Source of the DNA: Dehalococcoidales bacterium | GTDB lineage: Bacteria > Chloroflexota > Dehalococcoidia > Dehalococcoidales > UBA2162 | Assembly (NCBI GenBank): GCA_030698765.1 | Contig: JAUYMF010000145.1 | Location: 1 to 39,654 of the forward strand | DNA length: 39,654 nt | Direction: 5' to 3' | Shown here: one piece after another, positions 1 through 39,654 of the stretch | Layout: the number at the start of each line of letters is the position of its first letter | Numbering within the stretch: the first letter of the stretch is position 1 | Made by a program: the position numbers and the translations under genes | The notes under the pieces: model-generated | The model's input: the letters and a program-made list of their open reading frames with translations, nothing else | What the model was told of the DNA's origin: nothing | Database searches by the model: none

Positions 1-116
1 AAGTTATTCCCAAATGAAATGATGTCATCTACAGAATTAATAATATTCACTCTCTCTTTTCCCAATTCGACCAGCAGTTGGGACAGAGAACCAATTCTTC
101 CATAGACTTGAGCCAT
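1..116 (-). CDS. hypothetical protein, N-terminal fragment running off the left edge
   Basis: Minus-strand ATG at 116-114 opens a frame uninterrupted to base 1 (MAQVYGRIGSLSQLLVELGKERVNIINSVDDIISFGNN...). AT-rich, no family recognised; an in-frame upstream TTG is also possible. Confidence 0.25.
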   Translation of the reverse strand, partial: MAQVYGRIGSLSQLLVELGKERVNIINSVDDIISFGNN

Positions 117-317
117 GCTTACCCGTCCAACGGTTGTCCAGACATTCAAACTAAACTATACTATATTCTTATTAATTTGGATAATAGTTAATGACCAAGC
201 CAATTCATACAGCTTCTCACAAGAGCTGATAAACGCCAACCCAAAGATCCTCGTTCCGTGTATTGTCCGGTACCGCCCCCTTTTTATTCTGTCCGCTGAG
301 ACTCTCCCGCTGATTTC

Positions 318-326
318 TGCTATAAT
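318..326 (+). promoter_or_regulatory. candidate extended -10 element upstream of pfkA
   Basis: TGcTATAAT at 318-326, about 50 nt upstream of the pfkA RBS; no convincing -35 hexamer. Confidence 0.35.
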
Positions 327-380
327 TTCCATTATACCTTTGCAACTGTGATAGCCGGGATTACTCTAAAGGAGGCTATG

Positions 381-1430
381 ATGAACGGGAAAAAGAAAAT
401 CGGCATTCTTACCGGCGGCGGTGATTGCCCGGGACTGAACGCTGCCATCAGGGCGGTGACCAAGGCGGCAATCCGGGACGGTCACGAGGTGATTGGAATT
501 CAACACGGCTGGAAGGGTTTCCTGGATGGTGAATATAATCCTCTGGACCGCATTAAGACCTCAGGAATCATTGACCGGGGGGGGACAATCCTGGGGACTT
601 CAAGGTTAAGCCCCTTTTATGTGGAAAACGGCGTCGATAAGGTTCTTTCTGAATTTAAGCGACTGGAATTAGATGCGCTGGTGGTCTTGGGGGGTGAAGG
701 CACCCTCTCGGCGACCAATCGGATGTCAAAGCTGGGTATGCCGGTGATAGGAATACCCAAGACCATTGATAATGATGTCAGAGGTACGGATTTCACGATA
801 GGATTCCAGACGGCTGTACAGATCGCCACTGATGCCCTGGACAGACTCCGTTCCCATGCGGAGAGTCATCATCGGGTGATGCTTCTGGAAGTAATGGGGC
901 GGAATGCCGGCTGGATTGCCGTTTACTCCGGCATGGCTAACGGGGCAGACGCTATCTTGATCCCGGAAATTCCTCTGGATAAAGGCAGATTGGACGACCT
1001 CTGCCAGATGTTGATAACAAGAAGCAAGCGGGGAGCAACCTTCAGTATTGTCGTCGTGGCGGAAGGGACCGTACTGGAAGGAAGGACGGTAGAAAAGGTC
1101 GTCTTCGATAAATCGAAAGATTCCGAGGAACGTTTACTGTGTGGAGTAGCCAGCGTCCTGGAGGAGATTATTGCCCGGGAAACCGGGCTGGAGACCAGGG
1201 TTTCTTCTCTGGGCTATGTGCAGCGCGGAGGCACTCCCGTGGCCTATGACCGCAGCCTGGCTACCGCTTTTGGCGTTAAAGCGGTTGAGCTTATCAATGC
1301 CGGAAAATACGGAGAGATGACGGCACTAAGAGGGAACAGAATTACCAGTTTTCCCCTGGAATGGGTAGCTGACGCCATAAAAACGGTAAATCTCAATATC
1401 TACCATGTCGCTGAGAAGTTTTTCGGCTAG
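381..1430 (+). CDS. pfkA: 6-phosphofructokinase (ATP-type motif pattern)
   Basis: ORF 348..1430; KKIGILTGGGDCPGLNAAIRAV, LGGEGT and PKTIDND motifs typical of the PFK family. Start moved to ATG 381, 5 nt after AAGGAGG (369-375); ATG 378 is equally possible. Confidence 0.9.
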   Translation: MNGKKKIGILTGGGDCPGLNAAIRAVTKAAIRDGHEVIGIQHGWKGFLDGEYNPLDRIKTSGIIDRGGTILGTSRLSPFYVENGVDKVLSEFKRLELDALVVLGGEGTLSATNRMSKLGMPVIGIPKTIDNDVRGTDFTIGFQTAVQIATDALDRLRSHAESHHRVMLLEVMGRNAGWIAVYSGMANGADAILIPEIPLDKGRLDDLCQMLITRSKRGATFSIVVVAEGTVLEGRTVEKVVFDKSKDSEERLLCGVASVLEEIIARETGLETRVSSLGYVQRGGTPVAYDRSLATAFGVKAVELINAGKYGEMTALRGNRITSFPLEWVADAIKTVNLNIYHVAEKFFG

Positions 1431-1442
1431 ACAGTGTTTCTG

Positions 1443-2300
1443 TCAGAGACGGGCGGCCAACCAGTTCTCAATGTCGGCAAATACCTGCTCATGCCCCGGC
1501 TCATTGAAAATCTCGTGGTAGAAGCCATCATATAGTGTCAGGGTCTTGTCCCGTGAACTGATACGCTGATGCAACATCTCACTACCTTTCGGGTCAGATA
1601 AACGGTCAGCGGTCCCGTGCATAATCAGGGCGGGCAGGTTTATCTCCGGCATTTGCTGTGGTAGCTTGCGTATCATCTTCATGAGTTCAGTACCCAGCCG
1701 GGCGCTGATTTTCCCACGGTATACCAGGGGGTCGTTTACATAGCTGTCCACGACTGTGGTATCCCTGCTGATGGCAGACGCGTCAATCAGTGTGACGCCT
1801 GTTTTCGGCGATAATAGTGAAAGAAGGTTGGCGGCGGCAGTAATCATTAATGAGGGATTGCTGGCTAAACTGATGGTGGCGCCGGAGAGAACCAGTCCGG
1901 CAAATTCTTGCTGGTGGTGGATAGCGTAGATGGCGGCAATCATTCCCCCCATACTGTGGCCAATAAGGAAAACTCGGGCGTTATGATTGTTGTCGGGCAC
2001 TGTCTTGAGAAAGGTATTGAGGTCATTAAGATAGTGCCGGAACCGCTCGACGTGTCCCTGTTGTCCCTCCGATTTACCGTGACCACGGTGGTCGAAGCTG
2101 TAGACAGCGTAATCTCTGGCGGTAAAGTAGCGGGCCAGACCGGCATAGCGCCCGCTGTGCTCAGCTAGTCCGTGAACGACAACCAGTAGCGCCTTCGGCT
2201 TACCGGCGGGCAGCCAGCACTGGTAGTGGATGTCAAGGTTTCCGTAACCACTAAATTTGCCTTGCAGGTGCTTCACATTTTCAAGTCCAAAGCCAGGCAA
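1443..2300 (-). CDS. alpha/beta hydrolase (lysophospholipase / monoacylglycerol lipase-like)
   Basis: 285-aa ORF with HGLAEHSGRY, GHSMGG nucleophile elbow and a C-terminal GFYHE His motif, typical of the hydrolase_4/PldB-like family. Confidence 0.8.
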   Translation of the reverse strand: MPGFGLENVKHLQGKFSGYGNLDIHYQCWLPAGKPKALLVVVHGLAEHSGRYAGLARYFTARDYAVYSFDHRGHGKSEGQQGHVERFRHYLNDLNTFLKTVPDNNHNARVFLIGHSMGGMIAAIYAIHHQQEFAGLVLSGATISLASNPSLMITAAANLLSLLSPKTGVTLIDASAISRDTTVVDSYVNDPLVYRGKISARLGTELMKMIRKLPQQMPEINLPALIMHGTADRLSDPKGSEMLHQRISSRDKTLTLYDGFYHEIFNEPGHEQVFADIENWLAARL

Positions 2301-2715
2301 CGGAAATACCCAGTGCCGCCCCGGCCAGTACCTCCACTTTGGTATGGCCTATCAGTTCTCGCAGGTGCTGTTCAAACGCCGGTTTTCCTGTGAAAAGCTC
2401 GGCTATCATGCTGTTAATAATAGCCGCCTGGGCGCTTATTTCCTGGCGTAGTCCGGCAGCGTCATACATCACTATTGCCGCCAGGATGACGGTGAAAGCA
2501 AAAATCGTCGAGTCGATACCGTGCATCAGACCTACTGTGGTGGATAGAGCGCAGACCAGTGTCGCGTGCGCGCTCGGCATTCCTCCCATACTGAACAGGT
2601 AAGACAGGTTCAACTGTTTATCGCGTAGCGATAAGATGAACGCTTTAAGTATCTGGGCGATAGCCCAGGCAGCCAGGGGGACTATCAGTGGTCTATTACC
2701 TAAGATCAGATCCAG
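2281..2715 (-). CDS. divergent PAP2 / DUF212-family membrane protein
   Basis: Track ORF 2281..2613 (GGMPSAHATLV..., MYDAAGLR) lacks the family N-terminus. The frame stays open upstream (…LIVPLAAWAIAQILKAFILSLRDKQ) with no ATG/GTG/TTG. A CTG at 2715-2713 lies 6 nt after AAGGAG. Confidence 0.6.
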   Translation of the reverse strand: MDLILGNRPLIVPLAAWAIAQILKAFILSLRDKQLNLSYLFSMGGMPSAHATLVCALSTTVGLMHGIDSTIFAFTVILAAIVMYDAAGLRQEISAQAAIINSMIAELFTGKPAFEQHLRELIGHTKVEVLAGAALGISVAWLWT

Positions 2716-2837
2716 GGTCGTCTCCTTTCCGCGGAGAAATACATTATTAAGTCTATATTAAACCTTTGTGGTTCGCTACAAATGAAAAGAGCATCATGCC
2801 TGACGCTCTTTTGCTAGGCTGTTGCAGCCAGGGGCAA

Positions 2838-3440
2838 TTATTTTTCCTCTATGGTTATTCGTATTATTTTATCACCCGACTTGATTTGTGTGAGGACATC
2901 CATCCCCCCGGTTAGCTGGCCGAACACCGAGTGTTTTCCGTTAAGATGGGGCTGGGGAGCGTAGGTGATGAAAAACTGGGAACCATTCGTGTTAGCGCCG
3001 GCGTTGGCCATTGATAGCGTTCCGGTGCCGTGGGTGTGCGCGGTAAATTCGTCTTCAAATTTGTAGCCGGGGCCGCCCATGCCGGTTCCGGTGGGGTCTC
3101 CACCCTGGGCCATGAAGCCGGGGATGACGCGGTGGAAGGTGACGCCGTCATAGAAACCCTCGCGGGCGAGGAAAACAAAATTATTAACCGTTACCGGAAC
3201 GTCTCCAGCGAACAGCTCCAGTACCAGGTCACCCTTTTCCGTCTCAATGGTAGCCGTGTATTGTTTGCTGGTATCAATTTGCATCGTTGGTGGCGCTGAA
3301 TAAGTTTTACGTTCTGCTGGCATCGTTGATGGTGTTGAGTTAGTCTTAGTCTCCGGCGTGCTCCCGGCGCATGAGGTTAGCAGAATTACCGCCAGGGCTA
3401 ATGTCATGCCGGCGATTCGGGACAGCCTCCCGCTAATCAT
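2838..3440 (-). CDS. cyclophilin-type peptidyl-prolyl cis-trans isomerase, lipoprotein
   Basis: [25 protein letters not shown] and [15 protein letters not shown] motifs; N-terminal signal with lipobox LLTSC. Confidence 0.9.
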
Positions 3441-3554
3441 AAGCTAACTCCCTCCTTTCTATATTCTGATAAAGATAGTCTACCTGCTTCAGGCAATGAA
3501 AGCAAGCCCCGGAGTGCGCCTTTGAGCCTGAACCCGCTATCCGTCATATTCCTG

Positions 3555-4145
3555 TTACAGACTCTCTCTTAAGGCTTTCAGGTTCACGACATCTTCTTTG
3601 TTATATTGCAGGAGCAGCGCCAGGGCACGCCGGTCACCGCCATTCCGGTACTCCCGCCACAGCCTCACTGCATCATAGCCCCCGATCCCCTTCAGCCGTC
3701 TGGGAATACCCAGCTTTTGCTCAACTGCCTTGAAACCGCCGTAAAGGTTCATTCTCCAGCAATCATACATCAGGTCGTGGTGGGAGTAATGCTCGGTTAA
3801 ATCCACGCTTAAGAAAGTCTGTATGAAGGGAAGGTCAAACCGGCTCCCGTTGTAGGTGTAGATGGTGCAAACATTCTCCAGCGCCCTGATGAGATTCGGC
3901 CCGGTAACGTCGTCTCCAACCAGTTGAATCATAGCGCTGGTATTACCGTCATCACGGTGAATACCGATGACGGTAATGACATCGTATACGGCGGACAGCC
4001 CGGTAGTCTCGATATCCAGGTAAGCATCGAACATCAGTATTGCCTGCGTTTCCCTTCCCTTTGAAAATTGTACCCTTTTTCTTCTTTCGCTGTCTACCTG
4101 ATTACTTGCCACATTGAGGTTGACGTCCATCCCTCTTAAACTCAC
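3555..4145 (-). CDS. RNase H-like (YprB/exonuclease-fold) domain protein
   Basis: DIETTGL ... YNGSRFDLPF ... YNKEDV pattern resembles DEDD/RNase_H_2 3'-5' exonuclease-like domains. Start uncertain (GTG 4145 or ATG 4130). Confidence 0.55.
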   Translation of the reverse strand: MSLRGMDVNLNVASNQVDSERRKRVQFSKGRETQAILMFDAYLDIETTGLSAVYDVITVIGIHRDDGNTSAMIQLVGDDVTGPNLIRALENVCTIYTYNGSRFDLPFIQTFLSVDLTEHYSHHDLMYDCWRMNLYGGFKAVEQKLGIPRRLKGIGGYDAVRLWREYRNGGDRRALALLLQYNKEDVVNLKALRESL

Positions 4146-4360
4146 CCTTTTGGGGGTTTGTGGGTAAGGGTAAGGGGGTGAGGTCGAAGCTCAGCAACGA
4201 TGTCCTTAGTACCTAGCTAAATCAGCAACCTCTATGCGGGTAGTACAGTGAGCCGTACCGGGCAGGACAGGAAAGCACAACCAGTACAGCACAACCTTAA
4301 AGCAGGCTCTGAGAAACTGCCACCGGATGCCTATTCAGTCAGCTACCACAGAAGAGTGTA

Positions 4361-5071
4361 CTAGTCTTCAATAGCGGCGACACTGCACGGGCCCATATGA
4401 GCGCCTTTTACCATAAGCGGCTGGATAGATAACTTTACCCGCGGCTGCTTGATAGCGCCGCAGTTGACCAGTCCCCCTATCGCCGTCAGTCCGGCACGTA
4501 TGCTGAAACCCCTCGTGGTTTCCCCGGTCTTCTTGTTCAGTCCGCCCACATAGCCGACATCGTATAACCACAGGTCGCTGCCGTTCTGCTCCAGCAGGTC
4601 CAGGAGCCTGGCTGCCGTGGCCGTGGTGAAATGGGGGCTGTTTTCCCGGTAATCATGCCCTATCTTCAGGTAACGTTCGTCATCACCCCAGCCGGTACGC
4701 AGTAACAAAGCGTCTCCCTTTTTCACCGGCGCTTTGTTAAAAGCCGCCTCCAGCTCTTCTACCTCCACGATTCCATCCGCTTCCTTGGGAATATCAATGA
4801 TGACACCATCCCGCAGCACCAGTTTATTCAGGTCAACATTATGCAGTCTCCTGGGGTCATCCTTGTACTGTGCCTGGTAACTGGGCAGGATCATCCTGGT
4901 GCCCTGAGCGCAGAAGATATTGAAAACGAAAAACTCGGCGCCATCTTCATACGAGCGTACCTTGTCCATTCTGAACGCTTGCGGCCACAAGGGATGGCCC
5001 TTGAAAGCTGAATGCCCGTACCCGTCGGACATATCTTCATATAGCGGCATTGTCAGGTTGATTACCCTCAT
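4361..5071 (-). CDS. putative cyclase / kynurenine-formamidase-family protein with degenerate metal motif
   Basis: Overall layout (…VIIDIP…GDALLLRTGWG…) recalls the PF04199 cyclase family. The expected HxGTHxDxPxH segment reads AQGTRMILPSY. Confidence 0.45.
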   Translation of the reverse strand: MRVINLTMPLYEDMSDGYGHSAFKGHPLWPQAFRMDKVRSYEDGAEFFVFNIFCAQGTRMILPSYQAQYKDDPRRLHNVDLNKLVLRDGVIIDIPKEADGIVEVEELEAAFNKAPVKKGDALLLRTGWGDDERYLKIGHDYRENSPHFTTATAARLLDLLEQNGSDLWLYDVGYVGGLNKKTGETTRGFSIRAGLTAIGGLVNCGAIKQPRVKLSIQPLMVKGAHMGPCSVAAIED

Positions 5072-5208
5072 TTTGCTACCCTCCCTGTTTTAATTTTTAT
5101 TTAACCCGCTGCCGGATGTGAAAGCAATATAACACAAATCCCATCCTTGTCAAAATCGCCGGGGAAAAAGGGCGGTCAGCCAGGCATCAAATTACTCTTG
5201 ATGGAACC

Positions 5209-6354
5209 TTACTCTCGCCTGCCCTTCAAATAGTCGATAGCCCACTGAACAGCTTCATCTCCCTCAAGGTCAATCTTGTAATCCGGGGCTATCCCCTTTC
5301 CTTCAATCAGACGTTCATTGGGAGTAAGCCAACGGGCTGTGGTAATGTACAACGCCGAACCATCTTTCAGGCGGTTCAGGGTGTTGACGCTGCCCTTACC
5401 GTAGGTGGTGACGCCGGCTATTGTGGCGCGGCCGTAATCCTGTAAAGCCCCGGCCAGCACCTCGCTGCCACTGGCGGAGAAGTTATCCGTCAGTACCACC
5501 ACAGGCAATTCCGTAGTTACATTCGCGCGCTTAACCGAATAAGAAGTCCGGTTCCCCTGATTATCTACCACATAGACCACAATTCCTTCTTTCAGGAAGT
5601 GGCTGGCAACATCAACCACCTCCTCCAGTAAGCCGCCGGGATTACTGCGCACGTCAAGAATGAGTCCGGTTGCCCCCTCATCACTGACACTTTTAAGCGC
5701 CGGGGATAACTCTTCATCAGTACGCCTGGAAAAATGGTTAATACTGATATAGCCGATATCCCCTTTCATCTCAAAGGAGACGCTGGTTATCTCTATTTCA
5801 GCTCTAACTATGGTAATTTCCTCGGGGCTGGTATCGCCCTGGTGCTGAATAAGAAGTGTTACCGATGTCCCCCTGGGGCCGCGAATATGCAGCACCGCCT
5901 CTTCCAGGCTCATCTCTGATGCAGGGCTACCGTCAATTTCCAGTATTATGTCACCCGGCTTGATGCCTCCGCTGGCAGCCGGTGAGCCGGGAATAGGCGC
6001 GATAATCATCAACTGCCCATCCCTGATACCGACATGAGCACCGATACCATCAAACTTTCCCTGCAGGTCACTGGAGCTCAACTGGTAGGTCTCAGCGTTC
6101 AGGTAAGACGAATACGGGTCATCTATCTCCTCGATGATACCCTTAATCGCGGCTCCGCTCAGGGCACTGGCATCAAGTCTGTCCCTGTCCACGTAATCAT
6201 TAAAAATAATATCCCAGGCTTCGGTCACGACATCCAGCCCCAACCTGTCCGCTGAAGAGGTAGTAACGCCCAGAACACAACCGGCGCCAAAAGACAGGAC
6301 AAGCCCCGTCACCAGTAGCAGAGTTATCAGTATGGTTCTTCTTTTTTTTGACAT
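5209..6354 (-). CDS. ctpA: carboxy-terminal processing (S41) protease
   Basis: PDZ segment (PIPGSPAASGGIKPGDIILEIDG) plus S41 core (SASGSEVLAGALQD, GKGS). Start placed at ATG 6354, 7 nt after GGAG, followed by a TM/signal segment. Confidence 0.85.
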   Translation of the reverse strand: MSKKRRTILITLLLVTGLVLSFGAGCVLGVTTSSADRLGLDVVTEAWDIIFNDYVDRDRLDASALSGAAIKGIIEEIDDPYSSYLNAETYQLSSSDLQGKFDGIGAHVGIRDGQLMIIAPIPGSPAASGGIKPGDIILEIDGSPASEMSLEEAVLHIRGPRGTSVTLLIQHQGDTSPEEITIVRAEIEITSVSFEMKGDIGYISINHFSRRTDEELSPALKSVSDEGATGLILDVRSNPGGLLEEVVDVASHFLKEGIVVYVVDNQGNRTSYSVKRANVTTELPVVVLTDNFSASGSEVLAGALQDYGRATIAGVTTYGKGSVNTLNRLKDGSALYITTARWLTPNERLIEGKGIAPDYKIDLEGDEAVQWAIDYLKGRRE

Positions 6355-6424
6355 TAACCTACTCCTGTCAAAGTGTAGCGGCACACTTTGCTCCATTATT
6401 CAAGAAAAGGAATAAACCTGGTGA

Positions 6425-6840
6425 AGGCGGGCAAGCAAACCTGTAAGCCGAGTTCTGTACTCCGGTTTCCCGGAGCGGTGACCATCTATCTAGCCCTGGC
6501 GTTACCGCCAGGGTCAAGCGACCAACCCGGGGACGAGGCCAGGCGCCATTTTGTCCCCCTATTCGGTCTTGCTCCAGATGGGGTTTACCCAGCCGGCTGG
6601 TCACCCAACCGCTGGTAAGCTCTTACCTCACCATTTCACCCTTACCCGCACTGGCTGCCAGCCTGCTTTATCATCACAACTGACATTTACTGTCATATAA
6701 CAGCCAGCCGCTGGCGGTATGTTTCTGTGGCACTTTCCGTAGGGTTACCCCTCCTGGGTGTTACCCAGCACCCCGCCTGGTGGAGCTCGGACTTTCCTCC
6801 CGCCTTAAGAGCGGGCGGTCACCCGGTTTACTTGACCCAC
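6425..6840 (-). ncRNA. rnpB: RNase P RNA, bacterial type A
   Basis: The minus strand carries the universal blocks GGAGGAAAGTCCGAGCTCC, AGTGCCACAGAAACATACCGCC, GGGTGAAATGGTGAGGTAAGAGC, GGTAAACCCCA, GCAAGACCGAATAGG and ACAGAACTCGGCTTACAGG. P1 pairs 6838-6825 with 6441-6429. Confidence 0.95.
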
Positions 6841-6849
6841 CTCCATTTT

Positions 6850-6878
6850 AGTTTAGTATAGAAGGTAGCGTAAGTCAA
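6850..6878 (-). promoter_or_regulatory. candidate rnpB promoter
   Basis: Minus strand TTGACT (6878-6873), 17-nt spacer, TAAACT (6855-6850), about 10 nt upstream of the P1 helix. Confidence 0.5.
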
Positions 6879-6887
6879 AGCCGCACC

Positions 6888-6910
6888 GGTTATTACTCAA
6901 TCTTAGTTGC
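6888..6910 (+). repeat. IS left terminal inverted repeat
   Basis: GGTTATTACTCAATCTTAGTTGC matches the reverse complement of 8626-8647 (GGTTCTACTGAATCTTAGTTGC) at 20 positions with one 1-nt gap. Confidence 0.75.
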
Positions 6911-6946
6911 TTGGCGGTGGTGAAGATGAGTAGGTGGGTAGGTAGG

Positions 6947-6955
6947 TGTTATAAT
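6947..6955 (+). promoter_or_regulatory. candidate extended -10 promoter inside the IS left end
   Basis: TGtTATAAT at 6947-6955, about 25 nt upstream of the GAGGGAG RBS of ORF 6982. Confidence 0.4.
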
Positions 6956-6981
6956 CCTCTTAAAAAGTTGAGGGAGTTATC

Positions 6982-7419
6982 ATGCCATTATACGTCATCT
7001 TCGGGCTGTCATTTTTGGCAATTATTTGTATTGGTGGCTTCGTTATGCCTCGCATTAGCTGGTGGAAGACTATTGAAGTCCCAGATAGAGCATTGGCGTA
7101 TCTCGCCCTTTTTATTGGCTTTTCTTTACTGTTCCAGCAGGTTACAGAATACAATCACGGCTTGGTATATGTGTTGTCTACAGTTGATGCCAGACAAACC
7201 ATTGACGGCTCAACAATTAACCCAAAAGTCATTGGTATATGGTGGTGGGTAATGGTTTACTTATACTGGATTTTTATAGCGTCTGCTTTGCTGGCTACCG
7301 TTGCTTTATTCAGAGGTACAGTAAAAGACATAAGGGATAGTAAGGCTAAAGACAACACGAATCAGGATAATGAGGTACTGAAACGGCTAGACAGAATAAT
7401 AGAATTATTGGAGAAGTAA
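6982..7419 (+). CDS. IS-borne hypothetical membrane protein (3-4 TM helices plus charged C-terminal helix)
   Basis: 145-aa ORF with RBS GAGGGAG 5 nt upstream. Hydrophobic segments are followed by KDIRDSKAKDNTNQDNEVLKRLDRIIELLEK. Its stop is 2 nt before the transposase ATG. Confidence 0.6.
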   Translation: MPLYVIFGLSFLAIICIGGFVMPRISWWKTIEVPDRALAYLALFIGFSLLFQQVTEYNHGLVYVLSTVDARQTIDGSTINPKVIGIWWWVMVYLYWIFIASALLATVALFRGTVKDIRDSKAKDNTNQDNEVLKRLDRIIELLEK

Positions 7420-7421
7420 CG

Positions 7422-8408
7422 ATGAGTAGTGGAGTAGTCTGTAAATACTGTCAATCCGAGAACGTTCGCAAATACGGCAAGTACAAAGAGACTCAATATT
7501 ACTACTGCAATATCTGCGAGCGTAAGTTCTCCAATCCTGGCGCGATTCCCAAGATGCAGTATTCTACTTCCAAAGTCGCCGATGCTATCTCCATGTACTT
7601 TGAGGGAATGAGCCTGAAAGAGATACGACGGAACTTTATCCAGCAACACAACGACTATATATCAGACGTGACCGTGTTGAACTGGGTAAACCGATTTACC
7701 GACCTAGCTGTGAAGGAATCTGAGAAGCACAATCCCAACGTAGGCTCAATTTGGGTAGCTGATGAAACAGTTTTGGATATAGACGGTAAGAACATTTGGC
7801 TATGGGATATCATAGACGCTAAGACCAGATTCCTGATTGCTACCCATATGTCATTCACCAGAACGTCTAACGATGCTGAACAACTAATGAAGCAGTCATA
7901 CGAGCGAACAGGTAAAATCCCCCGTGTTATCTACACGGATAAGTTGAGAGCTTACTTGGAGGGGATAGAGCGTGTGTTTGGTGCAGATACCAGACATGCC
8001 CAAGGCGGGCCGTTTGACATTGAGGACAATACAAACGCTATTGAGAGGTTTCATGGTACGCTCAAGTCCAGAACTAAGGTCATGCGTGGGTTACACACGG
8101 TAGAATCTGCTAAAAAGTATCTGGACGGTTGGCTGGTGCATTACAACTTCTTTAGACCACATATGAGCCTGAAAGACAGCACTCCGGCTAGGGCAGCTGG
8201 TATTAAGTTCCCACATAGGAACTGGAAAGACGTGTGCGAACAGCCGTTTAGGATAACAGCTAGAATACCTATGAGGGAAGCCGAGATACTACCTGATGAT
8301 GCACCTGTTACTAAAGCAATTCGTAAGGTAGTAAAGCGTAAGAAGCTACTTGTCAGACGGAAGCGGGAAGAGCCAATGACAAGTGTATTACAGATAAGGA
8401 GTAGGTGA
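7422..8408 (+). CDS. IS6-family (DDE_Tnp_IS240-like) transposase with N-terminal zinc finger
   Basis: CKYC..x..CNIC zinc finger, HTH-like segment, DDE triad candidates WVADETVLDIDG / IYTDKLRAY / NAIERFHGTLK, then HYNFFRPHMSL. Collinear with IS26 Tnp as I remember it. Confidence 0.8.
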   Translation: MSSGVVCKYCQSENVRKYGKYKETQYYYCNICERKFSNPGAIPKMQYSTSKVADAISMYFEGMSLKEIRRNFIQQHNDYISDVTVLNWVNRFTDLAVKESEKHNPNVGSIWVADETVLDIDGKNIWLWDIIDAKTRFLIATHMSFTRTSNDAEQLMKQSYERTGKIPRVIYTDKLRAYLEGIERVFGADTRHAQGGPFDIEDNTNAIERFHGTLKSRTKVMRGLHTVESAKKYLDGWLVHYNFFRPHMSLKDSTPARAAGIKFPHRNWKDVCEQPFRITARIPMREAEILPDDAPVTKAIRKVVKRKKLLVRRKREEPMTSVLQIRSR

Positions 8409-8439
8409 TGACGGGGACTGGACTCGTTAGGATACTACA

Positions 8440-8514
8440 CTACTGTAAGAACAGGATATTGACTAATTGCCAGATTAGCCATATCAGGAACAGGGACATA
8501 AGCAATCTGCTCAT
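8440..8514 (-). CDS. candidate 24-aa hydrophobic peptide (type I toxin-like), hypothetical
   Basis: ATG 8514-8512 lies 7 nt after AAAGGAGGTGA. Translation is MSRLLMSLFLIWLIWQLVNILFLQ*. Too short for the ORF track. Confidence 0.4.
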   Translation of the reverse strand: MSRLLMSLFLIWLIWQLVNILFLQ

Positions 8515-8518
8515 AGTC

Positions 8519-8560
8519 TCACCTCCTTTCACAGCGTGTGTAGCCGAAAAGGTGAGGTGA
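8519..8560 (-). promoter_or_regulatory. Shine-Dalgarno-sequestering hairpin for the small ORF
   Basis: On the minus-strand RNA, UCACCUCACCUUUUC (8560-8546) pairs with GAAAGGAGGUGA (8530-8519): 7 bp, a 2-nt bulge, then 4-5 bp, with a 15-nt loop. Confidence 0.5.
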
Positions 8561-8600
8561 TAAGTGAGCCGTCAGTACGTTGTCCCCGTCATCACCGAAT

Positions 8601-8629
8601 ATTCTAGCAGTAGGGGAATGTATGTGCAA
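8601..8629 (-). promoter_or_regulatory. candidate inward-facing promoter in the IS right end
   Basis: Minus strand TTGCAC (8629-8624, inside IR-R), 17-nt spacer, TAGAAT (8606-8601). The predicted start falls at the 13-nt arm 8594-8582. Confidence 0.45.
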
Positions 8630-8647
8630 CTAAGATTCAGTAGAACC
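8626..8647 (-). repeat. IS right terminal inverted repeat
   Basis: Reverse complement GGTTCTACTGAATCTTAGTTGC pairs with IR-L. Confidence 0.75.
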
Positions 8648-8654
8648 CCGCACC

Positions 8655-8877
8655 GGTTCTGTTTGCATTTGGTTGGTTTTATTTGTCATTGCGAGGAGTC
8701 CGCCTCCGGTGGACGACGTGGCAATCTGGGGGTAAGGGATAATTCCGCCCCCGCCGAGATTGCTTCGCCCTCGGGACTTCGGCGTGAGCTCAGTCGAACG
8801 CTGAACTCGGGCTGAAGCCTTCCGCCTGTGGCGGAATGGTATCGTAATGACACCGCCAACCAAAACCGAATAATACC
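8655..8877 (-). mobile_element. MITE-like structured repeat, copy A
   Basis: Reverse complement aligns end to end with 16979-17210. A ~125-nt block has 5 mismatches, followed by two conserved stems with replaced loops. Flanked by GCCGCACC (split by the IS) and GCCGCACG. Confidence 0.75.
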
Positions 8878-9034
8878 GCCGCACGTCCTTGCACTTCAGT
8901 CTCCGGTGACGCTATTAACAGACAGGTGACATTATTAACGCTGTTTCCTTTCAGGAGGGTTCAGGAAGAGGAGCGAAGCCCCTCTTATACTCCCCTGATA
9001 ACCACAGAGGCACCACCGTTCAGGTATCCCAATA

Positions 9035-9063
9035 TTGACAATCAACCGTGCCTCACAGATAAT
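9035..9063 (+). promoter_or_regulatory. candidate promoter of the cupin gene
   Basis: TTGACA (9035-9040), 17-nt spacer, GATAAT (9058-9063). Confidence 0.5.
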
Positions 9064-9138
9064 ACTATAGCAGGCAAAGCGTCCGGTCTGAGCGGAGGCT
9101 TTCCGGATAAATATAGATACAGGAGGAAGACGCAAAAA

Positions 9139-9603
9139 ATGGCGAAAGTTGGAGACACGCAACAGGGTATCGCCCGGATGGCCCGCGAGGTAGACGAAGA
9201 ATGGCAGAAGTCACGCGTGGTGAGGAAAAGCGAGGAACTGAAGTTCGAGACCAACGAAACAGGCACTACCGCCCAGGTGATAAATAACAAACTGGGCTTC
9301 TCCAATAAACAGATTAGCTCCTTCATCCGCGAGATACCCGTCGGCTGGAAGAGCGGCAAGCACAAGCACAACATGGAAGCCATCATCATGATTATCCAGG
9401 GCGAAGGTTACACGGTAGTCGACGGTACCAAACACGAATGGAAGAAAGGCGACGTCATCAGCGTCCCCCCGATGACCGTTCACCAGCATTTCAACACCGG
9501 CAAGACGGAGGCCGCCCGTTTCTTTGCCGTGACCACCATCCCCCTGATGGTGAATATAGGTTCCTTTGTCGCCGAACAACTGGAGAACGCCGGCAAAATC
9601 TAG
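9139..9603 (+). CDS. cupin-domain protein
   Basis: GKHKHNMEAIIMIIQGEGYTVVDG...GDVISVPPMTVHQHFN is a two-motif cupin signature. Start moved to ATG 9139 (AGGAGGA RBS); the upstream part of ORF 8926 is non-coding-like. Confidence 0.75.
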   Translation: MAKVGDTQQGIARMAREVDEEWQKSRVVRKSEELKFETNETGTTAQVINNKLGFSNKQISSFIREIPVGWKSGKHKHNMEAIIMIIQGEGYTVVDGTKHEWKKGDVISVPPMTVHQHFNTGKTEAARFFAVTTIPLMVNIGSFVAEQLENAGKI

Positions 9604-9717
9604 ACAGGCGGATAAGCGCTTAGCGGAAATCAAAAGTCCGGTATTTCAGGCTTAGCAAAGCCTGACGAGGACTGGAGAAGAATAACCTGGTTTCCAGCTT
9701 TCCGGAGAGAAGCCGGG

Positions 9718-11538
9718 CTATGCTTTATTTTTTAAATAATCCAGGAAATCCTGCTTTAGCTGGGGATAAAGTACCGCACCCTTGAAATTCAGGGGAATCG
9801 GGGCAAACCGGATGCGGTCAGGGCGGGCGCCTTTGGACACCTTTCCCGTGGCGGTTCCCATGAAATCAGCCTTCAGCCGCGCTTCCATCCCAACCACTTC
9901 TCCGGCAAGCTCAATGGTCACGCAGCAGCTATCCTCGTGCTCGCTTTCCAGCCTGAGACCAACCACGGCCAATTTGAAATGGTTGGGTTGTAACTGAAAG
10001 TCTTCGAGCAAGATTTCGGACAGCTCAGCGGCAATCTGCTCATAGGCATAGTTAGCCCCGCCGCGAATCAGTAGCGCCGAATCGCGTGATAGCCAGTAGT
10101 AATCAAGCTCCCTGTCTCTGGCGTTCTTCAAGGTAAAAACTATATCCCTCAGGCCTGTATACCACCCCTCGCGGAACACTTCTGCGGTGGCCTGAGCATC
10201 ACCGACATACCCGCTCATCACATTTGGACCCTGAGTGACCAAATAGCCGGGCTCGCCGTCTTCGCAGGCGCGGAAATAGTCCTTGCTCCCCGGATCAATC
10301 GCTTTCACTACTTTAACCCGGGTAAACGGGTAATGCTCTCTGCCAATATAATAACCGGCGGCTTCTTCCCCCTGATAGCTATGTGCCCAGCCAGCCTGAA
10401 AGGCTTCCATAAGCCCGTCAGATGACAATGTTGTCGGCGTAGCCATCACCTGAAGGCAGGTCTCCGTCGACCCGAAACGGACGTGAGGCAATTTCTGACT
10501 GAAGCTGAGGATGCGGTTGACCGTCGTCGGGCCGACGGGTGCCGAACCTATCAGAATCTCGGTCTGTTCCAGGGCTTTGCTAATCTCAGCCCGGTCAACC
10601 GCCAGCCGGGACTCACCAAGCAGAGAATCCAGAAAATCGATATGCCGGGAGACCAGGGAGGTAATGAGCAGCCCCCGTTTGTGCTGGGCTACCTCGACCA
10701 GTATTTTCCAGTAAGCCGAGGTATACCGCTCCAGGAGATGGACAACCGCCCCGCTGCGCCGCATGCCCCAGTCAGCCAGGGCTGAGGAATTCGTATGGTG
10801 CAAGGGATTGACCAGCAGCAGGTCCAGCGGCGTGTCCGCTGAGATGTTGAAATAATATTCAAAGGTGAGCCGGGTGGCCAGGTAGCTGCGGTGCGGGAGA
10901 CTGACTCCCTTGGGTTTGCCCGTAGTGCCGGAGGTAAAAATGATCATTTTTTCGTCATCATAGTTGAGTTCCGGGTAAGCCACAGAGTCACCGCTCCGGT
11001 AATCCTCAATGTTAGCGGCGGGGAGGAAATAGACTGAGGGAAGGGAAGGCTTTATCTCCTCCACCCTGCCGGCGAAGCCCTCATCATAGACCATCACTCT
11101 GGCATCCGTCAGCTGCGTCTTGTAGATAATGTGCTCATTGTCATCCGCCTGCCAGTTGATGGTAACCGGCACACAGCCCATCAGCATCGCCGCCAGTCTG
11201 AAGACCAGGTCATAGAGACTATTCGCCGAAAAGCCAAGGATAATACGGTTACCTTTACCCAGTCCCCGGTCGCTGAGATAAGCCGCCGCCGACTCAGCCA
11301 GGCTCCAGAACTCCCCCCTGGTCAGGGTACGTTTCTGGATGCTACCCCCCACAAAGGTATAGTAATTAAGAAAGACAGAACCCCGGTCAGCAAAGGCAGC
11401 CCGGTACTCATCCAGAGGGGAGGGAAAGGGGGTCAGGGAAGTAACAGGACGACCATCGCTGAGATCATATAAACCGACACTATTCTCCGACAATTTAGCT
11501 CCTGGTTTCCATCTTTCTGGGCGCGGTGATTTCGCCAT
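9718..11538 (-). CDS. AMP-dependent synthetase/ligase (acyl-CoA synthetase-like)
   Basis: IIFTSGTTGKPKGV AMP-binding core motif plus downstream adenylate-forming layout. Start set to ATG 11538 (GGAG 6 nt upstream). The track N-terminus overlaps the nitrilase gene and is rejected. Confidence 0.8.
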   Translation of the reverse strand: MAKSPRPERWKPGAKLSENSVGLYDLSDGRPVTSLTPFPSPLDEYRAAFADRGSVFLNYYTFVGGSIQKRTLTRGEFWSLAESAAAYLSDRGLGKGNRIILGFSANSLYDLVFRLAAMLMGCVPVTINWQADDNEHIIYKTQLTDARVMVYDEGFAGRVEEIKPSLPSVYFLPAANIEDYRSGDSVAYPELNYDDEKMIIFTSGTTGKPKGVSLPHRSYLATRLTFEYYFNISADTPLDLLLVNPLHHTNSSALADWGMRRSGAVVHLLERYTSAYWKILVEVAQHKRGLLITSLVSRHIDFLDSLLGESRLAVDRAEISKALEQTEILIGSAPVGPTTVNRILSFSQKLPHVRFGSTETCLQVMATPTTLSSDGLMEAFQAGWAHSYQGEEAAGYYIGREHYPFTRVKVVKAIDPGSKDYFRACEDGEPGYLVTQGPNVMSGYVGDAQATAEVFREGWYTGLRDIVFTLKNARDRELDYYWLSRDSALLIRGGANYAYEQIAAELSEILLEDFQLQPNHFKLAVVGLRLESEHEDSCCVTIELAGEVVGMEARLKADFMGTATGKVSKGARPDRIRFAPIPLNFKGAVLYPQLKQDFLDYLKNKA

Positions 11539-12352
11539 ATAACTCCGGAGACCGGTCAGAGATAAAGTCCATCTCAAACTCGCCGGGCTTAAAAACCATG
11601 CGCTTCTGTCTGGCGTCTTCCAGGTTAAGCTCGGCGTAAATGACCTCTTCATCTTCCTTGCCGGCTTCCGCCAGGGTATCTCCCCAGGCATCAACGATTT
11701 TGCTATTGCCCAGGAACCTGGCGCCTCGCTCGACACCAACACGATCGACCGCCACAAAGTGCACCTTGTTCTCAAAAGCGCGGGAGTTGACCACGAACCT
11801 GGCAATCTTTCCCCGACCGTCCGGCCAGTTGGTCGGCAATACCAGGATATCCGCACCCCCCAGCGTCATAATCCGGGCGCACTCGGGAAAGTTAGTATCG
11901 TAACAGATATGCAGACCGATATTGCCGATCGGGGTGTTGTACACCCGGAACGGCTCATTGCCGCGGTCAACGAAACGGTCTATACCGAGAAAGGGCAGGT
12001 GGTTTTTGCGGTACCTTCCCACCAGTCCACCCGGCCCGATGAGGACGGCAGCATTAAAGCACCTGTCACCGTCTATCTCCAGCAGACCGACGACGACATG
12101 GACGCCGAGCTCCCGGCAACAAGCAGCCAGTTTCTCGGTACCGGGGCCGGGGATAGTCTCCATGAATGGTATCGCCTCTTCCCGGCTGGCGTAAACGTAG
12201 CCGGGCAAGGCGCATTCCGGGAACACTACCAGGTCAGCCCCGTTACCGGCCGCAGTCCTCGTTTCTCTGAGTATTTTATCGAGGTTCTCCCGGTTGGCCA
12301 TTATTTTAGGGTCCATCTGGACTCCGGCGACTTTTACTTTGTCATTCATCAC
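11495..12352 (-). CDS. carbon-nitrogen hydrolase (nitrilase superfamily)
   Basis: E-K-C triad context: VVFPECALPGY, RYRKNHLP, GLHICYDTNFPE. Confidence 0.85.
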   Translation of the reverse strand: MMNDKVKVAGVQMDPKIMANRENLDKILRETRTAAGNGADLVVFPECALPGYVYASREEAIPFMETIPGPGTEKLAACCRELGVHVVVGLLEIDGDRCFNAAVLIGPGGLVGRYRKNHLPFLGIDRFVDRGNEPFRVYNTPIGNIGLHICYDTNFPECARIMTLGGADILVLPTNWPDGRGKIARFVVNSRAFENKVHFVAVDRVGVERGARFLGNSKIVDAWGDTLAEAGKEDEEVIYAELNLEDARQKRMVFKPGEFEMDFISDRSPELYGEITAPRKMETRS

Positions 12353-12437
12353 TTTACCTCAACTCGACTATTTGGCTGGCATTAGCTCCGGCATTGCCAA
12401 ACAATCCCCTCATAAGCGGTTTCAGCCATTAGCATAT

Positions 12438-12484
12438 CAAAGTATAAACTGAATAGCCATGAATGACAAATAGTTTATACTTTG
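12438..12484. promoter_or_regulatory. perfect 13-bp inverted repeat (candidate operator) in a divergent promoter region
   Basis: CAAAGTATAAACT (12438-12450) and AGTTTATACTTTG (12472-12484), 21-nt spacer. A minus-strand promoter TTGTCA(12469-12464)-17-TATACT(12446-12441) overlaps the left arm. Confidence 0.5.
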
Positions 12485-12616
12485 ACAATAATCAGACCGG
12501 TTGCCTGGAAATTTATCCGCAGCTTTACGAATGAGTAAAACGTTGACAGGCGGAGAGAAGCGGTAGTAGCATATCTAACCAGATAAAACAATCACTTTTC
12601 CGCGGAGAGCTATCAT

Positions 12617-13204
12617 TTGGAAAATAGCCCGGCAACCGAAGACACGGCGCTGAAACCTCCGGGTAAGAAAGTTTGCACTGCCTGCGGTACCATAAATTAC
12701 TCCTCCTCCATCTATTGTTATAAATGTGGCGCGGAGCTGCCGGGCCAGGTCGATGACAGGGTAGAGGCGCCGGGAAATCCGGCCGGCTTCTGGGTAAGGT
12801 CCCTGGCATTTGTTATTGACCGGACATTCCTGGTGATAATCGGGGTCGCGCTTGTTGTAGTCTTTACCGGAACATCACTGGCAGAAGCACTGGCACAGTA
12901 TTTTGACCTCAATAGGCCGGTTTCCGGAGGTGAATATCTGATTGGCATCGGCACTGAGATTACCTACTGGACACTGACAACAGGCACCTGGGGGAAGACT
13001 ATCGGGAAGGCGATGCTGCGTCTCAAAGTCACCAGAGTTGACGGTTCCAGGCTTACCTATGCCCGCGCCTTTGCCAGGTACTGGGCATATTACGTATCCA
13101 TACTCACACTGGGCCTCGGCTTTATCGCCATTGCTCTCAGCTCTAAGAAGAGAGGGTTCCATGACTTCATCTGCGATACCAAGGTATCAAAGCAGGAAGT
13201 ATAG
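12617..13204 (+). CDS. zinc-ribbon plus RDD-family membrane protein
   Basis: N-terminal CTACG..x..CYKCG zinc ribbon; RDD-type core (AGFWVRSLAFVIDR..., GKTIGKAMLRLKV, GFHDFICDT). TTG start. Confidence 0.7.
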   Translation: MENSPATEDTALKPPGKKVCTACGTINYSSSIYCYKCGAELPGQVDDRVEAPGNPAGFWVRSLAFVIDRTFLVIIGVALVVVFTGTSLAEALAQYFDLNRPVSGGEYLIGIGTEITYWTLTTGTWGKTIGKAMLRLKVTRVDGSRLTYARAFARYWAYYVSILTLGLGFIAIALSSKKRGFHDFICDTKVSKQEV

Positions 13205-13219
13205 AGGTGTACTGCTGTT

Positions 13220-14113
13220 ATGCAATCCTGGGTACTGCTGGTCCTGGCCTTCGCGCCGGGCATTTTCTGGCTCTGGCTGATATACCAGCGGGATAAGTTC
13301 AGGCCGGAGCCAAAAGCCCTGGTGGTGCGGACGTTCCTGTGGGGTATGGCTGTCGCCATTCCGGTAAGCGTAATGGAATTCGCGCTGTACCCACAAGCCG
13401 GAGACATCCTTCAGACCGATAACCTTTCTCTGGGAACCATTGCTTACATCTCTTTTATCGTTACCGGGCTGACGGAAGAGCTGGGGAAATTTCTGGTGGT
13501 CAGAAGAACGGTATATGACTCCCCTTATTTTGACGAGCCGATGGATGGGATTGTCTATGCTTCCGCTTCAGCGCTGGGTTTCGCCTCACTGGAGAACGCC
13601 GGATATATTATCACTTTCGGCTGGCAGGTCATTCTGGCGAGAGGGCCATTCTCTACCTTGGCCCATGTTCTTTTTTCCGTGATGTGGGGATACCCGCTGG
13701 GACTTAGCAAGCTCGGCAGGCCCGGCAGCAAAGCCCTGCTATGGCTGGGACTGGTAGGATCGATGGTAACCCACGGCCTGTTCGACTTTCTTCTTTTCAC
13801 GAATAGCGCCTACAGCTTCCTGGTGATACCCCTGTTTCTTGGTGCCGGATTGCTTTTCCTCATAATCCTGAAACAGGCGCGCCAGATTTCGCCGTATAAG
13901 GAAAAGGTCGGGGAACTGGTGGTAAAGTGTCCGAACTGTGGCAGCGATGTTCCATATTACGCCGATTTCTGCACTTCATGTGGGGCTGAGCTGGGGAAAG
14001 CAACAGTGAAGGATATTATCTTCTGTAGCCGGTGCGGGGCGCCGCTGGACAATAATGTCAGCTTCTGTACATCATGCGGAAGCCGTATCAACAGAAAATC
14101 GGGCGCCAGGTAA
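13220..14113 (+). CDS. PrsW-family intramembrane protease with C-terminal double zinc ribbons
   Basis: FAPGIFWLWLIYQRDKFRPEP, TEELGKF and HGLFDF motifs typical of PrsW. The C-terminus has CPNCG..CTSCG and CSRCG..CTSCG. Confidence 0.75.
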   Translation: MQSWVLLVLAFAPGIFWLWLIYQRDKFRPEPKALVVRTFLWGMAVAIPVSVMEFALYPQAGDILQTDNLSLGTIAYISFIVTGLTEELGKFLVVRRTVYDSPYFDEPMDGIVYASASALGFASLENAGYIITFGWQVILARGPFSTLAHVLFSVMWGYPLGLSKLGRPGSKALLWLGLVGSMVTHGLFDFLLFTNSAYSFLVIPLFLGAGLLFLIILKQARQISPYKEKVGELVVKCPNCGSDVPYYADFCTSCGAELGKATVKDIIFCSRCGAPLDNNVSFCTSCGSRINRKSGAR

Positions 14114-14191
14114 TCAGGACGACCGCAGTTTACTTTAATAGAGACGGACGGACTGAAGCCAGCGAATTTGCTGTCAGTTCGATTCCAGGAA

Positions 14192-15205
14192 TCAAGCAAT
14201 CCTCTTATCCGAGCTCAAGCTGACCGCCATCTTTATCGCTTCCTCAAGGCTCCGCGAATCGGCAATCCCCTTACCGGCAATGTCAAAGGCGGTACCGTGG
14301 TCGACAGAAGTCCGCACCAGGGGTAACCCCAGGGCAACGCTGACACTTTGCTCAAAGCCGTATACCTTTACCGGGATATGCCCCTGGTCATGGTACATTG
14401 CCAGGACAACATCAAACTCCCCGCCAAGGGCACGGTTAAACACAGAATCGGCCGGAAAAGGCCCGCGGGCATCGATAGCTAAACTCCGGGCGTCCTGTAC
14501 CGCCGGTTCAATCTGCTCGAGTTCTTCGCTGCCAAAGAGCCCTCCCTCCCCGGCATGGGGATTGAGCGCGGCAACTCCGATGCGGGGGTGCTCAATCCCC
14601 CACCCCCGGAAAGAATCATGGGTCAGTTTAAGCCGGGCCAGGACTCTCTCCCTGGTAACCAGGTCACAAGCCTGTCTCAGGGAATGGTGAGTGGTCAGAT
14701 GTACCACCCGCAGACTGCCGCTGACCAGCATGGTAGCATACTCGGTGGCTCCGGTAAGACGCGCCAGGAATTCCAGGTGCCCCACCTCCCCGTATCCTCC
14801 CCGCCGGGTCGCTTCTTTGTTAATCGGCGCCGTGACCAGGGCACTGACTTCACCATTCAAAGCCAGCCGGGCCGCTTCAGCGATGTATTCCATAGCTGCC
14901 CGACCACAGGGAGCGCATACCTGACCACGGACAATTTCTTCTCGTTTCAGGTTGTGCAGGTCAAGAAGCTCGATAGTACCATACTGTCCCTCAAGCCCGT
15001 CTGCCGATTTCACCGGGCGCAATCGCAACCGCTTGCCCGCCAGCTTTATCGCTTCCTGTATGACAAAACCTTCACCCACCACCAGGGGACGGCAAATACC
15101 ATAGATTGACACGGAGAGAAGAGCTTTGACAACAACCTCGGGGCCGATGCCGGCGGCATCACCCATGGTTATGGCAATAACCGGTCTTTCTTCCAGTAGA
15201 GTCAT
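14192..15205 (-). CDS. pdxA: PdxA-family 4-hydroxythreonine-4-phosphate dehydrogenase-like protein
   Basis: IAITMGDAAGIGPEV, VTAPINK, LNPHAGE.G and MYHDQGHIP motifs. Start moved to ATG 15205. Confidence 0.8.
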   Translation of the reverse strand: MTLLEERPVIAITMGDAAGIGPEVVVKALLSVSIYGICRPLVVGEGFVIQEAIKLAGKRLRLRPVKSADGLEGQYGTIELLDLHNLKREEIVRGQVCAPCGRAAMEYIAEAARLALNGEVSALVTAPINKEATRRGGYGEVGHLEFLARLTGATEYATMLVSGSLRVVHLTTHHSLRQACDLVTRERVLARLKLTHDSFRGWGIEHPRIGVAALNPHAGEGGLFGSEELEQIEPAVQDARSLAIDARGPFPADSVFNRALGGEFDVVLAMYHDQGHIPVKVYGFEQSVSVALGLPLVRTSVDHGTAFDIAGKGIADSRSLEEAIKMAVSLSSDKRIA

Positions 15206-15398
15206 AACACCCACCGGGGAAATTAATACCTGTCCTTTTGATTTTGAATGTAGACCATCTGTCCTCACCTGTCAATAGTCTGGTTAGGAGACCGTTGGCA
15301 AAGTCAGGGTACTTTACCCACTGATAAGCTTTTCACAAGCCAGCGATTAGACGGGACAGTCCTCTATTACTACGGACTTCTCCGCAAAATTAACCAAT

Positions 15399-15563
15399 GT
15401 GGTCGATTTTTCTTTTGTGAATGATTTGGTGAAAGACCGCTACACGCCGGATTTTGGTAGACCTGCTGAAGCAGAAGGGACTGGCTCAAAGTATACGCAC
15501 TCAATGAAACCAGCGGCTGCTTCATTCACCGGAGATAACCGCCTTCCCTTTGATTTCCCCTGA
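15399..15563 (+). pseudogene. relic of an IS1182/IS5-type transposase N-terminal (DUF772-like) domain
   Basis: The 54-codon frame VVDFSFVNDLVKDRYTPDFGRPAEA... matches the remembered DUF772 pattern (iDfSFi..lv...Ys..GRPa), then loses similarity and stops. Confidence 0.4.
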
Positions 15564-15765
15564 AGATTTTTTCAAAACACCGGTAACCAATTAGCCGCTT
15601 TTCCGTTATATATAACAAATGGGCAAGCGGCACTTTTATATTCGAGCCTGTAGGGTCGGCAGGCTGACCTCTGCGGACTGATGAGCTATCTCTTTGAGAT
15701 TTGGGGTCAGTATTTAGAAGTGTAATATTAGCCTGTGGACTATGATCTCGGAACAGGAGGAAAAA

Positions 15766-16887
15766 ATGATTAACGGAAAACTGAGGCGATTCCTGGGTAT
15801 CCCTCTGGCGCTGGTTGCGGTTACTGCTCTGGTGACGGTCAGCGCCTGTACCCCGGCCGAAGCGAAGGCGCTGGAAGGTATTCTGGAAAAGGTGGACACT
15901 GTCAACGGCGAGATTACGGTGGTGACCAGGGATGGCAAGACGGTAGTCCTGACAATAGCCACTGAGGCGTCGGTGGAGACCGAAGAGGAGTCTTCAACCC
16001 TGGAAACGTTGCAGCCCGGCGCTTCCGTGGAAATCAGGGTAGATAAGGATGAAAAGGTGGCTCAGCGGATTAAGGCGCGCCAGGCGGAGATGGGAGGCGT
16101 TATTGTCCATATTGATGGTAATGAAATTACCATTGAGTCTGAAGGAGGTCAGCAGACTGTGCTCCTGGTAGCCGATGGTACCCGTATCGAAATCAAGGAC
16201 TCCCGGGGCACACTCGCCGACCTGGCTACCGGACAGGAAGTAGAAATCAAATACGACCCCACTACCCGTACCGCCCTTAAGATTGAAGTTGAGGAACCTG
16301 AAAGAGAGGCATCGGCGGCGAAATGGGGCATTGTCGAGATTAGAGTCACCGACCCGCCCCCGGCTGATGTTGTCAGTGCCGTTGTTTACCTGAGTAATAT
16401 TGAAGTCCACAGGGTATCCGGCTCGGACAATACCACTTCGGATAATGTCAGCGGTGAATGGATACAGGTAATCGGGGCTCCAACCAGTTTTGACCTGATG
16501 GACGTTATCGGAGTGGAGCAGGTACTGGGCAGCGCCAACATCACGGCAGGGCGTTTTACCCAGATACGCATGGATGTGGACAGGGTGGAAGTGGTTACCA
16601 CCAGTGGGGACAATATTACCGCTGAAGTACCCGGCGGTAAGCTGAAGATCGTCCGTCCGTTCAATGTCGGCGGTGGCGCGAAGACGGTGCTGACCCTTGA
16701 TTTCGATGGAGAAAAATCCCTGGTGCTGACAGGGAGAGACGGGGCGGCCGGTAACAGGAAGGCCCTGTTCAAACCGGTAGTTAAACTGCTGATTGAAAAG
16801 GATAAAGGAGTCGGGGAGGACGAGGAGGATGAGGCGGAAACTGAGGAAGCAGAAGAGTCAGAAGACGGTGGTGGTGGAGAAGGCTGA
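15766..16887 (+). CDS. DUF4382-domain lipoprotein with N-terminal beta-repeat region and acidic tail
   Basis: AGGAGG RBS, signal plus lipobox (VTVSAC). Repeated G.I..V..DG..V...I segments, then a DUF4382-like core (VEIRVTDPPP...FDLMDV...AGRFTQIRMDV...GGKLKIVRPF). Glu/Asp-rich C-terminus. Confidence 0.6.
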   Translation: MINGKLRRFLGIPLALVAVTALVTVSACTPAEAKALEGILEKVDTVNGEITVVTRDGKTVVLTIATEASVETEEESSTLETLQPGASVEIRVDKDEKVAQRIKARQAEMGGVIVHIDGNEITIESEGGQQTVLLVADGTRIEIKDSRGTLADLATGQEVEIKYDPTTRTALKIEVEEPEREASAAKWGIVEIRVTDPPPADVVSAVVYLSNIEVHRVSGSDNTTSDNVSGEWIQVIGAPTSFDLMDVIGVEQVLGSANITAGRFTQIRMDVDRVEVVTTSGDNITAEVPGGKLKIVRPFNVGGGAKTVLTLDFDGEKSLVLTGRDGAAGNRKALFKPVVKLLIEKDKGVGEDEEDEAETEEAEESEDGGGGEG

Positions 16888-16903
16888 AGAGGATAAGTAA
16901 AAT

Positions 16904-16959
16904 AAACAGGCTCCAGCCTAAATAGCTAAAATGCCGGTGCTGGAGCCTGTTTCTGTTTT
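16904..16959 (+). terminator. intrinsic terminator candidate
   Basis: 14-bp perfect stem AAACAGGCTCCAGC / GCTGGAGCCTGTTT (16904-16917, 16939-16952) followed by CTGTTTT; the loop is long (21 nt). Confidence 0.55.
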
Positions 16960-16978
16960 AGATGACGGCGAGATTTAT

Positions 16979-17210
16979 GGTATTATTCGGTTTTGGTTGG
17001 AGGTGTCATTGCGAAACCATTCCGCTATAGGCGGAAGGCTTCAGCCCGAGTTCAGCGTTCGACTGAGCTCACGCCGAAGTCCCGAGGGCGAAGCAATCTG
17101 TGTGTGGGGAAGGGTGCCCCTCACTTCTCAGATTGCCGCGTCGCGGAGTTTACACTGAGCGAAGAGAATGTGCTCCTCGCAATGACAAATAAAACCAACC
17201 AAACAGAACC
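16979..17210 (+). mobile_element. MITE-like structured repeat, copy B
   Basis: Homologous to copy A. ~35-nt imperfect terminal inverted repeats (GGTATTATTCGGTTTTGGTTGG..TGTCATTGCGA versus GGTTCTGTTTGGTTGGTTTTATTTGTCATTGCGA). Perfect 8-bp direct repeat AGATTTAT at 16971-16978 and 17211-17218. Confidence 0.8.
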
Positions 17211-17259
17211 AGATTTATCGTGGCATAGAAGCCGTAGGATATATAATATTTAGGAAATG

Positions 17260-17766
17260 TTATTGCGGACTGCTGTCCTGGCCGGAGTCCAACTCCTCGG
17301 GTTCAATCTTGCGGGGCTCATCCATGCCTTCCAGGTGGTCTATATAGAGAATACCGTTGAGATGGTTTATCTCGTGCTCCAGGGCTTGAGCCAGCAGTTC
17401 CTCAGCCTTAATCCGTATCTCTTTGCCATTCCGGTCCCACCCTTTGACCGTAACCGCCAGGGCGCGTTTGACCTGCCCGATGTAGCCCGGTATGCTCAGG
17501 CAACCCTCATTTATCAGGCGTTCCCCGCTTTTGCGCACAATCTCCGGATTGACCAGGACTATCTCTTCCTGTTCCGGAATGCCGATAACGGCGATACGCA
17601 GGGAAATACCCACCTGGGGGGCGGCTAACCCCACCCCTGAAGCGGAGTGCATTGTCTCCAGCATATTATCAATCAGCTTGCGTATTGAATTGTCAATCTG
17701 CCTGACCCGTTTTGCTTTCTGCCTCAGTATCGGGTCGGGCACGGTACGAATGGGAATAATTGCCAT
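17260..17766 (-). CDS. def: peptide deformylase
   Basis: GVGLAAPQVG, EGCLSIPG and HEINHLNG motifs. Start moved to ATG 17766. Confidence 0.92.
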   Translation of the reverse strand: MAIIPIRTVPDPILRQKAKRVRQIDNSIRKLIDNMLETMHSASGVGLAAPQVGISLRIAVIGIPEQEEIVLVNPEIVRKSGERLINEGCLSIPGYIGQVKRALAVTVKGWDRNGKEIRIKAEELLAQALEHEINHLNGILYIDHLEGMDEPRKIEPEELDSGQDSSPQ

Positions 17767-17840
17767 TAAATCTTCACCGGTAATAATGCTATCCCGCGAA
17801 GGGAGTTGATTCTGTGTTTTACACAACTTAATTGTAACTT

Positions 17841-20270
17841 TTACAGTCCTACCGGGTCAATATCTATTGCCCAGCCCTGAGGGATAGATACCGGTGCCAG
17901 GAAAGCGGACGGGTCGGCGCCGCGGAGTACCAGCTGCCAGCGGAACCGGCCCCGCAGCCGGTGAATAAATGCCGGCGCCGGCCCGATAACAGTGAGGCCG
18001 GCTATCCCCCTGGCGTCTCTCTCCTCGATAAGTAATCGCCTCAGGTTTTCCGCCTCTTTCCGGCAAAAGGCATCGTTGGTGTGGCTGAAGGTGAGCCGGG
18101 CCAGACGGCTAAAGGGCGGATTGTGAAGCTGCCTCCGGTAGGTTATTTCTCTTTCGTAAAAAAGGCTGTAGTCGTGTTTAGCCGCCGCCTGAATGGCGTA
18201 GTGTTCCGGGGTGTAGGTCTGAATGATAACCTGTCCCCCCCGGGGCCCACGTCCCGCTCTTCCCGCTACCTGGCTCAGTAGCTGAAAAGTCCTCTCTCCG
18301 GCGCGGAAGTCAGGCCGGTTCAAGCCGTAATCGGCGTTGACCGCTCCCACCAGGGTGACCCGGGGCAAATCGAGGCCCTTGGTAACCATCTGGGTGCCGA
18401 TGAGAATATCAGCCTGGTGGCTGCGGAACCTTTCCAGTATCTCCCGGTGGGAATCCTTCTTTCTGGTGGCATCACTATCCCAGCGCAGTAGCCGGGCTTG
18501 CGGGAAAGCAGTGCCTGTTTCCTGCTCCAGTTTCTGGGTGCCGGTACCCAGAAATTTTATACGGCGGCTCTGGCACCGGGGGCAGACCCGGGGTACCGCT
18601 GTTCTGTAGTTGCACTGATGACAGACCAGCATATCTTCATCCAGGTGATAACTGAGCGGGACATCGCAGCGCCGGCAGTTGAGGGTAAAGCCACAGTTGC
18701 GGCACTGAATGAAGGTGGCGGCCCCTCTCCGGTTAAGGAAGAGGATTACCTGTTCTCCCGCGGTCACCGCGTTACTTATTGCCTCTGATAAAGAGTGGCT
18801 GAACAGGCTCCTGTTGCCCGCTTTAAGCTCATCCTTCAAGTCTACAATCTCGACCCGTGGTAGCGGCGCATTCTCACTGGGGGTAACCCGCTCAGGGAGG
18901 TGAAGCAGGTGGTAGTCTCCTCTACAGGCGTGATAGAAGGTCTCTACGTCCGGAGTGGCGCTGCCCAGGATGACGGTAGCCCCGGTTAGTCCGGATAGCT
19001 TGATGGCCACGTTGCGGGTATGGTAGCGCGGCGATTTGTCATCTTGCTTGTAAGTCCATTCATGTTCCTCGTCAACAATAATCAGTCCCAGGTCCGGTTG
19101 CGGGGCAAAAAGGGCGCTCCTCGGCCCGATGACCACGTCAAATTCCCCGGCTCTGATACGCTGCCATTCGTCAAATTGCTCTCCCAGGGAAAGCTGACTG
19201 TGCAGGACGGCTACTTTGCCGGGGAAGCGTGAGGCGAACCGCTCTATGGTCTGGGGGGTGAGGGCAATCTCCGGGACCAGGACAATGCCCCGTTTCCCGG
19301 TTTTGATGGTTTCCGCCAGAGCCTGCAAATAGATTTCCGTCTTGCCGCTGCCGGTAACTCCGTGGAGCAGAAATATTTTTGAATCCGTCTGTTCGGCCAG
19401 ACTTTTTCTGATTGGTCGGAATACAGCATCCTGTGACGCGGTAAGAGGTAACGGCAGCGAGAGGTTTACGTTCCATGCGGAAAGGGGGTCTCGTCTTGTC
19501 TGAATATATTCAGTTGCGACCAGGCCTTTGCTGACCAGGGCATCAACCACCGATTTGTTAGACCGGGTTTCTTTTCTGGCTGCCGCCAGGGATACCGTTC
19601 CGGGTTGCTGAATCAGGAAGTCGAGGAGAGCCGCCTGTTTACGGGCTCCGGACTTATTCAAGCTGCTTGCTTCCTGTTGCGCCTGGTCAGGGCTGATCGC
19701 CAGGTTGAGGTAAGGCTCCTGTCTGGGACTGGCCCTGACCGGTTCCAGCTCGTAGCTTCTTGTCGCCAGTCCCCGCTTTACCAGTTGTGATATGATGGAC
19801 TGGGACTTCTTCTTGCCTGTTTTATTCTCCAGTCTTCTCAGATTTACCTTGTCCTCTTTACGCACTGTTTCCAGGAGAAGTTTCTGGTCAGGGGTGAGGG
19901 AAGACAGGTCGAAATCAGGGAGGAGCGGGGAAGCCGTAATAAAGGTAAGCGCTTTCCGTTCAAAGCCGGGCGGGAGCATCAAAGCGACGGCATCGAAAAT
20001 GGGTGATAAATAGTACTGGCTTATCCAGCCAGCCAGTGACACGGCTGCCGGGGATAATACCGGTTGCGGTTCAATGATTTCGGCGATTTCCCTGGTTTCG
20101 GCTACTGCCGGGTATTCGCTTAATGCCAGAACAATACCCTGCAGCACCTTCTCACCGAAGGGTACCAGTACCGCCTGCCCGATACTGATATTCATTCCGG
20201 AGGGGATGGCATAGCTGAATGTCTGGCGCGGCGCTACCGGTGAATTAACACAAACCTCAGCATACCCCAT
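17841..20270 (-). CDS. priA: primosomal protein N' (replication restart helicase)
   Basis: 809 aa; Walker A GVTGSGKTE, DEEH box and the Cys-rich zinc-binding insert (CRNCG...CRRC...CHQC...CPRC). Confidence 0.92.
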   Translation of the reverse strand: MGYAEVCVNSPVAPRQTFSYAIPSGMNISIGQAVLVPFGEKVLQGIVLALSEYPAVAETREIAEIIEPQPVLSPAAVSLAGWISQYYLSPIFDAVALMLPPGFERKALTFITASPLLPDFDLSSLTPDQKLLLETVRKEDKVNLRRLENKTGKKKSQSIISQLVKRGLATRSYELEPVRASPRQEPYLNLAISPDQAQQEASSLNKSGARKQAALLDFLIQQPGTVSLAAARKETRSNKSVVDALVSKGLVATEYIQTRRDPLSAWNVNLSLPLPLTASQDAVFRPIRKSLAEQTDSKIFLLHGVTGSGKTEIYLQALAETIKTGKRGIVLVPEIALTPQTIERFASRFPGKVAVLHSQLSLGEQFDEWQRIRAGEFDVVIGPRSALFAPQPDLGLIIVDEEHEWTYKQDDKSPRYHTRNVAIKLSGLTGATVILGSATPDVETFYHACRGDYHLLHLPERVTPSENAPLPRVEIVDLKDELKAGNRSLFSHSLSEAISNAVTAGEQVILFLNRRGAATFIQCRNCGFTLNCRRCDVPLSYHLDEDMLVCHQCNYRTAVPRVCPRCQSRRIKFLGTGTQKLEQETGTAFPQARLLRWDSDATRKKDSHREILERFRSHQADILIGTQMVTKGLDLPRVTLVGAVNADYGLNRPDFRAGERTFQLLSQVAGRAGRGPRGGQVIIQTYTPEHYAIQAAAKHDYSLFYEREITYRRQLHNPPFSRLARLTFSHTNDAFCRKEAENLRRLLIEERDARGIAGLTVIGPAPAFIHRLRGRFRWQLVLRGADPSAFLAPVSIPQGWAIDIDPVGL

Positions 20271-20303
20271 CCTGCGCTCCAGAGAGGTGTTTCCGTTGTA
20301 GTT

Positions 20304-20789
20304 CTATTCCTGTTTCAGCTCCGGTTGCTCTTCCTGCTCCGGTTCCGGAGTTACCTCTTGTGTCAGTTCTGCCTCCGGTTCTAACTCCGGCAGCAATGCT
20401 TCTTGCTGTTCTCTTTCCAGTCTCAGCGCTTCTTCCCGTTCCAGCGCTTGCGGGCTTAGCCGTCTCTCCTTAATCCGGGAGGCTTTAGCGCTCAGTCCGC
20501 GGAGGTAATAAAGCTTGGCACGGCGTACTTTACCGTGTTTGATGACTTCCACCTTTTCCACACGCGGTGAATTGAAGGGGAAGGTGCGCTCAACACCGAC
20601 CCCGTAGGTGACGCGTCTCACCGTGAAGTTAGAGCCCTCCCCGCCGCGCCGTATCCCGATTACCACTCCTTGAAAGGCCTGGATTCGTTCTTTGTCTCCC
20701 TCGATAACCCTGGTACTGACTCTTACCGTGTCGCCGGGGGCCAGGGTTGGGATTTTAGGGTTTGATTTGACCAGTGATGCAACATTCAT
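20304..20789 (-). CDS. rplS: 50S ribosomal protein L19 with acidic C-terminal extension
   Basis: The L19 core ([24 protein letters not shown]..., [10 protein letters not shown]) is followed by ~45 Glu/Pro/Gln-rich residues. Confidence 0.9.
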
Positions 20790-20821
20790 TCCAAAACTCC
20801 ATTATGTTTATTTAGCGTTAT

Positions 20822-21568
20822 TTACCGTGCTTGTCTCAGCCTCTCGACCGTTTGTTTTTCCTCTGAATTCAGACTGGCCGAAGCCAGTAGCTCCGGGCGG
20901 CGTTCCAGCGTGCGGAGAATTGCCTGCTCGCGCCGCCACCGGGCAATCCGGGCGTGATTTCCGGAGAGAAGGATTTCAGGAACAGCCCAGTCCCGGTATA
21001 CCGGGGGACGGGTGTACTGCGGGTATTCGAGAAGTCCGCTGGAATGAGAATCATCCTCCGCTGAGGCTTCTGAGCCGAGCACCCCCGGCACCAGCCTTAA
21101 GAGGGCATCGGCGATTACCAGGGCGGGCAGCTCGCCGCCGCTGAGGACATAGTCGCCGATGCTGATCTCATCAGTGGCCAGGTACCGGGCTACCCGTTCG
21201 TCAATGCCCTCGTAATGGCCACAGATAAGAATTATCTGACGATATCCTGATAGCTCCTGAGCAATCCGCTGGGAAAAGAGCCGGCCCTGCGGGGTAAGCA
21301 GAATAATCGGTAATATATTTTCTCCTTCGGGTTGTATTTCTGTTTTTAGCGTTTCTACTGCTTCGAAAATAGGTTCAGGTTTCAGTACCATACCGGCGCC
21401 GCCGCCGTAGGGATAATCATCAACTGTGTGATGTTTATCATGGGTACAGTCCCTGATATTACGGATGTTGAAACTAGCCAGTCCCTGGTCGGCGGCGCGC
21501 TTGAAAATACCGCTGCTCAGGGGACTCTGGAACATCTCGGGGAACAGGGTCAAAATGTTAATTCGCAT
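20822..21568 (-). CDS. trmD: tRNA (guanine37-N1)-methyltransferase
   Basis: [13 protein letters not shown]..., [12 protein letters not shown] and [10 protein letters not shown] motifs. Confidence 0.92.
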
Positions 21569-21822
21569 TGACTGTCCTTTGGGTCTCTGAGGTCACATTT
21601 CCTGAATTGCTTTCAACGTTCATTGGCAGCTAAAAACACTCTCCTATTCTAGCACAGAGAAGGGCTGTTGAGAAAGCCCTTCCGTTCAGGGACTGTTTTA
21701 GTGTTTTCTGGAGGTTAATTCGTCACCGGTTCTGGTTGAGGGCGGCCTGAAAATAGAGGATTTGCCAGGAATCTAAAAAAATTTTTGCCAGGGGGCTTGA
21801 CAAATGGAAAATTATGTCTCAA

Positions 21823-21859
21823 AATGGTGAGAAGTGGTAAATAGTGGTTAAAAGTGGTA
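21823..21859 (+). promoter_or_regulatory. MraZ operator: four direct A(A/T)(A/G)TGGT boxes at exact 10-bp phasing
   Basis: aATGGTg 21823, AGTGGTa 21833, AGTGGTt 21843, AGTGGTa 21853. Located downstream of TTGACA (21797-21802) and directly upstream of the mraZ RBS. Confidence 0.65.
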
Positions 21860-21885
21860 AATAGTTCTATCCTCTGGAGCTGGTA

Positions 21886-22311
21886 ATGTTTTTGGGGGAA
21901 TTCGAGTATAAGATTGATGAGAAGGGGAGGATATTAATTCCGCCCAAGTTCAGGCGGGAACTCAAGGACGGGGTGGTACTGACGCCAGGGGTGGAAAAAT
22001 GTATCAATATCTATTCCGTATCTGAATGGAAGAAACTGGCGGATACTCTAACTACCGGTTCGGTTACCCCCAGCAAATTGAGAAGGCTGAACCGGGCTAT
22101 TTTTGCTACCGCCTTCACTCTGAACATTGACGGGCAGGGGAGAATCCCTCTGCCCGTTCCGTTACGGGAATATGCCGGCATTGAAGATGATGCGGTTATT
22201 GCCGGAGCGAATACCTATCTGGAGCTATGGAACCGGGAGCAGTGGGAAGAAGAGAAAACTATCAGCCAGGAACAGGCCTGGCAGATTATTGAGAGTCTAG
22301 AACGGCATTGA
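21886..22311 (+). CDS. mraZ: transcriptional regulator MraZ
   Basis: [23 protein letters not shown] and a second SpoVT/AbrB-like repeat (DGQGRIPLP). Confidence 0.92.
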
Positions 22312-23366
22312 TGAGTCAAACCATGGTAGCGTCATCTCATATCCCTGTTCTGGTAGAAGAGGCACTTGAGGCACTCGCTGTTCAGCCTGGTGGCCGCTAT
22401 ATCGATTGTACTCTTGGGGGTGGCGGGCACGCGATTGCTATCCTGAAACACAGCTCACCCGGTGGGCAGCTACTGGGTATTGACGCTGACCCCGAGGCGA
22501 TAGAAATAGCCCGGGGAAGGCTGGAATCTTATGCCAGTTCCGCTCTGCTCGTTACCGATAATTTTGTTAATCTGCAGGCTATTTGTTACAAGCATGACTT
22601 TTCCCCGGTGAATGGTATTTTACTTGACCTGGGACTCTCTACTCTTCAACTGGACAGCAGTAGTCGCGGTTTCAGTTTCCAGCGGAACGCTCCGCTGGAT
22701 ATGCGTTTGAACTCTGACCAGGAGATGACCGCTGCCGATGTCGTCAATACCTATCCGGAGAAGGAGCTCGCCTATCTGCTCAAGACGTACGGTGAAGAAG
22801 GGTACAGCCGGCAGATTGCTCACCGGATTGTGCAGGAGCGTCCGGTAGAAACTACCGCTCAACTGGCCCGCTTGGTAGAGCGAGTTTATGGCAGCCGGAG
22901 GGGCAAGATCCATCCCGCTACCAAGACCTTCCAGGCGCTGAGAATCGCGGTCAATCAGGAGCTGGAACACCTGGAATCAACCCTGAAGCAGGCGGTGGAG
23001 CTTCTTGGTTTTGGGGGCAGGCTGGTGGTTATCAGCTATCATTCCCTTGAAGACCGCATCGTCAAACAGTTTATGCAGCAGGAAGCCAGGGATTGTATCT
23101 GCCCTCCGGGCATACCTACCTGTGTTTGCGGGCATACTGCCCGGCTGCGGTTAATCAATAGAAAAGTGATTACCCCTTCTCCGGAGGAGGTCCGATTGAA
23201 TCCGCGTAGCCGCAGTGCCAGATTGAGAGCCGCCGAGCGTGTTGTTACTCAGGATGAGCATAATAAGCTGGTGGAGCGGTTGTGTTCTTCAACGGAGGCA
23301 GAAATTAATGGTTGGCGGAGGCCATTTTTATTGAAAAAATTGCGCCAGACTTTTCTGGCCGTTTGA
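22311..23366 (+). CDS. rsmH: 16S rRNA (cytosine1402-N4)-methyltransferase
   Basis: [26 protein letters not shown] and [11 protein letters not shown] motifs. The ATG overlaps the mraZ stop (TGATG). Confidence 0.92.
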
Positions 23367-23462
23367 TTTTTAAGTTACCGGAGAGTACGAGAAAGGGGGC
23401 ATCAGATGTGAAAATCGGGTTAATCAAAAAAGGAGAGAAACTAACTGGTAAGGAGGAATTAA

Positions 23463-24686
23463 ATGGGCAAGCAGACTACTATAGCTTCTATTGATGTTGG
23501 TACCACCAAGATATGCACCACTATCGCTGAGATAAATGACGGCGGGTCCCTGCGTGTGGCTGGTGTGGGTATTACCCCGTCTAATGGCTTACACAAAGGA
23601 CTGGTGGTAAATATCAATGACGCCAGAGAGTCAATCCGCAGGTCAGTGATTAAAGCAGAACAATCCAGCGGGTATAAAATAGAATCAGCCTATGTCGGTG
23701 TCACCGGAAGGCATGTTGCCTCACTGAATAACCGGGGGGTAGTTGCCATCACCCGTAATGACCGGCTGGTGCGGCCAGAGGACTTGAGGCGGGTGATGCA
23801 ATCTGCCCAGAGCGTCAAGGTCCCCGGTGACAGAAAATTGCTTCACGTTATTCCACGAGGTTACGCGGTTGACGGACAATCCGGAGTCAAGAACCCGGTG
23901 GGAATGCACGGCTTCCGGCTGGACGTGGAGACTCATGTCATTACCGCGGCTGTTGCTTCCGTTCAGAACCTGGCCAAGTGTATTCGGGGTATTGGCATTG
24001 ATATTGAGGACATGGTTCTTGAGCCTCTGGCCAGCAGCGAAGCTATCTTGACTGAAGATGAGAAGCAGGTCGGTGTGATACTGGCTGATATCGGTGGTGG
24101 TACCACGGACATTGCCGTATTTAAAGATGGCAGTATCTGGCATACCGCTATTCTGCCGGTAGCCGGCTATCAGCTTACCAGGGATGTTGCCATTGGCCTG
24201 GGATTGCCGTTTGAAGTAGCTGAAGAGATGAAAAAAATGCATGCCAGTGTTATGCCTGTGTACGAAGGCAAATCAGATTCCGGCAATGTGATGGCTGAAG
24301 ATGGGCACGGAGCGTCTTATCAGGACCTGTGCGACATTGTCCGGGCGCGTGTCGAGGAGATTATGAGACTTATCCTGCTTGAGCTACCGCGCTCCGAGTC
24401 TGAATATGAAGCCCTGGTCCCGGCGGGCCTGGTACTGACCGGTGGTAGCTCTAACCTGTCCGGCATAGATATACTGGGCCGGGATATATTGCGTCTCCCG
24501 GTCAGAGTGGGTTCCCCAAATAACATTTACGGGATTACTGATGCTCTTTGTAATCCAGCCTATGCTACCAGTGTCGGTCTCCTGCTCTGGGGAGCCAAAC
24601 ACCAGGGTGAGCAGGGCGGGAAATTCAGGGGCTTCGGTGGCGGCTGGCGGCGTTTGGTTTCCCGTGTCTTTCAACTATTTGGTTAG
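23463..24686 (+). CDS. ftsA: cell division protein FtsA
   Basis: Actin-fold motifs (IASIDVGTTKI, ADIGGGTTDIAVF, LTGGSSNL); AAGGAGG RBS. Confidence 0.9.
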   Translation: MGKQTTIASIDVGTTKICTTIAEINDGGSLRVAGVGITPSNGLHKGLVVNINDARESIRRSVIKAEQSSGYKIESAYVGVTGRHVASLNNRGVVAITRNDRLVRPEDLRRVMQSAQSVKVPGDRKLLHVIPRGYAVDGQSGVKNPVGMHGFRLDVETHVITAAVASVQNLAKCIRGIGIDIEDMVLEPLASSEAILTEDEKQVGVILADIGGGTTDIAVFKDGSIWHTAILPVAGYQLTRDVAIGLGLPFEVAEEMKKMHASVMPVYEGKSDSGNVMAEDGHGASYQDLCDIVRARVEEIMRLILLELPRSESEYEALVPAGLVLTGGSSNLSGIDILGRDILRLPVRVGSPNNIYGITDALCNPAYATSVGLLLWGAKHQGEQGGKFRGFGGGWRRLVSRVFQLFG

Positions 24687-24750
24687 ACAGTGATACGTGA
24701 ATAAAAATTAGAAAATAAAACAAAGTAAGTAAGGAGGAAAGGAGGAGAAT

Positions 24751-25884
24751 ATGGCGAGAGCAAGTTTCGTTCCTAATCCGGCTAAAATTAAGGTTATCGG
24801 GCTGGGTGGTGGCGGTTGTAACGCGATAACCCGTATGGTTCAAGAAGAGATTCATGGTGTTGAGTTCATTGCCATGAATACTGATGCCCAGGCGATGGCA
24901 CTGACCGAAGCGCCAATTCGGATTCAACTCGGGGAGAAGCTAACCAAGGGACTGGGTGTGGGTGGTGACAATCAGTTTGGGCACAAAGCGGCTGAGGAGA
25001 GCCGTGACGAGCTTAAGGAAGCTGTCGCCGGGGCTGATATGGTTTTTGTCACTGCCGGTATGGGTGGCGGCACCGGGACCGGCGCGGCTCCCGTGGTCGC
25101 GGAAATAGCCAAGCAGAGCGGGGCTCTCACAATTGCGGTGGTTACCAAGCCATTTAGCTTCGAGGGAACACACCGCTGTAAGGTTGCCGAAGAAGGCATC
25201 GCCGAATTACTGACCAAGGTTGACACGCTTATTATTATACCCAATGACCGTCTGCTTGACCTCTGCGACCATAAGACAGGGGTGGATAATGCCTTTAAGA
25301 TGGCTGATGATGTGCTCAGACATGGTGTCCAGGCTATCTCCGAGGTTATTACCGTTCCCGGAGTTATTAATCTTGATTTTGCGGATGTTAAAGCGGTGAT
25401 GAAAGATGCCGGTCCGGCCTGGATGTCCATCGGCAGGGGTTCAGGTCAAAACCGGGCCGTAGATGCCGCCAAAGACGCCCTGGCCAGTCCGTTGCTGGAT
25501 GTTTCTGCCGGAGGGTCCAAGGGTGTTCTCTTCAATATTGTTGGTGGTACAAATCTCACCCTGTTTGAGGTTAATGAGGCGGCAGAAGTGATCAAAGCGG
25601 CGGTCGACCCTGACGCTAATATCATTTTCGGGGTTGGTCATGACCCTTCAATGGATAAAGACCTCAAGATCACCTTGATTGCTACGGGCTTTATCAACAA
25701 AAATGGAATGGCCGGTCTGAATAAGGAAAAGGAGATCAAAGAATTCCTCAGCGGTCTGCGCGGGAGCGAGGACCAGCTGGATGTCCCATCTTTCCTGCGC
25801 CGTCCTATGTTCGACCAGCGCCGTCAGATGGTGCCTTCACCGGCTAAACAGACAAAAGCGCCGCAGCAAAGCCCATTTCTTTAG
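24751..25884 (+). CDS. ftsZ: cell division GTPase FtsZ
   Basis: [13 protein letters not shown], the tubulin signature [13 protein letters not shown] and NLDFADV. Confidence 0.95.
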
Positions 25885-25918
25885 AATTCCACATTAAATT
25901 TAGTGCCCCCTCCTTTGA

Positions 25919-25958
25919 GAAGGCTGTAGAGTCCCCAAACTCTACAGCCTTCTTGTTT
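25919..25958 (+). terminator. intrinsic terminator after ftsZ (between convergent genes)
   Basis: 14-bp stem GAAGGCTGTAGAGT / ACTCTACAGCCTTC with a 6-nt loop, followed by TTGTTT. Confidence 0.7.
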
Positions 25959-26020
25959 AGGCAGGGTTCCCAATAAAGTCAGGAGATGCTGTTCCGCAAT
26001 GGGGCAGGGATATCTGAAAA

Positions 26021-27226
26021 TCAGGCGGTGATGAGATAGATAGAGATGACGATGGCTTCCATCGTCATGGTGAGGGGCAGCAGGTAGCGATACATCCTGG
26101 CCAGGTTAGCCTGGAAATACGCCGCGGAGAGGATAAAGCACAGGTGCAGGGGGGAGAGCAGCAGGCCCATCATGCCGCTAACGTAAGCGGTCAGCAGGGC
26201 GTAGGTATTGAGTCCTGAGTCTGTAAGAATGTAGGGAATCAGCAGGGGCAGGGTAATGCCGGCAAAGGCCATGCTGATGCCGGTGGCCAGACCGATGAGC
26301 AGAGGTAACGCTACCAGCATAACCGCCGCTGGCAGCCCGATGGTTTGCATATCGGTGATGAGTACGCTGGCCGCTCCCGAGCTTTCTATCGTCGCTTTAT
26401 AGAGCATTATGGCGTAGAGCATGAAGAGGATTTTAACGTCTGCTCCATACTTTAGAGACTTTCTTAATTCAGGCCAGTTAGCTCTCTGCTGCACCGCCAG
26501 GAGTAGCAGCGTCAGTGGAAAGGCGAGCATTGCATCCATTCCCAGCAGAATTAACGGTACAAGCAGTAAAATAGGCCAGGCAGCCCGGAGCAGGTTGTAG
26601 ACTATTTTTTTGGTCGGTTTTGCGTCCACCGGTGGTATATTCTTCAGTATCCGGTAGCTGACGGCGCCGCCCGCTATAATTGCCAGAGCGCTCACCGGGG
26701 CAAGAGTTTTTACCACGGTAAAAAGGGGGAGAGACAGGATTACGCTGGTGATGATAATTGCCGGGTAAATGGGCATCGAGAATTCCCAGATGTGCCGGAA
26801 CCAGAAATTGATGAAGGTGCTTTGCTCGGGGTTAAGACCTACTCTTTTTACCAGGTCCCGTGAAGCCGTAGCCGAGACCAGCGCCCCGGCAGGCATGGGG
26901 ACAAGCCCGATGACCGCCGGTATCAAATGTAGCGCGGCCTTAGGGCCGATGCTTTCCATCGTGGAAGCCAGGCGGGACAGCAAGCCTTTTTCTTCCATCA
27001 GGCTGCTTAGAGTCAGGGCACTGCCGATTATTACCAGTAGCCGTAGCGTCTCCCGGTCAAGCAGAGACTGCAGCATGTGAGCGGGTATTGAGTTTAGCGG
27101 TAAGACCAGCAGGGAAATAATGAGACTGCCCGCGAAAATGGCCAGCCCGGGATGAATCTTCAGCCTCAAAAGGGCTAATATTCCGGCGATAGATACCAGT
27201 AGCGCCAGTGAGGAACTCATCGTCAT
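26021..27226 (-). CDS. DUF401-like polytopic membrane protein (putative transporter)
   Basis: 401 aa, about 10-12 hydrophobic helices. The MPAGALVSA and FWFRHIWEF segments recall DUF401 from memory. Confidence 0.5.
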   Translation of the reverse strand: MTMSSSLALLVSIAGILALLRLKIHPGLAIFAGSLIISLLVLPLNSIPAHMLQSLLDRETLRLLVIIGSALTLSSLMEEKGLLSRLASTMESIGPKAALHLIPAVIGLVPMPAGALVSATASRDLVKRVGLNPEQSTFINFWFRHIWEFSMPIYPAIIITSVILSLPLFTVVKTLAPVSALAIIAGGAVSYRILKNIPPVDAKPTKKIVYNLLRAAWPILLLVPLILLGMDAMLAFPLTLLLLAVQQRANWPELRKSLKYGADVKILFMLYAIMLYKATIESSGAASVLITDMQTIGLPAAVMLVALPLLIGLATGISMAFAGITLPLLIPYILTDSGLNTYALLTAYVSGMMGLLLSPLHLCFILSAAYFQANLARMYRYLLPLTMTMEAIVISIYLITA

Positions 27227-27411
27227 CTATTATCTCGCATAAAATTCAGATGGTGTCTGAAAGTGCTGATGCTTCCAGTAACGAAATGGTACGGTACAGG
27301 CTGCGGCAAATCAGTCACTATTCTAGCTGCTGGCGGGATGGTTTGTCAAAAGCGAAACCTCACTACCGTTATTGTGCTATCGAGCCGTATAAAAAAACCT
27401 GGCAAAGGGGG

Positions 27412-27465
27412 TTGACAGACACTACATGTTGTGGTATTTTATCTTTACTATGCTATATGCTGTGG
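27412..27465 (+). promoter_or_regulatory. nrdR-nrdJ promoter with two NrdR boxes
   Basis: TTGACA 27412-27417, 17-nt spacer, TATTTT 27435-27440. Box 1 is ACACTACATGTTGTGG (27419-27434, 13/16 to the remembered consensus acaCwAtATaTwGtgt). Box 2 is ATGCTATATGCTGTGG (27450-27465, 11/16). Box starts are 31 bp apart. Confidence 0.6.
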
Positions 27466-27474
27466 AGCCTGAAG

Positions 27475-27978
27475 ATGAACTGTCCATTTTGCGGTTATCA
27501 CGATTCTAAGGTTATCGATTCTCGTGATGTCAATGACGGGATACGCCGCCGGCGTCAGTGTTTGAGCTGTCAGGCCCGTTTTACCACCTATGAGCGGCCG
27601 CAGCCTGCCAGTCTTTTTGTTATCAAGAAAGACCAGAGGCGTGAGGAGTTCAGTAAAGACAAGCTGTTAACCGGCGTCCGTAAAGCTTGCGAGAAACGTC
27701 CGCTGCCTACCGGTACTGTTGATAAACTGGTTGATGATATTGAGGTTGGGCTTTACCGGATGGGTAAGGCGGAAATCCCCAGCACCGTCATTGGTGATAT
27801 GGTGATGGCCGGATTGAAGAAGCTGGACTACATCGCTTATATCCGTTTTGCCAGTGTCTACCGGGATTTTGCCGATATCACCGCCCTGAAACAAGAAATA
27901 GACAGTCTGGTCAGTAATGAAACTAAAGCGCCGCGCCTGGCGAATCAACTGTCACTGATTCCGGTCCAGGAGCTTTGA
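27475..27978 (+). CDS. nrdR: transcriptional repressor NrdR
   Basis: MNCPFCGYHDSKVIDSR...RRRRQCLSCQARFTTYE zinc ribbon plus ATP-cone. Start moved to ATG 27475. Confidence 0.93.
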   Translation: MNCPFCGYHDSKVIDSRDVNDGIRRRRQCLSCQARFTTYERPQPASLFVIKKDQRREEFSKDKLLTGVRKACEKRPLPTGTVDKLVDDIEVGLYRMGKAEIPSTVIGDMVMAGLKKLDYIAYIRFASVYRDFADITALKQEIDSLVSNETKAPRLANQLSLIPVQEL

Positions 27979-28068
27979 TTGACTTCCGGGAGGAAGTGTG
28001 GGGCTGGGGGATTGGGATTTTGAGAAAGAATAGAGTGGGATAAAATAAGAAGAGTTCTGGAGTATATC

Positions 28069-30645
28069 ATGCCCGATAATAGTGACGAAAGAGACGGTCA
28101 ATCCCTGAATCGGACGGAAATTTTGCGTGCCGTGGTGGCTGATGCGGAGTCGATGGGTCTGCGGGATAAGGACAAGATAGAGCAGCTTACCAGCCGGGTG
28201 ATTGAGCGACTGGAAAAGCCGCGTACCCTGCCCGGTATGGAAGACCTGGTCATTCCTTCTCACCGCCGGCAACGGCGACTACCCACCCGTTCTGAAATTC
28301 AGGCTATTGTCAAAGAAATCATGGCGGCTGGAGAACCAGCCCCGCAAGAGGAGGTTAAACCAATGACGGAACCAACCACCCGGCCCAGGCCGGAAGTTAC
28401 CGCGGCATCTGGCATTGAGATTGGTGAGAATGCGCTACGTGTCCTGGAAAAGCGCTATCTGAAGAAGGACAAACAGGGACAGGTCATTGAGAACGTGGAG
28501 GCGATGTTCCGTCGTGTGGCTAAGGCGATTGCCGAGGCTGAGCTTCTTTATGACCCTGAGGCTGATTGCGCGGCGGTGGAGGAGGAATTCTACCGGGTGA
28601 TGACCGGTCTTGATTTCCTGCCCAATTCCCCGACTCTGATGAATGCGGGACGGGAACTGGGGCAGCTCTCCGCCTGCTTTGTGCTTCCCGTGGAAGATTC
28701 GATGGAATCTATCTTCGATGCGGTGAAGTACACTGCCCTCATCCATAAAAGCGGTGGCGGCACCGGGTTTTCCTTTTCCCGGCTGAGGCCGGAGAGCGAC
28801 CGTGTTGGTTCCACGGGCGGTGTCGCCAGTGGCCCCGTCTCCTTCATGCGGGCTTTTGACAGTGCCACCGATGTTATCAAGCAGGGCGGCATGCGCCGCG
28901 GCGCCAATATGGCTATCCTCAATGTTGACCATCCTGATATCCTGAGGTTCATCACGGCCAAAGATGACCTGACCTCCCTGACCAACTTTAATCTGTCCGT
29001 AGCGGTAACCACCGCATTTATGGAAGCGGTCAAAGCCGGTACTGACTATAACCTGGTCAATCCACGGACTAAGGAAGTAGCGGGCAGCCTTAATGCCCGA
29101 GAGGTGTTCGACCGGCTGGTAGATATGGCCTGGAAAACGGGCGACCCCGGTGTCATCTTCATTGACCGCATAAATGATGACAACCCCACCCCGCATCTGG
29201 GCAGGATTGAAAGCACCAATCCCTGTGGCGAGCAGCCCCTGCTTCCTTACGAGTCCTGCAACCTGGGGTCAATCAACCTCAGCCGGATGGTGCGGGAGAA
29301 TAACGGCACTTATGAAATTGACTATGACAGGCTGTCGAGGATCGTCAGAACGGCGGTCCGCTTTCTGGACAACGTCATTGATGTTAATAAGTTCCCCCTG
29401 CCGGAAATAGAAGCGATGACCAGGAAAACGAGAAAGATCGGGCTGGGGGTGATGGGCTTTGCCGATATGCTGATACGGCTGGGTATTCCCTACAACTCGG
29501 AAGAGGCTCTGTCAGCGGCGGAAAAAGTGATGGCGGCCATATCACGTGAAGCCACTGAAGCTTCCAGAGAACTGGCAGAGACGCGGGGTGTCTTCCCCGC
29601 CTTCGAGGGCAGCGTTTATGACCGCCCCGGCGGGGTCAGGGTCAGGAACGCGACCCGCACCACTATCGCTCCCACCGGTACCCTGAGCATTATCGCCGGG
29701 TGTTCCGGCGGTATCGAGCCGGTTTTTGCCCTCAGCTATATCCACAATATACTGGACGGCGCTCACATGATTGAGGTGCATCCTATTTTTGAAGAAGTTG
29801 CCCGAAATGAGGGCTGCTATTCTGAGGAGCTTATGCGGCGGCTGGGTGAGGGGGCTCACCTCAGTGATATGAACGGCGTGCCGGATAGCATTAAACGGGT
29901 ATTTGTCACCGCCCATGAGATAGCTCCAGAATGGCACGTCAGGATGCAGGCTGCTTTTCAGAAGTCTACCCATAACGCCGTCTCGAAAACGGTCAACTTC
30001 CCTCAGCAGGCTACCCGTGAAGATATCACCGGGGTCTATACCATGGCTCATGAGCTGGGACTGAAGGGAATTACCATTTACCGGGACAGGAGCCGTGAAG
30101 CACAACCGCTAAGTACCGGCCAGGCGGAGAAGAAAGCGGAAGCGGCCGGTATCGCTCCCCGCAAGAGATCAAAGGTGACCTCAGGGGTTACCGAGAGGGT
30201 GACCACCGGATGCGGCTATATCTATGTAACCGTGAACTCCGATGAGCAGGGTATCTGTGAGGTCTTCTCTACCCTGGGCAAAGCCGGTGGTTGCGCTTCA
30301 GCTCAGCTTGAGGCAAGCTGCCGTCTCATTTCCCTGGCGCTAAGAGCCGGAGTAGATGTTACCAAGGTGGTCAAGCAACTCCGTGGTATCCGCTGTCCGT
30401 CCATCGCCTGGGAAGAGGGTAAAGCGGTGCTCTCCTGCGCGGATGCTATCGCCAGTGTCCTGGAGAAGCATATACGGGAGGACGCCGGCGATAATGGTGA
30501 TCCGCAGGGCAATACCGGAAGTAAACTGCCAGCCGCCCCTGGCCTGGTCAGGAACGTGGCCGGGCAGTGCCCTGATTGCGGCGGTCTGCTGGTCTACCAG
30601 GAAGGCTGCTTCATTTGCCCCGGCTGCGGTTATACCAAGTGTTAG
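28069..30645 (+). CDS. nrdJ: class II (adenosylcobalamin-dependent) ribonucleotide reductase
   Basis: [38 protein letters not shown] and TIAPTGT motifs, with a C-terminal CPDCGG..CPGCG zinc finger. An alternative start ATG 28363 has a strong GAGGAGG RBS. Confidence 0.9.
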
Positions 30646-30661
30646 TAGAAGGAGTTGAAAT

Positions 30662-31219
30662 ATGCCTGATAAAACAGAACGGGTGATGATATTCATCGAT
30701 GGCAGCAACCTGTACCATTCCCTGAAGGCTTATTTTCACAGAACTGATATTGACATCGGCAAGTTCGCCATGAAACTCCTGGGAAAGCGCCGTCTGATAC
30801 GGATTTACTATTATAATGCCCGGGTGGGGCAGAAAGAGGAGCCGGAACGCTACCGGAACCAGAAGGCCTTCTTTGACAGCGTCAGTGCTATCCCCTATTG
30901 CGAATTGCGTTTGGGGCGCCTGGTTTACATGAACTGGCCCAATGCCCCGCCTTATGAAAAAGGGGTTGACATCCAGTTGACCACAGACCTGCTTACCCAC
31001 AGCTTTAAGAATAATTATGATGAGGCTATCCTTGTTGCCGGGGATAGCGATTATGTAGGCGCCCTGCAGGCGGTCAAAGATAATGGTAAAAATGTGGAAG
31101 TAGCGTTGTTCGGCAAGGAGCGCACCTCCCGTCCGCTAAGGGAGGTCGCTGATAAGGTAATAACCATCGACGGGCGTTTCTTAAGGGGCTGCTGGAAAGT
31201 AGCTGGTATGCTTAAGTAA
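30662..31219 (+). CDS. NYN-domain (LabA/DUF88-like) predicted RNase
   Basis: VMIFIDGSNLYHS, KGVDIQLTTDL and VAGDSDYV motifs. Begins 16 nt after the nrdJ stop. Confidence 0.75.
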   Translation: MPDKTERVMIFIDGSNLYHSLKAYFHRTDIDIGKFAMKLLGKRRLIRIYYYNARVGQKEEPERYRNQKAFFDSVSAIPYCELRLGRLVYMNWPNAPPYEKGVDIQLTTDLLTHSFKNNYDEAILVAGDSDYVGALQAVKDNGKNVEVALFGKERTSRPLREVADKVITIDGRFLRGCWKVAGMLK

Positions 31220-31273
31220 AAATCAAAGGCCGTTCGGGACACATTCTCTGTCCGTGAGGGCGGTCTTTGCAGA

Positions 31274-31387
31274 ATTGTCTATCTGTCCCCTGTGCATTGT
31301 TCGTTTTGCTTGCGGAATGCCTATTTTGCTCGATTTTTCAATATTCATCTTGTTTTCCTTGATATTTATTTCATTGTAACCTATATT
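31274..31387 (+). promoter_or_regulatory. conserved upstream region copy 1 with promoter
   Basis: ~115 bp nearly identical to 36657-36771. TTGATA 31359-31364, 17-nt spacer, TATATT 31382-31387. Confidence 0.6.
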
Positions 31388-31589
31388 CTAACATTAATAG
31401 TGCGAATTGCTATTTCAATATTGCCACATCAGGGAACCGGAATGCTGTACGATACCACTTTCCGGTTGAAATGACAGGATAGAACTCCCTGTCCTGAATC
31501 CCCCCTGATAATCAAGCCAGGTAGCAGACTGAACTATTAACAAAAAAGAGTAGCAAAGGGGGAATTATCCCTTAGAAGGAGGAAAAAGG

Positions 31590-33470
31590 ATGAAAAGGGA
31601 AACCGTCTGGTTGATGGTGAGTTGCATGGTAGTATTATCCATGGTGCTTTCAGCCTGCGCCCCGGCAGCCCCGACGACGCCAACTTCACCGGCAACACCA
31701 ACCGCACCGACTACACCGGTTACGCCGACGACGCCAGCTACATCAACGACCCCGACAACACCAACGACGCCCGGTGTTGAGATGGTACAGGACTCGTTGG
31801 GTAGAACAGTAGAAAAGCCCCGCTACGGCGGTACATTTACTATTGCCCTCGACCAGGACACGCGGAATCTTGATGCGACCCTTGAACATCCTTATAACAC
31901 CGAGACACTCACACTCACCCATGAGAGATTCACCATCGGAGACTTTCTCAAGGGACCCCTAGGTACCGAGGAAGTAAGCTGGTGGGGTAGCGTAGACATA
32001 GTGGAATTCTATGTTGGTAAACTGGCAGAAAGCTGGGAATTTGTTGACAATGAGACCCTTGTATTTAATATCCGAAAGGGGATACACTGGGCACTTGACC
32101 CCGGCAATGAAGCCAGTCGGTTAGTAGCGGGGAGAGAGTTAACCGCCGACGATGTTGTCTTTGCTCTTGAGCGCATGTACCGGCATCCCAAAAGCTGGGC
32201 ATTACCCAGGACCCATGAGGAAGAAAGGCCTGTATCAATAACAGCCCCGGACAAATATGCCGTTGTTCTGAAGAGCAAGCCGGGGCTGGAAAGCGGGGCC
32301 TACCTCATGGCGGAACTGCCTTTAGGTATGTTTCAGATGACCAATCCTCCGGAAACATACCAGAAATATGGAGATGATGTCATGAAGGACTGGAGGAACC
32401 ATGTTGGCACCGGCCCGTTCATGATAACAGACTATCTGCCGGGAAGCGCGGCCACCTTTATCAGAAACCCCAATTACTGGGGCAAGCACCCCCTCTTCCC
32501 GGAGGACACCATGCCCTATATAGACGGTGTAAAGTTCCTGATTATTCCGGACCTGTCCACACGTATGGCGGCATTACGGACAGCCAAGATTGACCATAGC
32601 GGAGGTGGTAAGAGTCCCGTTCCTCTGGAACAGGCAGAACCCCTGCTGAGGACAACGCCGATAGAGGCGATGCCGATTATCATCAGGAGTCCCGAGGCCC
32701 TGCGTTTTAAGGTGAATGACCCCGCTCTACCTTCTTACGATGTGCGGGTCAGGCAGGCAATCGCCTTGGCGATAGACCAGCCGACGATAATGCAGGATAT
32801 GTACGGCGGCAGGTCCACGCTGCCCAATTATCCTATTATGCCGAACCTGGAATACATGGGGATGCATACTTCGCTTGAAGAACTGCCAGCCAGTGTCAGA
32901 GAGCTTTTTGAGTACCACCCGGACAAGGCAAAACAGCTTCTGACTGAGGCTGGCTATCCCAACGGGCTTAAGATAGAAGTAGTAACTATGGCACCATACG
33001 TCGATAACTTGTCAGTGCTCAAAGACCAGTTGTCCAAGGTGGGTGTTGAACTGGTAATCGATGTTAAGGAACGGGGAGTATTCCTTTCTCTGACACAGGC
33101 CAGGAACCAGAATAATGCCGCTTTTACTACCGTAACCAGCATTTCGCCCTTTGCTTTTCAGTACTTCGCGCCCGATGATTTGCCAAACATAAATGGCATT
33201 AACGACCCGGTAGCAAACGAGGCCTGGGAAAAGTTTAAACCACTCGCGATATCAGATAGACCCGCGGCTGAAGCGATACTTAAGCCCTTCTTCGCGTATG
33301 CTCTGGAGCAAGCCTGGAACATCGAGTTCCCGGCGCCACATTCCTTCTACATGTGGTGGCCGTGGGTAAAACTGCACAATGGAGATGTCAGTCTCGGCAG
33401 AAGTACTAACCACCACTTTATTCAGTACATCTGGATTGACCAGGAATTGAAGAAGTCCATGGGTTACTGA
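31590..33470 (+). CDS. family-5 (Opp/Dpp-type) ABC substrate-binding lipoprotein, paralogue 1
   Basis: AAGGAGG RBS, lipobox LSAC, Pro/Thr-rich linker, then an SBP_bac_5-like body (YGGTFT..., NPNYWGK, AKQLLTEAGYPNG). No permease or ATPase gene nearby. Confidence 0.8.
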   Translation: MKRETVWLMVSCMVVLSMVLSACAPAAPTTPTSPATPTAPTTPVTPTTPATSTTPTTPTTPGVEMVQDSLGRTVEKPRYGGTFTIALDQDTRNLDATLEHPYNTETLTLTHERFTIGDFLKGPLGTEEVSWWGSVDIVEFYVGKLAESWEFVDNETLVFNIRKGIHWALDPGNEASRLVAGRELTADDVVFALERMYRHPKSWALPRTHEEERPVSITAPDKYAVVLKSKPGLESGAYLMAELPLGMFQMTNPPETYQKYGDDVMKDWRNHVGTGPFMITDYLPGSAATFIRNPNYWGKHPLFPEDTMPYIDGVKFLIIPDLSTRMAALRTAKIDHSGGGKSPVPLEQAEPLLRTTPIEAMPIIIRSPEALRFKVNDPALPSYDVRVRQAIALAIDQPTIMQDMYGGRSTLPNYPIMPNLEYMGMHTSLEELPASVRELFEYHPDKAKQLLTEAGYPNGLKIEVVTMAPYVDNLSVLKDQLSKVGVELVIDVKERGVFLSLTQARNQNNAAFTTVTSISPFAFQYFAPDDLPNINGINDPVANEAWEKFKPLAISDRPAAEAILKPFFAYALEQAWNIEFPAPHSFYMWWPWVKLHNGDVSLGRSTNHHFIQYIWIDQELKKSMGY

Positions 33471-33492
33471 GCAATTCCGTAATATATAGAGG

Positions 33493-33530
33493 AGAGGGGG
33501 CAGAGAGATTTTTCCCGCCCTCTTTTCTCT
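33493..33530 (+). terminator. weak intrinsic terminator candidate
   Basis: AGAGGG (33493-33498) pairs with CCCTCT (33518-23), plus one further pair after a mismatch, followed by TTTCTCT. Confidence 0.3.
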
Positions 33531-33574
33531 GGTACGATTGTAATTGCTGGATTTCAACTTAGGGGGTATTGACA

Positions 33575-34273
33575 ATGCGACGCTGGGAAGAGGTCTTTCC
33601 GGAAACCGATTACCGGCTTTTCCAGAAACTGGGATATGGAGCCAAACAAGCCTACGGCATCAATCCGGCTCTTCTTATCATCGATGTTACCCGGAGCTTT
33701 GTAGGCTCAAAGCCGATGCCGGTAATGAAAGCGGTTGATGAATATAGTCCCAGTTGCGGTGAAGCAGCCTGGACTGCGCTGGAGAGCATCCAGAAGTTAC
33801 TGAGTGCTTGCCGTACTAAAGCGATTCCGGTGATATTTACGGCTAACGATGCGGTGACTTTGCAGTTTTGTAGCGGGGCCACGAAGGGAGGAAGCCCTTC
33901 AAGAAACAGGGAGAACCTTCAGGCGCGTCTGCATGGAAATGAAATCGTTGACGCAATTGAACCCCTGCCATCAGAGTTAGTGATACATAAGACCAAGGCT
34001 AATGTCTTCCATGGAACGGCTTTGCAATCTTGTTTGAAGACGATGGGTGTAGACTGTTTGCTTGTCGCCGGTTGTACCACGTCAGGTTGTGTACGCGCCA
34101 GCGTTGTTGAGGCCTGGGCCTGTGGTTATCCCTGCTTTGTCGTGGAGGAATGCGTTTTTGATAGGTTCGAGCTATCGCATCTAACCAGCCTCTTCGATAT
34201 GAACGCCAAGTATGCTACTGTCATTACTGTAGAAGAAGCCCTGGACTATGTGGGTAAGGTAAGAAAAGATTGA
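33575..34273 (+). CDS. isochorismatase-family cysteine hydrolase (amidase-like)
   Basis: ALLIIDVTRSF (Asp), a conserved Lys region, and AGCTTSGCVRASVVEA (nucleophile Cys). Start placed at ATG 33575, 8 nt after AGGGGG. Confidence 0.75.
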   Translation: MRRWEEVFPETDYRLFQKLGYGAKQAYGINPALLIIDVTRSFVGSKPMPVMKAVDEYSPSCGEAAWTALESIQKLLSACRTKAIPVIFTANDAVTLQFCSGATKGGSPSRNRENLQARLHGNEIVDAIEPLPSELVIHKTKANVFHGTALQSCLKTMGVDCLLVAGCTTSGCVRASVVEAWACGYPCFVVEECVFDRFELSHLTSLFDMNAKYATVITVEEALDYVGKVRKD

Positions 34274-34340
34274 TAGCCACACTTGCCAGAATCACATAGT
34301 AGAAGGAGGGAAAATTCTCGTTTTGAGCAAAGGAGGGCAA

Positions 34341-34868
34341 ATGCGCAAAGTACTCTTTGTAGACTATGAACCGTGCACCGGCTGTGAGCTATGTGTGCTG
34401 CACTGTTCCTTCCAGAGAACGCAGACCTTCAGCCGCAGTCACTCCGCGGTCAGGGTGATAAAGCAGGAAGAGAAAGGGCTATGCGTACCGGAGATGTGCC
34501 AGCACTGCCTGGAGCCGGAATGCCTGCTGGTCTGCCCGGCAGACGCCATCAGCCGGGATGAAGATACGGGGATCGTCAGCCATGACCTGGAGAAGTGCAT
34601 CAAGGGCTGCAAGCTCTGCCTGGAGGCCTGCTCCTACGGGACGCTATCCCTGGACTCGGTCACGGGCAAGATATTTGAATGTAACCAGTGTAATGGCGAC
34701 CCGGTATGTGTCAGGGTCTGTCCGGTGGGAATAATACACTACCAGGAAGCCGAACCGGAAGCCTTAAGCGGAAAAGACGACTGGAAGCGCCGCTTATTAA
34801 AGCAGGGCATGGGCAAGACCGCCTCGGAGAAGAGGTTTGCCGCGATAAGAAATGGAAGGGGGAAATAG
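34341..34868 (+). CDS. four-cluster [4Fe-4S] ferredoxin-like subunit (AorA/DmsB-like)
   Basis: Four Cys groups: CTGCELCVLHC, CQHCLEPECLLVCP, CIKGCKLCLEAC and CNQCNGDPVCVRVCP. AGGAGG RBS; stop is 2 nt before the AOR ATG. Confidence 0.8.
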   Translation: MRKVLFVDYEPCTGCELCVLHCSFQRTQTFSRSHSAVRVIKQEEKGLCVPEMCQHCLEPECLLVCPADAISRDEDTGIVSHDLEKCIKGCKLCLEACSYGTLSLDSVTGKIFECNQCNGDPVCVRVCPVGIIHYQEAEPEALSGKDDWKRRLLKQGMGKTASEKRFAAIRNGRGK

Positions 34869-34870
34869 AA

Positions 34871-36655
34871 ATGACTGAATGGTATGGTTGGGCAGGCACC
34901 ATCCTCAATGTAGACCTGACCAGTATGAAGGTCTACATTGAGGAGCTATCTCCGGAGTTTGCCAGGAACTATATTGGCGGTTGCGGTTTTGGCGCCAGGA
35001 TACTCTATGATGAGGTCGACCCTGAAGTTGACCCCCTGTCACCGGAGAACGTCGTCATCATCGGTAATGGCGTATTGAGCGGAACTATCACCCCGGGCAC
35101 CAGCCGGTATAATGTCATCAGCAAATCGCCCCTCACCGGAATCTACGTTCGCTCCAGCGGCGGCGGGTTTTTTGGTCCAGAGCTGAAACTGGCGGGCTAT
35201 GACCTGATAGTCATCCGGGGCAAAGCGGAGAAGCCGGTCTATCTCTGGATCAATGATGACCACGTTGAAATCAGGGATGCCTCACATCTCTGGGGAAAAG
35301 ATACCTGGACGACACAGCAAACGATTAGAGCGGAACTGAATAACCCTGATATCCAGACGCTGAAGATCGGTCCCGCCGGAGAAAATATGTCCAACTACGC
35401 GGCGCTTATCGGAAACCTGGGGCGTGCTGCCTCTAACTTCTGTATCGCCGCTGTCTGGGGTTCCAAGAACCTCAAGGCAGTTGCTGTCAACGGTAACCGG
35501 GAAGTCAGACTGGCAAAACCGGAGGAGTTCATCTCACTCTGCAATGAACTGACAGCCCGGGCCAGGAGTGATCCAAGGTATGAAAGCCGCAGCACCTGGG
35601 GGACGATAGGCTTCGTACAGAACCCGGAAATCTGGAAGGGCGCGCCAAACCCCCTGCACCATACCGCTTTTACGGAACACTATGAGAAAAATATAAGCTG
35701 CTTTGGCTGTCACCTTCATTGCGCCCAGTTTCATCATGTCAAGTCCGGAAGACACCAGGGAGTCACCGGGGAAAGCATTGAAGGCGGGCCCCGGGGCCGC
35801 TTGATGCGACTTGAAATCAAGGACCCGGGCTTCGCGGTAAAATACAATAATTTATGTGACCAGTTGGGCGTAAATGTCAGTCACCTGGCAGAGGCATTAT
35901 GGTGGGCAATGAAGCGCTATGAAAGACGGGTTCTCACGCCGGAGGACACTGACGGGCTTGATTTAACCTGGGGTGACGAAGAGGTAATCCTGAAGGTCCT
36001 TCATCAGGTAGCCTATCGTGAAGGTTTCGGAGAAACCCTAAGCCCCTGGCCCCGCGGGGTGGCCGAAAGACTTGGAAAAGGACTGGAAGAAGAATCCCCG
36101 CATGTCAAAGGAGGCTATCACTACCGCATTGAGGAGATGGAAAATATCGGAGCCGCCTTTGGTCTTTCCGTCTCTACCCGCGGCGGCGACCACCAGATGG
36201 GTGAAGCGCCACGGCAGGCTATAAACGCCCTCTGTGATATGACCGGAACATGCAAGTGGGCGATAGCTTCTGAGGAAGGCGGCATACACATGGATGATTT
36301 CGCCAGGCTCCTGTCATTGGCTACCGGCGTGGAGTTTACCGTCGCCGACCTGGTTAACGCAACGGAACGGGAACTTCTGTTGGCGAGGGCTTTCAATGCC
36401 AGAGAAGGAATAAGGCGAGTAGATGACTATCCATACCCCTTCCATTTCCAGTTAAAGTACGGCAGGAAGCATCCCTACTATGACTACTCCGGGTTTGGTT
36501 TTAGCCTTGAGGAATATGACAGGATGCTTGATGAGTACTACCGGCAGCACGGCTGTGACCCGGAAACAGGGATACCAAGCAGGGAAAGACTCGAGTCCCT
36601 GGGACTGAGAGACGTAGCTGATGATTTAGATCGCCGCGGCATATTACCGCTATAA
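34871..36655 (+). CDS. aldehyde:ferredoxin oxidoreductase-family (tungstopterin) enzyme, paralogue 1
   Basis: AOR N-terminal domain (WAGTILNVDL..., RYNVISKSPLTG, KLAGYDLIVIRGKAEKPVYLWI, IRDASHLWGK). CFGCHLHC cluster motif, STRGGDH and DMTGTC pterin motifs. Start at ATG 34871. Confidence 0.85.
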   Translation: MTEWYGWAGTILNVDLTSMKVYIEELSPEFARNYIGGCGFGARILYDEVDPEVDPLSPENVVIIGNGVLSGTITPGTSRYNVISKSPLTGIYVRSSGGGFFGPELKLAGYDLIVIRGKAEKPVYLWINDDHVEIRDASHLWGKDTWTTQQTIRAELNNPDIQTLKIGPAGENMSNYAALIGNLGRAASNFCIAAVWGSKNLKAVAVNGNREVRLAKPEEFISLCNELTARARSDPRYESRSTWGTIGFVQNPEIWKGAPNPLHHTAFTEHYEKNISCFGCHLHCAQFHHVKSGRHQGVTGESIEGGPRGRLMRLEIKDPGFAVKYNNLCDQLGVNVSHLAEALWWAMKRYERRVLTPEDTDGLDLTWGDEEVILKVLHQVAYREGFGETLSPWPRGVAERLGKGLEEESPHVKGGYHYRIEEMENIGAAFGLSVSTRGGDHQMGEAPRQAINALCDMTGTCKWAIASEEGGIHMDDFARLLSLATGVEFTVADLVNATERELLLARAFNAREGIRRVDDYPYPFHFQLKYGRKHPYYDYSGFGFSLEEYDRMLDEYYRQHGCDPETGIPSRERLESLGLRDVADDLDRRGILPL

Positions 36656-36656
36656 T

Positions 36657-36771
36657 ATTGTCTATCTGTCCCCTATGCATTGTTCATTTTGCTTAGATAA
36701 AACATCTATTTGCTTGATTTTTCAATATCCATCTTGTTTTCCTTGATATTTTTTGCATTACAGTATATATT
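36657..36771 (+). promoter_or_regulatory. conserved upstream region copy 2 with promoter
   Basis: Aligns with 31274-31387. TTGATA 36743-36748, 17-nt spacer, TATATT 36766-36771. Confidence 0.6.
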
Positions 36772-36843
36772 GTTCCCCATATCGAATTTCTAGGAAAGTA
36801 AGAATGGTCATCTGCAATAGCTGACCTGAAGGAGGAGAAAGGG

Positions 36844-38712
36844 ATGAGAAAGAAAATTGGTTGGTTATTAATGAGTGGTCTGGTGGTTTCATCACTGGTG
36901 ATGGCATCATGCGCTCCAACCACGCCGACAACACCAACCACACCGACAACACCAACCACGCCCACTACACCCGCTACGCCAACCACACCGGCGGCACCCA
37001 TAACGCCCGCACCAACCGCGCCAGCAGCCCCAACAACAGAAGCGCCCAAATATGGCGGGGTATTAAACGTTGCTCCGATAGCAGGACTTGGGCCAATCTT
37101 TGACCCTATTAAACACACCAGTAGTCCAGCCGGGTTGCTGTCACTGGCTCAAACTAACGAGAACTTGATGGAAGGGGACTGGACCAAGGGTGCGGCGGGA
37201 AGCAATGAGAATGACTGGCTCACCTATACACCTATTCTTAAACATCTTCAACCTAATCTGGCGGAGAGTTGGGAAGTTATTGATGAGGAGACCATCATTT
37301 GGCACATCCGCAAAGGAGTCCATTACGGCCTTAACCCAAACAGTGAGGCGAGCCGCCTAGCTAACGGCCGGGAGCTAGATGCCGAAGATGTGGTCTTTTC
37401 TGTTTACTCGATGTATGAGGCGCCCAAGGCTCCGTACCTTATACGGTACTCTAATCCGGTGGAACGGCCGGTAGCGATCACAGCTTCTGACAAATACACT
37501 GTGGTCGTCAAGGTAACCAGAGGATACTTACCCGGCATATTCCAGAGAATGGCTAGCTCTTTACTCATATTGCCCCGTGATGTATATCAGCAATACGGCA
37601 ATATGCTGGACTGGAGAAACTCTGTTGGTACCGGACCATACATGCTGGTGGATGTTGTTCCTGATAGTACCGGCACCTTCATCAGGAATCCTAATTACTG
37701 GCAGACGGACCCTGTTGGCCCGGGGAAAGATAACCAGTTACCCTACCCTGATGGCATCAAGTTTTTCCTCATAAAAGATAAGTCTACGCGTTTGGCGGCA
37801 TTTCGTACCGGTAAGATTGACCTTATTGGCGAGGGGACGAATACACTTCTGTTAGAGGATGTTGCTAGTTTAGAGACAAGCGTTCGTAACCTGTCAAAGA
37901 AGAATGTCCCCGGGTCTCCCTACGGCGTAAGATTTAGAATGGACCGGCCGGAGGCCCCTTATTTTGATATCAGGGTACGACAGGCGTTGAATATGGCAAT
38001 AGACCGCGAAGCTATAGTGAGGGACTACTATCAAGGTAATGGTTTGCCAACTGACTACCCGATACAGTCTTTCCGGATTTGGATTAGTATGGGAGTAGAC
38101 CGACCGTTTGAGGAGTGGCCTGAAGAGTACCGGGAGCGTTATGTATATAACCCGGAAAAAGCGAAACAGCTGCTGACTGAAGCTGGATATTCCGATGGTT
38201 TCAAGATGGAAGTGCTTGTAAGTGCTCGTGAACAGACCTATATTGATGATTTAATGATAATCCAAGAATACTGGTCCAAAATCGGCATTGATATGATAAT
38301 AGATGTGAGGGAGCACGCTGTTTTCTCATCTATTTCTGCAGGTAAGACGCACAAAGATGCTGTATATAGTGGTGTTGGTGATGGCTCACTTTATAGCTGG
38401 GAAAGCTATCGACCAGGCGAGCCGAGTAATACGTATGTGCTTGACGACCCGGTAATTAATCAGGGTATTGACGAATTCGCCAGATATGTATTTCTGAACG
38501 ACGACAAGGCTTATGAGATAGCGGCAGAGACCTATAATTACATTGCTAAGCAAGCTTATGTGGTCGATTTCCCGACAGCATATACCTATACTCTGTGGTG
38601 GCCCTGGTTAAAGAATTACCATGGTGAGTATGTGCTAGGTACTTCTAATAACTTTGGTTTTACCAAGTATATCTGGATTGACCAGGATCTCAAGCGGTCA
38701 ATGGGGTACTAG
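36844..38712 (+). CDS. family-5 ABC substrate-binding lipoprotein, paralogue 2
   Basis: Lipobox MASC, (TPTTP)n linker, same body and C-terminal end (YIWIDQDLKRSMGY) as paralogue 1. Confidence 0.8.
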   Translation: MRKKIGWLLMSGLVVSSLVMASCAPTTPTTPTTPTTPTTPTTPATPTTPAAPITPAPTAPAAPTTEAPKYGGVLNVAPIAGLGPIFDPIKHTSSPAGLLSLAQTNENLMEGDWTKGAAGSNENDWLTYTPILKHLQPNLAESWEVIDEETIIWHIRKGVHYGLNPNSEASRLANGRELDAEDVVFSVYSMYEAPKAPYLIRYSNPVERPVAITASDKYTVVVKVTRGYLPGIFQRMASSLLILPRDVYQQYGNMLDWRNSVGTGPYMLVDVVPDSTGTFIRNPNYWQTDPVGPGKDNQLPYPDGIKFFLIKDKSTRLAAFRTGKIDLIGEGTNTLLLEDVASLETSVRNLSKKNVPGSPYGVRFRMDRPEAPYFDIRVRQALNMAIDREAIVRDYYQGNGLPTDYPIQSFRIWISMGVDRPFEEWPEEYRERYVYNPEKAKQLLTEAGYSDGFKMEVLVSAREQTYIDDLMIIQEYWSKIGIDMIIDVREHAVFSSISAGKTHKDAVYSGVGDGSLYSWESYRPGEPSNTYVLDDPVINQGIDEFARYVFLNDDKAYEIAAETYNYIAKQAYVVDFPTAYTYTLWWPWLKNYHGEYVLGTSNNFGFTKYIWIDQDLKRSMGY

Positions 38713-38742
38713 GCTCAAATTGACGGCGGGATCAGAGCAAGC

Positions 38743-38771
38743 GGCAGGGAACCACCCGGGTGGTTCCTGCC
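38743..38771 (+). terminator. GC-rich hairpin after SBP paralogue 2 (no U-tract)
   Basis: GGCAGGGAACCAC / GTGGTTCCTGCC stem with a CCGG loop; followed by ATTCGAC, so it is not a canonical intrinsic terminator. Confidence 0.3.
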
Positions 38772-38827
38772 ATTCGACTAACTCTGTAAAGCAGCTAAAG
38801 CAACCAACCACAGATACCCTCGCTTTA

Positions 38828-38857
38828 TTGACAGGAAATGCGAGGCAGATGTATCAT
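38828..38857 (+). promoter_or_regulatory. candidate promoter of AOR paralogue 2
   Basis: TTGACA 38828-38833, 18-nt spacer, TATCAT 38852-38857. Confidence 0.45.
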
Positions 38858-38929
38858 ATTAATATGGTTGATGATAGCCTGAAGCTCTCATAAAATACCC
38901 GGGAATACCAATCTTAAGGAGGAGGAGAA

Positions 38930-39654
38930 ATGTTCTACGGCTGGGCCGGAACTAATTTAGAAATTGATTTATCCAGCGGTAATATCGAAAAAAAAGAGAT
39001 TGACCGTAAAATATTCAGTACTTTCCTGGGAGCCAAGGGGACTAATGCCCGCATACTGTGGGATAGGGTCCCTCCGGAGGTTGACGCTTTCTCCCCTGAG
39101 AACCTTCTGATTGTGGGCGCGGGCGTGCTGGCCGGTACCATGGCGCCCAGCGCTAACCGTGCTACCATTACCTACAAATCACCGGTAACGGATATCCATT
39201 CCTATTCCGTGCTCGGCGGATACTTCGCCCCCAGATTGAAGTTTGCCGGCTATGACACCATTATTCTCTCAGGGAAGTCTCCGACCCCGGTCTATCTGTG
39301 GATAGATGATGACCGGGTGGAGCTGCGCGATGCCAGTCATCTCTGGGGTAAGAATACCCGTGAAACCCAGAAAATCCTTCGTGAAGAGCTGGAAGAATAC
39401 GAAATTGAAATCCTCTGTATCGGCCAGGCGGGCGAGAACCGGGTCTACTCGGCCAGTATCGAGCATGGTCCCGGCGCCAGCGCCAGTCGTGGTGGGGCCG
39501 GAGCCATCATGGGAGACAAGAGGTTAAAGGCAATCGTCGTTCACGGTACGAGGGACGTCAATGTGGCTGATCCTGCCCGGCTTGTGGAATTGAGCCAGAC
39601 AATCCTGGAAAGGACCGGTGTTGTCCGGCGGCAGATCTATGACCGGTTTGGTCA
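38930..39654 (+). CDS. aldehyde:ferredoxin oxidoreductase-family enzyme, paralogue 2 (3'-truncated by window end)
   Basis: Not in the ORF track because it is open-ended. My translation from ATG 38930 (AAGGAGGAGGAG RBS) reads MFYGWAGTNLEIDLSSG...RATITYKSPVTD...KFAGYDTIILSGKSPTPVYLWIDDDRVELRDASHLWGK...ASRGGAGAIMGDKRLKAIVVHG with no stop to 39654. Confidence 0.85.
   Translation, partial: MFYGWAGTNLEIDLSSGNIEKKEIDRKIFSTFLGAKGTNARILWDRVPPEVDAFSPENLLIVGAGVLAGTMAPSANRATITYKSPVTDIHSYSVLGGYFAPRLKFAGYDTIILSGKSPTPVYLWIDDDRVELRDASHLWGKNTRETQKILREELEEYEIEILCIGQAGENRVYSASIEHGPGASASRGGAGAIMGDKRLKAIVVHGTRDVNVADPARLVELSQTILERTGVVRRQIYDRFG

Follow-up and report, generated by a model that had tools for sequence, protein, structure and literature searches.

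A conserved, mobile cargo cassette with inferred type-I-toxin-like function at the right end of a Dehalococcoidales IS6-family element

Insertion sequences (ISs) are usually defined as carrying transposition functions alone. What, then, is encoded in the segment of about 200 bp (positions 8404–8606, minus strand) that separates the transposase stop codon from the right inverted repeat (IRR) of an IS6-family element in a Dehalococcoidales contig? The window analysed here is the whole 39,654-nucleotide stretch of that contig; all coordinates are positions in this 39.6-kb window, and L001–L054 are labels of related loci. From its anatomy, its predicted RNA fold and its other copies, we infer that the segment is a conserved, mobile, type-I-toxin-like cargo cassette (Table 1).

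The carrier, hereafter type A, is a complete element whose termini were set by comparing the flanks of L047–L051. Its transposase has a CxxC zinc-finger-like N-terminal extension and 1777 homologues, mostly from Dehalococcoidia/Chloroflexota and annotated as IS6 family transposases. IS6/IS26 elements share a DDE_Tnp_IS240 transposase, an 8-bp target duplication and short inverted repeats, with a zinc-finger N-terminal extension in some clades, and typical members are 0.8 kb long with a single ORF (PMC7986276). The element in the window has a DDE transposase of the IS240/IS26 type (PF13610), short terminal inverted repeats and the 8-bp target duplication, which flank comparison also places at L047, L048, L049 and L052, but it departs from the compact single-ORF plan of ~0.8 kb, with 1759 bp that include a 145-aa membrane ORF as well as the cassette. 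ISDsp3 of Dehalococcoides, the only listed IS6 member with a passenger gene (PMC7986276), is a precedent for such an addition. The 145-aa ORF has a weak Pfam match to DUF4083 (E = 2e-4, below the cut-off), and in relatives non-homologous membrane ORFs occupy its position.

Table 1 Features of the IS6-family element and of its right-end cassette, in window coordinates.
Feature	Position	Strand	Remarks
Target-site duplication, left copy, CCGCACCG	6881..6888		8 bp; within direct repeat 6881-6891 / 8648-8658
Complete IS6-family element (type A)	6889..8647	+	1759 bp; three genes and the cassette
Left inverted repeat (IRL)	6889-6910		Inverted-repeat scan; comparison with relatives
145-aa membrane ORF (passenger gene 1), upstream of transposase	6982..7419	+	ORF list
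IS6-family DDE transposase, 328 aa	7422..8408	+	PF13610, E = 4.4e-20
3′ arm, GUCCCCGUCAUCACC	8404..8418	-	Perfect 15-nt inverted repeat; overlaps transposase stop on the other strand
3′ UTR	8419..8439	-	Invariant across four variants
24-codon ORF and stop, MSRLLMSLFLIWLIWQLVNILFLQ	8440..8514	-	Single hydrophobic helix
Shine–Dalgarno region, AGGAGGUGAG	8518..8527	-	GGAGG at 8526-8522, 7 nt before AUG
Anti-SD, CUCACCUUUU	8547..8556	-	Pairs with 8527-8518 in 4/4 variants, 100% of cells paired
5′ arm, GGUGAUGACGGGGAC	8582..8596	-	Perfect 15-nt inverted repeat; at predicted transcript start
-10 hexamer TAGAAT	8601..8606	-	Promoter scan; TGC just before (extended -10)
-35-like hexamer TTGCAC	8624..8629	-	4/6 nt inside IRR
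Right inverted repeat (IRR), GCAACTAAGATTCAGTAGAACC	8626..8647	+	Inverted-repeat scan; comparison with relatives
Target-site duplication, right copy, CCGCACCG	8648..8655		8 bp; same direct repeat and flank comparison

The related elements are 1.6–2.9 kb long and combine an upstream membrane ORF with a variable slot at the right end. Between transposase stop and IRR this slot measures 0–10 nt in 8 relatives and is filled in 23, mostly with unrelated cargoes; in about 15 of the 23, a small, convergent membrane ORF sits immediately interior to the IRR. These other slot ORFs, which include an L049/L002 and an L047/L048 family, encode membrane proteins of 47–107 aa, 50–90% identical as proteins, on leaderless-like mRNAs with TATAAT directly upstream of the ATG, and the ten cargo proteins compared with Pfam gave sub-threshold matches only, to no known family. 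The preliminary description of this locus had taken the cassette for an integral part of the IS. The empty slots and the interchangeable cargoes contradict this, and the cassette is one of many such cargoes, optional to the element. The diversity of convergent membrane ORFs in the slot also favours a first alternative to a toxin, namely a real small membrane-protein cargo gene with an accessory role, for example in modulating a membrane complex, in exclusion or in host benefit, whose structured leader keeps expression low.

The cassette contains two arms: the left one (8404–8418, GGTGATGACGGGGAC) has its perfect complement at 8582–8596. Perfect complementarity had been recognized before, at a length of 13 nt that is here corrected to 15, as had the overlap with the transposase stop, whose TGA (8406–8408) falls within the left arm. 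Every other inverted repeat in 6800–9200 is perfect over 12 nt at most, and by a rough estimate a perfect 15-nt inverted repeat within ~200 nt is expected by chance with a probability of order 1e-5. For the minus strand, the 201-nt RNA has a predicted folding energy of -76.4 kcal/mol (z = -5.2, 0/200 shuffles as good), and for the plus strand the value is -70.4 kcal/mol (z = -4.1), the minus RNA being the stabler by 4–11 kcal/mol in each of the four variants. In the consensus fold a closing stem joins positions 5–19 with 183–197, with 15 perfect base pairs in the window and 13 in L052. Enclosed by this stem, the Shine–Dalgarno (SD) sequence, a strong GGAGG placed as first described, is predicted to pair with the upstream anti-SD (8556–8547 with 8527–8518), in a hairpin recognized before with slightly wider limits; both the MFE and the consensus structure have the SD paired, and its unpaired probability is 0.05 in the window RNA and 0.05–0.17 over the four full-length variants. 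For an RNA that is closed by a stem and has its SD buried in a local hairpin, a stable, untranslatable primary transcript is to be expected. In silico 3′ truncations do not release the SD (unpaired probability 0.05–0.16), and neither does deletion of either arm. For the cassette, Rfam gave no match, either in a search of the whole window at the gathering threshold or in one of 8350–8700 at E ≤ 10.

The ORF downstream of this SD, entered in the ORF list as a 30-aa GTG-started version (8532–8440), is the 24-codon hydrophobic frame of the preliminary description (8514–8440, minus strand). The peptide has an arginine at position 3 followed by a 20-residue hydrophobic stretch (best 17-residue Kyte–Doolittle window 2.15), and is thus, like type I toxins, small (<60 aa) and hydrophobic with one predicted transmembrane helix. 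In its frame 8/12 transitions are synonymous versus 38% expected (p = 0.04), and in the antisense frame 5/12 (p = 0.37). Homology to known toxin families (Hok_Gef, Ldr, Fst, Ibs, TisB and others) was not detectable with Pfam, phmmer or, for the RNA, Rfam: the peptide matches 0 Pfam families at E ≤ 0.1, Hok_Gef included, and a phmmer search with the 30-aa ORF gave 0 matches among 1.84 billion representative proteins. A 51-aa ORF on the plus strand (8405–8560; gene-finder ‘protein’ P0121/P0122) was rejected as a gene, with -2 and -1 indels that break the frame, lengths of 50/51/70/74 aa with unrelated C-termini, and no synonymous excess.

That the 24-aa peptide is conserved and that the promoter scan found no antitoxin promoter would also suit a membrane protein other than a toxin. 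However, an 80-nt leader here buries a perfect SD and is joined by an end-to-end stem, whereas the other cargoes are leaderless-like, and this arrangement is typical of how the cost of toxic peptides is kept in check; a peptide of 24 residues lacking a soluble part, moreover, leaves little space for a specific function. We consider a non-toxic membrane protein unlikely, though still an explanation of some weight.

Four further copies of the cassette, representing three additional distinct sequences, occur in metagenomes and are 88–98% identical in DNA; the samples with copies are JGI 3300033148 and 3300033153, Ga0315546 and SRR21285597. The comparisons that follow rest on five copies and four distinct, closely related sequences. 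All five lie between the end of a plus-strand gene and the IRR, convergent and in one orientation, and the unit of promoter, 5′ arm, SD hairpin, ORF and 3′ arm is kept as a block in the four other loci. L052 and L053 encode a peptide identical to that of the window, with 3 synonymous changes, in a carrier whose transposase is 46% identical to that of type A and whose inverted repeats differ. A near-unchanged cassette in two very different IS6-family elements argues for a real optional cargo gene, and the 8-bp target-site duplication (TSD) at L052 shows that it moves by transposition inside the element; on the evidence of these sequences, it has passed between two IS lineages and transposes with them. 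The cassette is nonetheless rare: a covariance model built from the four variants recovered, over 330 kb of related loci, the five known copies and no divergent relatives, and an invariant 32-mer had 0 matches in viral contigs. The L051 peptide carries I11M. At L050, a remnant without a transposase, the peptide reads S2G/I11V/W12stop (codon 12 TGG to TAG) and both arms are still perfect. The preliminary description had held that a disrupted ORF with persisting stems would speak against a toxin; this combination is found at L050 only, a copy that looks decayed.

The intact stems of L050 lead to a second alternative, in which the structured RNA is the functional product and the presence of an ORF a coincidence. 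Such an RNA might be a minus-strand antisense or decoy RNA, or might form the structured 3′ end of the transposase mRNA; it could stabilize or destabilize this mRNA or insulate the IS from outside transcription. Also in favour of this alternative, the 3′ UTR and 3′ arm, 36 nt together, hardly vary and are more conserved than the ORF (0/21 columns vary in the 3′ UTR versus 14–28% in other segments), the folds of both strands are much more stable than those of shuffled sequences, and the transposase stop codon falls in the left arm. The synonymous excess and the presence of the same peptide in both lineages, however, speak against it, as does the GGAGG, which is perfect at ideal spacing in 3/4 variants and still paired in the fourth; the minus RNA is consistently the stabler, and Rfam offers no match. 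Overlap between cassette and transposase ORF amounts to 5 nt in type A and is absent in type B, where the cassette therefore cannot act on transposase translation, and on these grounds we rejected the idea that the cassette RNA controls transposase translation by antisense action. The covariation comparison suggested earlier yielded in the closing stem of L052 one compensatory pair (U-A to C-G), which for four such similar sequences falls short of significance (236/500 shuffles as good), and one A-U to G-U change that allows pairing only on the minus RNA. Counting G·U against A·C over whole structures gives 8 kept versus 7 broken on the window’s own MFE structure and 14 versus 5 on the RNAalifold structure, the latter being biased by fitting. 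A role for the RNA alone seems to us improbable.

The perfect 15-bp terminal inverted repeats raise a third possibility, that a MITE-like element of 193 bp landed in the IS, or that a recombinase can invert the segment; under both versions the segment would have no gene function. The slot measures only 7–10 nt in L001, L003, L004, L006 and L007, relative to which the cassette segment is therefore an insertion, and it is found in two unrelated IS lineages. A MITE would show, besides terminal repeats, a target duplication on either side and copies in diverse settings. The cassette has repeat-like arms, but in none of the five copies are they bordered by a target duplication or placed outside an IS, and the MITE was rejected on these two grounds; homology runs past the 5′ arm through the -10, and part of the left arm, by comparison with L054, belongs to the type-A transposase end itself. 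All five copies sit at the right end of an IS in the same orientation, with none elsewhere or inverted, which led us to reject an invertible segment, and the window holds a single copy. This reading is accordingly very improbable.

How the cassette might be transcribed is indicated by a promoter-like site at the IRR. The promoter first described, TTGCAC-17-TAGAAT with its -35 in the IRR, stands as to sequence and spacing, with four of the six -35 bases inside the IRR, and as a single match it is at chance level (5 sites versus 3.3 ± 1.6 in shuffles). The promoter scan reads it as TGCACA-16-TAGAAT (9/12) with a TG-extended -10. The -35 is weak, matching at 3–4/6 bases, and reads TTGCAC in L050 and L051 and TTGCAT in the differing IRR of L052 and L053, always with a 17-nt spacer; the -10 varies as TAGAAT, TAAAAT or TACAAT, at a distance from the 5′ arm that is fixed in all variants. 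IS6 ends can supply -35 elements (PMC7986276), but the one predicted here faces inward to the cargo and not outward to a neighbouring gene. In neither the window nor L052 does the scan place a plus-strand promoter above its threshold inside the cassette, the only candidate read by eye being ATGACG-17-GATACT (8408–8436, 8/12), and no terminator-like site was found between transposase and IRR.

We favour, tentatively and at somewhat less than an even chance, a self-contained cassette that encodes a silenced type-I-toxin-like mRNA for a membrane peptide and travels as optional IS6 cargo. Its inward promoter would combine the -35-like hexamer across the inner edge of the IRR with the cassette’s own conserved -10, and a transcript of ~190 nt would begin at the 5′ arm. 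The end-to-end stem of 13–15 bp and the SD hairpin are predicted to keep this primary transcript stable and untranslatable; once the anti-SD is opened or cut away by processing, the 24-residue single-helix membrane peptide could be made. By analogy with type I toxins, the peptide might then damage or depolarize the membrane. As there is no terminator before the cassette, read-through RNA from the transposase would be the most obvious antisense partner, and the cassette may favour the keeping of DNA that carries the IS. An addiction benefit is not obvious for a chromosomal, replicatively transposing IS.

The closest parallel among known systems is a matter of RNA architecture. In aapA1/IsoA1 of Helicobacter pylori, an mRNA of ~200 nt encodes a peptide of ~30 aa and is controlled mainly through its folding, the full-length transcript being closed by 5′–3′ pairing, with the SD sequestered, and translationally inert (PMC5416894, PMC6733600). 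The cassette resembles it in RNA size, short peptide and, as predicted in silico, 5′–3′ closure of the full-length mRNA and an inert primary transcript with a sequestered SD. It differs in that aapA1 has its own antisense RNA, IsoA1, with a promoter, of which none was found for the cassette at the scan threshold (window and L052), and in that 3′ trimming of aapA1 releases the SD, whereas the anti-SD hairpin of the cassette stays shut after in silico 3′ truncation; the two share no sequence similarity, and the cassette is hosted by Dehalococcoidia, inside an IS. Of the type I hallmarks first claimed, the small transmembrane peptide, the sequestered SD and the closing stem are thus retained (the last two in silico); the 3′-processing step that exposes the SD in hok and aapA1 has no counterpart in the in silico truncations.

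The hok/sok system of plasmid R1, which has chromosomal hok homologues, likewise combines a small membrane peptide, fold-back (fbi) pairing of 5′ and 3′ mRNA ends and a stable inactive primary transcript, on mobile DNA for which a stabilizing role has been proposed. The cassette shares the membrane peptide, the fold-back pairing and the stable inactive transcript (both as predicted) and the residence on mobile DNA, but hok has an overlapping mok frame, tac/ucb elements, the Sok RNA, a peptide of 50–52 aa and an mRNA of ~400 nt, and the cassette peptide has no match to Hok_Gef in Pfam. Chromosomal hok loci of E. coli are interrupted by ISs, which are not known to carry them. The primary transcripts of tisB, zorO, dinQ and shoB are kept inert by a long, structured 5′ UTR, and translation of the 26–29-aa hydrophobic toxin depends on 5′ processing. 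Similarly, the SD of the cassette would become accessible only if the anti-SD were removed; these systems differ in that their sRNA antitoxins are encoded in trans or divergently and that they lack an end-to-end stem, and they have no homology to the cassette. Tn3-family transposons carry toxin–antitoxin (TA) pairs inside the transposable unit beside the transposition genes, with a proposed benefit to the element (PMC7157771). The cassette, as a candidate TA-like module, is likewise embedded in a transposable unit next to the transposase gene, but the Tn3 modules are type II, protein–protein, and lie near the res site of large transposons, whereas here a single small ORF with predicted RNA-level control resides in an IS6-family element.

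A wider scheme, which we regard as doubtful, would have the right-end slot use a -35 borne by the inverted repeat to drive swappable membrane-protein genes inward, one of them a hok/aapA1-style toxin with transposase 3′ read-through as its antitoxin. Toxin silencing would then be tied to an intact, transcribed transposase, the toxin would stabilize the IS or its replicon, and the cassette would have hopped between lineages 46% identical in transposase. For the IS6 family, dozens of relatives have a variable slot at the right end, typically occupied by a convergent small membrane protein, and one of these cargoes combines, as predicted, all the mRNA features of a type I toxin in two distant IS lineages. 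If the 24-residue peptide is toxic, the cassette would represent an IS-embedded TA-like module of type I, of which we found no report; it would extend the idea of TA systems as part of the transposition module from the type II pairs of Tn3 down to the simplest mobile elements, and provide a testable case of a transposase mRNA that doubles as antitoxin. If it is not toxic, the slot would still reveal small membrane proteins borne by ISs as a new class, in a phylum that matters in the environment and is hard to culture.

The insertion sequence (IS) that carries the cassette is an IS6-family element of 1,759 bp, its limits set by comparing the flanks of related loci, and is bordered on both sides by an 8-bp target duplication, CCGCACCG; 8-bp duplications are also present in related elements. 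Its transposase has 1,777 homologues in a homologue search, chiefly in metagenome bins of Dehalococcoidia/Chloroflexota. The interval that separates the transposase stop from the right inverted repeat (IRR), here called the slot, spans 217 nt in the window, 7–10 nt in the related loci L001, L003, L004, L006 and L007, and 0–5 nt in three members (L026, L028, L030) of a second lineage, type B, with a different transposase and different inverted repeats. Homology to the closest relatives, L047 and L048, whose transposases are 87–88% identical, ends at about 8398 and restarts at 8624. By this comparison, the cassette segment is an insertion relative to the minimal relatives.

The slot is empty in 8 elements and holds 217–780 nt of mostly unrelated DNA in 23, which contradicts the claim of the preliminary description that the cassette is integral to the IS. 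Because the right-end slot varies, the cassette is one cargo among many. About 15 of the 23 filled slots encode a small membrane protein of 47–107 aa on the minus strand, convergent with the transposase; its ORF begins 15–55 nt inside the IRR, and a TATAAT-like box frequently stands directly before the start codon. Such small hydrophobic ORFs, running towards the transposase from the right end, are a trait of the family. Cargo proteins are 50–88% identical among L049, L050 and L002 and 90% identical between L047 and L048, and a Pfam search of ten other cargo proteins gave no family above threshold. Where a TATAAT-like box immediately precedes the cargo start, the arrangement is leaderless-like, and a co-directional small transmembrane ORF overlapping the transposase stop is frequent in cargo slots; slot elements were noted at the right ends of L002, L025, L027, L029, L031–L033, L035–L037, L047–L049 and L054.

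Features of the cassette, its carrier and the surrounding window (window coordinates)
Feature	Position	Strand	Remarks
IS6-family IS	6889–8647		target duplication at 6881–6888 and 8648–8655
Transposase	7422–8408	+	IS6-family DDE enzyme, PF13610
Membrane ORF, 145 aa	6982–7419	+	upstream of transposase, within IS; weak DUF4083 match
Perfect 15-nt inverted repeat	8404–8418 and 8582–8596		GGTGATGACGGGGAC and complement; repeat search
24-codon ORF	8514–8440	−	product MSRLLMSLFLIWLIWQLVNILFLQ
Shine–Dalgarno (SD) core GGAGG	8526–8522	−	7 nt ahead of ATG
Anti-SD CUCACCUUUU	8556–8547	−	pairs with SD region in fold
Promoter-like site TTGCAC-17-TAGAAT	8629–8624 / 8606–8601	−	
Six-codon mini-ORF	8592–8572	−	start inside 5′ arm
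Plus-frame ORF MMTGTGLVRILHYC...	8405–8560	+	rejected as gene
Weak promoter candidate ATGACG-17-GATACT	8408–8436	+	8/12, below scan threshold
RNase P RNA, bacterial class A	6428–6834	−	RF00010, 299.7 bits
Promoter-like TTGACT-17-TAAACT	6878–6850		RNase P RNA side
MITE-like element, ~224 bp	8655–8878 and about 16981–17213		two copies in inverted orientation
Paralogous segments	31274–33468 and 36657–38710		~5.3 kb apart, patches 79–95% identical
9-nt tandem-repeat arrays	31662–31772 and 36898–37017		CCG/ACC-rich; one per paralogous segment

Because a 145-aa membrane ORF lies beside the transposase, the window's IS is passenger-carrying; ISDsp3 of Dehalococcoides is the sole passenger-gene member in a review of the IS6 family (PMC7986276). 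In all complete relatives a membrane ORF follows the left inverted repeat and overlaps the start of the transposase gene (312–983 in L047, 339–665 in L048, 2732–3055 in L052). These ORFs are mutually non-homologous, and several consist of a transmembrane segment followed by an acidic/basic ‘RLDxIxELL’-type helix. The insertion point of the IS lies 54 nt upstream of the RNase P RNA 5′ end, just past the promoter-like site on that side. The termini of the MITE-like element, GGTTCTGTTTGCATTTGGTTGG ... CCAACCAAAACCGAATAATACC, match type-B inverted repeats, and its first copy is bordered by GCCGCAC(C/G); the IS, of type A, sits exactly at the left boundary of that copy, and therefore both target duplications overlap. 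Farther along the window, the 9-nt repeat arrays would encode a Pro/Thr-type linker on one strand.

Scanning metagenomes for both cassette arms at the correct spacing yielded one additional locus, L050. Because gene finders favour the antisense plus-frame ORF, its 51-aa translation was taken as a search handle, which led to two database proteins (P0121, P0122) and from them to loci L051, L052 and L053. Four distinct sequences are represented among the five copies, with 88–98% identity over ~200 nt. L051 is a separate insertion of the window's IS type with different flanks, and L052 and L053 represent two insertions of another IS6 lineage, which has a 46%-identical transposase and the inverted repeats GGTTTTGTTTGCATTTGGTTGG; L052 has an 8-bp target duplication, TATTATTT. 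Every copy is bordered by the end of a plus-strand gene on one side and an IRR on the other, all in one orientation. Since the same cassette occurs in an IS with so divergent a transposase, it is far more conserved than its carriers. Its distribution indicates that it has passed from one IS lineage to another and is transposed along with them. That it is a functionless MITE seems very improbable. The cassette is rare, and a covariance model of the four variants found no additional, more divergent copy over 330 kb of related loci. Because the transposase end of a cassette-less relative (L054, 2290–2320; AGGAGTAGGGGATGATGGGCG) closely resembles the window's sequence, AGGAGTAGGTGATGACGGGGAC, the left arm is in part native to the type-A transposase end and its SD/start junction; the sequences suggest an origin in type A and a later transfer to type B.

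Within the cassette, the minus-strand ORF and the strong SD of the preliminary description are present as claimed, and the SD is sequestered by the upstream anti-SD in predicted folds. The complementary ends were also borne out, at 15 rather than 13 nt, and the proposed promoter-like site is there with four bases only of its −35 inside the IRR. A promoter scan reads this site as TGCACA-16-TAGAAT (9/12, TG-extended −10), a match that alone is not above chance (5 sites found versus 3.3 expected in the region). Every variant keeps TTGCA[C/T] and TA[G/A/C]AAT separated by 17 nt, with a near-constant distance between the latter hexamer and the 5′ arm: 7 nt in the window and in L051, 6 nt in L050 and 8 nt in L052. 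This arrangement is kept although the −35 is supplied by two different IRRs. Supply of −35 elements by IS6 ends is known (PMC7986276).

The minus-strand RNA of 201 nt has a folding energy of −76.4 kcal/mol (z = −5.2), the plus-strand RNA one of −70.4 kcal/mol (z = −4.1), and the minus RNA is the more stable by 4–11 kcal/mol in all variants. In an alignment of the four variants, 100% of the cells in the SD hairpin are paired; in the long stem, U-A is replaced by C-G in a single compensatory change, and one A-U has become G-U, which would be an A·C on the plus RNA. The stems are kept across copies, with no significant covariation among four close sequences (236/500 shuffles do as well). A strand-asymmetry comparison of G·U with A·C changes, made on the window's own minimum-free-energy structure, gave 8 pairs kept and 7 broken. 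No position varies in the 21-nt 3′ UTR and almost none in the 3′ arm, whereas other segments vary at 14–28% of columns, which points to nucleic-acid-level constraint at the 3′ end. A mini-ORF, AUG ACG GGG ACA ACG UAC UGA, begins at or beside the predicted transcript start and is open with an unchanged stop in 4/4 variants (MTGTTY, MTGATY or MTGTAY); it may simply follow from the sequence of the arm, or encode a leader peptide of leaderless type.

The peptide is identical across two IS lineages, with three synonymous changes, and differs by I11M in L051. L050 has S2G, I11V, a TGG-to-TAG change at codon 12 and five synonymous changes. Transitions in the ORF are synonymous in 8/12 cases versus 38% expected (p = 0.04, or 0.07 with one shared change counted once), and in the antisense plus frame in 5/12 (p = 0.37). 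The plus-frame ORF, called as a protein by gene finders in public assemblies (P0121, P0122), is broken by −2 and −1 indels into versions of 50, 51, 70 and 74 aa with unrelated C-termini, and we regard it as an annotation artefact.

L050 presents the pattern that the preliminary description had named as evidence against its toxin-like reading, a broken ORF with intact stems, and so speaks for a function in RNA only; the peptide is kept in the three intact variants, which argues against that reading. L050 is transposase-less, consists of two tandem ‘cargo + IRR’ units, carries most of the pair-breaking substitutions and has a promoter under the scan threshold; the locus has the appearance of a remnant in decay. 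An RNA-only function stays an unlikely alternative because of this copy, which does not outweigh the peptide conservation. At 554–1480 of L050, the cassette stands beside a 94-aa membrane ORF, followed by an L049-type convergent small-ORF pair with its own IRR-like end.

The promoter-like site, the small ORF with a perfect SD, the anti-SD hairpin and the end-to-end stem are present in silico and conserved, and by analogy the cassette would work like a type I toxin mRNA. A transcript of ~190 nt, starting at about 8594, would be inert as synthesized and activated through processing; its peptide would be toxic to the membrane, and antisense transposase read-through RNA would neutralize it. A terminator scan found no terminator-like site from the transposase to the IRR. 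Among known systems the cassette most resembles aapA1/IsoA1, whose toxin has 30 aa and whose mRNA is locked by folding between its 5′ and 3′ ends (PMC5416894); hok/sok is also close. The SD has a predicted unpaired probability of 0.05–0.17 owing to the local anti-SD hairpin and, unlike in hok and aapA1, stays buried after in silico deletion of either the 3′ or the 5′ arm. Activation, if any, would go via removal or opening of the anti-SD, like 5′ processing in tisB, zorO and dinQ, and for the closing stem a role in stability or antisense recognition is more probable.

An antisense antitoxin, the defining trait of type I systems, was looked for and not found, and no dedicated antitoxin promoter reached the scan threshold. 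The weak plus-strand candidate lies in the invariant 3′ UTR/3′ arm and might give rise to an antisense RNA spanning the ORF. Pfam and representative-protein searches gave no sequence homology to known toxin families, and Rfam no match for the cassette RNA. The ORF might instead encode a non-toxic small membrane protein, which we consider doubtful; a toxin-like mechanism we hold tentatively, at somewhat less than even confidence.

The reviews consulted make no mention of type I modules in insertion sequences; the nearest conceptual precedent, a toxin–antitoxin module inside a transposable unit, is the type II pairs within Tn3-family transposons (PMC7157771). The type-I-toxin-like reading of the preliminary description is borne out in part: the architecture is conserved, and the cassette is not integral to the IS. 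The finding carries limited weight, as the cassette is rare and the comparison shallow, with four distinct sequences; the feature is a real, conserved and mobile cargo cassette with a type-I-toxin-like architecture.
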